A DNA stretch of 64,000 nt from Candidatus Latescibacterota bacterium (GTDB lineage Bacteria > Latescibacterota > UBA2968 > GCA-2709665), in NCBI GenBank assembly GCA_963667175.2, contig CAXXXF010000006.1, positions 224,001 to 288,000 of the forward strand, in the 5' to 3' direction. Made by a program: the position numbers and the translations under genes. Shown here piece after piece: positions 1 to 64,000 of this stretch. Position 1 is the first letter of the stretch; each line of letters starts with the position of its first letter. Below the pieces are notes generated by a model, which saw only the letters and a program-made list of their open reading frames with translations, made no database searches and was not told where the DNA came from.

Positions 1-596
1 ACCCGCCTCGAAACGACGATATTTCGCCGGTTCTTGTTGAGTTTGATGATTCGAAAGGGGAAAACCTCTCCGATAAATTGATCGAAATTCTTCACCTGTT
101 TGATATCGATCTGAGATCCGGGCAGAAAGGCGTCCACTCCGAACAGATCCACAACGATGCCGCCCTTTATGCGCCGCACCAGCCGGCCCTCGACGATCTG
201 ATCGCTGTCGTACGCGTCCTTTATGCGGTCCCACACCCGCATAAAGTCAGCCTTCTGTTTGGACAGCACAATCTGACCTTCCTGGTCTTCCACGTCTTCG
301 AGATACACCTCGATTTCCTGCCCAACCTCCACTTCCGACGGGTCGGCAAACTCGGAAAGCGGTATGGCGCCTTCGGACTTGAATCCGATATCGACAACGA
401 CGGAACTCTCCGCTACAGCCAGGACGGTTCCGGCGACGATTTCGCCCTCGGTAATATTGCTCATCGTGTCTTCATACAGACTCATCATCGAGGCGAATTC
501 CTCTTCCGAGTATTCGCGCTCGTCCAACGCCTCCAGTGCTTCCTCGGTCGAGGGCTGGGAAGCGGTCTGGGTTGTGGTGTTGTTTTCTTCCGACAT
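1..596 (-). CDS. rpsA: 30S ribosomal protein S1 (N-terminal part, runs off window start)
   Basis: Manual translation from ATG at 596: MSEENN...EGEIVAGTV...VDIGFKSEGAIP...IKGGIVVDLFGVDAFLPGSQID...NRRNIVVSRR. AAGGAGGT RBS upstream; downstream of cmk/plsC. Absent from the ORF track. Confidence 0.95.
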   Translation of the reverse strand, partial: MSEENNTTTQTASQPSTEEALEALDEREYSEEEFASMMSLYEDTMSNITEGEIVAGTVLAVAESSVVVDIGFKSEGAIPLSEFADPSEVEVGQEIEVYLEDVEDQEGQIVLSKQKADFMRVWDRIKDAYDSDQIVEGRLVRRIKGGIVVDLFGVDAFLPGSQIDIKQVKNFDQFIGEVFPFRIIKLNKNRRNIVVSRR

Positions 597-710
597 GATA
601 CAGCGACCTCCTTGGCCGATTCGCAACAGACTGGCGCCCCGGATTTGCAGTTCGGCGAGAGAATACGGGAAAAGGCGGAGACCCGGGCTCCGCAGGGACG
701 TTACCGGCGT

Positions 711-1385
711 TCAAGCATGGCTTCCGTCGCGGGCGGGTCCGATATTCCGCCTGCGCGGCCTCAGGTTACCGATACTGAGCATCACCTCGCTGCTGATGGC
801 GTGGTAGGCGGCCCGCCGCCTGGCGGGCAATCCGGAAGGAGTCGCCTGTATCGGCTTACCGAACCGCACTGTCACGTGGTTCAGACCGACCAGACTCGCC
901 CAGATGTTGACCGTACCGGAAACAAAGACGGGAACCACGGGAACCCGCGCACGGTAAGCCAACATGCCGACGCCGTCTTTGGGCGGCCTCAGCGTAGACG
1001 TCTTGTTGCGCGTGCCTTCCGGCGAAAGAAACATCGCGCCACCGGCTTTCAGGCGCCCCTCGATACTCCGCAACGCGCCGCGGTCTCCACGAGACCGGTC
1101 GATTGGCAGCGCGTTCAGCTTCCGAATCAGCCAGCCGAGAATCGGAACGGGAAATGCTTCCTGCTTGGTAACATACGAAAGTTCCCGGCACGCCGCAACC
1201 CCGATAAATACGGGATCTGCGAAGGAGGCGTGGTTGCTGGCCAGGATGACGCCGCCACTGCGCGGCACGAAGTGACATCCGGCGACGCGCAACCGGAACA
1301 GGCAACTGCATGCTCCGACGCCCAACGCCCAGATGAATCGGTAAAAGAGATTGTCCCGACGGCCGGTGTAGATGTCTGTCCGCAT
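711..1385 (-). CDS. plsC: 1-acyl-sn-glycerol-3-phosphate acyltransferase
   Basis: NHASFAD (NHxxxxD) and SPEGTR motifs; cmk-plsC-rpsA context. Start at ATG 1385 chosen to avoid overlap with cmk. Confidence 0.85.
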   Translation of the reverse strand: MRTDIYTGRRDNLFYRFIWALGVGACSCLFRLRVAGCHFVPRSGGVILASNHASFADPVFIGVAACRELSYVTKQEAFPVPILGWLIRKLNALPIDRSRGDRGALRSIEGRLKAGGAMFLSPEGTRNKTSTLRPPKDGVGMLAYRARVPVVPVFVSGTVNIWASLVGLNHVTVRFGKPIQATPSGLPARRRAAYHAISSEVMLSIGNLRPRRRNIGPARDGSHA

Positions 1386-1407
1386 TGTGGACCCGTGGAT
1401 CTGTTTT

Positions 1408-2088
1408 CTATATTCCGCGCTCGAGGGCAAGTTCCACCACACGGGTTGTCTGCGCTTCGACGCTCATGCCGGTGGTATCCACCTTGATTGCATCCGTCGC
1501 CGGCCAGGGTCCCGTTCGCCTTTGGGTGGCCCTGTCGCGCGCGTCTCGTTCGCGGATCTGTCCCTTCAATTCGTCCAGGTCCATTGCGACGCCGCCATCG
1601 AGCAACTCACGTTGTCGGCGCCGCGCCCGCTCGGCGACGTCTGCCACCAGAAATATCTTCAGCTCGGCTTCCGGAAAAACTGCAGTGCCCGTATCCCGGC
1701 CCTCCAGTACGATGCCGCCCCCGAGCCCTAACTCCTGCTGGCGAGAAACGAGTATCTTCCGGACTTCCGAGTGCACGGCCACCCGGGAGGCGGCATCGGA
1801 AACATCCGCCGAACGGATCTCTCCGGTCACATCCTCGCCGTTGATCAGAACCCGCTGGCCACCGTCCTCCAGGCGAAAATCAAAATCCACCGCGGCCGCG
1901 GTCCCGGCGGCCGCGGCTGCATCGTCAGGGCTGAGGCCGGTACGAATCAGAGCCCAACCCAGAGCGCGGTACATGGCGCCGGTATCCAGATAGAGATATC
2001 CGAGCCTGTTGGCGACGCAACGAGCCGTGGTGCTCTTGCCCGACCCCGCGGGACCGTCGATGGCGATCACGATACCCCTGTTGCCCAT
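1408..2088 (-). CDS. cmk: cytidylate kinase
   Basis: IAIDGPAGSGKST, LDTGAMYRA, EGRDTGT motifs. Confidence 0.95.
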   Translation of the reverse strand: MGNRGIVIAIDGPAGSGKSTTARCVANRLGYLYLDTGAMYRALGWALIRTGLSPDDAAAAAGTAAAVDFDFRLEDGGQRVLINGEDVTGEIRSADVSDAASRVAVHSEVRKILVSRQQELGLGGGIVLEGRDTGTAVFPEAELKIFLVADVAERARRRQRELLDGGVAMDLDELKGQIRERDARDRATQRRTGPWPATDAIKVDTTGMSVEAQTTRVVELALERGI

Positions 2089-2110
2089 AGCAACCCTTCA
2101 CCCCCGATCG

Positions 2111-2860
2111 CTACGGATTCGGGGCCCCTCCACCCGCGTCGACGCCGCGCGCATCCGTTACCCCGCCATCCCCGCCGGGGTCCGACAACGTCCCCGTCGC
2201 GTCACCCGAACCTTCATCCGGATTCCCCGCTTCGTCCACGGGCCGGCCCGTCGCCTGAAGGAACCCACCCGGCGATGACACCGCCGTTGCCCTCTCATCC
2301 AGCAATTCATCCAACTCCCGGACCTTTGGCAAATCCGACAGCGTCTTCAATCCGAAATGTTTTAAAAAGTCCCGTGTCGTCCCGTAAAGCAGCGGACGTC
2401 CGGGGGCATCCGAGCGACCGGCAATGCGGATCAATCCCTTCTCGAGCAGGTGCCGCACCACCCCGTCCACCGACACCCCCCGAATGTGTTCCACCTCGGC
2501 CTTCATGACCGGTTGTTTGAATACGACAATGGCGAGCGTCTCCAGGGCTGCCGACGAAAGCCGGACCGGCGCTCTGTCCTTTAGCAGACCCCGGATCCAG
2601 ACGCCGTATTCCGAATGTACCGTGAACAGGAATCCACCGGCGATTTCGGCGATTCTGAAACTGCGACCGGTCCGGCCGTACTGTTCGTTCAATTCCTCAA
2701 CGTACGCGCGCACGTCCCCGGGCCGCGCCCCGTCAAGCAACGAAGCGATCTGCCTGGCGCCGAGCGGTCTGTCAGACGCCATCAACAGGGCCTCCACAAC
2801 GCCCTGATTCCGTGCCTCTTCGTCCGAGGCGACCGGATCTATGCCGTACGACTCGCCCAT
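2111..2860 (-). CDS. scpB: SMC-Scp complex subunit ScpB
   Basis: LSSAALETLAIV..KQP...VEHIRGV and GRPLLYGTT..FL.HFGL motifs. Confidence 0.93.
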   Translation of the reverse strand: MGESYGIDPVASDEEARNQGVVEALLMASDRPLGARQIASLLDGARPGDVRAYVEELNEQYGRTGRSFRIAEIAGGFLFTVHSEYGVWIRGLLKDRAPVRLSSAALETLAIVVFKQPVMKAEVEHIRGVSVDGVVRHLLEKGLIRIAGRSDAPGRPLLYGTTRDFLKHFGLKTLSDLPKVRELDELLDERATAVSSPGGFLQATGRPVDEAGNPDEGSGDATGTLSDPGGDGGVTDARGVDAGGGAPNP

Positions 2861-2939
2861 TCAATCTCGATTCGATCGAATTACGGACCGACTGAATCCG
2901 CCCGGTTTCCGATCCGCGCCGCCAATGATCGATACACGA

Positions 2940-3743
2940 TCAACGATCGGACGCCGGTTCTGAACCTGGCTCCGTTTCGTCTTCATCCCGCCCGTAAACC
3001 CAGATTTCACCGTCGGAACCGCTTTGCCTGGCAAGCGCCCTCCCGGTCTTGATCATCTCGAGCAGGGCGATGAACGTGACGATGAGAACAATTCGCGGAA
3101 GACCGGCAACCAGATCCGAGAACGGTACCCGATGCCTCTTTTGCAGTATGTTCCCGACGACCTCCATCCGTTCCTCGGTCGTGACTTCCAGTTGATGCAC
3201 CTCGTGGAAATCCGCTTTCGGCGCGGCGATGAGCGCCGTTCGAAACGCCGACATCAGATCGAACAGACTCACCGAACCACAGGCGCCGAACGGATCATGC
3301 TCGGGCTCGTCGATTTCTCGGGTGTCCAGCGCGGCCCCTCGATAAAAGCTGTCCCGATGTAAATCCTGTCTGTCTTCGAGCCAGTTGGCCACTTCCTTGA
3401 ACTGCTGGTATTCCAGCAGGCGCCGCACCAGCTCTTCCCTCGGGTCCTCTTCCTCCTCATCCACGTCGGGGTCCGCCGGCAGCAACATACGTGACTTGAT
3501 CTTCATCAACGTGGCCGCCATAACCAGGAAATCACCGGCAGGCTCCAGATTGAGCGTCTGCATCATCTCCACAAACTCCAGAAACTGCCGTGTGACGTCG
3601 GCGATGGGAATGTCGTAGACGTCCACCTCATCCTTGCGTATCAGAAACAGAAGCAGATCCAGCGGCCCCTCGAAGACGTCCAGCTTCACGCCGTAGGCAT
3701 CCTCGCCGGCATTCACCTGTACTGCCGCAGATTCGGCATTCAT
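2940..3743 (-). CDS. scpA: segregation and condensation protein A (kleisin)
   Basis: FEGPLDLLLFLI, FLVMAATL..IKSRMLLP, TFIALLE. Start uncertain (3743 or 3803). Confidence 0.92.
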   Translation of the reverse strand: MNAESAAVQVNAGEDAYGVKLDVFEGPLDLLLFLIRKDEVDVYDIPIADVTRQFLEFVEMMQTLNLEPAGDFLVMAATLMKIKSRMLLPADPDVDEEEEDPREELVRRLLEYQQFKEVANWLEDRQDLHRDSFYRGAALDTREIDEPEHDPFGACGSVSLFDLMSAFRTALIAAPKADFHEVHQLEVTTEERMEVVGNILQKRHRVPFSDLVAGLPRIVLIVTFIALLEMIKTGRALARQSGSDGEIWVYGRDEDETEPGSEPASDR

Positions 3744-3843
3744 TTCAGCAAACCTCTTCGGCATCTCGACGGATCCAGAGCCCGGGCGCATAACGAAGAT
3801 CATCCCCCGTGTGCTCCGGCTTCCGGGGGCAGGATACCATGTA

Positions 3844-4353
3844 TCAATCCATAAAGAGATACGGCCGCCAGCGCCGGTCGGGCACGCCTATCAACTGACT
3901 GATGGACGTAACCGTACTCGGCCGGCGAGGTCGGCGCAGAAGATTGATTCCTGCCTGTTCCGGCGTCTGATTGCCCTTGAGATTATTGCAGTGCAGACAG
4001 GCGCAAACCAGATTCTCCCACGTGTCACGTCCGTTTCCTGTTCGAGGAACCACGTGGTCGACTGTCATCGGACCCTTTCGGGTACCGCAGTACTGGCACC
4101 GGTGCCCGTCCCGCTTCAAGACGTTTTTCTTGGACAATGCAAGTTGCTTGGGAGCAACGCGGACGTAGAGTCCGAGTCGCACGACGCTGGGCACAGGAAA
4201 CCGTTCGGAAACCGTCCGGACATACAGATCCAGCGCCTCGATGACCTCTGCCCGCCCGCGAAACACGAGAACGATAGCCCGCCGTACGCTGCACACCTGG
4301 ATGGGTTCGTAACTCTGGTTCAAGACCAGAACCGGCCGGTTTAGCAAAGGCAC
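3844..4353 (-). CDS. HNH endonuclease
   Basis: VLVLNQSYEP N-terminus, RD..RCQYCG, TVDHVVP, WENLVCAC..CN..KG. Confidence 0.9.
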   Translation of the reverse strand: MPLLNRPVLVLNQSYEPIQVCSVRRAIVLVFRGRAEVIEALDLYVRTVSERFPVPSVVRLGLYVRVAPKQLALSKKNVLKRDGHRCQYCGTRKGPMTVDHVVPRTGNGRDTWENLVCACLHCNNLKGNQTPEQAGINLLRRPRRPSTVTSISQLIGVPDRRWRPYLFMD

Positions 4354-4489
4354 ACACCCCCTCTGTCTACAGCCCGGGGCAAGGAAGATCGAACGCCGCT
4401 GAAGTGGTCGTACCGCATTGCGGTTGACCCGGCCCGCATGGTGTCGTCAGCAGACCGGACATGCGTTGTTGATTCCTCTTAACAGATGA

Positions 4490-4518
4490 ACAATAAAGCC
4501 TTTACGCGACGATGTCAA
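4490..4518 (-). promoter_or_regulatory. sigma70-type promoter for HNH-scpA-scpB block
   Basis: TTGACA-N17-TATTGT on minus strand. Confidence 0.6.
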
Positions 4519-4597
4519 GCGGGCGCCGCTCACGGGACCGGCACCGGGCGGCCGGGGCGATTCGACGGCCGAGTGGTGAGGTGTCTTCGCGACAGGG

Positions 4598-4984
4598 CTA
4601 GTACTCGTCGATAAGCTCGCCATAGGCCTGTGGGCTAAGAAGCGTTTCAAGTTCGTCGTCTCGGGTCATCCGAACCACGATCATCCAGCCCTCGCCATAT
4701 GGATCCGAGTTGATCGGAACCGCGTCTTCGCCGAGTTCCTCGTGGACCTCAAGCACGACGCCGGTCACGGGCGCGTACAGGTCCTCCACGGTCTTCACCG
4801 CCTCGATCGTCCCAAAGGGCTCGCCCTGCTCGATCTCATCACCGGCTTCCGGCAATTCGGCAAAGACAATATCTCCCAATTCACCCTGCGCATAGTCAGT
4901 AATGCCTATCGTGCCCCGTTCACCCTCGATACGAATCCATTCGTGCTCTTGCGTGTACAGGAGGCCTTCCGGAATCTCCGACAT
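4598..4984 (-). CDS. gcvH: glycine cleavage system H protein
   Basis: HEW, GITDYAQ.ELGDIVF, IEAVKT (lipoyl-Lys), INSDPYGEGW. Confidence 0.95.
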   Translation of the reverse strand: MSEIPEGLLYTQEHEWIRIEGERGTIGITDYAQGELGDIVFAELPEAGDEIEQGEPFGTIEAVKTVEDLYAPVTGVVLEVHEELGEDAVPINSDPYGEGWMIVVRMTRDDELETLLSPQAYGELIDEY

Positions 4985-5078
4985 AATTGATGACTCCCGA
5001 AAGAAGGTGTGGAATCCCGGTCGGGTCGCAAGCCGACCGGTCAGCCATTATCGTATGGAAACGGGCGTCGGCCGAGGC

Positions 5079-6437
5079 TCAGACGCCATACCCCAACCTG
5101 ACCACGAACTCCGTGTCGATCCGAGCCCCTCGGAAATCCGCGTGCCGCATCGCCTTGAGATGAAAAGGAATGGTTGTCGGGATCCCCTCGATCACGAACT
5201 CCTCGAGCGCGCGGGCCATGCGCACCGTTGCTTCCTCCCGTGTGTCTCCATACGCCAGCAACTTGGCGAGGAGCGAATCGTAGTGGGAAGGCACACGATA
5301 ACCGGCATACGCATGTGAATCGATACGGATGCCCGGCCCGCCGGGCGCATGGAAGGTGCTGATTTCCCCCGCGGACGGTCGGAAGTTGTGATCGGGATCC
5401 TCCGCGTTGATGCGGCACTCGATGGCGTGCCCCGAGGGCTGTATGTCTTCCTGGGCAAACGGAAGCGGCTCGCCCGCGGCGACCCGGATCTGCGTCTTTA
5501 CCAGGTCGATGCGCGTCACCAACTCGGTAACGGGGTGCTCTACCTGAATGCGGGTGTTCATTTCAAGGAAAAAAAAGGCGCCGGACGCATCCAGCAGGAA
5601 TTCCACGGTTCCAGCACCCGTATAACCGACCGCCCTTGCGCCCGCAACGGCTTCTTCGCCCATCCGCCGGCGCAGTTCCTCGTCGACCACGGGTGAAGGA
5701 GACTCCTCGATCAGCTTCTGATGGCGCCTCTGGATGGAACACTCGCGCTCACCGAGATGCACGATATTCCCGGCCTGGTCGCCCATCACCTGGATTTCCA
5801 CGTGTCGGGGCGTCACAACTTCCTTTTCCAGATAGAGCGTGCCCGAGGTGAACGCCGCGGACGCCTCGGCCTGTGCCGCGTTCCAGGCCCGTTCGAGGCC
5901 GTCCTCCGAATTCACGGTGCGCATACCTCTGCCACCGCCTCCGGCAACGGCTTTCAAGCGAATCGGATAACCGATTTCTTCGGCGGCACGCTCCGCTTCC
6001 TCAAGGGTGTGCAATACCCCCGTCCCCGGCGCTACCGGCACGTCCGCGGCCAGCATCGTTTCCCGGGCAACGGCTTTGTCACCCATCCGGCGAATGGCCT
6101 CCGGAGACGGTCCGATGAACACGAAGCCGCAGGAAGCGCACATCTCGGCGAAATCCGCGTTTTCCGCCAATGGACCGTACCCCGGATGGATTGCATCGGC
6201 ATTGGTCACCTCGGCGGCGCTCAGAATACGCGGGATGTTCCGGTAGCTCTGATCTCCAGGAGGTGGCCCGATGCAGACGTCCTCATCGGCAACCCCGATA
6301 TGCAGCGAATTGGCATCGGCTTCCGAATGTATGGCAATTGTTCGGATGCCGAGTTCCTTGCATGCCCGGATGACACGCACGGCGATTTCGCCCCGGTCGG
6401 CAATCAGGATCTTATTGAATAAGGGAGTGGGTGACAC
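5079..6437 (-). CDS. accC: acetyl-CoA carboxylase biotin carboxylase subunit
   Basis: [53 protein letters not shown]; follows accB. GTG start at 6437 is an estimate. Confidence 0.92.
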
Positions 6438-6480
6438 GACTGATTCGGTGGGACGGCGGCCGGAGCCGCCGAAGAGGTGT

Positions 6481-6960
6481 TTACAGCGGCTCGATGAGGA
6501 AAAGAGGCGTATTGTATTCGACCGGATTGCCATTCTCAACAAGGACCCGGACCACCCGGCCCTTTGCATCCGCTTCGATTTCATTCATAATTTTCATGGC
6601 TTCGATGATGCAAATTGTCTGTCCGACCGACACGACGTCGCCCTCTTCCGCAAAGGGCGGCGAGTCCGGGTTGGGCGCACGATAGAACATGCCTACCATC
6701 GGCGAACTTATGCTGTGCAACCCTTCTGTCTCGTCCGGCTCGGCGGCCACAGAGATTTCGTCGGCGTCGGCTGACTGCGAAGCCGTGGATGCCTGGGAAA
6801 CCGGCTGGACCGTGGATGCGCTGATTCCCGCGGCGACTCGTATTTTTCGAAGCCCAAGCACGCCACGCTCGATTTCAATCTCACGGACCTGGTCTTCTCC
6901 GACCAGGTCGATCAGCTGCTGCAGGGTCTCCATCGACGCTTTGGAGAGTTTCACGCGCAC
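6481..6960 (-). CDS. accB: biotin carboxyl carrier protein
   Basis: [11 protein letters not shown] and [11 protein letters not shown] biotinylation motif. Confidence 0.95.
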
Positions 6961-7104
6961 TCCTTACGAAAGAACGACGGCAGGCAACGGATGTCCGGTT
7001 TCAGCGACGCGTTACGACTCGCCAAACCGTTTCCGGGACGGTACGCCTATGGAACGGGTCACGTCGGCCCCGATGCCCCGATGCCGGGTTCCGACGATTC
7101 AGGT

Positions 7105-7662
7105 TCAAATTCGCTCGACGTACGTCTCTGTTCGGGTATCGATTTTCAAAACGTCGCCCCGTTCCACAAACAGGGGCACCTGGACCGAAGCTCCCGTTTC
7201 AAGCACGGCCGGTTTGCTTCCGCCGCTGGCGGTATCTCCACGCAACCCGGGGTCCGTTTCCGTTACTGCGAGTTCGACAAAAATCGGCAGCGCGACGCTC
7301 ACGGCGTTCTGCTCGGCGACCAGAATTTCGAGAATCTCGTTCTCTTTCAGATATTTGACCGCGTTTCCCATCACCTCGGGAGACAGTTCATACTGATCGT
7401 AGGTCTCATTATCCATAAAACAGTAGAGATCTCCGGACTGGTAGAGGAACTGCATCTTTCGCCGTTCCAGCCGAACGTCATCCACCTTGTCTCCTGAACG
7501 GAACGTCCTGTCTATCATTGCGCCCGTTTTCACACGCTTGAGGCGAGTTCGCACGACGGCAGCGCCCTTGCCTGGCTTGAAATGCTCGAATTCGACCATA
7601 TAATAGAGATCGCCGTCCAGACGCAAGACCATCCCATTTCTGAATTCAGAGGTTGAAACCAT
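7105..7662 (-). CDS. efp: elongation factor P
   Basis: KPGKG loop, PGLRGDTASGGSKPA, IDTRT..YVER. Confidence 0.97.
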   Translation of the reverse strand: MVSTSEFRNGMVLRLDGDLYYMVEFEHFKPGKGAAVVRTRLKRVKTGAMIDRTFRSGDKVDDVRLERRKMQFLYQSGDLYCFMDNETYDQYELSPEVMGNAVKYLKENEILEILVAEQNAVSVALPIFVELAVTETDPGLRGDTASGGSKPAVLETGASVQVPLFVERGDVLKIDTRTETYVERI

Positions 7663-7671
7663 CGTTCGGAA

Positions 7672-8418
7672 TTATCCTCCCGCCCACGCACCTTCCAATT
7701 TCTGAAGTTCCTTCAGCCGCTTCTTTATCGTCTTATTGTCCGGTTCACGCTCTCGGACCTGCGTCAGGACAGCCACTGCTTCTTCGATCAAACCCTGAGC
7801 CACGTAAAGTTCGGCAAGGGTCGAGGTAGCGATCGGTGCGATTCCGTAGCCGGCGTCGGATGACGCGGCCGGGGCCCCGGCAGAACCGCGCCGGCCCGGA
7901 AGGTCCTGCAGCAGATGTGAAAAGTCTTCACCCTGGCCCGAGACCCGCTGTGCCGTGCCACTGTCTGCGGACGCCTCGCGCCCGGACCCGATGCCGGATC
8001 CGGAAGCCGGTTCGTCATCCGTACGTACGCCGGAATCCATCTCGGCAACCAGCAGTCGGCTCATCGGATCTACCGCGAGCGCGGACTTGAAATACTGCAG
8101 CGCCCGTTCCTCGAAGCCCAGTCTTCTTTCGACCATGCCGAGCAGCCAGCAGGCGGCAGGATTGTCCTGATCCAGCACGAGCGTATCGTGAAATTCCCGG
8201 CGGGCTTCATCCAGGCGTCCCGCCGCCAGGTGACACCTACCCATGACGAGATGGCCGGTAGGGTAAAACGGGCGGTATCTGAGGCCCTCCCGGCAGATCT
8301 CCGTTGCACGGCCCACGTTTCCCGATCGCAGCATCCCGTCGGCGAGACGGGCAAACAGGATCGACGCGGGATTCTTTCCGCATATTCGTTCAAGCTGTGC
8401 AATAGATGTGGCCGTCAT
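7672..8418 (-). CDS. tetratricopeptide repeat protein
   Basis: TPR-like helices, low-complexity linker, C-terminal IATSTLAELYVAQG. Confidence 0.75.
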   Translation of the reverse strand: MTATSIAQLERICGKNPASILFARLADGMLRSGNVGRATEICREGLRYRPFYPTGHLVMGRCHLAAGRLDEARREFHDTLVLDQDNPAACWLLGMVERRLGFEERALQYFKSALAVDPMSRLLVAEMDSGVRTDDEPASGSGIGSGREASADSGTAQRVSGQGEDFSHLLQDLPGRRGSAGAPAASSDAGYGIAPIATSTLAELYVAQGLIEEAVAVLTQVREREPDNKTIKKRLKELQKLEGAWAGG

Positions 8419-8448
8419 CGTCTCACCACCCCGTCTGAACCGGATCGA

Positions 8449-8477
8449 AGTATAGGAAAAAGCCCGATGCTTGTCAA
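8449..8477 (-). promoter_or_regulatory. sigma70 promoter of TPR-efp-accBC-gcvH operon
   Basis: TTGACA-N17-TATACT. Confidence 0.75.
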
Positions 8478-8629
8478 GGCCGCGACAATGCGCCCGTCCC
8501 TCGACCTCCGCGCCGTGCGAACAGGCGCGTTTCAGTACCGCGGCAAAATGCCGCGACAGGGTTCAACGATGCTGCAATCCGGTTTTACCCAGCGCCCGGC
8601 CGCCGGGCCGGATTTGTCCTGGAATTGGC

Positions 8630-8658
8630 TTGTGTGAATTTGGGCGATGTGCTATATT
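8630..8658 (+). promoter_or_regulatory. probable extended -10 promoter of chrA-like/bioB/mnmG operon
   Basis: TTGTGT-N17-TATATT with TG upstream of -10. Confidence 0.45.
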
Positions 8659-8713
8659 CAAAGCCGTTTCAGGCGCATTTTCGAGCCTGCTCCGTCCGCT
8701 CCGGGAGGCGGCT

Positions 8714-9235
8714 ATGGAACTCATCAAGCTGTTTGTCTCGTTCACGAAAGTCGGGTTTTTTGCGTACGGGGGCGGGCCGTCGATGATTCCGCTGGTACAG
8801 GAGGAAGTCGTCGACGTGCACGGTTGGATGACCATCGAAGAGTTCACCGACGCGCTCGCGATGGGCTACGCCCTTCCAGGCCCGATCGCGACGAAAATGG
8901 CCGCGTACATCGGTTACCAGGTCGCACAGACACCCGGTCTGGTCGTCGCTCTTTTCGGAACGGTCTTTCCCTCCCTCGTCCTGATGATGATTCTGGGTCT
9001 TTTCTTCATGGCCTATAAGGGGGCGCCCGCAATCCAGGCAATGCTCAAGGCCGTCCGGCCGGCGGTCGTCGGCCTCCTTCTCGTCGTGGTCTGGCAGATG
9101 GCGCCCAAGTCTGTGAGTTCATGGCACACGGGGCTGGTCGCCATCGCGGCTTTTGTCGCGATCCATTTCCTGAACCTTCATCCGGCGGTCGCGATTGTTG
9201 GCGCCGCGGTTCTGGGCCTGGCTGTTTACCGCTAA
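8714..9235 (+). CDS. short-chain chromate transporter (CHR family, single domain)
   Basis: F.KVGFFAYGGG, LPGPIA, hydrophobic helices; GGGAGG RBS before ATG 8714. Confidence 0.85.
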   Translation: MELIKLFVSFTKVGFFAYGGGPSMIPLVQEEVVDVHGWMTIEEFTDALAMGYALPGPIATKMAAYIGYQVAQTPGLVVALFGTVFPSLVLMMILGLFFMAYKGAPAIQAMLKAVRPAVVGLLLVVVWQMAPKSVSSWHTGLVAIAAFVAIHFLNLHPAVAIVGAAVLGLAVYR

Positions 9236-9277
9236 CAATACGACACCCGCAACGCCTTCGAGGGAGCTCGTCTTCGA

Positions 9278-10306
9278 ATGAAGGACTACTCGAGTATTGA
9301 GCGCAAAGCGCTGAAGAACAGATGTTTATCCAATCAGGAGATGTTGGCGGTGCTCGATACGCCAAACGAAGACCTGCTCCTCCTGATCCACGCGGCCTAC
9401 CGCGTTCGCCACCGATATTTCGGAAACGGAGTCCGGCTTCACGTGCTGCAGAACGCCAAGAGCGGACTGTGTCCGGAAGATTGCGCCTACTGTTCCCAAT
9501 CCGCGGTATCCACGGCGGGCATCCGCAAATATCCGCTGTTGCCGAGAGAACAGATCCTTGACGGCGCGAGAAAGGCCAAGGCGGGCAGGGCATTGCGCTA
9601 TTGCATCGTCACCAGCGGAAGAGGCCCGACCGACAGAGAGGTGGAAGCCGTTGCGGACGTCGTGCGCGAGGTCAAACGGACCGTCGACATCGACATCTGC
9701 TGCTGTATGGGGCTGCTGAACGAAGCGCAGGCCAGAACGTTGAAAGCAGCCGGTGTGGACCGGATCAATCACAACCTCAACACGAGCGCCGAACACCACG
9801 CCGATATCGTGACCACCCACACGTACTCGGACCGTTTGAATACCCTCGAGGCCGTCAGGGCCGCTGGCCTCGAGACCTGCTGCGGCGGAATTATCGGGAT
9901 GGGAGAGTCCAGGCGGGACATCGTCGACCTGGCCGTGGCCTTACGGGAACTCGACGTCGATTCGATTCCCGTCAATTTTCTGCATCCCATCGAAGGCACC
10001 CCACTGGCCGGGCGGAAGCCGACGTCGCCGCAGGATGGCCTGAAGGCCCTCTGCCTGTTCCGTTTCGTCAATCCGAACAAGGAAATCCGCATCGCCGGCG
10101 GGCGCGAATTCACGCTCCGATCCCTCCAGGCCCTTGCTCTGTATCCCGCGAACTCCGTCTTTATGGAAGGATATCTGACCACCGGAGGACAATCGACGTC
10201 AGAGACCCATCGTCTTATCGAGGATATGGGATTCGAAGTCGAAGAAAAGCGGCGATCTGAAACCGGATCGGACGCGCCCGTATACGCCGAGGATGCAGGC
10301 TCCTGA
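9278..10306 (+). CDS. bioB: biotin synthase
   Basis: CPEDCAYCSQS radical SAM motif, NHNLNTS, IPVNFL.PIEGTP, AGGRE, GYLTT. Confidence 0.95.
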   Translation: MKDYSSIERKALKNRCLSNQEMLAVLDTPNEDLLLLIHAAYRVRHRYFGNGVRLHVLQNAKSGLCPEDCAYCSQSAVSTAGIRKYPLLPREQILDGARKAKAGRALRYCIVTSGRGPTDREVEAVADVVREVKRTVDIDICCCMGLLNEAQARTLKAAGVDRINHNLNTSAEHHADIVTTHTYSDRLNTLEAVRAAGLETCCGGIIGMGESRRDIVDLAVALRELDVDSIPVNFLHPIEGTPLAGRKPTSPQDGLKALCLFRFVNPNKEIRIAGGREFTLRSLQALALYPANSVFMEGYLTTGGQSTSETHRLIEDMGFEVEEKRRSETGSDAPVYAEDAGS

Positions 10307-10321
10307 CACCTCTACCAACCC

Positions 10322-12202
10322 ATGTGGACCTACGATAAACACTACGACGTCATCGTTGTCGGCGCGGGGCACGCCGGGGCCGAGGCCGCGCTGGCAGGCG
10401 CGCGCATGGGGTGCAGCACCCTGCTGCTGACGATGAATCTGGATACGGTCGCCCAGATGTCCTGCAATCCGGCGGTTGGAGGTATCGCGAAGGGCCATAT
10501 GGTGCGTGAGATCGATGCTTTGGGCGGTGAAATGGCGCAGAACATCGACGCAACGGGTCTGCAGTTCCGTCTGCTGAATCGGAGCAAGGGGCCGGCCGTG
10601 CAGGCCCCCCGTGCGCAGGCCGACAAGAAGGCGTATCAGTTCCGCATGAAATACGTCGTGGAGAGTCAGCCGAATCTGGACCTCAAGCAGGGCCTCATCG
10701 AAGACCTGCTGGTAGACGAGGGACGCATAACGGGCATCCTCACCAGGTCCCGCACGATATTCCTGGGGCGGACGGTCATCCTGACCACGGGCACGTTCCT
10801 CAGGGGCCTGATCCACGTCGGTGACCGGTCGCACAGTGCCGGGCGGGCCGGGGAGCAATCCGCGGAACGGGCATCGGGCGGGCTTCAGCGCTTGGGGTTT
10901 GAGCTGGGCAGATTGAAGACAGGGACGCCGCCGCGGATCAATGCGCGCAGCGTCGATTACAGCGCTATGGACATCCAGCCCGGAGACGAGCATCCGTGCC
11001 CCTTCTCCTACCGGACCGAGGCCATCACGCAGGAACAGCTCAATTGCCACATAACCTGCACCACTCCGGCCACGCACGAGATCATCCGCCGGAACCTGGA
11101 TCGCTCGGCGATGTACAGCGGACGTATCCGGTCCGTGGGTCCACGATACTGCCCTTCGATCGAAGACAAAGTCGTCAGATTCGCAGACAGGCAAAAACAC
11201 CAGCTCTTTGTGGAGCCGGAAGGTTACGACACCCTGGAAGTCTACCTCAACGGGCTCTCAATGAGCCTTCCCGAAGACGTCCAGGTCGAGGTTGTCCGCA
11301 GCGTTCCCGGCCTGGAAAAAGCGGAAATCATGCGGCCGGGCTATGCTGTCGAATACGACTATGTCCCGCCTACGCAGATCCTTCCCACCCTGGAAACCAA
11401 ACCGGTCCGGCGGCTGTATTTCGCGGGTCAAATCAACGGCACCACGGGCTACGAGGAAGCGGCCGGACAGGGTCTGATGGCGGGCGTCAATGCCGCATTG
11501 CGCGTCCGCAACGAAGACGCGCTCGTTCTGGACCGCGCCCAGGCCTATATAGGCGTACTGATCGACGACCTCACGACCAAGGGTACCGATGAGCCGTACC
11601 GGATGTTCACGTCACTGGCGGAGTACCGACTGCTGCTGAGACACGACAACGCCGACCTTCGCCTGACCGAAATCGGCCGCAAGATCGGGCTGATTTCCGA
11701 CAGTGCGTACAACTCCTACAGACGTCGCACGGAAGCGATCGCCGCCGAACAGCGCCGCCTGAGAAGGGTAAGAGTCAAGCCATCGAGCCGGGTTCAGCAG
11801 TACCTTCGGGAAGCGGGTACAACCCCTCTCGCTCAGGCCGCGCCGCTGATCGACCTGTTGCGCCGACCCCAGCTCGACTATCGGTTTGTGCAGGACGTGG
11901 CGCCGCCTCCCGAACCGCTGCCTCCCGACGTATGCCAATCCGTTGAGGTGGAACTCAAGTACGAAGGGTACATCCGACGGCAGGAAACGCAGGTTGCCAG
12001 GTTTCAGGATCTGGAGGCAAGGCGTCTTCCCGAAGACATCAACTACCTGGACCTTCCCGCCATCTCCCGCGAAGCCGCCGAAAAGCTCTCGCTGGTACGC
12101 CCCCGCTCCCTGGGTCAGGCGTCCCGAATTCCGGGCGTTTCACCCGCGGACATTTCCGCCCTGCAGGTCATCCTGAGAGCCCGTGCCCGAGGCGCGGCAT
12201 GA
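10322..12202 (+). CDS. mnmG: tRNA uridine-5-carboxymethylaminomethyl synthesis enzyme MnmG
   Basis: VGAGHAGAEAA, MSCNPAVGG, GPRYCPSIEDK, AGQINGTTGYEEAA. Confidence 0.97.
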   Translation: MWTYDKHYDVIVVGAGHAGAEAALAGARMGCSTLLLTMNLDTVAQMSCNPAVGGIAKGHMVREIDALGGEMAQNIDATGLQFRLLNRSKGPAVQAPRAQADKKAYQFRMKYVVESQPNLDLKQGLIEDLLVDEGRITGILTRSRTIFLGRTVILTTGTFLRGLIHVGDRSHSAGRAGEQSAERASGGLQRLGFELGRLKTGTPPRINARSVDYSAMDIQPGDEHPCPFSYRTEAITQEQLNCHITCTTPATHEIIRRNLDRSAMYSGRIRSVGPRYCPSIEDKVVRFADRQKHQLFVEPEGYDTLEVYLNGLSMSLPEDVQVEVVRSVPGLEKAEIMRPGYAVEYDYVPPTQILPTLETKPVRRLYFAGQINGTTGYEEAAGQGLMAGVNAALRVRNEDALVLDRAQAYIGVLIDDLTTKGTDEPYRMFTSLAEYRLLLRHDNADLRLTEIGRKIGLISDSAYNSYRRRTEAIAAEQRRLRRVRVKPSSRVQQYLREAGTTPLAQAAPLIDLLRRPQLDYRFVQDVAPPPEPLPPDVCQSVEVELKYEGYIRRQETQVARFQDLEARRLPEDINYLDLPAISREAAEKLSLVRPRSLGQASRIPGVSPADISALQVILRARARGAA

Positions 12203-13059
12203 CGATTGGCGCGACGCAGGTACAGGCCATTCTCTCGCTGCTGGCCGACCGTGACGCCGAGATCGTTGACATCGTCCGGAACAAAATGTTCAACATGGGC
12301 GAGCCGGTTGTCCGAATGATTCTGGATGCGGCGCCGAAAGGGTCGCCTGCGCAACGGGAAGCGGGCAGGATTCTGTTGTGCCTTAAGGATCCTCCGCTGG
12401 AGACACAGATTCGGAATCTGCAGGAGAGCCCCGCAGGCGACGTCGACCTGGAAACAGCGTCGTTTACCCTGGCCAAGCTCGCGTATCCCGCCATCGACGT
12501 CCGGCAGTACCGAAGTCGGCTCAACAAGATGGCGGGCGACCTGGCACTCTCGATCGCCCCCGACGACCATCCGCTTCGGGTGATTCAGACCCTGAACCAA
12601 TACATCTTCGAGTCACAGGGATTCCGAGGCCACAAAAACGAACCCGTCGGTCCCGACGCCAGTTACATGAACCGGGTTCTGGATCGGAAGACGGGCCTTC
12701 CCATCTCGATATCGGCGCTATACATTTTTCTGGCCCGCCGGCTTGATCTTCCGATCTTCGGTGTGAGTATGCCCATACACTTTATCGCAAAGTACAAGTC
12801 GACCGACGGCATGGTGTACCTGTTCGATCCCTTCAACAAGGGGAGGCTCATGACCGCAAATGAATGCGCGGAATTCCTCTCGCGGTTCGACGTGGCATTC
12901 GAGCCAACCATGCTGCGCCAGTCATCCGACCGGCAGATTCTTACGCGTATGATGCTCAACCTCTGCGCCGCCTACAGAAATCAAGAAGACACGCGAAGGG
13001 TCGACTCGCTCCGGCGTCTGGTTCGGATTCTGCTCAAGCGTTCTCCGTTGCAGGAGTAA
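12199..13059 (+). CDS. SirB1/transglutaminase-like family protein
   Basis: SYMNRVLDRKTGLPISISALY, MPIHF, FDPFNKG; ATGA overlap with mnmG. Confidence 0.8.
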   Translation: MTIGATQVQAILSLLADRDAEIVDIVRNKMFNMGEPVVRMILDAAPKGSPAQREAGRILLCLKDPPLETQIRNLQESPAGDVDLETASFTLAKLAYPAIDVRQYRSRLNKMAGDLALSIAPDDHPLRVIQTLNQYIFESQGFRGHKNEPVGPDASYMNRVLDRKTGLPISISALYIFLARRLDLPIFGVSMPIHFIAKYKSTDGMVYLFDPFNKGRLMTANECAEFLSRFDVAFEPTMLRQSSDRQILTRMMLNLCAAYRNQEDTRRVDSLRRLVRILLKRSPLQE

Positions 13060-13138
13060 CCGATTCCTTCAGTTCCGGATTATCCGGCCGGACGTTCCCG
13101 AATCGAAGGGAGCCCGCGTCCGTCGCAGTGCTCGCCTC

Positions 13139-13612
13139 ATGTCAGAAAACATCAGAATTGTCGCGAAGAACCGCAAAGCCGGACGAGACTATTTTTTCGT
13201 TGACGGCTACGAAGCCGGTATCGAGCTCAAAGGCACTGAGGTGAAGTCGCTGCGCCTCGGCAACGCAAGTATGGCGGACTGCTATGCTCGCGTGGAAGAC
13301 GGCGAGGTCTACCTGCACAACCTCCACGTCGGTGAATACACCGAGGCCAACCGCTTCAATCACGATCCTGTCCGCAAACGCCGGCTGCTGCTTCACAGAT
13401 ACGAAATCGACCGGCTTAGGGTCCGTACCGAAGAAAAGGGGCTGACACTGGTCGCCGTAAGGCTCTACTTCAAACGCGGCAGAGCCAAGGTCGAACTTGC
13501 CCTCGCCAGGGGCAAACGCGAATACGACCGACGCCGCGAGATTTCCAAACGCGACGTACAACGTGAGATGCGACGAGAACTCAAGGCACGGCAACCCGGA
13601 TCCGGAGGCTAG
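13139..13612 (+). CDS. smpB: SsrA-binding protein
   Basis: NRKA..DY, EAGIELKGTEVKSLR, R.R.LLLH, GKREYDRR. Confidence 0.97.
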   Translation: MSENIRIVAKNRKAGRDYFFVDGYEAGIELKGTEVKSLRLGNASMADCYARVEDGEVYLHNLHVGEYTEANRFNHDPVRKRRLLLHRYEIDRLRVRTEEKGLTLVAVRLYFKRGRAKVELALARGKREYDRRREISKRDVQREMRRELKARQPGSGG

Positions 13613-13633
13613 CCGGCTCTGTCGTGAACGTCC

Positions 13634-13783
13634 ATGAATGATGTGGCGTTGGGTTTTATCTCCAACCCCCGGGAAGAGAATCAGATGCGGAAACCGCCGT
13701 TTCAGCGTGACATGGCCGAAGCGATCTTCAGGGGCATACGAAACTTCAAACACCGATATGAGCGACAACTCACCCGGAACTGA
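13634..13783 (+). pseudogene. C-terminal remnant of N-acetylmuramoyl-L-alanine amidase (Amidase_3)
   Basis: 49-aa frame MNDVALGFISNPREENQMRKPPFQRDMAEAIFRGIRNFKHRYERQLTRN resembles the GFISN..EE......Q...A.AI..GI end of AmiA/B/C; rest of the domain absent. Confidence 0.65.
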
Positions 13784-13790
13784 TCCGTCG

Positions 13791-14651
13791 ATGCGAATCG
13801 AGCTTCCCCGCAACGACCCGGGATACTACTATGATCCCAGGGTCACGGCCGGTCTCCACGGAGAAATCAGACTCTCTCCCAGGGTCGAGCGGCATTGCCG
13901 GTGTGGCGGCAAGCCTCCGTATCAGACGTTTCAACGGCCGGACGCCAGGCCGGCCTGGTGTCCATGTCGGCGCTACCGGATGCAAATACACGAGATCAAC
14001 CGGCTGATCGGAAACTCCGGCGTTCCCGGGCCGTTTCGATATAAATTCCTGGACGATTTCTACGAGAGTTACGATGGAAAACCGATTGGGGGCGCGAAAC
14101 AGCTCAAACGCCAGTTACGCAGCCTCATCGGGAAAGTCCGCAATTCGAACACATCGCCCGATAAGGACGCACAGGCGGTTGCCGTCCAACCGATAAGGGG
14201 GTACTTTCTCACGGGCAAGCCCGGTGTCGGAAAGACCTACTTCTCATATGTCGCGCTCAACGAGCTCATCTTTCACTCGGGGCGCCCAGGGAAATTCATC
14301 AGCCTGTCAAAAGCATTCTTCCAGACGCTTCGATTCGCGTTTGATGAAAGCAGTCCCATGCACGGTAAGTCCGAGGCTTTCTTGCGTACCCTCGGAAACA
14401 TTCCATTTCTGGTCATCGACGACTTCGGCGTGCAGCGAAATACGGAATGGGAGCTGGAAATGCTCTACAACCTGGTGGATACGCGATATGCAAACCGGCG
14501 ATTCACGATTGTAACCACCAACCAGGACATTGAGAACGTGAGAGACCTGGCTGAAGGCAGGCTCTATTCGAGATTTATCGAAATGTGTTACGTCATCCGC
14601 ATCACTGCGTCGGACTTCCGGGAACACGCCCGGAAGGAATTCGAAATATGA
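13791..14651 (+). CDS. DnaC/IstB-like AAA+ ATPase with N-terminal Cys motif
   Basis: CRC...CPC, Walker A GKPGVGKT, Walker B LVIDDFG, LYNLVDTRY, TIVTTN, RLYSRF.EM; ATG 13791 follows the amidase remnant. Confidence 0.82.
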   Translation: MRIELPRNDPGYYYDPRVTAGLHGEIRLSPRVERHCRCGGKPPYQTFQRPDARPAWCPCRRYRMQIHEINRLIGNSGVPGPFRYKFLDDFYESYDGKPIGGAKQLKRQLRSLIGKVRNSNTSPDKDAQAVAVQPIRGYFLTGKPGVGKTYFSYVALNELIFHSGRPGKFISLSKAFFQTLRFAFDESSPMHGKSEAFLRTLGNIPFLVIDDFGVQRNTEWELEMLYNLVDTRYANRRFTIVTTNQDIENVRDLAEGRLYSRFIEMCYVIRITASDFREHARKEFEI

Positions 14652-14724
14652 GATCCGTGTTCGCGCGTGGTCGGTTCGTCAGACCAAAAAACCGTTTCGA
14701 AGGATTCAACTCAGGTACAGGCTT

Positions 14725-15318
14725 GTGACGTCGCGCGTGGTGGTCGCCACGAAAAATCCCGGCAAGCTCAGAGAGATCCGTGAAATACTGGGTTCGAAAG
14801 TCCGGCTTCTTACTCTGGCCGACTTCCCTGACATCGGGGAAATTGTGGAGGACGGCAGGACTTTCGAGGCCAACGCCAAAAAAAAAGCGCTTTCAGTCGC
14901 CTTGCGTACAGGCCGCGTCTCTCTCGCCGACGACTCGGGCCTGGAGGTTGACGCGCTCGATGGGGCGCCGGGTGTTTACTCCGCGCGATTCGCGGGCGAA
15001 GAAGCCACCGACGAGCAGAACAACGGCAAGCTTCTCAGGCTTCTCGAAGACACACCGGACGCGGAACGTACGGCCCGTTTCCGATGCGTAATCGCTGTCG
15101 GCGCGCCAGACGGCGCCGTCCGGACGGCCGAGGGCACGGCCGAGGGGAGGATTCTTAGGGGCCCGCGTGGAACAGGCGGATTCGGGTACGATTCCCTGTT
15201 TCTGGCTTCCTCGGTCGGGCGGACGTTTGCCGAATTGCCGCCGGAAGAAAAAAACAGGCTCAGTCATCGGGGAAACGCCTTGAGGACGGCGCTTCCTCTC
15301 TTGCGGAAGAACCTCTGA
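14725..15318 (+). CDS. rdgB: non-canonical purine NTP pyrophosphatase (Ham1)
   Basis: ATKNPGK, ADDSGLEVDAL.GAPGVYSAR, GFGYD, SHRG. Confidence 0.95.
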   Translation: MTSRVVVATKNPGKLREIREILGSKVRLLTLADFPDIGEIVEDGRTFEANAKKKALSVALRTGRVSLADDSGLEVDALDGAPGVYSARFAGEEATDEQNNGKLLRLLEDTPDAERTARFRCVIAVGAPDGAVRTAEGTAEGRILRGPRGTGGFGYDSLFLASSVGRTFAELPPEEKNRLSHRGNALRTALPLLRKNL

Positions 15319-15362
15319 ATCGGAAGTATCGAAGGCCAGGCGCGGCGACTGGCCCGCCGCTT

Positions 15363-15450
15363 TAAAGTCCGTTGAATAAGCCGCCCTGCGGGCGAGGCCG
15401 AGTCATTGTGGCCGGACGCAGCACGGATGGGCATTTTCAACGGGCTGTCA
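15363..15450. mobile_element. MITE-like repeat, copy 1
   Basis: Imperfect terminal inverted repeats AGTCCGTTGAA...TTCAACGGGCT; internal GGCGAGGCCGAGTCATTGTGGCCG identical to 47875-48000. Confidence 0.65.
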
Positions 15451-15663
15451 ATCCGTTTCCGATTTGTCGACGTTTGAGCGGCGTTGATACCGCCTCACCC
15501 GCCGCGCGAAGATCCAGACCAGCCCCACCACCGCCAGGTATTTCAAACCTTCCCACACCCACCCCTCCCATCCAAGAATCACCGGCCAGAGCGCGAATAT
15601 CGACAGCAGGATGAACAAGTCCTCCAGCGCAACCCAGATGCGGCGTTCGTTGCCGCTTGACAT
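15448..15663 (-). CDS. small two-helix membrane protein
   Basis: 71 aa, two hydrophobic segments; GGGAGG RBS; starts right after the slt stop. Confidence 0.7.
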   Translation of the reverse strand: MSSGNERRIWVALEDLFILLSIFALWPVILGWEGWVWEGLKYLAVVGLVWIFARRVRRYQRRSNVDKSETD

Positions 15664-15667
15664 GGAT

Positions 15668-17848
15668 CTATCCTCCCGCGTCGGTTTCCTGCTGCAGATA
15701 GGAATACACCTGATAATTGCGATACACCAGCTTCACGTAATTGCGAGTCTCCCGGTACGGAATGCTCTCAACGAACTCATCCACGTCGTGCGCAGGGAGC
15801 CGTGCCGACCATTTCCGCGCCACTTCCAATCCCGCGTTGTATGCCGATAAGGCCAGGCCCAACTGTCTGTCTTTGCTGCGCCTGAAATATCGGAAATGAT
15901 CGGCCAGATGTCTTGCGCCCAGCCGAATGGACGTATGGGGGTCCCACAGATCTTCCGTAGTGAATCCTTCGAGACGCAGCTTGCGCGCCACCTGGCGTCC
16001 CGTGGCCGGCATGACCTGCATCAACCCGCGGGCGCCCGCCCTCGACAATGCCATTTCATCAAACGCGCTTTCCTGTCGGATAATTGCAATGACCAGATTC
16101 GGGTCGAGCCCGAGTTCCTGAGCGGCCCGGCTGATCTCGCCCCAGTAGTAGGTCGGATACAGTCGGCGAAATGACGTCAACGATATCGCCACGCCCTGTT
16201 CGCGTTCCAGATTGAGGATCCGGCCGGATATCCGAAACGCCTGGTTCATCGCGCCAACGCGTTCAAACCGCCGCTGCAATTCACTCAGCGCGAAAATCTC
16301 CCGTCTGTGCGCCCATCCCGCGTGTCTGTATTCCTGTTCTGCTTCATCATAGAGGCCCAGATCGGCCAACCTGTCTCCCTTGAGCAGGTACGGTGACGGC
16401 ACGTAGGTGCGCTGCGCACCCTCGGGCGCCGGCGACGCCGGCGCCCGAGGGTGCGTTCTGTCTTTCCGCGCCAGAGACGCGCGCGCGCGGGAACTGTAGT
16501 ACGAGGTTGGAAAGCCGGCCGCAGCCTGCCGAATCCAATCGGCGCCCAACGCCTTCCGTCCTGCCCGTTGATAGGACTTGCCGGCCCAATAGTAGCCCTG
16601 GTCGCGCATGTAATGCTCCGGCGTCTCCTCCGCCAGTTTCTGAAAGACGCGGGCCGCATTCTCGAATCGTCCCAGACCGTAGAGCGCATAGCCAGCGCGC
16701 CATCTGGCGCGATCCGCAAGATGGCTGCGCGGATACCGATCGGCCAGATTCAGGAATACCTCGCGCGCCTTCGTGCGCCTGCCCCTGCGTTCATTAGCCA
16801 TTGCGGCCTGCCAGAGCGCCTCGGCAGCCCCGGGCGTTGCGGGATACTGGCGCGCGAAGGACTGAAACCGCCCGGCCGCTTTCAAATCGAGCCCCAGCTT
16901 CACGTAACAGCGCCCGAGGTGAAATAACGCCTTCGGCGTCCGGTACCGGCGATGCGCTTCCCGGAATGCCCGCTCCGCGGTACGGTAGTCCCTTTGCTTG
17001 TAGTGGGTCAGCCCCAGTTCCAGCTGCGCACGACCCTGCCATGCGGCATCATGCGACTCCCTGACGACCCGTCGAAGAATCCTGGCGGACTGGCGAAACC
17101 GCCCATGCGCTGCATACGCCACGGCCGCGTAAACCTGTTCCTGTACCGATCGCAATTGCCCGACCGAATCCAATGCGTCGACCGCCTCGCGCGACCCGGG
17201 GTGATCCCGCACGAGGCGCAGCCGGATTCGCCTGGCGTCCGCCGAATCTCCCACGGCCTCCAATGCGCCTGCAAGACCCGAGAGCGCTCTCACCGCGTGA
17301 CGACTCTCGTCCGGCAGTCGCCGGTACATCCCTGCGGCTTCCCGCGCCCGTCGCGTCTGCAGATAGAGTTCGGCCGTCTGAATCGCCGCGTCTTCAAACA
17401 GCCGGCCCGACGGCCGCCTGTCTACGGCACGTGTAAAATACACGAGTGCACTGTCTGCCCGTCCGAGCCCCCGGTGGCATTCGGCCTGCCAGAAATCCAA
17501 ATAATCACGAATCCCCTCAGACGCGTTCTTTGCCGCGCGGAATCCGGCAAGAGCATCTTCGAATCGTCCAAGCTCCTTCAAACACAGGGCGCGCTGAAGT
17601 CCCGCCCTGCGAGTCGCCCAATCGTCCATTTCGGCCTTATCCATACGGGACAGCACATGCAGCGCGTTCCGGAACGCCCCACGTGAGATCAGGGTCTCGG
17701 CAACCGTCAGCCGCCCCAGACGCACGCCCCTGCCGAGAGGTCGAGGGACCGCCAGGACAGCCGCAGCCACAAGCGCCACGGTCGTTCCGGCAAGCCACAC
17801 CTCGCTCAACCTGAACCGGACCGGGGCATTCTTGAATTTGGAATTCAT
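15668..17848 (-). CDS. TPR-containing soluble lytic murein transglycosylase (Slt-like)
   Basis: IIRQESAF, GARGLMQVMP, AYNAG, ESIPYRETRNYVK; N-terminal TPRs and membrane anchor. Confidence 0.9.
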   Translation of the reverse strand: MNSKFKNAPVRFRLSEVWLAGTTVALVAAAVLAVPRPLGRGVRLGRLTVAETLISRGAFRNALHVLSRMDKAEMDDWATRRAGLQRALCLKELGRFEDALAGFRAAKNASEGIRDYLDFWQAECHRGLGRADSALVYFTRAVDRRPSGRLFEDAAIQTAELYLQTRRAREAAGMYRRLPDESRHAVRALSGLAGALEAVGDSADARRIRLRLVRDHPGSREAVDALDSVGQLRSVQEQVYAAVAYAAHGRFRQSARILRRVVRESHDAAWQGRAQLELGLTHYKQRDYRTAERAFREAHRRYRTPKALFHLGRCYVKLGLDLKAAGRFQSFARQYPATPGAAEALWQAAMANERRGRRTKAREVFLNLADRYPRSHLADRARWRAGYALYGLGRFENAARVFQKLAEETPEHYMRDQGYYWAGKSYQRAGRKALGADWIRQAAAGFPTSYYSSRARASLARKDRTHPRAPASPAPEGAQRTYVPSPYLLKGDRLADLGLYDEAEQEYRHAGWAHRREIFALSELQRRFERVGAMNQAFRISGRILNLEREQGVAISLTSFRRLYPTYYWGEISRAAQELGLDPNLVIAIIRQESAFDEMALSRAGARGLMQVMPATGRQVARKLRLEGFTTEDLWDPHTSIRLGARHLADHFRYFRRSKDRQLGLALSAYNAGLEVARKWSARLPAHDVDEFVESIPYRETRNYVKLVYRNYQVYSYLQQETDAGG

Positions 17849-18066
17849 GGCGGATGGACAACGGATGACATCTCAGGCGCGGACGTGGCAATCGTCGACT
17901 CGAGCGCCTGAGGGCGCCGTTACGCCCGTGTTTCCTGACGACGTCGTTATTGGAATAACGACCTGAAATTCTCGATGACGGCCAGGACGCCGAAGTAGGT
18001 GAACACGAAGCCGCAAAGGACGTTCAGCATGACGAGAGCGGTATCAATGAAGGCAGCGGAAGAAGA

Positions 18067-19032
18067 TCACCTGACCGCGAACGGATTCCCCGGCGACCCG
18101 GTGGCGCCCTTCAGCCGCAGCGGCGCAAATACAAACGCAAACTCGTACACTTCGTCTGCCGCCAGACCGTCGAGGTCCAGATTCTCCAGAATATAGACCC
18201 CGTTACGCTGGATCAGCAACTCGTGGACCCGGAACGCACCGTCCGCGTCTTCACCGGGCACGGCCTCGACCGCCCACGTATCGGCGCCGACCATGACGAT
18301 CTTCCTCTCGAGCAGCCACCGGGCGGCTTCCAGCCCGATGCCCGGCTGGCCCGAGTTGTAGATCTCGTTGTCGACCATCCACAATTTTCCGTGGCCGGTC
18401 CGGATCAGCACGACGTCGCCCTCCGTGACCGCGACGGCCTGCTCTTTCAAGGCCCCCTCGATGTCGGCCGCGCTAATCACGTAGCCCACCTCCAGCCGCT
18501 CCAAACCCCTGTACTCCGCCACGTCCACGAGAACGCCACGGGTGAAGATTACACCGACGTTCTCGATGCCGAGTTTCTCCAGGCCGTAGGCCGTCCCGAC
18601 CTCTGACCGTGTAAATCCATTGTAGAAGACGTCCTGATCGCCCCTGCGCGTACCGATGTGACCCAGACCGTCGAACTGGGTCCCCACCTGTCCGATCTCA
18701 CCGCTGAACATCTCGTCGTACCAGATCAGCTGGTTCTCTCCGACCGGCCCGCCCGTTGGCGAACCCGGAATTGTCAGACTGTAGTGCCGGTTCCCGAAAA
18801 GCGGTATGCCGGGCTCGTACACCCGTCCGAGCTGGTAGGTCTTGCCCGTCCGGATCAATCTCGCCGCCGCCATTACCTTCTGGGGGGTCAGCCGGTTTGC
18901 CGCTCCCCGCTGATCTTCCGCGCCCCATTCCGAGGGCCACCATTTGTCTTCTTCCGCGCCTTGCTGCGCCATGGCCGGAGTCGTCGCGATCAGGCAACCG
19001 ACCAACAATACACACAGATTACGATTTCGCAT
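18067..19032 (-). CDS. cyclase family (KynB-like) metal-dependent hydrolase, secreted
   Basis: Signal peptide, WGAEDQRGAAN, GTQFDGLGH, RGVLVD, GDVVLIRTG, GATGSPGNP; AAGGAGG RBS. Confidence 0.88.
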   Translation of the reverse strand: MRNRNLCVLLVGCLIATTPAMAQQGAEEDKWWPSEWGAEDQRGAANRLTPQKVMAAARLIRTGKTYQLGRVYEPGIPLFGNRHYSLTIPGSPTGGPVGENQLIWYDEMFSGEIGQVGTQFDGLGHIGTRRGDQDVFYNGFTRSEVGTAYGLEKLGIENVGVIFTRGVLVDVAEYRGLERLEVGYVISAADIEGALKEQAVAVTEGDVVLIRTGHGKLWMVDNEIYNSGQPGIGLEAARWLLERKIVMVGADTWAVEAVPGEDADGAFRVHELLIQRNGVYILENLDLDGLAADEVYEFAFVFAPLRLKGATGSPGNPFAVR

Positions 19033-19254
19033 ACCCGCCTCCTTCAGGGCGTAGGGTTGACACGGTATCGGCGCACAGGTCGGATTATGATAATACCCCC
19101 AACGATCAAAGGCAAGGGCGGAATGCGTATATTGACCCGACAGACAGAAGCCTGTTGCGCCCGCAACAGAGGCATGCTATCTTGGGCGCTGTCTTCAACG
19201 CCGCCCCCGAAGCGCCGTGCCGACCCCCTGTCTTCGCTTTTACGAGGTCCGCCA

Positions 19255-20274
19255 ATGAAGACCGAAATCCTCGGCCGTACCGGCCTGGAGATCCCCATTG
19301 TGGGCCTGGGTACCGGCTTTATCGGCATCGCCGATCCCAATCGCGCGGCGGCGGAATACGACTTCATGGATACGTGGACCGTGGAACCGCCGGGACCTTC
19401 GGGCGTCGTGTCCGGGAAGTCAAGCCAGATGGACGTCGAGCTGGGAATTGCAACGGTGCACGCGGCGATCGAAGCGGGCTCCACGCTGATCGATACCGCC
19501 CCGCTGTACGGTTCAGGCAACAGCGAGTCCATCATCGGCGAGGCCCTCAGACAGCGACCCGACCTGGCAAAGCGGTGCACGGTAACCACAAAGGTGGGGC
19601 AGACGGCCGACGGGCGGGACTATTCCTACGACGCCGTCATGCGGCAGGTAGAGGAAAGCCGGCGCCGGCTCGGAATCGACGGTTTCGACGTTCTCTACAT
19701 TCACGATGCCATGGAAATTCCCGTTGAGGAAGTCATGGGCAGGCGCCGTGCCCTTGGCGCCCTTCGAAGGCTTCAGGATACGGGCGTCACGCGCTTTGTC
19801 GGCACCGCCGCCAACGACCCCTGCACCAACGCCTCGTACATCGAAACGGGGGAATTCGATGCCGCAGTCGTTCCCGATGCGCTCAGCCTGATCAATCAGC
19901 TTGCTGGCGAGCGCATCCTGCCCGCGGCGGTCACACACAACGTGGGGCTCGTGGTTGCCACGCCGGTTGAACGGGGACTGCTCGCCACCGGTCCCGTGAA
20001 GGGCATCAATTACCTGGCCCGAAATTTCAGCCGGTCCTGCGTGGATCACGTCTCGAAAATCCAGACTCTTTGCGCCAGACACGGGGTACCCATGGTTGCG
20101 GCAGCCCTTCAGTGGTGCACGCGCCATCCCCAGGTGGCCGCCACCATACCCGGCGCCCGTATCCCGGCAGAGGCCCGTGCGAACGCCGATGCCGGAGCGG
20201 CCGAAATACCCGAAGCGTTCTGGATGGAACTCGCCCCGCTCATCCGCCACTTTGAAGTGGTCGTGGACCGCTAG
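19255..20274 (+). CDS. aldo/keto reductase
   Basis: LGRTGL, IDTAPLYG.G.SE, TKVG, AALQW...HP.V...IPGA. Confidence 0.88.
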   Translation: MKTEILGRTGLEIPIVGLGTGFIGIADPNRAAAEYDFMDTWTVEPPGPSGVVSGKSSQMDVELGIATVHAAIEAGSTLIDTAPLYGSGNSESIIGEALRQRPDLAKRCTVTTKVGQTADGRDYSYDAVMRQVEESRRRLGIDGFDVLYIHDAMEIPVEEVMGRRRALGALRRLQDTGVTRFVGTAANDPCTNASYIETGEFDAAVVPDALSLINQLAGERILPAAVTHNVGLVVATPVERGLLATGPVKGINYLARNFSRSCVDHVSKIQTLCARHGVPMVAAALQWCTRHPQVAATIPGARIPAEARANADAGAAEIPEAFWMELAPLIRHFEVVVDR

Positions 20275-20311
20275 CGCGCGGACAACCGAAAAATCCGCGG
20301 ATGTTCAGTTT

Positions 20312-21202
20312 ATGGCCTTAAAGCTGACCCTTCTGGGCACCGGGACACCCACCCCCCTCAACCACCGCGCGGGCTCCGGTTACCTCGTCACGTTCGACGA
20401 GGAAGTCCTGCTGTTCGACTGCGGTCCGGGTATCGCGCGACGCCTCCTCGAAGCGGCCGTCCCGCCCGAAGCGCTGACGCGCCTCTTTCTTACCCATCTC
20501 CACTACGACCACTGCGTGGACTACGCATGTATCGTGCTCACCCGCTGGGACCAGGGCGCGGGCAAGATCCCCGACCTTGACGTGTACGGTCCGCCGCCGT
20601 TGATTCGCATGACGGAGAGACTCTTCGGGCCAGACGGCGCCTTCGGTCCGGACCTCGATGCAAGAACAAAACACCCCGGCAGCGAGTTCGTTTACGAACG
20701 GAGGGGCGGAATTCTGCCCCGGCAACGGCCCGGCCCCGTCGTCACCGAAGTGGCGCACGGCTCGTGCATTCATGTCGGAAACTGGCGAGTCGAAGCCGCC
20801 GAAGTCATCCATGTCCAGCCCCAGCTCACGTGCCTGGCCTACCGGCTGGACACCCCCTATGGGACCGTCGTCTTCGGCGGCGACACCGCGCCGGCCCCCA
20901 GGCTTACGGAGCTGGCTGGAGGCGCGGACGTACTCATCCACATGTGCCACCTGATGAACGACGTCGAACGGGACCCGCGCGTTACCGGCTGCTGCTCCGG
21001 CCACCTCGATGCCGCCCGGACCGCGTCGGAAGCGGACGTCGGCACGGTGATTCTGACCCACGTGACGGAACAGCTGGAGCCGCCCGGCGTCCGGGAGCGC
21101 CTCGTGGCGGAAGCCGCGCGCATTTTCAGCGGCCACATCGTATTCGCGGAAGACCTCACGGAAGTGCCCGTCGGACCCATCGATCCGGAACCCATCCGAT
21201 AG
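20312..21202 (+). CDS. MBL-fold metallo-hydrolase (RNase Z/AtsA-like)
   Basis: LLGTGTP, FDCG.G, THLHYDH, GDT, LTH. Confidence 0.88.
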   Translation: MALKLTLLGTGTPTPLNHRAGSGYLVTFDEEVLLFDCGPGIARRLLEAAVPPEALTRLFLTHLHYDHCVDYACIVLTRWDQGAGKIPDLDVYGPPPLIRMTERLFGPDGAFGPDLDARTKHPGSEFVYERRGGILPRQRPGPVVTEVAHGSCIHVGNWRVEAAEVIHVQPQLTCLAYRLDTPYGTVVFGGDTAPAPRLTELAGGADVLIHMCHLMNDVERDPRVTGCCSGHLDAARTASEADVGTVILTHVTEQLEPPGVRERLVAEAARIFSGHIVFAEDLTEVPVGPIDPEPIR

Positions 21203-21278
21203 CCGGCGCCGGGCGCGACCGGTTCGTTTCACGTTTTCCCAGTTTCCAACTCAAGACGTTCACCCCAGGAGTAATCTG

Positions 21279-22643
21279 GTGAAAGCCATCATCCTGGCCG
21301 CCGGAAAAGGCGACCGATTCTACCCGTTCAACCACTACCGGCCCAAACCCATGTTTCCCATCTGCAACCGGCCGCTGCTCGAGTGGACCGTCGAACGCGT
21401 CGCGGACGCGGGGATCACGGACGTCGGCATCGTCGTTGGCCACCGGCAGGGTCGGATACGCAGCCACTTTTCGGACGGCAGCCGATTCGGATGCGCAATC
21501 ACGTACATCGAACAGCCGGAGCAACTCGGGACGGCCGACGCGGTGTGCGCGGCGGCAGAGTTTATCGGCAAGAATGACTTCCTGGTTGTCTATGGCGACC
21601 TCTTCTTCGAGCCGAAGGTCCTTTCGCAACTACGGGATGCGTTCACCGACCGCTCCGTCGCCGCTGTACATCAGAGCGATCAGCTCAGCCGGCGCATTCG
21701 CGTGGAAACCGATGGCCGCGAGAACATCGTCGGCTACACCTGGAAGCCCCGGTCGTCGGCCGGCAGGGCGCTTTCAGGCCTGTTCGCATTCAGGAACGAC
21801 GCGCTGCAGGACCTTGCGAACACATCGGACGCTATTGCCAGCGTGCAAAACGGCGTCACGCCGCCCGAGGGCCGCGAAATCGCCGATGCCCTGCCGGTCA
21901 TGCACCGGGAGGGCCGGCCCGCCGGCGCCGTCCGAACCGGCGGCGTCCGCTACGATATGGACATGCCCTGGGAGCCCCTCGCGGTCAGTCGACTGGCCGT
22001 GCGGGAGATGGCCCGGGGACTGCCGGAAACGCGTTTCGCCGAGACTGCGCGGGTGGATGCGAACGCGCACATCGACGGCCCCGTATCCGTGGACGATGGC
22101 GCGACGATCTCATCCGGGGTCCGTATCAGCGGGCCCGTCTGGATCGGCAGGAACACGCACGTCTTCGAGGGCTCCCAGATTGCATCGGGCACGGTCATTG
22201 GCGACGACTGCCGGATCGGGCCCTTCGCGAAGGTCTCCGGCTTCGTGGACCGCAACAACCACATCACCTTTCTCGGTGAGTTCAGCGGCGTCATCCTGGC
22301 GGGCGGGCGGATCACCCACCAGATGCAAATTGCCGGCATCTACGGCGAAGGCGCGGAGTTCGGCGCCGGCACCCAGGTGGGCACGCTCAGATTCGACGAT
22401 GGGCCCACGCAGGTGGAAGTGAAGGGTATCCGCCGTCAGGCCCCCGGTTTCTCCGGCGCACTCTTCGGCGACTACGCGCGCACGGGCGTGGGGACCATCC
22501 TGATGCCGGGCCGCGTCGTTGGCCCGGGCGCTATGGTCGGTCCCGGCGTGGTTCTGATGAAAAACGCGCCGGCTCACAAAGCCGTGATCCTGAAGCAGGA
22601 GCACCAGGAAATCGACTGGGGGCCGGAGATTTACGATCATTAG
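21279..22643 (+). CDS. bifunctional sugar-phosphate nucleotidyltransferase / left-handed beta-helix (GlmU-like)
   Basis: KAIILAAGKG.R..P....PKP, EQLGTADA, YGD; C-terminal hexapeptide repeats. Confidence 0.82.
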   Translation: MKAIILAAGKGDRFYPFNHYRPKPMFPICNRPLLEWTVERVADAGITDVGIVVGHRQGRIRSHFSDGSRFGCAITYIEQPEQLGTADAVCAAAEFIGKNDFLVVYGDLFFEPKVLSQLRDAFTDRSVAAVHQSDQLSRRIRVETDGRENIVGYTWKPRSSAGRALSGLFAFRNDALQDLANTSDAIASVQNGVTPPEGREIADALPVMHREGRPAGAVRTGGVRYDMDMPWEPLAVSRLAVREMARGLPETRFAETARVDANAHIDGPVSVDDGATISSGVRISGPVWIGRNTHVFEGSQIASGTVIGDDCRIGPFAKVSGFVDRNNHITFLGEFSGVILAGGRITHQMQIAGIYGEGAEFGAGTQVGTLRFDDGPTQVEVKGIRRQAPGFSGALFGDYARTGVGTILMPGRVVGPGAMVGPGVVLMKNAPAHKAVILKQEHQEIDWGPEIYDH

Positions 22644-22662
22644 CTCAGCGCCCAACACTGGA

Positions 22663-24420
22663 GTGTCGATGCTGCGGGACCGGATCGAAACCGAGATTCG
22701 CCGGCGCGCGGATGGTTACAGACCCCAGACCCATCTGATTGCCGACTATTACAGGGTTCGCCGAAAAATCGCCTATCCCCTGCCGGTTCGTGAGATATAC
22801 CTGCCGGGACTGCCCATCCCCGGCATCGCCGCGTATCCATGGGCTATCTGGATGGCCTGGAGCCTGGAAGAGCGGATCCTCAGCCTGGGATGGGCGGGAT
22901 CGTGGTTCCGTGACGAAGAGGCGCGCCGGCTGGCCGTTGCCGACCTGGACGCCCTGTCCGAATGGCCGTGCTATCGCCAGCTTCCGACGCCCGATCTGAG
23001 TTCCGGCCACGCGCTTCGCCTTCTCTGGCTGGCCTACACCCGGTGGGACTGGCTGCCCGGAAGCCTGCGGGAAAAGATCGAACGGGCGTTTCACCGCCAC
23101 GTTGATGATACGCTCCCGCTGTCCGACGCCAGACACGGCGCGTTCAACGGAAAGGAAGACATCCTCGCCCTGGACGAACCCCACACCGTGCTGCACAACA
23201 TCCCGTTCATCGGCACGGTGGGCCTTGCCCTGGCCGCAAACGGAATTTCCCATCCCTCCGCAGAAACATTGAACCGGAGACTGGAGGCGCTCCTTGGAGC
23301 GATCCTGGATCTGCGAAAGAACGGCCACTCGGAAGGGATCGGTTACGACGGATACATCCTGGATTTCGCCGCCGACTGGTTGGGGACACTCTCCGCGAAG
23401 AGACGGACGGCCCTGATGGCCCATCCGCGCTTCGACGACGTGATGGATGAATCCATTGCGCTCGGCGCGCCCGGGAACATTGCAAACGTCGCCCAGTTGA
23501 GCGACGCGGAACCCCGGGAGATGCCGTTCCATGTATCCTGTCACGCCAAGCACTACCGCAACCGGCCCTCGCCTCGTACCGGATGGTACCTGAAACGCTG
23601 TCGCCTGCGGTGGCTGCGCGCCGACGCGCTCGCGGCGCTGCACGAGGTTGGGGATGAACTGACGTGCGAGCCGCCCGAAGCCGGGGCCATCGATGCCCAC
23701 TACGCGGTCGTGCTCAGGAGCGGATGGGAGGCGGACGACCTGGCGGTGGCCATGGCGGCGAGCAACTCGAAAATGAGCCACGTCCAGAACGACAACGGAA
23801 CCATCGTCATCGGCGCCGCCGGCCGGTGGCCGGTATCGGACCCCGGTTATCAGCAGTACATGAAGAAAAGAGAACGTGAATTCACCCTGGGGCCGACGGC
23901 GCACAATGCCCCTGTCATCAATGGCGCGGCGCAGGTTGGGAAACCGTCCGATCGTCGGGTCGCGCTGCGGCAGTGCAACGGAAGAACTCACATAGCCGAA
24001 TTGGACCTGACAGCCGGTTATCCGGCCGCGCTGGCATTGAAACGGGTGGTTCGAACACTGTGGCTTTCGGAAAAGAACCTGGTCGTCCTCGCCGACCGCG
24101 TGCGAGGCGCCGCAGTTGAGTCGATCGCCTATCACTGGCACGGGCACCCGGACGCCGCCTGGTGGGTGGAGGACGACGCGGCCCGGATTTACGCGCCTGA
24201 CCTTACTCTCTGGCTCGGCTCGCCCCAGGCCCGGATCACCGACAAAAGCGTCGACCGCCTTCCCGGATCCAGGGGACACCTCACGCTAAGCGCGAACGCC
24301 GATCCGTCCGCGCCATTCGTCTGGTGGATTTTTGCGAAAGGCGATACGCGACCGTCCTTGTCACTGCACGAACAGGGACGTGAGATCCGTGTCGACGACC
24401 GCAGTTTCCGGATTCCATAG
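22663..24420 (+). CDS. heparinase II/III-like protein
   Basis: HN, EGIGYDGY, LRSGW, HVQNDNG, DPGY, TAHN motifs. Confidence 0.7.
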   Translation: MSMLRDRIETEIRRRADGYRPQTHLIADYYRVRRKIAYPLPVREIYLPGLPIPGIAAYPWAIWMAWSLEERILSLGWAGSWFRDEEARRLAVADLDALSEWPCYRQLPTPDLSSGHALRLLWLAYTRWDWLPGSLREKIERAFHRHVDDTLPLSDARHGAFNGKEDILALDEPHTVLHNIPFIGTVGLALAANGISHPSAETLNRRLEALLGAILDLRKNGHSEGIGYDGYILDFAADWLGTLSAKRRTALMAHPRFDDVMDESIALGAPGNIANVAQLSDAEPREMPFHVSCHAKHYRNRPSPRTGWYLKRCRLRWLRADALAALHEVGDELTCEPPEAGAIDAHYAVVLRSGWEADDLAVAMAASNSKMSHVQNDNGTIVIGAAGRWPVSDPGYQQYMKKREREFTLGPTAHNAPVINGAAQVGKPSDRRVALRQCNGRTHIAELDLTAGYPAALALKRVVRTLWLSEKNLVVLADRVRGAAVESIAYHWHGHPDAAWWVEDDAARIYAPDLTLWLGSPQARITDKSVDRLPGSRGHLTLSANADPSAPFVWWIFAKGDTRPSLSLHEQGREIRVDDRSFRIP

Positions 24421-24541
24421 ACGTACCCGAAAGCCGGACTTCCATGGCCGCCGTTACGTTGATGGATGCAATCTGCAGGCCGGATGAGATTTGTGGTTGT
24501 ACCCGTGACGCCGTGCACGATCAAAGAAAGGGAACCGCTGA

Positions 24542-26473
24542 GTGAACGTTTCCAGAATCTGTGACGTTCCCTTCCTGGCGCCCTCCAATTCCACGGGGGA
24601 ACTCCTGCCCGACCCCAAACTCGGGCGCCATGTGCTCTACCAATCCATGTTCTCCGCGGTACCGGGCCGTCCGCCGGCTCTGGTCCGCACGGACTTCGAA
24701 TGCCACGAATACGCGTCCTTTGCCCAGCCTCGAGGCCGCGGGACCTGGAAGGCCCGGCTCCTGTCCGACAACAAGATCTGGTTTGGCATGAACGGCCCGG
24801 GGCAACTCGCCTGTTTCAACCCGATCACCGAAGCCTACGAGGACGTCCCGCCGCACAACCCGGCGACGGAAAACACCCATCTTACGGACGTCGTCGAAGG
24901 ACCGGACGGAAAGCTGTACATGCCGGGCTACCCCTCCGGCGACTGTGTGGTCTACGACCGCAGCACGGGCGAATACAGGGAAGTCGCCGTCGAGGAGAAC
25001 GACCATCAGCTTTTCGCCGCCTGTCTCACCGACGGCGGACGTATCGGTATTCTGAACGGACTCCAGCACGGCGTCTACGCCCTCGACCCACGCACGGATG
25101 AAGTCACGGTGACGTCGCCGTCTCACCTTACCGGCCGGCCGGACGCTTACAGCGGCTTCCTGCGTCTCGGCGATCAGTTTCTGGTCACCCTCGGCCATCC
25201 TGAAGGCGGCATCGAAATCTGTCGATTCTCCGCGTTTGACCTCAGCTTTCTCGGTTCCTTCGTTGTCGTTACGGCGGTTCCCTCCGGACGGAACCTGATG
25301 GCCTCGCCGGAAGGGCGCCTGTACATGAGCGTGGACGACGGTTACCTCTACGCCATCGACCTGGAAACAGAGTCCGCAGAACTCGCCTGCCGCATCCCGC
25401 GTGTTCCCAGCCGCGGCAACTACTACTTTCTGAATGAGCATCGGATCCTCTTTGCCGGCCATTCGCAGTACTACGGCATCTGCGATATCCGAACCGCCGA
25501 ACTCGACCTCCACCGGACCGAGATCGAGAATCCCCCCATCGGCATCTTCTCCATCCTGCCGGCCTCTACGGGGCATGTCTACTGCTCCGCCCACCTGGGC
25601 CTTTCTCTCACGCGCGTGGATCCGGCGTCAGAGCGGGCGGAGACGTTGGGTCTGACGTACAACGGGTCCGGCGAAATCTACGGCAGCGCCGAAGCCGGCG
25701 GCAGCATCTACAGCATCTCGTACACCCATAACGTCCTTACGGTATACAATCCGAAACGACCATGGCGACCCGGTCCGGCGCAGGGCGATAATCCCCGGAA
25801 TCTTGGACCGATGGGCGACGAGCAGTACCGACCCGTCACCGGCATTCTCAATGGGCCGGGAAACAGACTCTACGTCGGATCCATGCCGGACTACGGAGCC
25901 AGGGGCGGCGCGCTGACGGTTGTCGATCCCACCGATAACAGCCACAAGTCCTACCGACACCTGGCGCCAGACCATTCCATTCTGGGCCTGGCCGCAGGCC
26001 ATGAACACGTCTATCTCGGTACCAGCATCATCGCCGACGGCTATATACAGCCCGCCGAAGGCGACGCGTGTTTTCTGATTTTCGATCCCGACAGCGAAAC
26101 CGTACTGTACAAAGAGGAAATCGGGGGCGCCCGCAGCCTGATGACCATGGGATGCGGCGCGGACCGCGTCTTTTTCTGGTCCGACGACCACGAGGGCGGC
26201 AACCGCTTTTTCGTTTGCCGCCTTTCCGACCGCGCAGTGAGCGCCGTCAGCATTCCGTTCACCGGCGGCAGGCCCCACAACCGGCCCATGATTACGGGCA
26301 AGAGCGGCGATCTCTTCTTCACCCATGGAAACCGGATCGTTCGCCTCGATCCCGAAACCGCATCGCTCGCAATCGCCCACACCGCGGCCGCTGGCGATAC
26401 GCCGATACTCGCCGCCATCGGCAACGACGTCCTTTTCTCGCAACGGCACGAACTCTGGCGCTTGACGTTCTGA
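24542..26473 (+). CDS. beta-propeller repeat protein of unknown function
   Basis: Repeated GPDGKLY/SPEGRLY/GPGNRLY blades. Confidence 0.65.
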   Translation: MNVSRICDVPFLAPSNSTGELLPDPKLGRHVLYQSMFSAVPGRPPALVRTDFECHEYASFAQPRGRGTWKARLLSDNKIWFGMNGPGQLACFNPITEAYEDVPPHNPATENTHLTDVVEGPDGKLYMPGYPSGDCVVYDRSTGEYREVAVEENDHQLFAACLTDGGRIGILNGLQHGVYALDPRTDEVTVTSPSHLTGRPDAYSGFLRLGDQFLVTLGHPEGGIEICRFSAFDLSFLGSFVVVTAVPSGRNLMASPEGRLYMSVDDGYLYAIDLETESAELACRIPRVPSRGNYYFLNEHRILFAGHSQYYGICDIRTAELDLHRTEIENPPIGIFSILPASTGHVYCSAHLGLSLTRVDPASERAETLGLTYNGSGEIYGSAEAGGSIYSISYTHNVLTVYNPKRPWRPGPAQGDNPRNLGPMGDEQYRPVTGILNGPGNRLYVGSMPDYGARGGALTVVDPTDNSHKSYRHLAPDHSILGLAAGHEHVYLGTSIIADGYIQPAEGDACFLIFDPDSETVLYKEEIGGARSLMTMGCGADRVFFWSDDHEGGNRFFVCRLSDRAVSAVSIPFTGGRPHNRPMITGKSGDLFFTHGNRIVRLDPETASLAIAHTAAAGDTPILAAIGNDVLFSQRHELWRLTF

Positions 26474-26547
26474 CCCGTCCAGGTATCAATTCAGGAACCC
26501 ATTGTGAAAACCGATCCCGACTGGAAACTTCGACGAAGAGACGCCAA

Positions 26548-27432
26548 ATGACCGAATTTCGGGGCATCTACCCCGCGTTGATCACGCCGATGACGCCTGA
26601 AGGCGAATTCAGCGAAGCGGCCTTCCGACGACTCATGGAATACAACGTAAGCGCCGGGGCGCACGGCTTCTGGGTAGCGGGCGGCGCCGGCGAAAGCGTG
26701 TTGCTGGAAGACGACGAGAATTCCCGCATTGCCGGAATCGCCGCCGACCAGGCGGCCGGCCGCGCCGGAATCATCATGCACGTTGGCGCGCCGACCACCG
26801 CGCGTGCCGCCAGGATGGCTGAAAACGCAGCAAGGGCCGGCGTTGACGCCATCTGCGCCGTGCCTCCTTTCTTCTACCGGCCCGGGCCGGACGAGGTCGC
26901 AGAACACTACCGGGCGGTCGGCGCGGCCGCGGACCTTCCGCTCTTCATCTACAACATTCCAGACGCGACCGGCGTCGAGATCACACTCGAATTGGCGGAG
27001 AAGATTCAGCAGCGCGTGCCGCAACTCGCCGGACTGAAGCACTCGGCGCCCGCGTTTGCAAACACCCGTCATTTCGCCAGTATGGGCCTTTCGTGCCTGA
27101 TCGGAAGCGCGGCGCTTCTCCTTCCCGCGCTCACCATCGGCGCTTCGGGATGCGTGGATGGTCCCCTTTCACTTTCTCCGGACGTCTGGGTCAATATCTG
27201 GACGGCGTATCACCGCGGCGACGTAAAGTTCGCCGAGGCCGAACAGAAGCGGGCAGCCGAGCTCTATACGATCTTCAACCGGGCAGGATACATCGCGTCC
27301 ATGAAGGCCCTGCTGTCCGAAAAACTCGGGATCGACTGCGGGGACCCGCGCCCCCCGCAACGCCCGCTGAACAGCGAGGAAAGAGCCTTTGTCATCCGCA
27401 CGGCGACGGCGCGGGGAATGATGGAAACCTGA
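26548..27432 (+). CDS. DHDPS/N-acetylneuraminate lyase family aldolase
   Basis: GIYPALITP, G..GE, PPFF, YNIP, GLKHS (Schiff-base Lys). Confidence 0.88.
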   Translation: MTEFRGIYPALITPMTPEGEFSEAAFRRLMEYNVSAGAHGFWVAGGAGESVLLEDDENSRIAGIAADQAAGRAGIIMHVGAPTTARAARMAENAARAGVDAICAVPPFFYRPGPDEVAEHYRAVGAAADLPLFIYNIPDATGVEITLELAEKIQQRVPQLAGLKHSAPAFANTRHFASMGLSCLIGSAALLLPALTIGASGCVDGPLSLSPDVWVNIWTAYHRGDVKFAEAEQKRAAELYTIFNRAGYIASMKALLSEKLGIDCGDPRPPQRPLNSEERAFVIRTATARGMMET

Positions 27433-27520
27433 AGTCCGTTCCACCGTCGACCGTTCCGGACCGTGGCGATCAACCTGGCGGTCGCAATTTGCGCCACTGT
27501 GGAACTTATTCACGGAGAAT

Positions 27521-28438
27521 ATGCATATGATCCCCCTGATCAGCAGCCTGTGCTACGGAACGCTCGAAGTCTGCCAGCTTCCAAGGACCTGGTGGAAGGT
27601 CCTGCTCCGGAACGCGGGCATTCTCGACGAAGAATACCCCGACGTGAGCGAAGGTCTGGACAAGTCCGTCCTCGAAGTGCTGAATCTGGACACAGAGACG
27701 ACCCTGGCGTATTTAAGAGAGCACAGGCCCGACTACCTCCGGTTCGAAGCCTGGGTCCTCGGACAGAACGACGGAACGCTCGATGGAAGGGCGATCGTCA
27801 ACTGGAACGATTCCGTGCGCGCCCGCGTTCATACCAGGCCGGACAAGCTCGAAGAAACCACGAGCGACGTCGGCATTCCCAACGACGGCGCGATCACGTC
27901 AGCCGTGATCCTCAACAGCCTCCAGGACTGGACGCTCTTCTACAAACGCGACCTGAAGGGGGAATTCTCGGCCCTGGGCGGCCGCGTGGTTCCGCTCGTC
28001 TCCAGCCTGGACTACGGTCCTCTCAACGTCTGCCAACTCCCTCGTACGTGGCTGAAGATACTGCTCAGGTCCCGCAACCTGCTTCATCCGGACTATCCCG
28101 ATATGACCGAAGACGGGCTGGACCCCCGAGTTCTGCGCGTTGTCAACGTCCGGCCGGACGACGCCGTCCGTTTCATCAGAGAGAATGGGCCTAACTATCT
28201 CGATTTCGAAGCATGGGTTCTGCAGAAAAACGACGGACGTGTCGACCCGCGCGCCGTGGACGAGTGGAACAGCTTTGTGCGAACCCGCATCCATACCGAT
28301 GAGAAAATCGTGGATATCCACGATACATTGGGCCTGGAAAACGACGGAAGCCTGACGTCGGCCGTGGTCCTGAACCACGTTGAAGACTGGCGCTTCGCGC
28401 ATGCCGACCTGACGGGCAACACCGCCGGTTCGATTTGA
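27521..28438 (+). CDS. hypothetical protein with tandem duplicated domain (DUF5069-like)
   Basis: Two ~150-aa halves sharing PL.SSL.YG.L.VCQLPRTW.K.LLR...YPD...GLD...YL.FEAWV...WN...R.H...TSAV.LN...DW. Confidence 0.75.
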   Translation: MHMIPLISSLCYGTLEVCQLPRTWWKVLLRNAGILDEEYPDVSEGLDKSVLEVLNLDTETTLAYLREHRPDYLRFEAWVLGQNDGTLDGRAIVNWNDSVRARVHTRPDKLEETTSDVGIPNDGAITSAVILNSLQDWTLFYKRDLKGEFSALGGRVVPLVSSLDYGPLNVCQLPRTWLKILLRSRNLLHPDYPDMTEDGLDPRVLRVVNVRPDDAVRFIRENGPNYLDFEAWVLQKNDGRVDPRAVDEWNSFVRTRIHTDEKIVDIHDTLGLENDGSLTSAVVLNHVEDWRFAHADLTGNTAGSI

Positions 28439-28539
28439 CCGGCAGACGCAGCCTGAAAGCCGCCGGGGTTTCTACGCTTGAAAATGGCAACCATAAACGC
28501 TCGTCTGTTTCGACATTTGGAAAGCCACCTTTTTTTTTG

Positions 28540-28568
28540 TTGACATCATCCGAACCGTGAATTAAAAT
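28540..28568 (+). promoter_or_regulatory. strong sigma70 promoter with upstream T-tract
   Basis: TTGACA-N17-TAAAAT preceded by a run of T. Confidence 0.75.
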
Positions 28569-28616
28569 ACCATTAAATTCAGGTATTAGTTTACATTGTC
28601 GGCAAACAAAACCGGC

Positions 28617-28672
28617 CGTTCCGGAAAGGAGGTGATATTCGAAACCACGTCGTTAAACGTCTCGCCGCTGTA
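28617..28672 (+). repeat. conserved motif copy 1 (GGAGGTGATA-N8-CACGTCG-N4-ACGT-YTY-GCCGCTGTA)
   Basis: Aligns with 28734-28791 and 29374-29428. Confidence 0.75.
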
Positions 28673-28733
28673 CGTCTTGTTTCAGGCGGTGATCGGCGGA
28701 ACAACTGGCTACAGCCGGTCACGGACCTGTTCG

Positions 28734-28791
28734 CGTTCGAAAATGGGAGGTGATAGAAGAAACCACGTCGATAAACGTTTTGCCTGCTGTA
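28734..28791 (+). repeat. conserved motif copy 2
   Basis: GGAGGTGATAgaagaaacCACGTCGataaACGTtttGCCtGCTGTA. Confidence 0.75.
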
Positions 28792-28981
28792 CATTTTACG
28801 TGAGAAACTGTGGCTCGGGGCAATAGCTGATTTGGCCCGTTGCGCGATGTGAGTGATTGAACGATTCCGAAAAATCGTGTATCACGGCCTTTCATATCAC
28901 CGCCACACCTTCTTGGTCGATCCCGGTATCCCATCAAGCTCAGTCCTTCATACGGTCTAATCACCGTCAATAATTCTCCAA

Positions 28982-29074
28982 ATTCACGTGAATCGCTGTC
29001 CGTGGGGTGGTCGGGCTGTACGCCTGCCGCGTTAATCACGGCGTCCGCCCGATTCACGTGAATCACTGTCCATG
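28982..29074. promoter_or_regulatory. two direct-repeated palindromic sites (ATTCACGTGAAT), possible operators
   Basis: ATTCACGTGAATC(G/A)CTGTCC(G/A)TGG at 28982 and 29052, 70 bp apart. Confidence 0.5.
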
Positions 29075-29373
29075 GCGGGACTGGGTGGCGCGCCCTGCGC
29101 CTCTATCACGTTTGATCTCCCTGCTTTCTTGATTCGCTGCCATTCGTGTGGCCGGGCGGGGCGCCATGCGCCTGTATCCCGGACGATCACGGACCTGACG
29201 CGAACCACAGTTCGCGGTGCGGTTTGGTGACGTGTCTTCCGCTGTAATCTCCGAGTATATCAACACAAGCAGGGGAATCGCAGTTCCGGTGCGGTTGTGC
29301 GGCGCGCGGTCAGAACGAGACCGCACGGGGCAAGCGGTCGTGCGAGCGGTTCAAGTCTCCCAGAGGCCGCCCG

Positions 29374-29428
29374 CGTTTGGAACGGAGGTGATATTGGGAT
29401 TCACGTCGCGACACGTTTCGCCGCTGTA
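29374..29428 (+). repeat. conserved motif copy 3
   Basis: GGAGGTGATAttgggattCACGTCGcgacACGTttcGCCGCTGTA. Confidence 0.75.
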
Positions 29429-29510
29429 GGTCTATGCGTAGACGATAATCGGCTGCAGTTTCGGTTGACGCCGATCACCAAGTTGTCCACGTTTGGAAGG
29501 GAGTCAGGAA

Positions 29511-30686
29511 ATGGATCGTGAAGATCTGAGAGAAAGAGTGGAAACACTGGAAGAAAGGCTGCGCGGGCAGAAGCGGGTAATTGCCGGTTTGATCGTCGTG
29601 TTCCTCTTCAGCGCGTCGCCGGCGTTTACGCAGGCAACGAAGTGGTTTGGGAGTATACTGCCGTCAAAGCTGACGTCGCCAGGCCTTCGGCACGGCGCTT
29701 CCCGCGGTGACGCGCGATTTGGCCATCTTTCGCCAAACGAGCCGGAAATCCCGCTACCGGAGACCGGTACGGGCGGACTGAGCAAGATCGCTCCTGAGAC
29801 AATCGTCGATGCCGGGGACACGTTGCGGGTGGGTGAACTTCAGATCGTAAATGCAAGTGGCGCGGTTGTCGCCGCCATCGGGGCGGGTCAGTCCGGAAAC
29901 GGCGCGCTGACGATCAGGAACAGCAATGGCGACGTGGTTTCCGTTGTGGGCGTCGACTCCAGGGGGCACGGCACCGTGGGGCTCCTCAATGCGTCAGGTC
30001 GAATCACGGCCGCGATGGGCGCGGATCGGACGGACGACGCCAATGGCGTGGTCGACGTCAAGAGCGCAACGGGTTCCGCGGCGGCACTCGCCTTCGATGG
30101 GGCCGGAGACGCCGCCGTTACGGTGTTCAACAAAGACAAAAAGCCGGTTTCCGGATTCGGTATCGACAATAACGACAACGGCGCCCTGCGGATCTCGAAC
30201 GCGTCGGGCGCAATCGTTGCCGCGATGGGCGCGGATAAGACGGACGACGCCAATGGATGGATGCACGTCAGGAATCAATCAGGAACTGCTGCGGGCTTCT
30301 CCGTCGACCGGGACGGAGACGGCCTGGTCATCGCGGGCAACCGGAACAACGATGAGGTTTCGATCATGGGCGCGAATGAAAACGGCCACGGCATCATCGG
30401 GTTCAAGCACGCGTCCGGGCGGGTTGTCGTTGGCATGGGGGCCGATTCGACCGGCGTGGGCGTGCTGAATATTGAAGGCGGCAGATTCCGGGCCTTTCTC
30501 GATGCCGACGGCAACGGAGTCGCGAAAACCCTGGGACGACGCGGGAACCTTCGCTGGTCCTCTGAAGCGTCTTCCGACGGCGGCGCGTCAACCGGGCTGA
30601 TCGGGGATTTCGACGGCAACGGAAAGGTCGATTTCGCGGACTTTGTGACGTTCGCCGCAAATTACGGCAAGACGAGCGGGTCGTGA
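29511..30686 (+). CDS. exported beta-repeat protein with C-terminal EF-hand/dockerin-like motif
   Basis: N-terminal coiled coil plus hydrophobic segment; ~23-aa repeats L.I.NASG.VVA..GAD...NG; C-terminal GDFDGNGKVDFADFVTFAANYG. Confidence 0.75.
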   Translation: MDREDLRERVETLEERLRGQKRVIAGLIVVFLFSASPAFTQATKWFGSILPSKLTSPGLRHGASRGDARFGHLSPNEPEIPLPETGTGGLSKIAPETIVDAGDTLRVGELQIVNASGAVVAAIGAGQSGNGALTIRNSNGDVVSVVGVDSRGHGTVGLLNASGRITAAMGADRTDDANGVVDVKSATGSAAALAFDGAGDAAVTVFNKDKKPVSGFGIDNNDNGALRISNASGAIVAAMGADKTDDANGWMHVRNQSGTAAGFSVDRDGDGLVIAGNRNNDEVSIMGANENGHGIIGFKHASGRVVVGMGADSTGVGVLNIEGGRFRAFLDADGNGVAKTLGRRGNLRWSSEASSDGGASTGLIGDFDGNGKVDFADFVTFAANYGKTSGS

Positions 30687-31021
30687 CGGCGCGGTCGGGT
30701 TCCGCGATTTCGAGCCGACGCAGATAATGTCGACAACCGTTGCATTGCCTGGCTGACGGGCAACGTTGCGGACAGTACGTTTCCTGTCATTTCCATGCCC
30801 GCATGGATAGCGGGTTCCGCTGGATTGTCGGGATCCAGTTCACCGTGCTGGTGGCGCTTGGCACGCTCATTCTGCTCAAGTAGGGAACTTGCCGAATGAA
30901 CGCTGTCGTCCACGTCGCCACGCCCGATACTTCCGGCCACTACGCCGAAGCCATCGAAGCCGACAATGGCGCAGGCGCAACCCTGCTGGAAAGATAGCTG
31001 CCGGCGCCCGTCCGCACACAC

Positions 31022-31058
31022 AAAACCGACGTCGGCAACCCCGCCCGCGTCGGTTTTT
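31022..31058. terminator. probable bidirectional intrinsic terminator
   Basis: AAAACCGACG...CGTCGGTTTTT hairpin between convergent genes. Confidence 0.6.
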
Positions 31059-31081
31059 CTCTGCCCGGTTTGGATCCCGCC

Positions 31082-31855
31082 TCACTCCGGATCTCTGCTC
31101 CGATGGAACGCAACGAGGAAGTCGGACACCCCGCGTACGATAATGTCCAGCATGGCCCGCCCGTCCTCGACGGTGGCATCCGCCGGATTGTCGGTGTAAC
31201 CCACACCCGACTGCCATTCGCCGTGGACCTGGACCACGGCGCCCGAGAGGCCCACGTCAAGGCCGGCATCGTCGTGCACCTGGCCGCTCATTGCATCCAG
31301 CGCATTTCGGTTTACCAGGTCGGGCCGGACCGCCATCATCATTGCCGCTTCGAATCGCCCCGCGTGGCCCGGGATGACCTCTGACGGCATAATCCCGGTG
31401 AGCGCCTCGCGCGCGATGTTCCAGTAATCGCCGGTTGCCACGGCAGCCGGATTGCCTAGGCGGTTCACGAAGTCCTGCCCCACGAGTCCGTTCGGGTTGG
31501 AATTCCCCCCGTGGCCGTTCAACACCACGAGCCGATTGAAGCCGCTCCGCACGAGGCCGTCGAGAACGTCGGTGACTGCCCGGACGAACGTGGCGGCCCT
31601 GAAAGACAACACCCCCGGAAACGGATGGTGATGGTGGGAGTTGCCGAATTGCAGCGTTGGCGCCACCACGACGGGCACGTGTTCGTTTGCGTGCGCCGAG
31701 GCCTGGCGCGCGACGGTCCCGCAAAGAACGGCGTCCGTACACACCGGCAGGTGAGGTCCGTGCTGCTCGATGGCCGCCGTGGGCAGGACTGCCGTCGCCA
31801 CTGGCGCAACCTCCCGAATTTCCTCCCGGGTCATCTCTTCAAATTGGTAAGACAC
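31082..31855 (-). CDS. creatininase family amidohydrolase
   Basis: EQHGPHLP..TD, S.HH..FPG, NGHGGN, HAG..E. Confidence 0.9.
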   Translation of the reverse strand: MSYQFEEMTREEIREVAPVATAVLPTAAIEQHGPHLPVCTDAVLCGTVARQASAHANEHVPVVVAPTLQFGNSHHHHPFPGVLSFRAATFVRAVTDVLDGLVRSGFNRLVVLNGHGGNSNPNGLVGQDFVNRLGNPAAVATGDYWNIAREALTGIMPSEVIPGHAGRFEAAMMMAVRPDLVNRNALDAMSGQVHDDAGLDVGLSGAVVQVHGEWQSGVGYTDNPADATVEDGRAMLDIIVRGVSDFLVAFHRSRDPE

Positions 31856-31906
31856 GCAAAATCCCCCTGTCGCGGTAGAACGATGACGAATCTGAAAGAC
31901 GAGACG

Positions 31907-33376
31907 TTAAATCTCCTCGAACGGATACAGCGGGCGCCTGCGATGATGAAACTCGAACTTGCGCATATCCGCCGCCGTTGCGCCGGGTGTGTCCACGCGT
32001 ATCAGGCGCGTGCACACGGGCGCGTACGCCGCCACGGGCGAATGCACCCCCTTGGCGACGATGACGTCGAACGCGTCCGGACGCAGACCGCAACTGGTCA
32101 TCACGCCCAGGCTTACCGGTACGACGCGACGCGACGTCAGACTGATCGTCAGTCCCGTGTCGGTGTCCACCACCGCCGTCTGTCCCATGTCGAACGCCGT
32201 CCGCCCGCCGTGGCGGATCTCGGGCTCCCGAAAGCGGCCGTTGTAGATGCCCCGTACCGTGACCGGCGCCTCCAGAGGCGGGCCGTGCGTTTCATCCGTC
32301 TTGCCGCCCATCCGAAGCGTCACCCGGCTGCCCGCCCCCGCCCCGGCCGCCTTCGACACGGATTCCCTGTCGTACAGACACACGAATCCTTTCGTCTTAC
32401 GCCGATGCAATTCGTGCGCCAGCATGGTGCCGTCCGCGGCCGACCCCCCACCCGTATTGTCGCCCATATCCAGCAGGCAGACCGGACCGTCGGTCGCCAG
32501 CGCCATATCCACTGCCAGCGGGATGCCGATAAACTCTCCTCTGAAGTCGCTCCGAAACGCGTGGAGATGGTCCGCGAGTTCTCCGGCAACGGCTTGCGCG
32601 AGTTCCGGATCACCATCCGTCACGGCGATCATCGCGGCGCCCATTTCCGGCACGTCCGCGTAGGGGAATCCAAGCACAATGCTATTCGACAACACACCCG
32701 GCCGGTCCAGGAGGTCATTCGCCAGTTCGTACATCGGCCTGCACGGAGCGGCGCCCGTCAATTGCCGTTCGATATTGATGGCAATCGGCGGAAACGCGGC
32801 GGCCTGGGTGGGTCTGATCTCGCCTCGGAGCGTCCGCGCCATCAGCCGCGACGCCTGCACACCCACCTTCTTCTGGTCCAGATGGGGATTGCTGCGATAG
32901 GCGATGGTCGCGTCACAGGCCGCAACCATTCGCTCCGACAGGTTCGCGTGCGGATCGATCGTGCAGATAATGGGCGTCTCGTCTCCAACCGCGCGCCGCA
33001 GCCGGGACAGCCAGTATCCGTCCAGATCCCAATAGTCCTCTCCATCGCCTACGTTCGCCCCGTGGGGCGCCACGAGCCAGCCGTCCAGTCTCCCGGCGCG
33101 CTCCACCTGATCAAACATCAAATGAATCAGCGCGTCGCATGTCTCCTTCGTAATCCGGCCGGAGGGCTCGGTGCCGGCGTAAAACAGAGGCACGGGTTCG
33201 ATACCCGACTCAGCCAAACCGACGAAGAATCCACTGACTTCGTTCAAGCCATCCCTGTACGCCTCTGCCACCTCGTCTCCGGTGAGGATGCCGCCGGACC
33301 TGAAATTCTCCAGTGTGGTGGGCGTGCAAATGAACGTATTCGACTCGTGCATTAATGACAGGATGCCAACGCGCAT
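31907..33376 (-). CDS. M81 family metallopeptidase (MlrC-like)
   Basis: HESNTF, HGA, DPHAN, Y...PH.D, GFPYADV, DMGDN.GGG. Confidence 0.9.
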   Translation of the reverse strand: MRVGILSLMHESNTFICTPTTLENFRSGGILTGDEVAEAYRDGLNEVSGFFVGLAESGIEPVPLFYAGTEPSGRITKETCDALIHLMFDQVERAGRLDGWLVAPHGANVGDGEDYWDLDGYWLSRLRRAVGDETPIICTIDPHANLSERMVAACDATIAYRSNPHLDQKKVGVQASRLMARTLRGEIRPTQAAAFPPIAINIERQLTGAAPCRPMYELANDLLDRPGVLSNSIVLGFPYADVPEMGAAMIAVTDGDPELAQAVAGELADHLHAFRSDFRGEFIGIPLAVDMALATDGPVCLLDMGDNTGGGSAADGTMLAHELHRRKTKGFVCLYDRESVSKAAGAGAGSRVTLRMGGKTDETHGPPLEAPVTVRGIYNGRFREPEIRHGGRTAFDMGQTAVVDTDTGLTISLTSRRVVPVSLGVMTSCGLRPDAFDVIVAKGVHSPVAAYAPVCTRLIRVDTPGATAADMRKFEFHHRRRPLYPFEEI

Positions 33377-33703
33377 ACTAAACTATCCCGTTCGTTGTCC
33401 TGCTGTGATCGCAGCGGGTCGGAAACCCGATGGTTCCACGCCGGACTCAGCCATCGCGGCAGACCCTTGACGGGTTGGTTGTTGACAAAATCGCCGTCGC
33501 CTGAAATCCGATTCTCAATATAGACGTTGCGGCTTTCGAAATCAAATGGTTCAAGGTTCAGATTTCGGCGAGGAATGACGCGCCCATTCAATGCGTCCTT
33601 ACCGGGGAAGTAAACGCTTCTTATGATCTCCGATTGCGAATCGCATTATAAACAAAAATACAGTATTTGCGTTCTGTGGACAAAATTAACTAATGGATTC
33701 GTC

Positions 33704-33732
33704 TTGCCAATACAAACCAAGTACTATATATT
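33704..33732 (+). promoter_or_regulatory. probable sigma70 promoter of CBS-korAB operon
   Basis: TTGCCA-N17-TATATT in AT-rich intergenic region. Confidence 0.55.
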
Positions 33733-33805
33733 TAAGCCGGATAAGATAAGACCGGCTTTTTGCTGCGTGCGGCCGGGAGGAGCGCATCGATTCCGGAGGT
33801 TCCAG

Positions 33806-34273
33806 ATGGACCTTAAAGAGAGTATTCACACCGCTCCGATTACCCAGGTCGACCTGTCGTATTACGTCGAGACGGAACACGGCACGCGAGCCGGCGACGT
33901 GCTGCAAAAGATGAAAGCCAGTCATCGGAAATGCGCCCTTGTGATGGAGCACGGCCGCCTGGTGGGCATTTTCACAGAGCGCGACATCATGAAAAAGGTG
34001 GCCGGTAACCCGCAAAGCAGCGACGCGCCGATCGACGACCTGATGACACCGGATCCTGAAACAATCGACGCGGACATGAACATCCTGGACGCAACGAGGG
34101 TGATCGCCTCCAACCGCTACAGGTACATGCCGGTAACGAACAAGGAGGGCCAGGTCCTGGGAACATTGACATATTATGCCATTATCAAATACATTTGCGA
34201 TTATTTCCCGCAGGAAATCTACAACCAGCCGCCCGTGCCGGACGTGTTCGCAAAGGCCCGAGCCGGCGCCTAG
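33806..34273 (+). CDS. CBS domain pair protein
   Basis: LVGIFTERDI, MTPDPETI, YRYMPV; GGAGG RBS before ATG 33806. Confidence 0.88.
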   Translation: MDLKESIHTAPITQVDLSYYVETEHGTRAGDVLQKMKASHRKCALVMEHGRLVGIFTERDIMKKVAGNPQSSDAPIDDLMTPDPETIDADMNILDATRVIASNRYRYMPVTNKEGQVLGTLTYYAIIKYICDYFPQEIYNQPPVPDVFAKARAGA

Positions 34274-34326
34274 CCAGAGTGATCTTCTTCTCCAGATCCG
34301 CGGCCCAAATGTGCCAGGAGGTCTAG

Positions 34327-36201
34327 ATGTCCGATACAGCCGTCGAGGAAATTGACGAAGAAGCCGAACTGCTGGACGAATTGAACGAGGTAGAGTCCAT
34401 TGCGGTCCGATTTGCGGGCGACTCCGGCGATGGCAGCCAGTTCATTGGCGGAGAGTTCGCCAACACGTCCGCCATTGTGGGCAACGACATCAGCACAATG
34501 CCGGACTACCCCGCCGAAATTCGCGCTCCCGCGGGCACATTGCCGGGCATCAGCGGATTTCAGGTCCGCATATCCAGCGAAGACATCTACACACCCGGCG
34601 ACGAGCCCCAGGTGCTCGTTGCAATGAACCCGGCCGCGCTGAAGGCCAACCTGCAGGACCTGCCGCCGGGTGGCGTGGTCATTACGAATTCCAACAACTT
34701 CACACGAAACAACCTTCGCAAGGCCGGCTACGAGGCCGACCCGCTCGAAGACGGATCGCTGGAGGGATATCAGGTTTGCAAGGTACCATTGACAACGTTG
34801 CACAAGCGGGCAGTGGCCGGTGTCGAGGGTCTGTCCAACCGGCAGATCGATATGATGAAGAACTGCTTCGCCCTCGGACTTGCGTACTGGATCTTCGACC
34901 GTCCGCTGGAACCGACCATCCGCATGCTGGAAGAGAAATTCGCCAGCCGCCCGAATGTCGTCGAAGGCAACGTAACGACACTGAAGGCCGGATACAACTA
35001 CGGTGAAACGACCGAACAGTTCCAGTTCAGGTACAAGATTCCCAAAGCCGTGGTCGAACCGGGAACCTATCGCGCCGTAACCGGCGCCCAGGCCACCGCG
35101 ATGGGCTTCGTCACCGCGGCGCACAAGGCCGGCAAGACGCTCTTTTACGGCAGTTACCCAATCACCCCCGCCAGTGTCCTGCTTGAGGCGCTGGCTGCCC
35201 TGAAGAACTTCGACGTGCGCACGTTCCAGGCCGAAGACGAAATCGCAGCCATCGGCTCCGCGATCGGCGCGGCGTTCGGCGGCGCCTTTGCCGCAACCGG
35301 CACCAGTGGCCCCGGAATTGCGCTGAAGAGCGAAGCCATCAACCTGGCTCTTGTGCTGGAATTGCCACTGGTTGTCGCCAACTTTCAACGGGGCGGGCCG
35401 AGCACGGGGCTTCCCACGAAAACGGAACAGTCCGACCTGCTCCAATGCATGTTCGGCCGCAATGGCGAGAGTCCGGTTCCCATTGTCGCGCCGGCCACGG
35501 CTTCGGATTGCTTCAACCTTGGAATTGAGGCCTTTCGTATCGCCGTCGAAAGCATGTCGCCGGTTTTCTTCCTGTCCGACGGCTATCTGAACAACAGTTC
35601 CGAACCCTGGAAGATACCCGATCCCGACGACATTGAAACCATCGCTGTCGAACATCGAACGGACCCTGAGAATTTCCAGCCGTACACGAGGAACGTGCAG
35701 ACCCTTTCGCGCCCCTGGGCCCTTCCGGGCACACCCGGCCTGGAACACCGAATCGGCGGATTGGGTAAGCAGGACGGCACGGGAAACGTCTCGTACGATC
35801 CGAAAGATCACGAACACATGGTCAGGGTCCGGGCAGAAAAGGTTGCGCGAATCGCCAATCGGATTCCCGGACAGGATGTATTCGGACCGACGGCAGGCGA
35901 TCTGCTTGTCGTCGGTTGGGGCAGCACCTTCGGCGCCGTCAGGTCCGCGGTACGGCGTGCGGTCTCCAACGGCCTGTCGGTTGCCCACGCCCATGTCCGA
36001 TATCTGAACCCGTTTCCGGCGAACCTGGAAAGTCTGCTTCTGCGCTATCGAAAGATCCTGGTTCCCGAGATCAACGGCGGGCAGCTTTCTTTCCTGCTCA
36101 ACGCCAGGTATCCTTTACGCGTCATCAGCTATCCCAAAGTCCAGGGGCAACCATTCAAGATCTCCGAGATTGTGGATAAAATCCACGAGTTGCTGGACTA
36201 G
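34327..36201 (+). CDS. korA: 2-oxoacid:ferredoxin oxidoreductase alpha (gamma-alpha fused) subunit
   Basis: FAGDSGDG, PAEIRAP.GT, YPITPAS, QAEDEIAA, TSGPG, QRGGPSTGLPTK. Confidence 0.93.
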   Translation: MSDTAVEEIDEEAELLDELNEVESIAVRFAGDSGDGSQFIGGEFANTSAIVGNDISTMPDYPAEIRAPAGTLPGISGFQVRISSEDIYTPGDEPQVLVAMNPAALKANLQDLPPGGVVITNSNNFTRNNLRKAGYEADPLEDGSLEGYQVCKVPLTTLHKRAVAGVEGLSNRQIDMMKNCFALGLAYWIFDRPLEPTIRMLEEKFASRPNVVEGNVTTLKAGYNYGETTEQFQFRYKIPKAVVEPGTYRAVTGAQATAMGFVTAAHKAGKTLFYGSYPITPASVLLEALAALKNFDVRTFQAEDEIAAIGSAIGAAFGGAFAATGTSGPGIALKSEAINLALVLELPLVVANFQRGGPSTGLPTKTEQSDLLQCMFGRNGESPVPIVAPATASDCFNLGIEAFRIAVESMSPVFFLSDGYLNNSSEPWKIPDPDDIETIAVEHRTDPENFQPYTRNVQTLSRPWALPGTPGLEHRIGGLGKQDGTGNVSYDPKDHEHMVRVRAEKVARIANRIPGQDVFGPTAGDLLVVGWGSTFGAVRSAVRRAVSNGLSVAHAHVRYLNPFPANLESLLLRYRKILVPEINGGQLSFLLNARYPLRVISYPKVQGQPFKISEIVDKIHELLD

Positions 36202-36230
36202 ACCGTACCCCTGAATCTGGAGAACGATCC

Positions 36231-37787
36231 ATGGCCGAAGCCACACCGGAACTATTACAACTGACCCGCAAAGACTTCGTTTCCGACCAGGAAGTCCGCT
36301 GGTGTCCGGGATGCGGGGACTACGCCATACTGGCGCAGATGCAGAGGGTGCTTCCCGAACTCGGCATTCCCCGGGAACAGATCGTCTTCGTCTCCGGAAT
36401 CGGTTGTTCCAGCCGTTTTCCGTATTACATGAACACCTATGGCGTGCACTCCATTCACGGGCGCGCGCCTACCCTCGCCTCAGGCCTTAAAGTGGCCAAT
36501 CCCGATCTGCATGTGTGGGTGATTACCGGGGACGGCGACGGCCTGTCCATCGGCGGCAACCATCTGCTGCATATTCTCCGCAGGAACGTGGATGTGAACA
36601 TCATTCTCTTCAACAACCGCATCTACGGCCTTACGAAGGGCCAATACTCGCCCACGTCGCTACCGGGTCACAAGACCTATTCTTCGCCAATGGGATCCAT
36701 CGAACAGTCCTTCAACCCCATCTCCGTCGCCATCGGGGCCGAGGCCACCTTTGTCGCGCGTTCCGTCGACCGGAATACCAAGCACCTTGCGGAAATGCTC
36801 CGCAGGGCGGCCGCACACAAGGGCACGTCGTTTGTCGAGGTCTACCAGAACTGTAACATCTACAACGATGGCGCGTGGTTCCACATTACCGAGGCCGACG
36901 TCAAGGACGACAATACGCTGATTCTCGAACACGGTCAGCCGATGGTTTTCGGCAAGGCGCGGGACAAGGGTGTCCGGATGGATGATCTGCGTCCGGAAGT
37001 CGTGGCGCTGGGCAACGGCGCCTCCGAAGGCGACCTGCTGATGCACGACGAGTCCGCGGATCCGCCGGCGCTGGCTTACATGCTGAGCCGCATGGAATAT
37101 CCGGATTTTCCAGTGCCACTGGGGGTTCTGCGCTGCGTGGAACGACCTGTTTACGAGGAGGAAATCCTCGAACAGGGTCGCGCCGCCGTCACACAGCACG
37201 GGAAAGCCGATCTGTCCACACTCTATCATACCGCCGATACCTGGATTGTGTCGGAAGAGGACAGCGTGCCGGTAGAACGCGACGTCGCTGAGGAAATCGA
37301 GACGGATATCCCGGATATCATTCCGGGAATCGGCGGAGAGGATCCAATAGACCCGAAGGGCGAATTCGAACGCCTCGTCATCGATCCGATCTCAACGGTG
37401 AAACTCCACACACCGGAGTTCATCGCGCCGGGGGCCTTCATGCTCGAAGCCATGCTGCTGATGGAGGAAAAAGACGCCGGCTGCCTTCTGGTTTCCGAAG
37501 ACGGCGTCACCGTTCTGGGCATCCTGGCGGAAGGCGATTTCTTCGTAAAAGTCGTGGGTAACGACATCGATCTGGCAACCACGCGTGTTGAAGACGTGAT
37601 GACGCCCAATCCCATAACCATGAGATTGTCGGATCCCATCGGGTACGCGCTGCATCTGATGGACCTGCACGGCTATCGGCATATCCCGGTAGTCGACCAT
37701 GGTGGACGGGTCGTCAAGGTGGCGTCGTTCAGGGCGGCTCTCGAGTTCTTCACGCAACTTTACGACAGCGGGGCAAACGGCGACTGA
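36231..37787 (+). CDS. korB: 2-oxoacid:ferredoxin oxidoreductase beta subunit fused to C-terminal CBS pair
   Basis: WCPGCGD, SGIGCS, HGRA, GDGD, YGLTKGQ.SPT; then acidic linker and CBS motifs (LGILAEGDF, VMTPNP, YRHIPVVD). Confidence 0.92.
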   Translation: MAEATPELLQLTRKDFVSDQEVRWCPGCGDYAILAQMQRVLPELGIPREQIVFVSGIGCSSRFPYYMNTYGVHSIHGRAPTLASGLKVANPDLHVWVITGDGDGLSIGGNHLLHILRRNVDVNIILFNNRIYGLTKGQYSPTSLPGHKTYSSPMGSIEQSFNPISVAIGAEATFVARSVDRNTKHLAEMLRRAAAHKGTSFVEVYQNCNIYNDGAWFHITEADVKDDNTLILEHGQPMVFGKARDKGVRMDDLRPEVVALGNGASEGDLLMHDESADPPALAYMLSRMEYPDFPVPLGVLRCVERPVYEEEILEQGRAAVTQHGKADLSTLYHTADTWIVSEEDSVPVERDVAEEIETDIPDIIPGIGGEDPIDPKGEFERLVIDPISTVKLHTPEFIAPGAFMLEAMLLMEEKDAGCLLVSEDGVTVLGILAEGDFFVKVVGNDIDLATTRVEDVMTPNPITMRLSDPIGYALHLMDLHGYRHIPVVDHGGRVVKVASFRAALEFFTQLYDSGANGD

Positions 37788-37813
37788 TCGTCGTGCCCTG
37801 TGAAGCTCAGCGG

Positions 37814-37848
37814 AAAGCCCCGGACGTCCAGGTCCGGGGCTTTATTTT
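37814..37848 (+). terminator. intrinsic terminator after korB
   Basis: AAAGCCCCGGAC-loop-GTCCGGGGCTTT followed by ATTTT. Confidence 0.75.
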
Positions 37849-37928
37849 CATGGCATGTTCGGGTTCCAGGGGGACCATGACGATTGTGAACCGGCCGCAC
37901 GAGGCGTACGGCGCCCGGCTCGCTTGCC

Positions 37929-38393
37929 TCAATCGCTTCGCGGACGCCTGTAACCCACCTCCGCCACCAGTTCCTTCGGAAATGCATGCATCCTCTCCGG
38001 TCCCAACCGCTCCACCTCTGCCAGCCCGAGTTCGATTTTTCGTGTGAGCTCGCCGACGTCCACACCCAGAAACCGGGCGGGAAACTGCCTCAGCTTGAAA
38101 ACTGAGTTGTTGTAGTGCTTCACCGCTCCATGATAGATCCCTCTTTGAATTTGATGGTACGCCGCCGCGAGTTGGATCAGGCCCTGAAAGAAAATGCGGC
38201 TCGGCTCGTTATGCCGCCGCCACACCTGCTCCCAGGCCTCGTGGCTCTCCCAGTGCTCCCGACTGTTGAAGAGCGAAACGCCTCTTTCAAAGTCCATCCA
38301 GTCCTCCGCCGACATCGCCGGCTCCACCACGTCCGCTGCTCGAATGAGGTAGGCCCGTTTGACCCGCGCCGCTTTCAAGTCACCCGTTCGCAC
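37929..38393 (-). CDS. DUF309 family protein
   Basis: G..LFN...WESHEAWE..W, FQGLIQLAAA.. Confidence 0.85.
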   Translation of the reverse strand: MRTGDLKAARVKRAYLIRAADVVEPAMSAEDWMDFERGVSLFNSREHWESHEAWEQVWRRHNEPSRIFFQGLIQLAAAYHQIQRGIYHGAVKHYNNSVFKLRQFPARFLGVDVGELTRKIELGLAEVERLGPERMHAFPKELVAEVGYRRPRSD

Positions 38394-38396
38394 GAT

Positions 38397-39134
38397 TCAG
38401 TCTCCGGCCTGCGCCTCAAGCATTGTCTCCAACGCGACAAGATGCGCGCGTACGCGCACCTCCATCGCCAGCGCCGACGGTGTTTCCGACGTGATCAGAC
38501 GATCGGTATACTTCTGCTGAAACAGGACAATCGGAACGCCGCCGCCCATGCGCCTCTTCTCCACCTCGAGATTCGGAAAGATCACCCCGTTCCTCGCAGC
38601 CTCTCCTTCTATCGTCGTTTGCGTATTCAGGGGGCATACTTCGGATACCCTACAGGTAATCCGCGGCCCAGCCGGCGCCCGGCCCCGAACCTGCTCGTAA
38701 AGATAGTACCCCGGGCTTTCCCAATCTTCGTGCAGATCCATGATGGCCGCGAATTCCCGCCCGCGAATAAACCGTTTGATGACGCCGATCTCGGGAACGT
38801 CGTCGTCGAGAAAAGCCCAGTTAACGTCCACGTCCTGTGCATTCGACCGGGAATCGTGGACGAATCCATACGGATTCAGACAGGGTATCACGTAGAACCG
38901 GAATCGATCCAGCCATCGGTCACAGCCCGTTTCCAGAAAAGCGAGTGCCCCCTGAGTTCCGGCGGGTTCGTCGCCATGGGTTCCCCCATTGACGAATATT
39001 ACGGGCAGCAACGGGTCCGTGCCAAGGGATACACAAAGGACGGGATATCCGTCTATCCGGTCGAGCACTTCAACACTGAGACCACGGCGCGAAAGCGCCT
39101 CGGCGCGCTTGACGACCTCATTGTAGTCACGCAT
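38397..39134 (-). CDS. M14 family zinc carboxypeptidase / desuccinylase-like
   Basis: GGTHGDEPAG, PCLNPYG, DVN, DLHED, TSETP. Confidence 0.85.
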   Translation of the reverse strand: MRDYNEVVKRAEALSRRGLSVEVLDRIDGYPVLCVSLGTDPLLPVIFVNGGTHGDEPAGTQGALAFLETGCDRWLDRFRFYVIPCLNPYGFVHDSRSNAQDVDVNWAFLDDDVPEIGVIKRFIRGREFAAIMDLHEDWESPGYYLYEQVRGRAPAGPRITCRVSEVCPLNTQTTIEGEAARNGVIFPNLEVEKRRMGGGVPIVLFQQKYTDRLITSETPSALAMEVRVRAHLVALETMLEAQAGD

Positions 39135-39190
39135 CGAGACTTGTCCTGTACACTGACCCTCAGTGCCCGCCAACCCTATTAACGTCCGAC

Positions 39191-40510
39191 TCAGTCGAAC
39201 ATCTCCTTACCGAGCGTAATACCATGCGCCTTGACAGGGTCTTCCGTCCTCCCGGCTCGGGCCAGGCGTCGGGACAGTTCCGAAGCCAGGATTTCGCCCA
39301 TCTCCCTGGTTCTCTCAGGGAGCACCCGCGCCAGATTATGCTGCTCACCCGGGTCGGTGTTCAAGTCATACAGTTCCCGCATGGGGTTGCCATAAAAATC
39401 GGGCTCGCTTGCGACAATCAGCTTCCATCCGTCTTTGCGCACAGCCCATTTGGCCATCCATGTGCACTCCTGGGTAAGCAACATCTCTCCGTCCGTTACC
39501 TCCGCTCCACCCCGGATGAGCGGGAGTACCGACCGACCGTCCATTCCGTGCGGGACTTTCAGACCCGCGCTATCCAGTACCGTCGGCGCGAGGTCCGTGT
39601 GTTGGACCAGTGACCGGATTCTGGTTCCATTGAATTCGTCACCCGGCCAGCGCACGATCAACGGCACGCGGATATCGCTTTCGTACAATCCATGGTGATC
39701 GAAGTAGATGCCGTGTTCACCCAGTTCCTCGCCGTGGTCGCTGAAAATGAACACCGCGGTCTCTTCGGCGAAACACAATTCGTCAAGCGCTCCCAGCAAC
39801 TCCCGGATTCCATCGTCCACGCACCTCACCTCGGCATCGTACTGGCTGCGTACGAATTCGATATCGGTGATCTGGTCCGCCGCCGCGTCCGGCCACTCGG
39901 ACGCCATCCGCCCGAGCCAGCCGGACGTCCACCAGTTCCTCAGGGGTCGCCGGTAGAAGCCGTCAAGGCTGCCTCTGTTTTCAACCGTCGGGTCGCCGGA
40001 ATAAAAAAGGTCTCTGTAGCGTCCGGGCGGCATATACGGCGTATGCGGATCCCAATAGTGCACGAAGAGAAAAAACGGCTCCTGGCCGCGGGCTCTCAGC
40101 CACTCGATGGCAAGGTCGTTAAAGCGGGAACAATCCGGAAAACTCCCCGATTCCCGCGGATTCAGACAGACGTCGAATCCTCTGGAAAACCAGGGTTTGT
40201 GATGTTCCGCCAGATTGTCCACCGCGGCAGTGGCGTACCCGGACCCCTGCAGGTGTTCCGGCAGGAACGGCGCGTATTCGCAGAGAGACCAGCGCCCCCT
40301 GTGCGCAACGATCCCATGTGTGGTCGGCCACTGCCCGGTGAACATGGTCGTGAACGAAGGCTGCGTGGGAATCGAGGGCGCATAGCAATTCTCGAACACA
40401 GTTGCGCGGCCTGCGAAATCGTCGACAAACGGCGTGGTCGTCCGGTCATATCCGTAGCAACCGAGTCGATCGGCGCGCAGGCTGTCCACGGCAATCATCA
40501 GGAAATTCAT
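39191..40510 (-). CDS. sulfatase-like alkaline phosphatase superfamily hydrolase (Thr at nucleophile site)
   Basis: VDSLRAD, PTQPSFTTMFTG, DPHTPY, SDHGE, DHHGLY, ELYDL..DPGE. Confidence 0.85.
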   Translation of the reverse strand: MNFLMIAVDSLRADRLGCYGYDRTTTPFVDDFAGRATVFENCYAPSIPTQPSFTTMFTGQWPTTHGIVAHRGRWSLCEYAPFLPEHLQGSGYATAAVDNLAEHHKPWFSRGFDVCLNPRESGSFPDCSRFNDLAIEWLRARGQEPFFLFVHYWDPHTPYMPPGRYRDLFYSGDPTVENRGSLDGFYRRPLRNWWTSGWLGRMASEWPDAAADQITDIEFVRSQYDAEVRCVDDGIRELLGALDELCFAEETAVFIFSDHGEELGEHGIYFDHHGLYESDIRVPLIVRWPGDEFNGTRIRSLVQHTDLAPTVLDSAGLKVPHGMDGRSVLPLIRGGAEVTDGEMLLTQECTWMAKWAVRKDGWKLIVASEPDFYGNPMRELYDLNTDPGEQHNLARVLPERTREMGEILASELSRRLARAGRTEDPVKAHGITLGKEMFD

Positions 40511-40658
40511 CGCCCGCGTACCCACCACCCGTCGGCTGTGCCGGACTGTAATACAACCAGGTTGAATACACCAATCCATCTTGTCATATGGGACTCTAAT
40601 TCACTGCAGCATCACTGCGAAAGCTGGCGGCAGACCACCGATCGGACTCGTGAATTCG

Positions 40659-40687
40659 AAGTTACGTCGGCGCATCTCTTTTGTCAA
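40659..40687 (-). promoter_or_regulatory. probable sigma70 promoter of sulfatase-M14-DUF309 operon
   Basis: TTGACA-N17-TAACTT. Confidence 0.55.
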
Positions 40688-40698
40688 CGTCCGGTAGA

Positions 40699-40730
40699 GA
40701 AGCGGAGGCCTCGTGCGAGACCTCCGCTTC
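40699..40730 (-). terminator. hairpin downstream of tRNA-Sec
   Basis: GAAGCGGAGG...CCTCCGCTTC 10-bp stem; weak U tract. Confidence 0.5.
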
Positions 40731-40736
40731 CGATAG

Positions 40737-40834
40737 TGGCGGGAATGTGTGGGAATCGAACCCACCCAGCGTGTGATTAGCACGCCGCAACGGGTTTGAA
40801 GCCCGCGAGGGCCACCAGTGCCCCATCCACTCCC
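40737..40834 (-). tRNA. selC: tRNA-Sec (anticodon UCA)
   Basis: GGGAGTGG...CGGG-CTTCAAA-CCCG, long variable arm, GTGGG-TTCGATT-CCCAC, 3' GCCA; directly downstream of selAB. Confidence 0.95.
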
Positions 40835-40966
40835 GCGTAAAGAGCAGATTGCCGGCGATTGCGGCATCCTGATGTATTGTACGTCAAAACCGGTATCAAC
40901 GATTGAATTCCCGTTGGAAACTCCTGGGGCGCCGGGCGAGTCGTTCCGGGATTCGGACCTCGGTGT

Positions 40967-42865
40967 TTACCCGGCGAGCACCCTGACGTCACCCTTCCTC
41001 ACAGTGACGCCCTTGCTGTCAAAATAGTTCAGCAGTGGAACGGCATATTTGCGCGTCGTGCCCACCAGATCACGAAACGCGGATACACTCAATTCCCGGT
41101 TCCGGTGAAGATATCCCAGGAGCCCCTGTTCGATCTCCTCCAGCGTGCGCGGAGGAAACATCAGATTCTCGTCGAGCCTTATGATCTCCCCCATCGATTG
41201 CATCGCTGCCGCCACCGCGTGAATTTCCGCGGCATCCCGTGTCAGACGTGCGCCGATCTCGGTCAGATCGGGTGGCGCCGCCCGCCCTGCCTGGAGAAGC
41301 TCCAGTATCTCCTGTCTGATCAGGCGCTGCTCCCCCGAAAAGCGGATCCGGTGATCGGCCATGCGCAGGAGGGGGCCCGCGGCGACCAACACCTTCCGAG
41401 AGAGCAAATGTTCGACGGCATGCTCGAATGACCATGCCGGAGGTATGGGCGCCACCCGCTGGCGAAGTTCGTTGCGTGAAGCTCCCGCTTTCAGGGGATT
41501 GGACCGGTGGTACCCGGACATCGCATCGCCTATAAGTTGCAGCAGCGAGTGCCAGGAGTCCGCATGCGCGTAGACGTCCTCTCCCGTGCGACGAAAGCCC
41601 AATGCTTCACCTTCCGCCAGCAAACCCCTCAGGCGTTCGTCTGTCTCGGAATGAGAGAGACCCAGCGCCGCCGCCAGGTCGCTTGCGGAAAAGGCCTGAA
41701 ATCCAGCCGATTTGAGCCGCAGGCTTAATACCCGTGTCGGATCCTCTACTTCGAGTTCGCGCAGTCTCTCCAGCGTGTCTTCTCGAAAACGGCGGTGCTT
41801 CAGAGGTTGCGTATCCAGCACCACCCCGCCCCCCAGCGTCTGAACGGGCGAGTAACGCCGGATCACGAATCGATCACCCCTGGCGCCCACGCCGCGGCCT
41901 TCCAGGCGGAACTGTACCAGCTGGGACTCGCCGGGTTCCAGTTCGTCTGCTTCCAGAAGAATCGCTCGCGCCAGCACGTCGCGAGGTCCGAGGTGAAGAT
42001 GCACACGCGCGCGGTTTTTCAGCGACACAGGCGCATCCTTCAGCAGCCGCAACCGTGCGTCGAGCATATACGTGGAACTGAAATAACCCTGCTGCGCCAG
42101 CAGGTCGCCCCGCGTCACCTGGTCCACTTCCAGGTCGGCCAGATTGACCGCCGCGCGATGGCCAACCCGGGCCGCTACCACGTCTCTGCCATGCACCTGC
42201 ACGCCCCGTACCCGTACGGGCCGGTCGGCCGGCTGAAGCATCACCAGGTCTTTCACCCGCACCTGGCCGGACAGTACGGTACCGGTCACGACCGTGCCGA
42301 ATCCCCGGACCGAGAAAACCCGGTCCACGGGCAATCGGAACACCCCGCCGTCCGGGCGTTCCCGGACCTTCCCGATTTCCTCCTCCAACAACGTCCGAAG
42401 CGTATCGATCCCCTCCCCGGTGACCGCGGACACCGGAACGACCGGTGCGCCGTCCAGGAACGTGCCATCGAACAGGTCGCGCAGGTCCTCCTCCACCAGT
42501 TCCGCCCAATCCGGCTCCACCAGATCCACCTTGTTGAGCGCCACGACACCCCGACGCACGCCCAGGAGATTCAGAATACCCAGATGTTCGCGTGTCTGGG
42601 GCATGGCCCCGTCGTCCGCCGCGACCACAAACAGTGCGAGATCCACCGTACATACGCCCGTCACCATATTCTTCACAAACCGTTCGTGCCCGGGCACGTC
42701 TATTATCGTAACATGGTCCTTCCAGTATGCAAATCCGATATCGATCGTCACCCCGCGGTCCTTCTCTTGCGGGAGCGTATCGGTATCGATGCCCGTAAGC
42801 GCCTTGATCAGCGCAGTCTTGCCATGGTCGATATGACCTGCCGTACCGATGATCACGTGTGACAC
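40967..42865 (-). CDS. selB: selenocysteine-specific elongation factor
   Basis: GTAGHIDHGKT, DVPGHERFVKNM, DRVF...GFGTVVTG, C-terminal TRKYAVPLL.YFD. Confidence 0.96.
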   Translation of the reverse strand: MSHVIIGTAGHIDHGKTALIKALTGIDTDTLPQEKDRGVTIDIGFAYWKDHVTIIDVPGHERFVKNMVTGVCTVDLALFVVAADDGAMPQTREHLGILNLLGVRRGVVALNKVDLVEPDWAELVEEDLRDLFDGTFLDGAPVVPVSAVTGEGIDTLRTLLEEEIGKVRERPDGGVFRLPVDRVFSVRGFGTVVTGTVLSGQVRVKDLVMLQPADRPVRVRGVQVHGRDVVAARVGHRAAVNLADLEVDQVTRGDLLAQQGYFSSTYMLDARLRLLKDAPVSLKNRARVHLHLGPRDVLARAILLEADELEPGESQLVQFRLEGRGVGARGDRFVIRRYSPVQTLGGGVVLDTQPLKHRRFREDTLERLRELEVEDPTRVLSLRLKSAGFQAFSASDLAAALGLSHSETDERLRGLLAEGEALGFRRTGEDVYAHADSWHSLLQLIGDAMSGYHRSNPLKAGASRNELRQRVAPIPPAWSFEHAVEHLLSRKVLVAAGPLLRMADHRIRFSGEQRLIRQEILELLQAGRAAPPDLTEIGARLTRDAAEIHAVAAAMQSMGEIIRLDENLMFPPRTLEEIEQGLLGYLHRNRELSVSAFRDLVGTTRKYAVPLLNYFDSKGVTVRKGDVRVLAG

Positions 42866-44280
42866 GATACTGACTCCGCGCCATCCCCCACCGCACGGCG
42901 AAGCGAGGCCTCAACGTGGCGCAACTCATCTGCGGCCACCGTCCGCAAATCCAGAAACAGACGATCGTCCCGCACGTATCCGATAACCGGCGGGTCGTTC
43001 GCGCGCAGACGGGCCGCCAGGCCGGTTACGGAACCACCGATGCACGTGACGCGTAGCGCCGCGCTGGGGATTTCCTCCAGCGGCATGGCGCCGCTTCCGG
43101 TCTGAGCGACGGAATCCACCAGTTCAATTCGCAGCTCCGGCAGCTGACTCAGCCGGGACAGGCTTCGCCGGCCCCGACGCTTCAGCGCCGCCACAGGCGC
43201 GGTCAGCATCGCAAGCGTGGGATGCGCACGCGATAACTCCTTCGGGTTCAGGAAGAGCCTCAACGTTGCCGCCAGCGCGGCGTACGTCAATTTCCCGCAC
43301 CGCAACGCCCGCATGAGCGGGTTCCGGCGGATCTTCTCGATAGCGTCTCGCCTTCCCACCAGAATGCCCGCCTGGGGGCCGCCCAACACCTTGTCTGCAC
43401 TGAAGGTTACCACGTCGGCGCCAGCCGCGACGCTGTCCGATACCAGGGGCTCGTAAGGCAGGCCGAACGCTCCCATGTCGACCAGAGCCCCGCCGCCCAG
43501 GTCGTGGACCACGGCCACGCCGCTCCGCTTGCCCAGCGCAACCAGTTCCGCCAAAGAAACCGCGGCCGTAAAGCCCATTACCTTGTAATTGCTCGGGTGC
43601 ACCGCCAGCATCAGGCCGGCGCGACCGGTCAGGGCCGTCTCGAAGTCCCGCAGATGGGTCCGGTTTGTCGTGCCGACCTCGACCATCAGCGCGCCGCTGC
43701 GCGCCATGATTTCCGGGATGCGAAAGGACCCTCCGATTTCGATCAGTTCGCCACGCGAGACCAGCGCTTCTTTTCCCAGGCTCAGCGAATTCAGGGTCAA
43801 CAAGACGGCGGCCGCGTTGTTGTTGACCACGGCTGCCGCATCGGCGCCGGTCAGCGCGCACAACAGTTCCTCAACCAGCGCGGTTCGCGACCCGCGCCCG
43901 CCGCTTTCGAGGTCCACCTCGAGATTGCTGTACCCCGAGGCAACGCCGGCCACGGCCCGGGCCGCCGCATTCGACAGCGGCGCGCGTCCGAGATTCGTGT
44001 GCAGCACGATTCCCGTGGCGTTAACGACCCGCTTGAGACCGGGAACGGTAATGCGCGCAACACGCAGGCCGACCTGGCGAACCACCCGAGCCACGAGCGC
44101 TTCCCGTGGCTCACCGATCGCTTCGCCGCGACGCATGGCCTCCCGGACGGCGGCGATTCCCTCGCGCACGAAACCTGCGACCAGCGGCCGTTCGCAACGT
44201 TCGCAAAGTGCCCGTACGTCGGGCTCTTCCAGCACCGCGTCGACGGAGGGTATCAGTGAGAAGTCGGCCTGTTCCGCCAT
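42853..44280 (-). CDS. selA: L-seryl-tRNA(Sec) selenium transferase
   Basis: NATGIVLHTNLGRAPL, VNNNAAAV, SRGELIEIGGSFRIP, EVGTTNRTH, FSADKVLGGPQAG. Confidence 0.96.
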   Translation of the reverse strand: MAEQADFSLIPSVDAVLEEPDVRALCERCERPLVAGFVREGIAAVREAMRRGEAIGEPREALVARVVRQVGLRVARITVPGLKRVVNATGIVLHTNLGRAPLSNAAARAVAGVASGYSNLEVDLESGGRGSRTALVEELLCALTGADAAAVVNNNAAAVLLTLNSLSLGKEALVSRGELIEIGGSFRIPEIMARSGALMVEVGTTNRTHLRDFETALTGRAGLMLAVHPSNYKVMGFTAAVSLAELVALGKRSGVAVVHDLGGGALVDMGAFGLPYEPLVSDSVAAGADVVTFSADKVLGGPQAGILVGRRDAIEKIRRNPLMRALRCGKLTYAALAATLRLFLNPKELSRAHPTLAMLTAPVAALKRRGRRSLSRLSQLPELRIELVDSVAQTGSGAMPLEEIPSAALRVTCIGGSVTGLAARLRANDPPVIGYVRDDRLFLDLRTVAADELRHVEASLRRAVGDGAESVSCHT

Positions 44281-44369
44281 GTTGCTCCCGACTATGGACG
44301 CGACTGACGATGCCCGTGGCGGGAAATCACGCGGGCTGAAACGTGTACGATACACCGGGCCGCCTGACG

Positions 44370-46592
44370 TCAGGGCACGATCCTGAACGAAATGTCCTTT
44401 GACGTCCGTTCATCCGCCAGCAGGTCCGTAACGGCCACTCTGACCAGCTGCCCGCCCTCCTGCGTTTCGGTAAGGTCCAGTTCGACGTAGGCCACTTCAT
44501 CCGGCAGGCTGCCGGCCTGGTCGTAAGCAATGACGACTTCCCGGTCCTTTTCGGACAGCCGGAAGACTCTGCCCAGTCCGTGCAGCACCCTTGCGGGGAG
44601 CGCCCGTTTCCGTTGCGACCGAAGCGTATATTCCACCCGATAACGCGTCTGACCGAAAGCATCCTGCTTCAAATTATAGATTTCGAAATATACGAACGCG
44701 TTCTGGTGGCTCCGAAATGCCAGGGACGACATCGGAACGACCTTAAGCCCGTTCTTCACGTAATCTCCCGATGGCTCGTCGGTCGGTTCCGTTGCGAAGG
44801 CCAGTTCGATATCGCTGATCAGCAGCCCGGACGGCCCGTGATAGTCCTCAAGTACGACTGCCTGCTGGTAAACCTGCGACTTGCCGGAAACGACGTCTCT
44901 TACCTGAAGCGCCATATGGTACGTCCCCGGAGGCAGATCCACCGGCATCACACCCGGTATGAAGGCGCCGTCCTCGACCTGCTGGTTCGTGGGCGCTTTG
45001 AAGGCCATCTGATCCACCTCCCGATGGACTTCGTTCCACAAGCTGTCGAAGACGGCCACGCCCCGGTCGAGCAGAATCAGATCGGTTCCTTCGTCCACGT
45101 TCAATCGAACCACCTCGGATGCGGGCAGCCCGTAATAGACCTCCAGCCGCGTCGTGGACTCCGGTCCCTTGAAATCCGCAGGATAGTAGTAGAAATCGAT
45201 GGGCAGATCGGCGAAATCGTTCGAATAGCGTGATGGTCGACTCGCCACGACGTTCTGCATGACCACCCCGCCCTGAAAACCGGCCAGATGGATACCGACG
45301 TGCGGCGCGACCCTTAGCGGAAAGGGCGCGAAGTCGTAACGCCTGCCTTTGAAGACTTCCGCGAAGGTAATCTCGATGCCGCCATCCACCTGCGTGTAAA
45401 TCCAGTATTCCCACCTGGCATTCGCGGCAACCGGAAAGATCGGCAGCCCCGGCGAAATAGGCAGCGCGATCCGGGACTGGTTCACGAAATTCACTCGTGT
45501 TTCCTGTACCTCCCGGTTCCGTTCGGCTTGAATATCGTCCCATCTGCTGACATGGTCCGGATCCCCCAGGCGGATGAAAACCTCGCCCCGTTTGTCCCAG
45601 CCGCCATCCGGCTTCGCAAAGTGTTCCAGCGCGTAGGCCACCCGGCGATAGTGTTCCAGCAGGCGCTCGTTTTCAGGGGTGAGGGGCGTGGGGTCGCGAC
45701 GGTTCCAGAACCGCGCGGCGAGCGCATCCCTTTCACCGGGCGCAGCCGCCTCGTATCGGGCGAGTTCCTCGTCGTCCGCCACAAGGGTTATGTCCTGATA
45801 TCTGCGCTGTTCGGCGTCCGGAAGAAACGAGAAATAGACCCCGAACAGTTCGTTCGCACGTTCGAAGTCACGATTCATCAAGGCAATGACGGCAAGATCG
45901 CGATTGGCCGGAACACGGGCGTCCCCAGCGGCCTTCAGAAGCCCCGCGAGGGTGTTGACCGCTTCCTCGCTATTGCCCAGCGAGAGCCACAACCTGGCCA
46001 GCCGGATACCTGCGCGGGGATGTGCCGGATTCGCCTTCATCTCCTGCTGGTAGGCGGAAATCGCCTCGTGTCGCTTGCCGTCGTCCTCAAGCAGCAGTCC
46101 GACCTGGAAATGCGCGTCCGGGTACTGGCCATCCATATCAATCACTCTCTCAAATGCTTCCCGTGCCCGGCGCTTCCGAGTTTCCAGGTAGACGCCCGCC
46201 AGGTGGTACTGCGCCTCGGCCATGTCCGGATCTGCTCTCAGGGCTCGCTTGAAATACGTCCCGGCGCGCCTGAATCCCTGTTTGGATGCCATATAGGCCA
46301 GTCCCAACCCGTTGTACCCGGCTGCCGTGGCGCCTTTTTTCACCGCCTTCCTGAATGCCTTTTTGGCCGCCTTCGGATTGCCGGCATCCAGATAGGCATT
46401 TCCGAGAAGGACATAATCCCGCGCCGTCTCCGCTCCCAGGTCGACCACACGCTCCAGCGCGGAAATGGCGCGTTCCGGCCGTCCCCGCGTAACCTCCTCT
46501 TCAGCTTCGGTCCGAAGCGAATCCACCGGCGGCGTTATTGCTGCCGATGACGACGCGAAATTCAGGACAAACAGGATGATGATCCATGCCAT
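44370..46592 (-). CDS. exported TPR + GWxTD domain protein
   Basis: Signal peptide, TPRs, FW..RDPTP....NE...EH..R..YA...F.....WD.RG..FIR.G.PD. Confidence 0.85.
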   Translation of the reverse strand: MAWIIILFVLNFASSSAAITPPVDSLRTEAEEEVTRGRPERAISALERVVDLGAETARDYVLLGNAYLDAGNPKAAKKAFRKAVKKGATAAGYNGLGLAYMASKQGFRRAGTYFKRALRADPDMAEAQYHLAGVYLETRKRRAREAFERVIDMDGQYPDAHFQVGLLLEDDGKRHEAISAYQQEMKANPAHPRAGIRLARLWLSLGNSEEAVNTLAGLLKAAGDARVPANRDLAVIALMNRDFERANELFGVYFSFLPDAEQRRYQDITLVADDEELARYEAAAPGERDALAARFWNRRDPTPLTPENERLLEHYRRVAYALEHFAKPDGGWDKRGEVFIRLGDPDHVSRWDDIQAERNREVQETRVNFVNQSRIALPISPGLPIFPVAANARWEYWIYTQVDGGIEITFAEVFKGRRYDFAPFPLRVAPHVGIHLAGFQGGVVMQNVVASRPSRYSNDFADLPIDFYYYPADFKGPESTTRLEVYYGLPASEVVRLNVDEGTDLILLDRGVAVFDSLWNEVHREVDQMAFKAPTNQQVEDGAFIPGVMPVDLPPGTYHMALQVRDVVSGKSQVYQQAVVLEDYHGPSGLLISDIELAFATEPTDEPSGDYVKNGLKVVPMSSLAFRSHQNAFVYFEIYNLKQDAFGQTRYRVEYTLRSQRKRALPARVLHGLGRVFRLSEKDREVVIAYDQAGSLPDEVAYVELDLTETQEGGQLVRVAVTDLLADERTSKDISFRIVP

Positions 46593-46734
46593 GGTCGATC
46601 TTTCCGGGAAGGGTCGTACTGCCGGGTCACTCAGAAAATCTATCGAATATATCCCCCGCGCGCAAAGGATTTCTATTCTTGCCGCACGGGCCTGGAGCCT
46701 GTTCCCGGAGACCGGTAATCGGGACGCTTCGGCA

Positions 46735-46763
46735 TTGACAACGCACAGGGGCAGGATTATCTT
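46735..46763 (+). promoter_or_regulatory. probable sigma70 promoter of galU
   Basis: TTGACA-N17-TATCTT. Confidence 0.6.
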
Positions 46764-46794
46764 TCACGCGGGTCATACCTGAGAAGGATCCTTT

Positions 46795-47721
46795 ATGTCC
46801 ATCCGAAAAGTCGTCATCCCGGTTGCCGGTCTCGGCACCCGTCTATTGCCAACGACAAGAGCCCTGCCGAAAGAGATGCTGCCCGTTGGCAAATACCCCG
46901 CCATACAGCACGTCGTCGAGGAGATGGCGGCCGCCAATCTGACGAAGTGTCTCTTCGTGACCTCTCATAGCAAGACGATGATCGAAAACCAGTTCGACAA
47001 CAACATCGATATCTTCTCGCAGGCGGAACAGAACCACAATTCGATCGACCCGACGCACTTCGACTACAGCCGGCGAGGCATCGAGTTCTTCTATACGCGG
47101 CAACAGGCGCTGCCCCCCACGTTCAGACCTCGCGGCACCGGCGCTGCGATACTCGCCGCCGAGAGTTTCGTTGAAAAAGAGCATTTCGCGGTTGCCTACG
47201 GCGATACGATTATCAATACCAGGCACACGCCGAATTTTCTGGCGCGAATGATTGAATCTCATCTCAGACACGGTTCCGCGTGTACCGTGGGCGTCCGTCC
47301 CGTCTCGTCCGATATGGTAGGACGTTACGGTATTGTCAAGCCCGACCCGGCAGGCGACCCGAACGCCGACGGCTTTTCCATCCGGGACCTCGTGGAAAAA
47401 CCCGGCGCGGACGAAGCGCCAAGCCTTATGGCCGTGAGCGCCCGGTATGTCTTCAGTCCCGAAATTTTCGACGAAATCCGCGGGCTTACGGAGGTCTCCG
47501 GCGGCGAACTCGGTGTTACGGACGCCATTCGCAGCCTGATCAGGCGGGGCAGGTCGGTCCGATGCGTACGTCTGTTGCCGGATGAAACGAGGTACGACAT
47601 CGGAAGCCACGAGAGTTATTACCGGGCGTTTATCGACTTTGCCCTTCAGGATCCCAAATGTGGAGACCGAATTCGGGAATACCTCGAAGCCTGCGTAAAA
47701 CGCGCGGGAAAAAGCGCCTGA
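46795..47721 (+). CDS. galU: UTP--glucose-1-phosphate uridylyltransferase
   Basis: KVVIPVAGLGTRLLP.T..LPKEMLP, LVEKP, RYV, TDAI, YDIG. Confidence 0.88.
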   Translation: MSIRKVVIPVAGLGTRLLPTTRALPKEMLPVGKYPAIQHVVEEMAAANLTKCLFVTSHSKTMIENQFDNNIDIFSQAEQNHNSIDPTHFDYSRRGIEFFYTRQQALPPTFRPRGTGAAILAAESFVEKEHFAVAYGDTIINTRHTPNFLARMIESHLRHGSACTVGVRPVSSDMVGRYGIVKPDPAGDPNADGFSIRDLVEKPGADEAPSLMAVSARYVFSPEIFDEIRGLTEVSGGELGVTDAIRSLIRRGRSVRCVRLLPDETRYDIGSHESYYRAFIDFALQDPKCGDRIREYLEACVKRAGKSA

Positions 47722-47754
47722 TCCGGCGGCAGACGTGCAGGCTTTCGCACTGCC

Positions 47755-47797
47755 AAAAAAGAGAAGCCCTTCGGAATTCAGAAATCCGAAGGGCTTT
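47755..47797. terminator. intrinsic terminator between convergent genes
   Basis: AAGCCCTTCGGA...TCCGAAGGGCTT with flanking A/T tracts. Confidence 0.7.
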
Positions 47798-47874
47798 GCC
47801 ATACCCAATAATGGACATTAACGACGTCCGGAATGGGTTCAAGTCTCCGCCGGGGGCCCGGGCTGCCGACCCCG

Positions 47875-48000
47875 TAACAGTCCGTTGAAAAAGACGCTCC
47901 GCAGGCGAGGCCGAGTCATTGTGGCCGAAGACAAGGCGCGCCTGTCTGCGTGCGAACGCACAGGCAGGCAGCCCGGATGGACTTTATCATCGGGCTGCTA
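47875..48000. mobile_element. MITE-like repeat, copy 2 (with nested hairpin insert)
   Basis: Imperfect TIRs TAACAGTCCGTTGAAAAAG / CTTTATCATCGGGCTGCTA; core shared with 15363-15450. Confidence 0.65.
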
Positions 48001-48059
48001 AGGACGGCGAGGGTTCCGACTTTTCTTCCTGCACGTCCTCTTCTCCCCGCAATGCCCGT

Positions 48060-48515
48060 TCAACGGCTTTCATCATCGTCGCTCACCAGTTTCTCGCCGT
48101 CGAATATCAACTTGCCCTTTTCGTAGATGCAACCGGTCTCCTCCACCAGTTCGTATTTCATCAACTGCCCATGCGACATGTGGTTGAAGACCTCTTTCGG
48201 GTCTTTGTATTTTTCAATCAGTTTTTCGATTGGACCCTCGAACTGGATGGCTCTGCGAACGGGCCGTTCCTTTTCGCGACGCTCCCGCTCCTCCCTGGTG
48301 AGGATAGGCAACCGCTCGGCCGCGGGGCCCAGACGGCTGGTATACTCCTGCCGCTGGCGAAACCGGTCGTGCCGCTTCTCGAGTTCCGACTTGTCCCCCA
48401 CGCTGTCGTAATACTCCGACACCTCCTCAGCCTTCTCCCTGAACCGCTTCTGTTCCTGATCTTTCAACTCGTCGTTTCCCATTTTCCGCATAATGTCCTT
48501 AACCGACTTGCTCAT
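48060..48515 (-). CDS. hypothetical charged protein
   Basis: 151-aa ORF with GGAGG RBS and its own promoter; no family recognised. Confidence 0.7.
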   Translation of the reverse strand: MSKSVKDIMRKMGNDELKDQEQKRFREKAEEVSEYYDSVGDKSELEKRHDRFRQRQEYTSRLGPAAERLPILTREERERREKERPVRRAIQFEGPIEKLIEKYKDPKEVFNHMSHGQLMKYELVEETGCIYEKGKLIFDGEKLVSDDDESR

Positions 48516-48605
48516 TCAAACGCCTCCAGATCGTTGGGATGCCCGATCCCGCAAACGCGTTAGTTGCGGCGCGACAGGTCGTTGCGATGCAAATCCACGA
48601 CAAAA

Positions 48606-48634
48606 AACATACATCGCGACCCGGCTTTTGTCAA
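48606..48634 (-). promoter_or_regulatory. probable sigma70 promoter of 48515 gene
   Basis: TTGACA-N17-TATGTT. Confidence 0.6.
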
Positions 48635-48677
48635 CGGCAAAATTGGCGATGCGACCCGCCCGCAATCCCGAAAAAAG

Positions 48678-48706
48678 TTGACTCCAGCCTGCTCACGGCG
48701 TAGTTT
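48678..48706 (+). promoter_or_regulatory. probable sigma70 promoter of mazG
   Basis: TTGACT-N17-TAGTTT. Confidence 0.5.
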
Positions 48707-48812
48707 GTGGTTGCGAGCCGACCCGCCCCGACGCCGCGGGCCGATTCACCGGGATTCGCGAACCCCGGCGTCCCGAGCGCCGGGTTGCCTCCGCCTTCTC
48801 AAGGACTCCGTG

Positions 48813-49619
48813 ATGTCCGCAATCGATCGCCTCGTCAATATTATGGCCCGGTTACGCGGACCGGACGGATGCCCCTGGGACCGCGAGCAGACGCACCAGA
48901 GCCTCAAACCCTATCTGATTGAAGAGACCTACGAAGCCCTGGACGCCATCGACAGGGAAGACGACGATGGCCTGCGGGACGAACTTGGCGATGTACTCCT
49001 TCAGATCGTCTTTCATGCGCAACTTGCCCGAGAGGAAGCCAGGTTCACGCTCGAAGACGTCGCAGCGGCCACGTCCGAAAAGCTCATACGCAGGCATCCG
49101 CATGTATTCGGGAGCACGACCGCGAACACCCCCGGACAGGTGGTTGAAAACTGGGAGGCCATCAAATCGCGGGAAAAGCGGGAAAAGGGCCGGAGTCCGT
49201 CCATACTTGAAGGCATACCCCGGCAACTTCCCGCGCTGTTCAGGGCAAGGCGGGTTCAGGAGCGGGCAGCCCGTTCCGGCTTCGACTGGACAGATACGGA
49301 CGAGGTCGTAGACAAAGTGCGCGAGGAAGTGGACGAGTTCCTTGAAGCGTGGCGGGACGCAGACAACAAGGGCGTGGAAGAAGAACTTGGAGACCTCCTG
49401 TTCTCTCTGGTCAACCTCGCCAGATTTCTGAAGGTCTGCCCTGAAGAAGCGCTTCGGAAGACGGTCGGGAAATTCGAGCACCGTTTCCGTTATATAGAAC
49501 AGGAACTTGGACGGCGGGGCAAGAATCCGCAGAACGCCAGTCTGGAAGAAATGGACCGGCTTTGGGAGGCATCCAAGAAGACGGCGTCGGACAAAACCAC
49601 GGCCAATCCGGAATCATGA
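48813..49619 (+). CDS. mazG: nucleoside triphosphate pyrophosphohydrolase
   Basis: LR...GCPWDREQT, EETYE, ELGDVLLQ, KLIRRHPHVF, second EELGDLLF domain. Confidence 0.95.
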   Translation: MSAIDRLVNIMARLRGPDGCPWDREQTHQSLKPYLIEETYEALDAIDREDDDGLRDELGDVLLQIVFHAQLAREEARFTLEDVAAATSEKLIRRHPHVFGSTTANTPGQVVENWEAIKSREKREKGRSPSILEGIPRQLPALFRARRVQERAARSGFDWTDTDEVVDKVREEVDEFLEAWRDADNKGVEEELGDLLFSLVNLARFLKVCPEEALRKTVGKFEHRFRYIEQELGRRGKNPQNASLEEMDRLWEASKKTASDKTTANPES

Positions 49620-49645
49620 CCCGTCCTTCCGGATTTCGACCGATC

Positions 49646-50617
49646 TCAACCCCCCGCCACGCGTTCATACACCTGCACCGCAGCCATCAGATCCTGAATC
49701 GCCATTCCCGTGAAATAGGCAATGGCGCCCCGGCCGCGCCGGTCTTCCAGGCGGCCCAGCGCCGCGTCTCCAATGGTGAGTACGCGCCCCTCACAGTTCG
49801 CGGCCAACCGGTCCTCGCCCAAACCGGCCAGCAGGAAATCTCCCGACTTCAGAACCTGATCGGGATGGTCTGCAACCACCTCCCGGCTGCGCAACAGCCC
49901 GGCCTCCAGCTGAGCCGTCCTCGGGTCGCCCGCGATGACGGACAGATGCGCCTCGTCTGCCACGTCCCGCCGTCCCAGGATCGGACGGGGCGTGGGAACC
50001 GCCGTCAGCACGGCATCGACCCCTTCCAGGCAGTCGTCAATGGCGTTCGTACTCCGTATACGGGCGTTCACCTTTGGTTGCACGTACCCGGCGAACGCCT
50101 CGACGTTGGCGGGACTTCTGCTGGTCGCCCTGATCTCCCGGGGCGCAAGGGCGGCGTCGGCACAAAGGGCAAGCGCCCGGGCAATGCGTCCGGTGCCCAC
50201 AATCGCCAGCACGTCCGCGCTGGCGGCAAGATAGCGGACGCCCAGCGCGCCCGCCGCGCCCGTCCGCATATTGGTCAGGTATTCCGCATCCAGTACAGCG
50301 CCCCGGCTCGTCGCAACCTCTTCCAGTTCGATCACGGCGGTGCGCGCCGCAAGCCGTCCGGTAGAGACGTCCGACCGTTCTACGATCACCTTCCTGGCTC
50401 GGTACCGCCCCGGCCATTCCGCGGGCATCTCCAGGCGAAAGAGATCCGCGCGTTCCGACCTTCGCACGTCTTCCCGTCGCGGCGGATTCAGCGCCTCTCC
50501 CGACCCATAGAGGCGAAACGCCCGGTCACAGCTTTCCACAACCTCCTCGGCAGACAGAATACCCGCTATTTCGGCATCTGAAATCTTCAATTTTCCTTCC
50601 AGGGGTACGCCCTCCAT
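49646..50617 (-). CDS. ornithine cyclodeaminase / mu-crystallin family protein
   Basis: LTNMRTGAAGALG, IVGTG.IA Rossmann motif, TG.AIQDL. Confidence 0.8.
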   Translation of the reverse strand: MEGVPLEGKLKISDAEIAGILSAEEVVESCDRAFRLYGSGEALNPPRREDVRRSERADLFRLEMPAEWPGRYRARKVIVERSDVSTGRLAARTAVIELEEVATSRGAVLDAEYLTNMRTGAAGALGVRYLAASADVLAIVGTGRIARALALCADAALAPREIRATSRSPANVEAFAGYVQPKVNARIRSTNAIDDCLEGVDAVLTAVPTPRPILGRRDVADEAHLSVIAGDPRTAQLEAGLLRSREVVADHPDQVLKSGDFLLAGLGEDRLAANCEGRVLTIGDAALGRLEDRRGRGAIAYFTGMAIQDLMAAVQVYERVAGG

Positions 50618-50807
50618 TGTGTGCGCGCGGATAGAGTAACCGTGCCTGCGAACGGACGCGACAGGCGCCCGGTTGTGAAGAGAAAAGCCGCCCGGCGCCG
50701 TGAGATACCGATCCGCTACGGGCGTGGAAATTCGACTTGACGGGCGCTGACTCAAGTTCAATATTGAAGGTCCTTTTCAATCCCAACGCCCGAAAACGAG
50801 GCATCTC

Positions 50808-51974
50808 ATGAAAATTACGGACGTCGAAACCTTCATCGCCGGCAACCCGTGGAAGAACTGGCTCTTTACCCGAGTGCACACGGACGAGGGTGTCACCGGC
50901 GTCGGCGAGGGCACGGTCAACTTCCTGGCCCGCACGGTCGAATCCGCCATTCACGAACTCAGACCGCAGTGGGAAGGGCAGGATCCGTTCCAGCCCGAAC
51001 GCATTCTTCAGCGGATGTACCGCGACGTGTACACCGACGGGGGCCAGATCCATAAACATGCGGCGGCGGCCATCGAAGTCGCATGCTGGGACATCATGGG
51101 CAAGTGCCTGAACAAACCCGTCTATCAGCTTCTGGGCGGTCAGATGCGCGACAGGATCAGGGCCTACGCGAACGGCTGGTATCGCGGCCCGCGGACGCCG
51201 GAGAACTTTCACGAAAAGGCGCTGGACGTGGTTCGCCGCGGGTATACGGCCCTTAAATTCGACCCGTTCGGGTCCGCCTACCAGATCACGGATCTGGATG
51301 ACGAGGCGCTGGCCGTCGACATCATCGCGGCGGTGCGCGACGCCGTGGGCCCCGGCGTGGACGTTCTCGTGGAAGGGCATTGCCGATTCAGCACGTCCAC
51401 CGCCCTCAAATTCGCCCGCAAGATGGAGCCGTACAATCCCACCTGGTTCGAGGAACCGACGCCTCACCACAAAATCGACGCCCTCACCCAGGTTGCGAGA
51501 GAATCGCCGGTACCCATCGCCACCGGCGAAAGCCTCCATACGAAATACCAGTTCGCCGAACTGCTGAAACACGACGTCGTACACATCCTGCAGCCGGAAC
51601 CACTGGCCTGTGGCGGTCTGTGGTCAACCCGCATGATATGCGACATGGTCGACGCGCACTACGGCGTGGTCGCGCCGCACGACGCACAGGGCCCCGTCTG
51701 CACCGCCATCTGCCTCCAACTGGCGGCCTGCACGCCCAACCACTTCATACAGGAGACGTTCGACGAATTCAACGTGGCGTGGGAACGCGACCTGGTTACG
51801 GGCGAGAGGTATGACGTCGTAGACGGCTGGTTCAGCGTGCCAACCGCGCCCGGCCTGGGCATCGATCTCAACGTCGAGGAGATTCGCAAACATCCCTATT
51901 CCGTGAAAAACCACCTGCCGCTCTTCAGGGACGGCTGGGAACGCCGTGTTTCCCAGGAGGATTTGACGTCATGA
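50808..51974 (+). CDS. mandelate racemase/enolase superfamily dehydratase (DgoD-like)
   Basis: TDEG.TG.GE, IE.A.WDI.GK, AYANGW, KFDPFG, EGH.RF, WFEEP, ATGE, PGLG. Confidence 0.88.
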   Translation: MKITDVETFIAGNPWKNWLFTRVHTDEGVTGVGEGTVNFLARTVESAIHELRPQWEGQDPFQPERILQRMYRDVYTDGGQIHKHAAAAIEVACWDIMGKCLNKPVYQLLGGQMRDRIRAYANGWYRGPRTPENFHEKALDVVRRGYTALKFDPFGSAYQITDLDDEALAVDIIAAVRDAVGPGVDVLVEGHCRFSTSTALKFARKMEPYNPTWFEEPTPHHKIDALTQVARESPVPIATGESLHTKYQFAELLKHDVVHILQPEPLACGGLWSTRMICDMVDAHYGVVAPHDAQGPVCTAICLQLAACTPNHFIQETFDEFNVAWERDLVTGERYDVVDGWFSVPTAPGLGIDLNVEEIRKHPYSVKNHLPLFRDGWERRVSQEDLTS

Positions 51975-53341
51975 ATGTCGTCTTCATCGTGCTCGACAGC
52001 TTCCGTCAGGATCACGTAAGCCTGTATCATCGCGGCGTTGCGCCTTTTTCGGGCGTCGACGCCTGCAAGACGCCCAATATCGACGAATTCGCGGGGGAAT
52101 CGGTGGTGTTCGAAAACGCGTATCCGGAAGCCCTGCCCACCATTCCGATTCGCTGCCAGCTGATGACCGGGCAGCGCACGCTGCACAACCGCGGCTGGCA
52201 ACCTCTCACCGCCGAAGACGTGCACGTCGCCCAGATACTCTCCGGAGAGGACTATGTCTGCGGGCTCATCACGGATACGTACCACTACCGGGCGCCCGGA
52301 ATGAATTATCACCGGAACTTCGCCTCGTACGACTGGATCCGGGGCCAGGAATACGATCCCTGGATCTCGGCGTCGACCCGGCGCGATATCGACGACTACG
52401 TCAATGGAAACTATCCCGAAACCTGGCGCCGGCGCATCTCACAGTTCCTGGCCAATACCGACGGCTTCCACTCGGCCGAAGACGAATTCGCGTGGAAAGT
52501 GGTCGACAGCGCCGTCGACTGGCTCGACGCCAACCGGTCGCACGGGAACGTGATGCTCTGGGTGGATTCGTTCGACCCCCACGAACCCTGGAATCCGGTG
52601 CCGGAATTCGACAGCTACACCGATCCCGCCTTTCGGGGACCCCGGCTGATTATGCCGATGGGCGGACCATCCGAAGACTGGGCCTCGCCCGACGAGATCT
52701 CCCACGTCCAGGGCCTCTACGCGGGGGAATGCGCCTTTGTGGACCACTGCCTCGGGCGGCTCTTCGACGCGTTGAAAAACCAGGGATATTACGACGACAG
52801 CGTCATTTTTCTGCTGGCCGACCACGGACATCCTCTGAACGACCACGGCAAATTCCTGAAGGGCGCGGACCGGATGTACAACGAATTGCTCAAGGTCCCG
52901 TTCATGGTCAGATTGCCGCGAGGGAGACACGGGGGTCGGCGGACGTCCGCGATCATACAGTACCAGGACGTGCTGCCCACCCTCCTCGACGCGCTCGGCC
53001 TGCCCGGCAACACCGACGCGATAGCCGGCCGCAGTTTCATGCCCGTACTCACCGGAGATTCGGACGAACACCGGCGGACGATGATCACGGGCTACCATAG
53101 CGGAATCGACCGCTGCACCCGAGACGACGCCTGGAGTTATATCCAGCGCCCGGCGGGCGAACCCGACGAACTGTACCATCTTCCGGACGATCCGAAGGAA
53201 GAAAACAACCTTATCGACGATCACCCCGACGAGGCCCTGCGCCTGGCGGGCGCATTTGGAAAGACGTTCAAACGCACGTCAACGAAGACGGTCAAAGGGG
53301 TACAGGGTGAATATGAAATGGCCTCATCGAGCATCGACTGA
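51971..53341 (+). CDS. sulfatase-like hydrolase (TxPxR motif)
   Basis: LDSFRQDH, TPNID, PTIPIR..LMTG, FDPHEPW, ADHG, ELY.L..DP.E. Confidence 0.85.
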   Translation: MNVVFIVLDSFRQDHVSLYHRGVAPFSGVDACKTPNIDEFAGESVVFENAYPEALPTIPIRCQLMTGQRTLHNRGWQPLTAEDVHVAQILSGEDYVCGLITDTYHYRAPGMNYHRNFASYDWIRGQEYDPWISASTRRDIDDYVNGNYPETWRRRISQFLANTDGFHSAEDEFAWKVVDSAVDWLDANRSHGNVMLWVDSFDPHEPWNPVPEFDSYTDPAFRGPRLIMPMGGPSEDWASPDEISHVQGLYAGECAFVDHCLGRLFDALKNQGYYDDSVIFLLADHGHPLNDHGKFLKGADRMYNELLKVPFMVRLPRGRHGGRRTSAIIQYQDVLPTLLDALGLPGNTDAIAGRSFMPVLTGDSDEHRRTMITGYHSGIDRCTRDDAWSYIQRPAGEPDELYHLPDDPKEENNLIDDHPDEALRLAGAFGKTFKRTSTKTVKGVQGEYEMASSSID

Positions 53342-53460
53342 ACCGACGTCATCGCGCCCCGGCGGGAGCCAGTGACCTGATTTCGTGGAAGGATCGGCGA
53401 CGGCGCAGCGCCGAGGCGGCGCCCCTCGCCGAGAACACCGCGCCATAGAAAGGAGACCCC

Positions 53461-54201
53461 GTGGAAAATCCCGTGAAAACGAAACTCTTGAGGGGCAAGT
53501 TGTCCCTCGGCGGCTGGCTGAACCTGGGTTCCCCGCTGGCCGCGGAACTCATGGCCGCCGCCGGTTACGAGTGGCTGGCCATAGACGCGGAACACTCGCC
53601 GTTTGACATCCCCCTGATCGCGGATACGTTCCGGGCCGTCGAAGCCCGGGGCGCCGTGCCCTTCGTCCGCGCCTGGGACCACGGTCCCGTATCCCTTGCC
53701 CGCATCCTGGACGCCGGCGCGTACGGCATCATCGTGCCCCACGTCAGCACGCCCCGGCAGGCGGAAGCACTGGTGCAGGCCATGCGCTATCCGCCGGAGG
53801 GCGCCCGCTCCGCCGGTACGGGCAGGGTGGCCGTCTACGGCGACGAATATCGCCGGAACGCCAACGATGCGGTGATGATCGCACCCCAGATTGAAGATAT
53901 GGAGGGCATCAACAACACGGAAGCCATCATGTCCGTCGAGGGGATCGACGTGGGATTCCTCGGACCCAACGACCTTGCCCTCTCCATGGGCGTGAATCGA
54001 GGCCACCCGGATCACGAGAAGGCCATCCGGACGTTCGTGTCGGGATGCAGGAACGCCGGCAAACCATACGGGATGCCCGAGCGCGACCTGGACACTGCCA
54101 GGAAACGCATTCGTGAGGGGTTCACGTTCATGGACGTCGCCAGCGACCTGCGCACCCTGGAAGCCGGCGTGAACCATGCGCTGGCCGAAATCAGATCCTG
54201 A
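53461..54201 (+). CDS. HpcH/HpaI aldolase family protein
   Basis: IDAEHS, VR, LDAGA.GI..P, YPP.G.RS, QIE, GPNDL. Confidence 0.9.
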   Translation: MENPVKTKLLRGKLSLGGWLNLGSPLAAELMAAAGYEWLAIDAEHSPFDIPLIADTFRAVEARGAVPFVRAWDHGPVSLARILDAGAYGIIVPHVSTPRQAEALVQAMRYPPEGARSAGTGRVAVYGDEYRRNANDAVMIAPQIEDMEGINNTEAIMSVEGIDVGFLGPNDLALSMGVNRGHPDHEKAIRTFVSGCRNAGKPYGMPERDLDTARKRIREGFTFMDVASDLRTLEAGVNHALAEIRS

Positions 54202-54216
54202 GAGACCAGGGGGAGA

Positions 54217-54257
54217 CCCTCACCCACCGACCCCCTCTCCCAGGGGGAGAGGGGGAG
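54217..54257. repeat. REP-like palindromic element
   Basis: CCCTCACCC...CCCCCTCTCCC-AGG-GGGAGAGGGGG perfect 11-bp stem between convergent genes. Confidence 0.55.
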
Positions 54258-54331
54258 CAAGACTACAGGTCGAATCGCTCACTATATACCCGCTGGATGG
54301 CCACTCGACAGACCATCCGGCGCCCGGGTCT

Positions 54332-55543
54332 TCAGACGAGATTTCCCTCCGCGCGACTGTTCGAACCTGTCACCACAACGGGTTCCCGCATCCCCACGCA
54401 CATGTTGCCGCCCACCAGATTGGTATCGCTGGATCCGCTTTCCACGATGCCGCCGGTCTGCGTGGGATCCGCCTGGTCGTCGGCACAACGATTGCCATGC
54501 ACAATTGTCCGCTGCAGGTCGTGAAGCCGAATCCCGGGCCAGCGACCGGGCGCCTCCTGCGAATTGCTCAGCAGCAGGTTTCCGGAAACCACCTGCTCCT
54601 CGCCCCGGTTGGCGTCGATCCCGCAGCGCCCGTTGTACGCGCAGACATTGTCGCTGATGACGTTGTGATGGTCGCCGCCGTTCGCCACCCCGCCGATCCC
54701 GTTCTGACGGTTTCTTGAAAACACGCTGTCGCTGCACACCGTATGGTGCACGCGGGCGCAGAAGAAAAAGCCGTCGCCGCCGTTGCCTTCCGCGATGTTG
54801 TGCGACCAGACGCTCGCGCGGAGCGCCGTACCGGGGTGAAAGCCGTGTCCGCGGCAGCCGTGGGCCTGGCATTGTGTCACCTGAACGTCGCTGCCGCGCT
54901 GAATGCCGATCCCGTCGCTCGGCCAACCCAAAACCGTGCAGTTCGCCACCCGCACCCGCTGGCATCCCACCAGATGGACCGCGGCATAGGTGAAATCCCA
55001 CCAGGGCCCCCGGACATTCTCCGGACCCCGTATGGCGAGTCCCTGAATCTCGATATCGACTTCATCCCGCGCGTAAATCGCCGGGCACAGCCGGACGGCC
55101 CGCGCGTTGTCGACCACCTTCAACGCCCGTTCCAGCGGAACGTTCAGCCGCACGCGGGTCCCGTTTCGCGCCAGAACGACGCCGTGCGTACCGTGCCAGC
55201 CGTACTGCCGGTCGTCGCATATTCCGACGGCGTCGCCCGCCTCGAACGGCGGTAGCGTGCGGCATTCGACCTCGTATTCGCCCTCCCGCGCGTCTTTGTC
55301 CAGGGCAACGGATTCCGGCGGACGTATCGCCAGAACGGTCGCTGGACCGTCGCCGACCAGGCTTACGCGTCGAGGTAAATATACGGACTGCCGCAGGAGA
55401 TAGGCGCCCGCCGGCGCGCGGACCCGTCCTCCCGCCGGCGACAGAGAAGCAATCGCCTCGGCAATCCCCGCCGTAGGGGATTCCGGATCGTAAAAATCCG
55501 CAGCATTGACTTCGGACTGCCGTGCCGGCGACCCCGACATCAC
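54332..55543 (-). CDS. right-handed parallel beta-helix (pectate lyase superfamily) protein
   Basis: AGIAEAI....GG.V..PAG.Y N-terminus; repeated N....NG..GI beta-helix units. Confidence 0.8.
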   Translation of the reverse strand: MMSGSPARQSEVNAADFYDPESPTAGIAEAIASLSPAGGRVRAPAGAYLLRQSVYLPRRVSLVGDGPATVLAIRPPESVALDKDAREGEYEVECRTLPPFEAGDAVGICDDRQYGWHGTHGVVLARNGTRVRLNVPLERALKVVDNARAVRLCPAIYARDEVDIEIQGLAIRGPENVRGPWWDFTYAAVHLVGCQRVRVANCTVLGWPSDGIGIQRGSDVQVTQCQAHGCRGHGFHPGTALRASVWSHNIAEGNGGDGFFFCARVHHTVCSDSVFSRNRQNGIGGVANGGDHHNVISDNVCAYNGRCGIDANRGEEQVVSGNLLLSNSQEAPGRWPGIRLHDLQRTIVHGNRCADDQADPTQTGGIVESGSSDTNLVGGNMCVGMREPVVVTGSNSRAEGNLV

Positions 55544-55580
55544 ACGCTCCCTGCGATACAGGCGACCCGCGCCACGACGC

Positions 55581-56309
55581 TCAAACCGACGGCGGCTCCA
55601 GAATAACCGTCACGCCCATATCGGCGAATTTCGACCGCTCTTCCGCCGATCCGATCCGGTGACACACCGCCACACCGGTACCTTCGAGAGACTCTGCAAC
55701 GTAGGCCACGGCGTCATCCACCGACTTCAGGGCGTGATTGGGGTGCGCCCTCAGGTTGAACGTCAGGTCGGTGGGCCCGAACGAAAGGCAATCCACTCCG
55801 GGCCGGGCCAGAAAATGCGCCCGGGTCGCGGCCTCTACGGACTCGATCTGAAGCCACAACACACCGTACGCGTTCCACCAGTCCGCGTATTCGAAAGGAT
55901 CGGAGAACGCCGACGCCCCGCGCCGGGAACGGCCGCCGATGCTCCGGATCCCCGCCTGCGGATAGTAAAACGCGTTCACCGCCTCGATTGCCGTCTCGTC
56001 CGTCTCGGTCTGAGGCACCTCCACGCCGCACGGTCCCAGATCCAGGTAATTCCCGATCAGGTACGCGTTCCTGGTGTGTTTGATGCGAAACTGGACGAAC
56101 ACGTCCAGTTCCTCCGCGATGCCGCAGAATTCTTCCAGCCGCTCCTCGTTAAACGCGGAATGCTGGCTGTCTGCGGATACGAAATCGTACGGACCGCTGT
56201 CCATCACCTGCAGGAATCGCTCCCGCGTCGCGTTCAGCGGCAGCATCGTGCCCACAATCTGCTCGCCGTTGCGCATCCGTTTCTTGAGACCCATCGCGTT
56301 TTCGAACAT
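55581..56309 (-). CDS. divergent HpcH/HpaI aldolase family protein
   Basis: DSQH, YYP..G.RS, LQIES, FGP.DL; GGAGG RBS before ATG 56309. Confidence 0.78.
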   Translation of the reverse strand: MFENAMGLKKRMRNGEQIVGTMLPLNATRERFLQVMDSGPYDFVSADSQHSAFNEERLEEFCGIAEELDVFVQFRIKHTRNAYLIGNYLDLGPCGVEVPQTETDETAIEAVNAFYYPQAGIRSIGGRSRRGASAFSDPFEYADWWNAYGVLWLQIESVEAATRAHFLARPGVDCLSFGPTDLTFNLRAHPNHALKSVDDAVAYVAESLEGTGVAVCHRIGSAEERSKFADMGVTVILEPPSV

Positions 56310-56659
56310 ACAACCTCCGGTTTCGATCATGGCGAAAGGAGATCCGTACCAGATCCTCATTCATGATGCCTGTTGCTCTAACCTCAATTCGAAAAAGACA
56401 ACCGCTAAATCAGCCACAAAAAGCACAAAAGTCACAAAAGGTATCGGCGCCAAACGGGGCGTAGAGGTCGTCCATAAGGACAATTCTTCCGTTCACGTCC
56501 AGTAACCTGAAAGTTCCTGGATATCCGACGTCAAATCGCCTTTATTCACCTGGATATATTCGATTTAACCTCACCGAAAAATTACAAATCAAGGCTAATC
56601 GTCGAATTGTTGGGGTTCTCCACAATCATGCGGAGGCGTACGAGGTCAGATTCAGAGAA

Positions 56660-57901
56660 TCAACGCAAGTCTGCCGCGTGCGTTCTCACCTTTTCGAACG
56701 CCATGCAGAGATCTGTCATCTTCGATTCTGAGGCGAGCAGAACCGTCTGAGACAGCCAGATACGGTCTTTACAGGCCTTCTCGGCGTTCGGCAGGCAAAG
56801 TCGCCGATAGTCCGGCGCGTCGTCCATCGTGGTCCAGGCGAAGGGCTTGTAGGAACCGGCCGTCCAGTCGTTCTGAAAGACGGGATTCCGATAGACCGGC
56901 TCGGTATAGCCGCCGCTGGCTGGCGCCCCCTCCGCTCTGAGCGCCTGAAGGAACCGCTCCCGGGATACCCCCTCGAATTCGTCCGGCTCGTACCTGGCGC
57001 TGTAAATGTGCCAGCTCGCCCTTGTCGCATCCCGTAGCCTTTCGACCGGCTCGATACCATCGATCCGAGAAAGCGCCCGGGTCAACGTCGCTGCATTCTG
57101 TTCCCGGATATCCGTTTGCATTCTGACCCGCTCCAGCTGGCACAAGAGTATCGCGGCCGCAAAATCCGTCATTCGATGGTTGCCGCCCCAGCGGCGTCCT
57201 TCGGGCGCACGGTCGAACCGGGACCGTCCCGAATTGATCACGCAGTTCATTCGGTCGGCCACCTCTTCGTCGTTCGTCAGTGCGATTCCACCCTCTCCGC
57301 ACGTGATGTTCTTGCTTCGCTGAAAACTGAATCCCGACGCCAGACCCCAGCTGCCCAGACCCTTTTCCATGTACGCCGCACCCCAGCCGTGACAGGCATC
57401 TTCAAGCACGACGAGAGCGTGACGGTCCGCAATGCTCCGGATACGCCGCATATCACATGCCAGCCCGCCGAAGTGCACAACCATGATCGCCTTCGTTCGG
57501 GGGGTAAGCGCCGCCTCAATCGCATCCGGATCGATATTGTCCGAATTCGGAGCGATGTCCGCGAAGGTTACCGTCGCGCCGGCCCCCAGAATTCCCATAC
57601 ACGTACCGTGAAACGTATATGGACTGGTGATCACCTCGTCTCCGATGCCGACCTCCGCGCCCCGGCACGCAGCTTCCAGCGCATTGGTGCCCCCACTGCA
57701 AACCACCCCGTATGCGGCATCCTGAAAACTGGCGAATTTCTCTTCAAATTCCAGACACCTGGGGCCGTAGTTCCAGTTCCGACTGCGCGCCACCTCCAGC
57801 AACATGGCCTCTTCAGTCTGGTCGAACTGCGGCCAGGGATCCGCAATCCCTTGTGTAAGCTCGGGCTCTCCGCCCAACAGTGCGAGTCGGCTGGACATCA
57901 C
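56660..57901 (-). CDS. DegT/DnrJ/EryC1/StrS aminotransferase
   Basis: EDACH..GA, FSFQRSKNITCGEGG (PLP Lys), N.RM. Confidence 0.9.
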   Translation of the reverse strand: MMSSRLALLGGEPELTQGIADPWPQFDQTEEAMLLEVARSRNWNYGPRCLEFEEKFASFQDAAYGVVCSGGTNALEAACRGAEVGIGDEVITSPYTFHGTCMGILGAGATVTFADIAPNSDNIDPDAIEAALTPRTKAIMVVHFGGLACDMRRIRSIADRHALVVLEDACHGWGAAYMEKGLGSWGLASGFSFQRSKNITCGEGGIALTNDEEVADRMNCVINSGRSRFDRAPEGRRWGGNHRMTDFAAAILLCQLERVRMQTDIREQNAATLTRALSRIDGIEPVERLRDATRASWHIYSARYEPDEFEGVSRERFLQALRAEGAPASGGYTEPVYRNPVFQNDWTAGSYKPFAWTTMDDAPDYRRLCLPNAEKACKDRIWLSQTVLLASESKMTDLCMAFEKVRTHAADLR

Positions 57902-58001
57902 GCGCCTTCAAAACAGAAAAATTCAGCGTTGCGTTACGGGCAGGTCGGACATAGATTTCCAGGCGCCGGAAACCAGACGTCATTGTGAACGGAGATTATT
58001 C

Positions 58002-58625
58002 ATGAGAGTCGAAATCAGCAGCCGGTCCACGCCGTACGAATATCAGTCGCTCCAGGGGCACGCGCTCTTCAGCATGGAAGAAGCCGTGCTCTCATACGAG
58101 CGCTTCGACGGCCGGATGAGCCCTCCGGTCAAACGCGTGAATTTCAACCGGAGCGACAGCGTTTCGGTCCTTCTCTATGCGTGGGAGACCGACGAAATCG
58201 TCCTCGTAGAACAATTCCGCTACCCCGCGTACGCAAGCTATCCTGAATCGGAACGGGACGGCAAGGGCTGGATCCTGGAAACCGTCGCCGGCATCAAGGA
58301 TGCCCGCGGGCCCGACGTGGCCCGACGCGAACTGCTTGAAGAAACAGGATTCACGCTCATCGGCGACCTGGAGCACCTCACCACCGCTTACGTCAGCCCG
58401 GGCGGCGCCTCTGAACGCGTCGAACTCTATCTTGCCCGTGTACGTACACCGGAAGGCATCCGGAAGCACGCGGGACTGGAAACCGAAACAGAAGACATCC
58501 GCACGCATACCATCCCATTTGAAGAGGCCCTTCGCATGGTCGCGGACGGACGCATCGTGGACTTGAAGACGATTGTCTCGCTTTACATGCTCAAAGAACG
58601 ATTGGACGGAAGAAGGGAAACTTAA
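58002..58625 (+). CDS. NUDIX hydrolase (NudF/NudK-like)
   Basis: LVEQFRYP, E..AG, RELLEETG, SPG...E, EDI, DLKT. Confidence 0.85.
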   Translation: MRVEISSRSTPYEYQSLQGHALFSMEEAVLSYERFDGRMSPPVKRVNFNRSDSVSVLLYAWETDEIVLVEQFRYPAYASYPESERDGKGWILETVAGIKDARGPDVARRELLEETGFTLIGDLEHLTTAYVSPGGASERVELYLARVRTPEGIRKHAGLETETEDIRTHTIPFEEALRMVADGRIVDLKTIVSLYMLKERLDGRRET

Positions 58626-58649
58626 GAAGCTGTCTCAATATTCTCCGCG

Positions 58650-60095
58650 TCACAGCAGCAGCCCCTTCCGCACCCGGTCCGCCTCCGGGTACCGTTCGGC
58701 CAATGCCGCCACGTCGCTCACGAATCCCGCGGCCTGTTCCTCCGCCTGCCCCACGAAGCGACCGCTCTCACCCAGTATCTCCTCGATCTCCCGGGCCGAG
58801 AGCGGGACCCGGCTGTCATCTCCCAGCCGCTGTGCCAGGTCGTTTTTCTCCCGACCCTCTTCGCGCATTTCCAGCGCCACGGCCACCGCGTGCTCCTTCA
58901 GCGCGTCGTGGACCCGTTCCCGACCTGCGCCCCGCTGGACGGAAGCCATCAGCAACGTGGTCGTGGCCAGGAACGGCATATACCGGGTCAGCTCATTCCG
59001 AATGACCGCCTCGTGTACGCCCATTTCGTCGAGCACGTGAAGCGCGGTCTCGAGCATGCCGTCAAACGCGAAAATGGCGTCGGGCAACGCCACCCGTCGC
59101 ACGACCGAGCAGGACACGTCGCCCTCGAACCACTGGTCGCCGACGAGCCCGCCGGCCATGTGGACGTAACCGCCCAGCAGCACCTGAAACCCGTTGATCC
59201 GCTCGGCGCTGCGCGTATTCATCTTGTGAGGCATGGCGGACGAACCCACCTGGCCCTTCGCGAATCCCTCGGTCGCAACCTCGGCGCCAGCCATCAATCT
59301 CAACGTGCGCGACAGATTTGCGATGCCCCCGCCCATCTGGTAGAGGCAACTGATCGCCTCAAAGTCCAGACCCCGGGGATAAACCTGTCCGACCGCGTTC
59401 AACTCGCGGCCGAACCCCAGATACGCCCGGACCTCCTCCTGGAGGGCCTTCAGCTTCTCATGGTCGCCGTGCACGAGCGTCAGCTGGTCCAGCGACGTCC
59501 CCACCGCGCCTTTCAACCCCCGAAGCGGATAATTTTCCACGAGATGCTCGAATCGCCGGAACGCGTGCAGCATGTCCTCGCCGAACATGGCGAATCGCTT
59601 TCCCACCGTTGTCGGCTGCGCCGCCGCATGGTGGGTGCGGCCGACAATGGGCATCGCCTTCCATTCCTGCACCCGCCGGCTCAGGCGCGACAGTATCGCC
59701 ACGTACTTGCCCGCCAGGTACCGTAATGAGCGCAGCATCTGAAACTGCTCCACGTTGTCCGTCAGATCCCGGCTGGTCATGCCCTTGTGGACGTGTTCGT
59801 ACCCGGCCAGTTCACAGAATTCCTCGATGCGCGCCTTGACGTCGTGCCGCGTCCGGGCTTCCCGGCGTTGTATCGAGGCCAGATCCACCTGGTCCACAAC
59901 CCCCTCATAGGCGCGAATCGCCTCCTCCGGCACGTCCAGTCCCAGTTTTCGCTGGGCTCGCATCACCGCGATCCAGAACCGCCGCTCCAGCGCGATTCGA
60001 CCCTCTTCGGACCAGATCCCTCTGATTTCCGAACTCGCGTACCGCGCGGCCAGGACGTTGGGTATATTTTCCGGCGTGTTCCTGTCCGTCTTCAT
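58650..60095 (-). CDS. purB: adenylosuccinate lyase
   Basis: TRHDVKA, H.GMTS.D, GRTH...AQPTT.GKR, GSSAMPHKMN. Confidence 0.94.
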   Translation of the reverse strand: MKTDRNTPENIPNVLAARYASSEIRGIWSEEGRIALERRFWIAVMRAQRKLGLDVPEEAIRAYEGVVDQVDLASIQRREARTRHDVKARIEEFCELAGYEHVHKGMTSRDLTDNVEQFQMLRSLRYLAGKYVAILSRLSRRVQEWKAMPIVGRTHHAAAQPTTVGKRFAMFGEDMLHAFRRFEHLVENYPLRGLKGAVGTSLDQLTLVHGDHEKLKALQEEVRAYLGFGRELNAVGQVYPRGLDFEAISCLYQMGGGIANLSRTLRLMAGAEVATEGFAKGQVGSSAMPHKMNTRSAERINGFQVLLGGYVHMAGGLVGDQWFEGDVSCSVVRRVALPDAIFAFDGMLETALHVLDEMGVHEAVIRNELTRYMPFLATTTLLMASVQRGAGRERVHDALKEHAVAVALEMREEGREKNDLAQRLGDDSRVPLSAREIEEILGESGRFVGQAEEQAAGFVSDVAALAERYPEADRVRKGLLL

Positions 60096-60114
60096 TTCCC
60101 GCGATCCCCCGCTG

Positions 60115-61167
60115 TCACTCGATTGCTGCGGCGCCAACCGGATACGCCGGCGCCAACGCCATCATCTCCTCCGCATACGCGAACAGCGCCGGCGTGCCGC
60201 CGGTATGCACAAAAACCACCGTCTGTTCCGGCCCCCACCGGCCCTCGCGTATATGCCGGACCATCGCCCCGAAGGCCTTGCCGGTATACACAGGATCCAG
60301 GATCAGCGCCTCGGTGCGCGCGGCGAGTACAACCGCCTCCCGGCTCGCCTCGGTCAATGTTCCGTATGCCTCCCCCGCAAAGGCCCCGTACGTTTCGAAG
60401 TCGTCTCCGGCAAAGGACAGGTCCAGGGAGAGCATCCCGGCCACCGCGTTTGCAACCCGGGCCAGGTTGGCCGCGTCTTCTTCGTCATCCTGGGGGCTCG
60501 GACTGATCCCCACGACACGGACCGGGTCTCCCAGCGCCCGTGCGCCCACGACCAGCCCCACGTGGGTATGCACCCCGGAGCACACGTAGAGGCCGTCCGG
60601 GCGGATGTCACGTTCCTGCAGCTGTTCCCACAGTTCCAGAAAACCGTCCACGTAGGAAACGCTTCGCAGGTAATACCCGTCCGTGCTGGTATTGTAGACC
60701 CTGAGACCGTCCGCCTCCAGGCGGTCGATGACCCGCTCTTTCTCATCGGGACCGTCTACGAGGTGTACCTCGGCGCCGAACAGGTGATCCAGGAGCAGGT
60801 TCCCGTTTACGGGACGGGAATGCGCGTCATTCCGTCCGACCATGACGGCTTTGAGCCCGAATCGCGCCGCCATCGCCGCAGTAAGACGGGACTGATTCGA
60901 CTGAGACGCCGCCCCGTGCAACAAAACGTCGTAATTCTCCCGGATCGCCGGCGCCACGGAGTATTCGAACTCCCGCACCTTATTGCCGCCGAAGGCCATG
61001 CCGGTCTGGTCCTCCCGCTTGACCCAGACGCGGGGACCTCCCAGCTTCTCCGAGAGCCTGGGACATTCCAGGAGCGGTGTGGGAAGGTCCGCCAGGGACA
61101 GACGGGGAAAACGCGCCAGGCGCTCCCTTAATGCTTCGACCGTAATCACAGGTTTCACCACCGCCAT
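60115..61167 (-). CDS. D-cysteine desulfhydrase / cysteate sulfo-lyase family PLP enzyme
   Basis: PTPL, KRED...GGNKVR, QSNQ, LDPVYTGKA, FVHTGG. Confidence 0.85.
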   Translation of the reverse strand: MAVVKPVITVEALRERLARFPRLSLADLPTPLLECPRLSEKLGGPRVWVKREDQTGMAFGGNKVREFEYSVAPAIRENYDVLLHGAASQSNQSRLTAAMAARFGLKAVMVGRNDAHSRPVNGNLLLDHLFGAEVHLVDGPDEKERVIDRLEADGLRVYNTSTDGYYLRSVSYVDGFLELWEQLQERDIRPDGLYVCSGVHTHVGLVVGARALGDPVRVVGISPSPQDDEEDAANLARVANAVAGMLSLDLSFAGDDFETYGAFAGEAYGTLTEASREAVVLAARTEALILDPVYTGKAFGAMVRHIREGRWGPEQTVVFVHTGGTPALFAYAEEMMALAPAYPVGAAAIE

Positions 61168-61281
61168 TCGAGCACCTTTCCTTCACGTGGTGGATTCCCT
61201 CATCCATACGACGTTGCCACTCTACAAGAAATATAGTTTTCCGGAACTTCAGATGCAAAGACTATCCCCGAGCGGCCACGC

Positions 61282-61311
61282 AAAACCCCCGCCGGCGAAG
61301 TGCCGGCGGGG
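61282..61311 (-). terminator. intrinsic terminator after arsC
   Basis: CCCCGCCGGC stem followed by GTTTT on minus strand. Confidence 0.6.
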
Positions 61312-61352
61312 CCGAATACCAATGCCCGGGGCGCCGGTTCCACCGGCGCCCG

Positions 61353-61703
61353 TCAAAGAATCTCCAGCACGTTCTCGGGCGGGCGGCCCAGCCTTGCCCG
61401 GCCTTCACTGACGACGATCGGCCGCTCGATCAAGATGGGATATCTCGTCATCGCGCGGATCAGCGCCGTTCGATCGTCCGCCTTTTCTTCGAGGCGAAGC
61501 TCGCCGTATTCATCCTCCCCGGTTCGGACCAGATCCACCGGCCGGATACCCAGCATGTCCAGTATCCCGGAGAGCGTCTGCTCGTCCGGGGGCGTTTTCA
61601 GGTACTCGACGATTCTCGGCTCGACGCCGCGCTCCTTCAATAGTTTCAACGTCTGCCTGCTTTTGCTGCACGCGGGATTGTGGTAGATGACGACTTCGCT
61701 CAC
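61353..61703 (-). CDS. arsC: arsenate reductase (glutaredoxin-type ArsC family)
   Basis: YHNPACSKSR, YL..PP, LIERPIV, GRPPE. Confidence 0.88.
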   Translation of the reverse strand: MSEVVIYHNPACSKSRQTLKLLKERGVEPRIVEYLKTPPDEQTLSGILDMLGIRPVDLVRTGEDEYGELRLEEKADDRTALIRAMTRYPILIERPIVVSEGRARLGRPPENVLEIL

Positions 61704-61730
61704 GACAACCTCCTTCGTTTCACTGCCATT

Positions 61731-63434
61731 TCAGGGCATCACCGGCAAAATCACCCGGGACGGCCGGTTCGCATCGTGGAAAATCCGCTGATGCGCCGTT
61801 TGCAGGACCGTGTCGCGGTAATCGTCACCGCCGGTATTGTGGTTCCTGTCGAAATTCGGAAAATCGCTGCTGGAAACGTCCAGTCGAATGCGGTGGCCCT
61901 TCCTGAAGAGGTTGCTGGTGGGATTCACGCGAATCGCGTATTCGTAGACCCGGTCCGGTTCAATCAGGGTCGGGGCCTCGAAGGAACGCCGGTACCGCGC
62001 CCGCACGATTCCGTGACACAGCTCCTGGACGAATCCGTTGGGCCAGACGTCCATCAGCTTGGCAACGAAATCCGTATCCGGCGCCGAAGACGCCGCGAAC
62101 AGGCGCACCTCAACCGGTCCGGTCACCTCAACGGGCGCCGCCAGCGGCGGTGTCATATACACCATCACGTCGCGCCGGCCGTCCAGTGCCCGCTGGTCCA
62201 TGGGCGCGTGCTGCCCGCCCGGGGTGTAGAGGGTCATCAACGGGTCTCTCGGGTCGTAACCGTACGAGTCCGGTTCCTGGTTCCCGGGCGCCTCCCGGGA
62301 GAGCCATCCCGCGCCGGAAGGCAGGTCCGCGTGGCCCGAACTGTGCAGGTAGAACGTCGTATACACCGTTCGTTGCAGCGGCCATTCCCGCTCTCCGCGC
62401 CATTTGTTGGCCCCCATGACGAAGAGCTGCAGCGGGGGCCAGTCCGAGGCCTCGCTCCGTTGCCCTTTCAGCCAGCGCGAAAACCACGCGTCTGCAAATC
62501 CATAGAAGTCCCGCGCGGCATCAGGGCCGAAGTCCACCTCACCCACGCGGCGGTCCAGGTCCAGGAGCGTGTGGGTCCACGGGCCGACGATCATATGTTG
62601 ATTCTGCCGGGCGCGTGGACTCCCGCCGTTTTCCCGCATGCCCGTAAAATGCTTGAATATGCCGATCTGTTGATCATACCACCCCGCCGTACCCAGCACG
62701 GGGACATCCACGTTCGCATGTTTCTCCTGGAAACGGAAGTGATCCGCGGCATGGTCATTCAGCCACCGCTTCCAATGTTTGCCCATCCCCGGCATCACGT
62801 CCTCAGGGATATCCATCAGCGGCAGATACCAGAGCCATTTGCTCCGGTCCCGGTCCTGCCATCGCCGCGACGCGTCGTCTTTGGTTCTCTCCTTCCAGGG
62901 GTGACCGGTCCGCCGGGCCGTGTCTACCGACAGGTTGTTTATGGTCCAATCCATCACCCGTCCGAGGCGAAGCACGCCGCTTAACTCCCTGTCCAGAAGG
63001 TTCGCGGCAATCCCGCCCGCAAGCATGGCCACCAGATTGGGCGGACGCGTGTGCGCAAGTTCCCATTGTACCCACCCATCGTACGAGTTGCCGAACGTCC
63101 CCACCTTCCCGTCCGACCATGGCAATCCCGCCGCCCACGCCACCGTATCGTAACCGTCCTCCGAATCCCGATGGTCCGCACTGAAGAAACCGGGCTGAAA
63201 CTCGCCGTCCGATGCGTACCGTCCGCGAACGTCCTGGATGACCACGACGTATCCGCGTTCGGCCATCTTCGGGCCAATCTCAAGCTGCTTTTCCCCACCC
63301 TTGTCGTATGGCGTCCGGCAGAGCAATACCGGAAACTTGCCCTGTATATCGGGCCGGTAGACGTCCCCGCGCAGCACCGTACCGTCACGCATCAGCGCGT
63401 GGAGATCCTTTTCCTTCACCGTTGGATAGGCCAT
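61731..63434 (-). CDS. CocE/NonD family hydrolase (S15)
   Basis: MRDG..L, RTPY.K, QDVRGR..SDG, GNSYDG, GWYD, GPWTH, SS.FP.FDRN.NTG. Confidence 0.92.
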   Translation of the reverse strand: MAYPTVKEKDLHALMRDGTVLRGDVYRPDIQGKFPVLLCRTPYDKGGEKQLEIGPKMAERGYVVVIQDVRGRYASDGEFQPGFFSADHRDSEDGYDTVAWAAGLPWSDGKVGTFGNSYDGWVQWELAHTRPPNLVAMLAGGIAANLLDRELSGVLRLGRVMDWTINNLSVDTARRTGHPWKERTKDDASRRWQDRDRSKWLWYLPLMDIPEDVMPGMGKHWKRWLNDHAADHFRFQEKHANVDVPVLGTAGWYDQQIGIFKHFTGMRENGGSPRARQNQHMIVGPWTHTLLDLDRRVGEVDFGPDAARDFYGFADAWFSRWLKGQRSEASDWPPLQLFVMGANKWRGEREWPLQRTVYTTFYLHSSGHADLPSGAGWLSREAPGNQEPDSYGYDPRDPLMTLYTPGGQHAPMDQRALDGRRDVMVYMTPPLAAPVEVTGPVEVRLFAASSAPDTDFVAKLMDVWPNGFVQELCHGIVRARYRRSFEAPTLIEPDRVYEYAIRVNPTSNLFRKGHRIRLDVSSSDFPNFDRNHNTGGDDYRDTVLQTAHQRIFHDANRPSRVILPVMP

Positions 63435-63517
63435 TCGCGCCTTTCCGTTACCCCTCTTTTCGATCCGCGGCCGAGAAAGACCAGCGCGGAAGTTGCGCGC
63501 TCCTTACGCGACGGCAT

Positions 63518-64000
63518 TCAGGCGAACTCCCAGACCAGCACGGTGGTATCCGCGGATCCGGACAGGATATAACGTCCGTCCCGCCCCGCAGCCAGCGCGT
63601 GGACGGCCCCCTCGTGCCCTGTAAACTCGGCCACAGGCGCCTCGGATCCCGGTTCCCATACGATTACCCTGCCATCCTGCCCGGCAGAACAGAACGACCG
63701 CCCGTCGGGCAGCAGCAGGACGTCTTCCGCGCCGCCGTCGTGCTCGTACGAACACACCTCCCGCCCTTCCCGCAGGTCCCACTCAACCACCCATCCATCT
63801 CTGCCAGCGGACGTCACCGTGCCACTCTGCGCACAGGCCACGGCCTGCACCCAGCCCCGGTGCGCGGCCGCCGTTGCCTTCATCTCGCCGGTCGCCCTAT
63901 CCCAGACCCTCACCGTGCCATCGCGTCCACCGCTCACGACGTCTCGGCCGTCCGGTGAGACGGACAGCGCCAGCACGCCGCCCAGATGCCCTTCCAGGGT
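63518..64000 (-). CDS. WD40 repeat protein (C-terminal part, start beyond window)
   Basis: GH...V.A.....DG....SG..D.TV.VW repeats. Confidence 0.88.
   Translation of the reverse strand, partial: TLEGHLGGVLALSVSPDGRDVVSGGRDGTVRVWDRATGEMKATAAAHRGWVQAVACAQSGTVTSAGRDGWVVEWDLREGREVCSYEHDGGAEDVLLLPDGRSFCSAGQDGRVIVWEPGSEAPVAEFTGHEGAVHALAAGRDGRYILSGSADTTVLVWEFA

Follow-up and report, generated by a model that had tools for sequence, protein, structure and literature searches.

Why should a strong promoter be followed by a long stretch that carries several sequences resembling ribosome-binding sites and no gene? This question is raised by a locus in the window, by which we mean the whole 64,000-nucleotide stretch of Candidatus Latescibacterota DNA that was analysed. 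Here, a near-consensus sigma-70-type promoter (TTGACA-17-TAAAAT, 11 of 12 consensus positions matching) precedes about 940 nt without a credible gene, and this region contains three copies of a motif headed by an extended Shine-Dalgarno (SD) sequence. From the sequence and by analogy with known systems, we tentatively propose that all three copies belong to a cis-acting, non-coding module, some 75 nt long and confined to one genus, which may dock the 30S subunit in the manner of a STAB-SD stabiliser or a ribosome standby site.

Layout of the leader and its flanking genes

The promoter with its upstream T-tract, the gene-free stretch ahead of 29511 and three motif copies of fixed spacing had been described in an initial annotation of this DNA, and all of them were borne out (Table 1). 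A transcript start near 28575 is predicted from the promoter, and the motif begins about 52 nt past this point. A homologous promoter, TTGACA-17-TAAACT, occupies the equivalent place in the relative G013, and blastn with the 971-nt region as query matched positions 1-65, the promoter end, in six relatives. Between 28569 and 29510 no open reading frame is supported, and none of the six frames passed codon-type tests.

The pattern GGAGGTGATA-N8-CACGTCG-N4-ACGT has exactly three exact matches (28628, 28746 and 29384), all on the plus strand; none of 100 shuffles matched it, and the rest of the 5.5-Mb assembly holds no additional true copy. The CGTT noted earlier before each copy is present 8-9 nt upstream of all three and belongs to a wider consensus, CGCGTTCGGAAA. 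Two details required revision. Copy 2 does carry an insertion, but its comparison with the 32 other long-tailed copies in alignment A1 reveals two, each of a single base. Furthermore, the supposed partial motif tail at 29230-29246 is no decayed copy of the motif but belongs to another repeat family, in which it falls within unit four; these units, about 70 nt long, carry the palindrome ATTCACGTGAAT and are also present in the G013 leader. The words ATCAC, TCACG and CACGT are enriched 5-8 fold in the leader; ATCAC occurs eight times, against about one occurrence expected, and always downstream of motif copies 1 and 2. The hairpin in the tail of copy 2 and the anti-SD-like sequence that follows it are present as annotated.

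Table 1 Features of the leader and its flanking genes in the window.
Feature	Position	Strand	Details
Upstream syntenic gene, 305-aa protein with two DUF5069-like halves	27521..28438	+	Marks the insertion point of leader and array in the genus
T-tract and sigma-70-type promoter	28530..28568	+	Nine T 28530-28538; -35 TTGACA 28540-28545; 17-nt spacer; -10 TAAAAT 28563-28568
Conserved leader start (ACCATTAAATTCAGGTATTAGTTTACATTGTCGG...)	28569..28613	+	Kept in the leaders of G012, G010, G001 and G013
Motif copy 1, kind with a second copy about 116 nt later	28614..28690	+	R1 match 69 bits
13-nt perfect complement of the 16S 3' tail, GAAAGGAGGTGAT, within copy 1	28624-28636	+	
Motif copy 2 with long conserved tail	28732..28931	+	Motif 28746-28797; R1 match 54 bits; alignment A1 (33 copies)
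Variable hairpin in the tail of copy 2	28853-28885	+	Seen in sequence
Anti-SD-like TATCACCGCC in the tail of copy 2	28895-28904	+	9 of 10 bases complementary to the SD block; pairing potential without covariation
Repeats of the second family, 4-5 units in tandem, each about 70 nt long (AATCACGTGAATCACAGTCCG...GGCGCGCC...TTAATCAC)	28980..29335	+	ATCAC-rich
Motif copy 3, kind directly preceding a gene start	29370..29446	+	62 bits; runs into hairpin GTCTA-TGCG-TAGAC 29430-29443
Hairpin ATCGGC...GCCGAT, then CACC	29448-29475	+	Read from sequence; kept in copy-3-type relatives
Real Shine-Dalgarno GGAAGGGAG and ATG	29495-29503; ATG 29511-29513	+	Read from sequence; kept in copy-3-type relatives
Downstream gene, 391-aa protein	29511..30686	+	N-terminal membrane anchor or signal, internal repeats, C-terminal EF-hand/dockerin-like calcium-loop module

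The 391-aa protein matches no Pfam family above threshold, and its EF-hand and Dockerin_1 matches are sub-threshold. It is itself not a WD40 protein but has the C-terminal module of the WD40 array proteins found in relatives, with which its last 32 aa are shared (BLASTP E = 4e-7). The arrangement of copy 3 recurs in G006, G002 and G003, ahead of homologues of the 391-aa gene. On the other side of the leader, the G013 orthologue of the 305-aa gene gives a DUF5069-like match of 22 bits, which is below the cut-off.

The impression that the motif belongs to no known family agrees with a search of 28300-29700 against Rfam 15, in which four matches at E up to 10 scored 13-20 bits against gathering scores of 36-64. 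The only Rfam hit of the window is a tRNA-Sec at 40741-40834.

Distribution and genomic contexts of the motif

Homologues were sought in this genome and its relatives, as had been suggested at the outset, with a sequence-only model (R1, alignment A2) built from 53 copies. R1 found 73 motif copies in all 15 genomes of the genus (g1, Candidatus Latescibacterota), with 1-13 copies per genome, always on one contig and one strand and at one locus, and no copy in seven genomes from four other genera of the same family. Consistently, the 971-nt region matched all 14 other genomes of the genus in blastn and none of 26 genomes outside it, and nhmmer found no motif at the syntenic loci of other genera. 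At these loci an ORF of about 370 aa begins no more than about 30 nt past the 305-aa gene, with no leader in between; the leader and array are therefore an insertion specific to this genus.

A pattern search of 168 genomes across the phylum that permitted two mismatches proved too loose, its matches outside the genus being scattered and devoid of the GGAATCC spacer, so the distribution rests on the R1 search. In public metagenome contigs, the strict pattern had no match, and the loose pattern gave 50 loci, none of them true (core HMM at most 22.7 bits, compared to 80-93 for true copies). Seven sequencing runs contain 28400-29700, all of DNA type or of unknown kind; four are sponge metagenome runs from one study. 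The motif thus defines a real family of cis-elements that had not been catalogued before and that belongs to a single uncultured genus associated with sponges.

In relatives (G013, G007, G010, G001 and others), copies are spaced 2.4-5 kb apart, and each of them precedes a gene whose WD40-repeat product bears a signal peptide and, at its C-terminus, an EF-hand/dockerin-like module. The orientation of the motif is always that of the next gene. Three contexts can be distinguished, each represented by one copy in the window. Like copy 1, some copies are followed by another copy 110-118 nt later. Others carry a conserved tail of about 190 nt, like copy 2. In 13 cassettes this tailed block lies at a fixed 250-278 nt before the ATG, and it is therefore part of the leader. 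In the third context, that of copy 3, two hairpins and a real start site follow. The leaders are long (270-950 nt), and several copies begin 81-154 nt past the preceding stop codon. Across the 16-kb array of G013, a strong sigma-70-type promoter on the gene strand is seen only in the first leader. Given this single promoter and the copies close behind stop codons, internal copies may sit in polycistronic RNA. By its predicted gene context, the module occupies long 5' leaders and the spaces between genes at one secreted-repeat-protein locus, comprising WD40 arrays in the relatives and one exported 391-aa protein here.

Complementarity to the 16S rRNA tail

The 16S rRNA of this genome ends in ...GGATCACCTCCTTTCT, a tail to which the consensus GAAAGGAGGTGAT is perfectly complementary over 13 nt. 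Among 42 unique copies, the 13 positions agree with the 16S complement at 0.74-1.00. Immediately beyond them agreement drops to 0.19 at the 5' edge, and at the 3' edge to 0.02 and 0.07. The longest complementary run measures at least 11 nt in 27 of 43 copies, compared to 3-6 nt at 37 real start sites of array genes. The 11-mer AAGGAGGTGAT has four genomic occurrences, two in rRNA genes and one in copy 1. Six columns are invariant among 53 copies, and five of these fall in GGAGGTGAT; six orthologous copies carry GGTGGTGAT, which places a mismatch at the centre of the SD core.

This block is not followed by any conserved start codon. In 24 of 43 copies there is no ATG, GTG or TTG 3-10 nt after GGAGG, while the other 19 have a TTG that is not conserved. 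The initial description of the block as an extended complement of the anti-SD sequence without a start thus holds, and judged by its sequence the motif core is a start-less, maximal Shine-Dalgarno sequence. Conservation is not confined to the SD block, as GGAATCCACGTCG, GCCGCTGTAC and the upstream CGCGTTC are conserved as well.

Coding and folding tests

Within the motif, synonymous changes make up no more than 0.27 of the differing codons, and the highest value does not fall to the same frame in the four blocks tested; the adjacent genes, as coding control, gave 0.37 in the true frame and 0.14-0.18 in wrong frames. Column entropy displays no clear three-base period. Reading frames on the reverse strand span 13-208 codons and share no start, those that open with AUU/AUC or UUG on the forward strand span 1-80 codons and lack a conserved stop, and single-base indels are present inside the block. 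Motif-to-motif spacing in tandem pairs is 110-118 nt. Neither a conserved start, frame or stop nor codon-type substitutions, as a small or leader peptide would have, were found in the motif. Coding is not supported, and we consider the motif non-coding, leaving a small residual probability for a leader peptide with a non-AUG start. The idea that the copies are decayed small-peptide genes fell with these tests and with the inconsistent starts and stops of the frames.

Conserved secondary structure, whether as covariation or as excess folding energy, was likewise not found. RNAalifold on 33 copies yielded six weak pairs at -0.97 kcal/mol with no compensatory change, an all-against-all scan of column pairs detected no covarying stack, and mutual information only separates two subfamilies. 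The helix put forward in the initial annotation, between the SD block and the downstream AUCAC..CUCC, can form in 91% of cells, with zero compensatory changes, and every shuffle equals it. Folding energies resemble those of shuffles, both for the 941-nt leader (z = +0.56) and for the 33 copies with tails (mean z = 0.03; 1 of 33 below -2). Local folds of the variable hairpin region and single-sequence folds gave nothing conserved; the tail hairpin itself varies in sequence and in presence while keeping its place in the tail. The sole terminator-like site is a 5-pair stem at 28875-28887 followed by CCTTTCATAT, with no real T run, and shuffles average 1.8 such sites. With no terminator found, a separate small RNA (sRNA) or a riboswitch is unsupported.

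Some readings of the motif itself were tried and discarded. If GATATT is taken as a sigma-70 -10 element, conservation is weakest at its final T (29 of 42), and only a poor -35 accompanies it. Sigma-54 and ECF-type promoter spacings, compared with the sequence by eye, do not fit, and an integron attC site is disfavoured, since the GTTAAAC-like word within the motif lacks conservation.

Selection or duplication

Does the likeness among copies reflect selection? Between the members of 12 tandem pairs within leaders, identity amounts to 81% over the first 26 nt and 58% over the following 26 nt, while both flanks are at the random level of 26-27%. Such a conserved island between decayed flanks is the pattern predicted by purifying selection on a short element. 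In 21 WD40 cassettes, on the other hand, conservation of the motif block (mean entropy 0.62, with 11 of 64 columns invariant) does not exceed that of the third codon positions in the adjacent genes (0.66, 11 of 60), and much of the cassette similarity could therefore stem from recent duplication or gene conversion. Third positions of the 305-aa gene are 0.66-0.86 identical between species, so that cassette similarity alone proves little. The long tail is even less conserved than third codon positions (entropy 0.8-1.07 against 0.73). The motif is nevertheless kept in three otherwise unrelated contexts, one of them ahead of a non-WD40 gene. Overall, the evidence for selection is mixed.

Alternative readings

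Three alternatives would make the element an RNA with its own coding, folding or trans-acting role, and we regard each of them as improbable. The super-SD could serve the translation of a small leader peptide that begins not with AUG but with AUU or AUC right after the SD, or with UUG, and this translation would regulate the downstream gene. We retain a slight probability for this reading, because in 35 of 43 copies the SD is followed by ATY and a weak signal is seen in one frame, GGA GGT GAT ATT, namely a slightly raised synonymous share of 0.27 and entropies of 0.45, 0.56 and 0.68 by codon position over the first 36 nt; this share is well under the coding control, several codons are most variable at their first or second position, and the variable frame lengths, missing stop and indels reported above also speak against it, making it the faintest of the candidates. 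Hardly more probable is a structured cis-regulatory RNA (riboswitch-like, thermometer or antitermination) whose fold is hidden by shallow alignments. Its attractions are the length of the leaders, the potential of the SD block to pair with AUCAC..CUCC and the hairpin that keeps its tail position, against which stand the Rfam result, the six-pair consensus fold, the covariation scans and the z-scores near zero; tandem riboswitch-like elements, proposed in the initial annotation, are accordingly disfavoured. The same annotation placed first an independent sRNA of about 300 nt, formed by copies 1 and 2 with the tail, that titrates ribosomes or another factor and has its cognate site in copy 3. 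A strong promoter directly upstream, two super-SD sites within 120 nt and 16S-tail-like sequences downstream would suit such an RNA. It is nonetheless very unlikely, since copy 2 is followed by no terminator with a real T run, no folding signal was detected, and in the relatives the block forms one piece with the gene leader, its distance to the ATG being fixed, and reappears at intergenic positions that lack promoters. Sequestration of an RNA-binding protein of the CsrA kind met a further obstacle, as no CsrA gene was found in this 95%-complete genome.

The two remaining alternatives concern the conservation itself. The motif could be the site of a sequence-specific regulator, either an RNA-binding protein or a DNA-binding repressor or activator acting past the promoter, with the SD likeness incidental or secondary. 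This we hold to be unlikely, though the most serious of the alternatives. It would accommodate conservation of primary sequence without structure, the word enrichment in the leader, the restriction to one locus per genome, as suits a dedicated local regulator, and the conserved boxes that have no relation to the 16S tail (GGAATCCACGTCG, short palindromes, ATTCACGTGAAT in the 70-nt units). The reading stays alive because GGAATCCACGTCG and the upstream CGCGTTC are conserved outside the SD block. A protein site, however, does not predict a 13-nt exact 16S match that ends sharply on both sides; strict co-orientation with genes and the varying distance to the ATG are more readily expected of an RNA element than of an operator; neither CsrA nor a second NusG-type factor was found in the genome, and no regulator gene is evident beside the locus. 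Alternatively, the likeness could largely be a by-product of tandem duplication or gene conversion of leader and gene cassettes, the motif having little function of its own. The match between motif-block and third-position entropies in the same 21 cassettes, the still alignable neutral DNA of the genus and the poorly conserved tail are what this would produce, but it leaves unexplained the 12 old tandem pairs with their conserved cores between random flanks, the retention of the motif before a gene unrelated to WD40 proteins and the clustering of invariant columns in the SD block. We consider it rather improbable.

A ribosome-docking proposal

We therefore return to the docking of 30S subunits as the reading that we tentatively prefer. 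The ribosome is suggested as the partner because the agreement with the 16S tail is sharp on both sides, no start follows, the motif is co-oriented with genes and it lies early in the leader. The functional heart of the module would be the start-less extended SD GAAAGGAGGUGAU, complementary to 13 nt of the 16S 3' tail. If the leader is transcribed and bound as proposed, this block would dock a 30S subunit on untranslated RNA, and the docked subunit might shield from decay that depends on the 5' end either the whole message or, where a polycistronic array is processed, its individual cistrons. Alternatively, the docked site may keep ribosomes ready for the true start 130-900 nt downstream. The 16S-tail-like words further downstream (AUCAC..CUCC and the ATCAC repeats) may mask the SD site in cis, as their pairing potential indicates; the helix between the two shows no compensatory changes, which argues against such masking. 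Docking itself leaves the conserved GGAATCCACGTCG, GCCGCTGTAC and CGCGTTC beyond what it explains, and both the six orthologous copies with a mismatched SD core and the unexceptional entropy of the motif block in the WD40 cassettes weigh against it.

The closest precedent is the STAB-SD of cry3A, an SD-like sequence in the 5' UTR that does not initiate translation and pairs with the 16S 3' end; the bound 30S subunit stabilises the mRNA by blocking RNase J1 (PMC4113751). In this 95%-complete genome RNase J (TIGR00649) was not found (best match 32.5 bits against a cut-off of 400), while RNase E/G and RNase Y are present. Our claim is therefore limited to the motif probably working like a STAB-SD, as decay protection or as a standby site. 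A bolder version, which we consider a long shot, would equip each secreted WD40 array gene with a start-less maximal SD and downstream 16S-tail mimics (AUCAC..CUCC and the ATCAC-rich 70-nt units) as a switch that loads or withholds 30S subunits. Such a switch would set the stability and output of every cistron without RNase J. It would amount to a new type of leader, modular and ribosome-sensing, that serves the eukaryotic-like proteins of a symbiont of sponges.

The genes concerned add to the interest of the locus. Secreted eukaryotic-like repeat proteins, including WD40 proteins, are reported from all ten sponge-associated Latescibacterota genomes of one study, which describes such proteins as holding domains important for symbiosis (PMC12993501). 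A literature search for Latescibacter together with Shine-Dalgarno found nothing related. As a ribosome-docking stabiliser, the motif would carry the STAB-SD principle from Firmicutes to a distant, uncultured phylum apparently lacking RNase J, in the form of a compact, portable element that is testable in laboratory hosts. As a regulator site, it would instead mark a dedicated regulon of a symbiosis locus. Either way, its 73 copies in 15 genomes make it a clean candidate for a new RNA or cis-element family.

Comparison with known systems

The ops/JUMPstart elements, which act with RfaH-type NusG paralogues, and the UpxY-dependent leaders of Bacteroides capsule loci combine a short conserved element with long operons for secreted or surface products. 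Like them, the motif is co-oriented and has a G-rich core starting with GG.GGT. Unlike ops/JUMPstart, it recurs before each gene, and it fits the ops consensus only loosely; a search for NusG-type factors (PF02357) in this genome returned a single locus and no second factor.

The sponge RNAs of the CsrB/RsmZ type and leaders bound by CsrA likewise contain repeated GGA-containing non-coding motifs, one of them near the gene start. In contrast to CsrB/RsmZ, the motifs described here lie outside hairpin loops, the repeat unit is much longer, and no independent transcript end was found. CsrA (PF02599) had no match in this 95%-complete genome while control genomes responded, so its absence is likely.

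Ribosome standby sites are usually unstructured, near the start and without a strong SD. The motif would resemble them as an accessible ribosome-binding stretch upstream of the start that holds a 30S subunit without initiation. It differs from them in being a maximal SD 130-900 nt from the ATG.

The closest counterpart is STAB-SD. The motif consensus contains GAAAGGAGG, the published core of STAB-SD. Compared to STAB-SD, the complement is longer (13 nt) and forms part of a conserved unit, some 75 nt long, that has GGAATCCACGTCG as a second box; the motif often occurs in tandem, 110-118 nt apart, and is repeated before every array gene. Its host belongs to Latescibacterota, and the nuclease blocked by STAB-SD was not found in the host genome. 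The shared features with the STAB-SD of Bacillus thuringiensis cry3A (Agaisse and Lereclus 1996, via PMC4113751) are an SD-like sequence that lies within a long 5' UTR at a great distance from the true start; complementarity to the organism's own 16S 3' end with no functional start codon behind it, here no conserved canonical start; and a position ahead of a highly expressed exported or accumulated protein, here one whose export is predicted.

Genus-restricted insertion of the leader and WD40 array

At most of the syntenic loci listed from other genera (L036-L073), an ORF of ~370 aa lies within ~30 nt after the 305-aa DUF5069-like gene, and most of these loci carry neither a long leader nor an array. 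Judged by this gene order, the leader and array are an insertion after the 305-aa DUF5069-like gene, confined to one genus. Within that genus, the arrays consist of secreted WD40-repeat genes in tandem, with up to about ten per array (loci L020-L027; relatives G013, G007, G010, G001, G012 and G009). Their proteins bear C-terminal EF-hand/dockerin-like modules, and several members are interrupted or truncated (e.g. 312, 329 and 408 aa versus the usual 680-730 aa).

Repeats and hairpins of the leader and cassettes

The gene-free leader of the window harbors a second repeat family, which is also present in the G013 leader (L020, 4411-4695). By eye, the GC-rich center of the units varies in sequence and appears capable of forming a small hairpin. 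ATCAC is enriched ~8-fold in the window leader. In several cassettes, each comprising a leader and its array gene, a separate GC-rich hairpin lacking a T run is placed 3' of the previous gene. It is followed by a conserved stretch of ~70 nt ending in GATCACC, immediately 5' of the first copy of the start-less extended Shine-Dalgarno motif. This hairpin may mark a site of processing or act as an atypical terminator.

Features located in the window and in a related locus
Feature	Location	Strand	Basis
Tandem units of ~70 nt (4-5 units), palindrome ATTCACGTGAAT	window 28980-29335		
Selenocysteine tRNA gene	window 40741-40834	-	Rfam RF01852, 73.4 bits
GC-rich hairpin, ~30 nt, GGCCGGGAA..CC..GGGTTCCCGGC	L020 (G013) ~10990-11035; equivalent spot in other cassettes		

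Genomic background

The assembly containing the window (stated contamination, 4.75%) holds two differing 16S 3' ends (contigs C3 and C7), each followed by a different spacer, and two full-length RNase Y matches (contigs C17 and C12). These pairs represent either two operons or paralogues, or else a share of the contamination. The selenocysteine tRNA gene in the window indicates that the organism probably uses selenoproteins.
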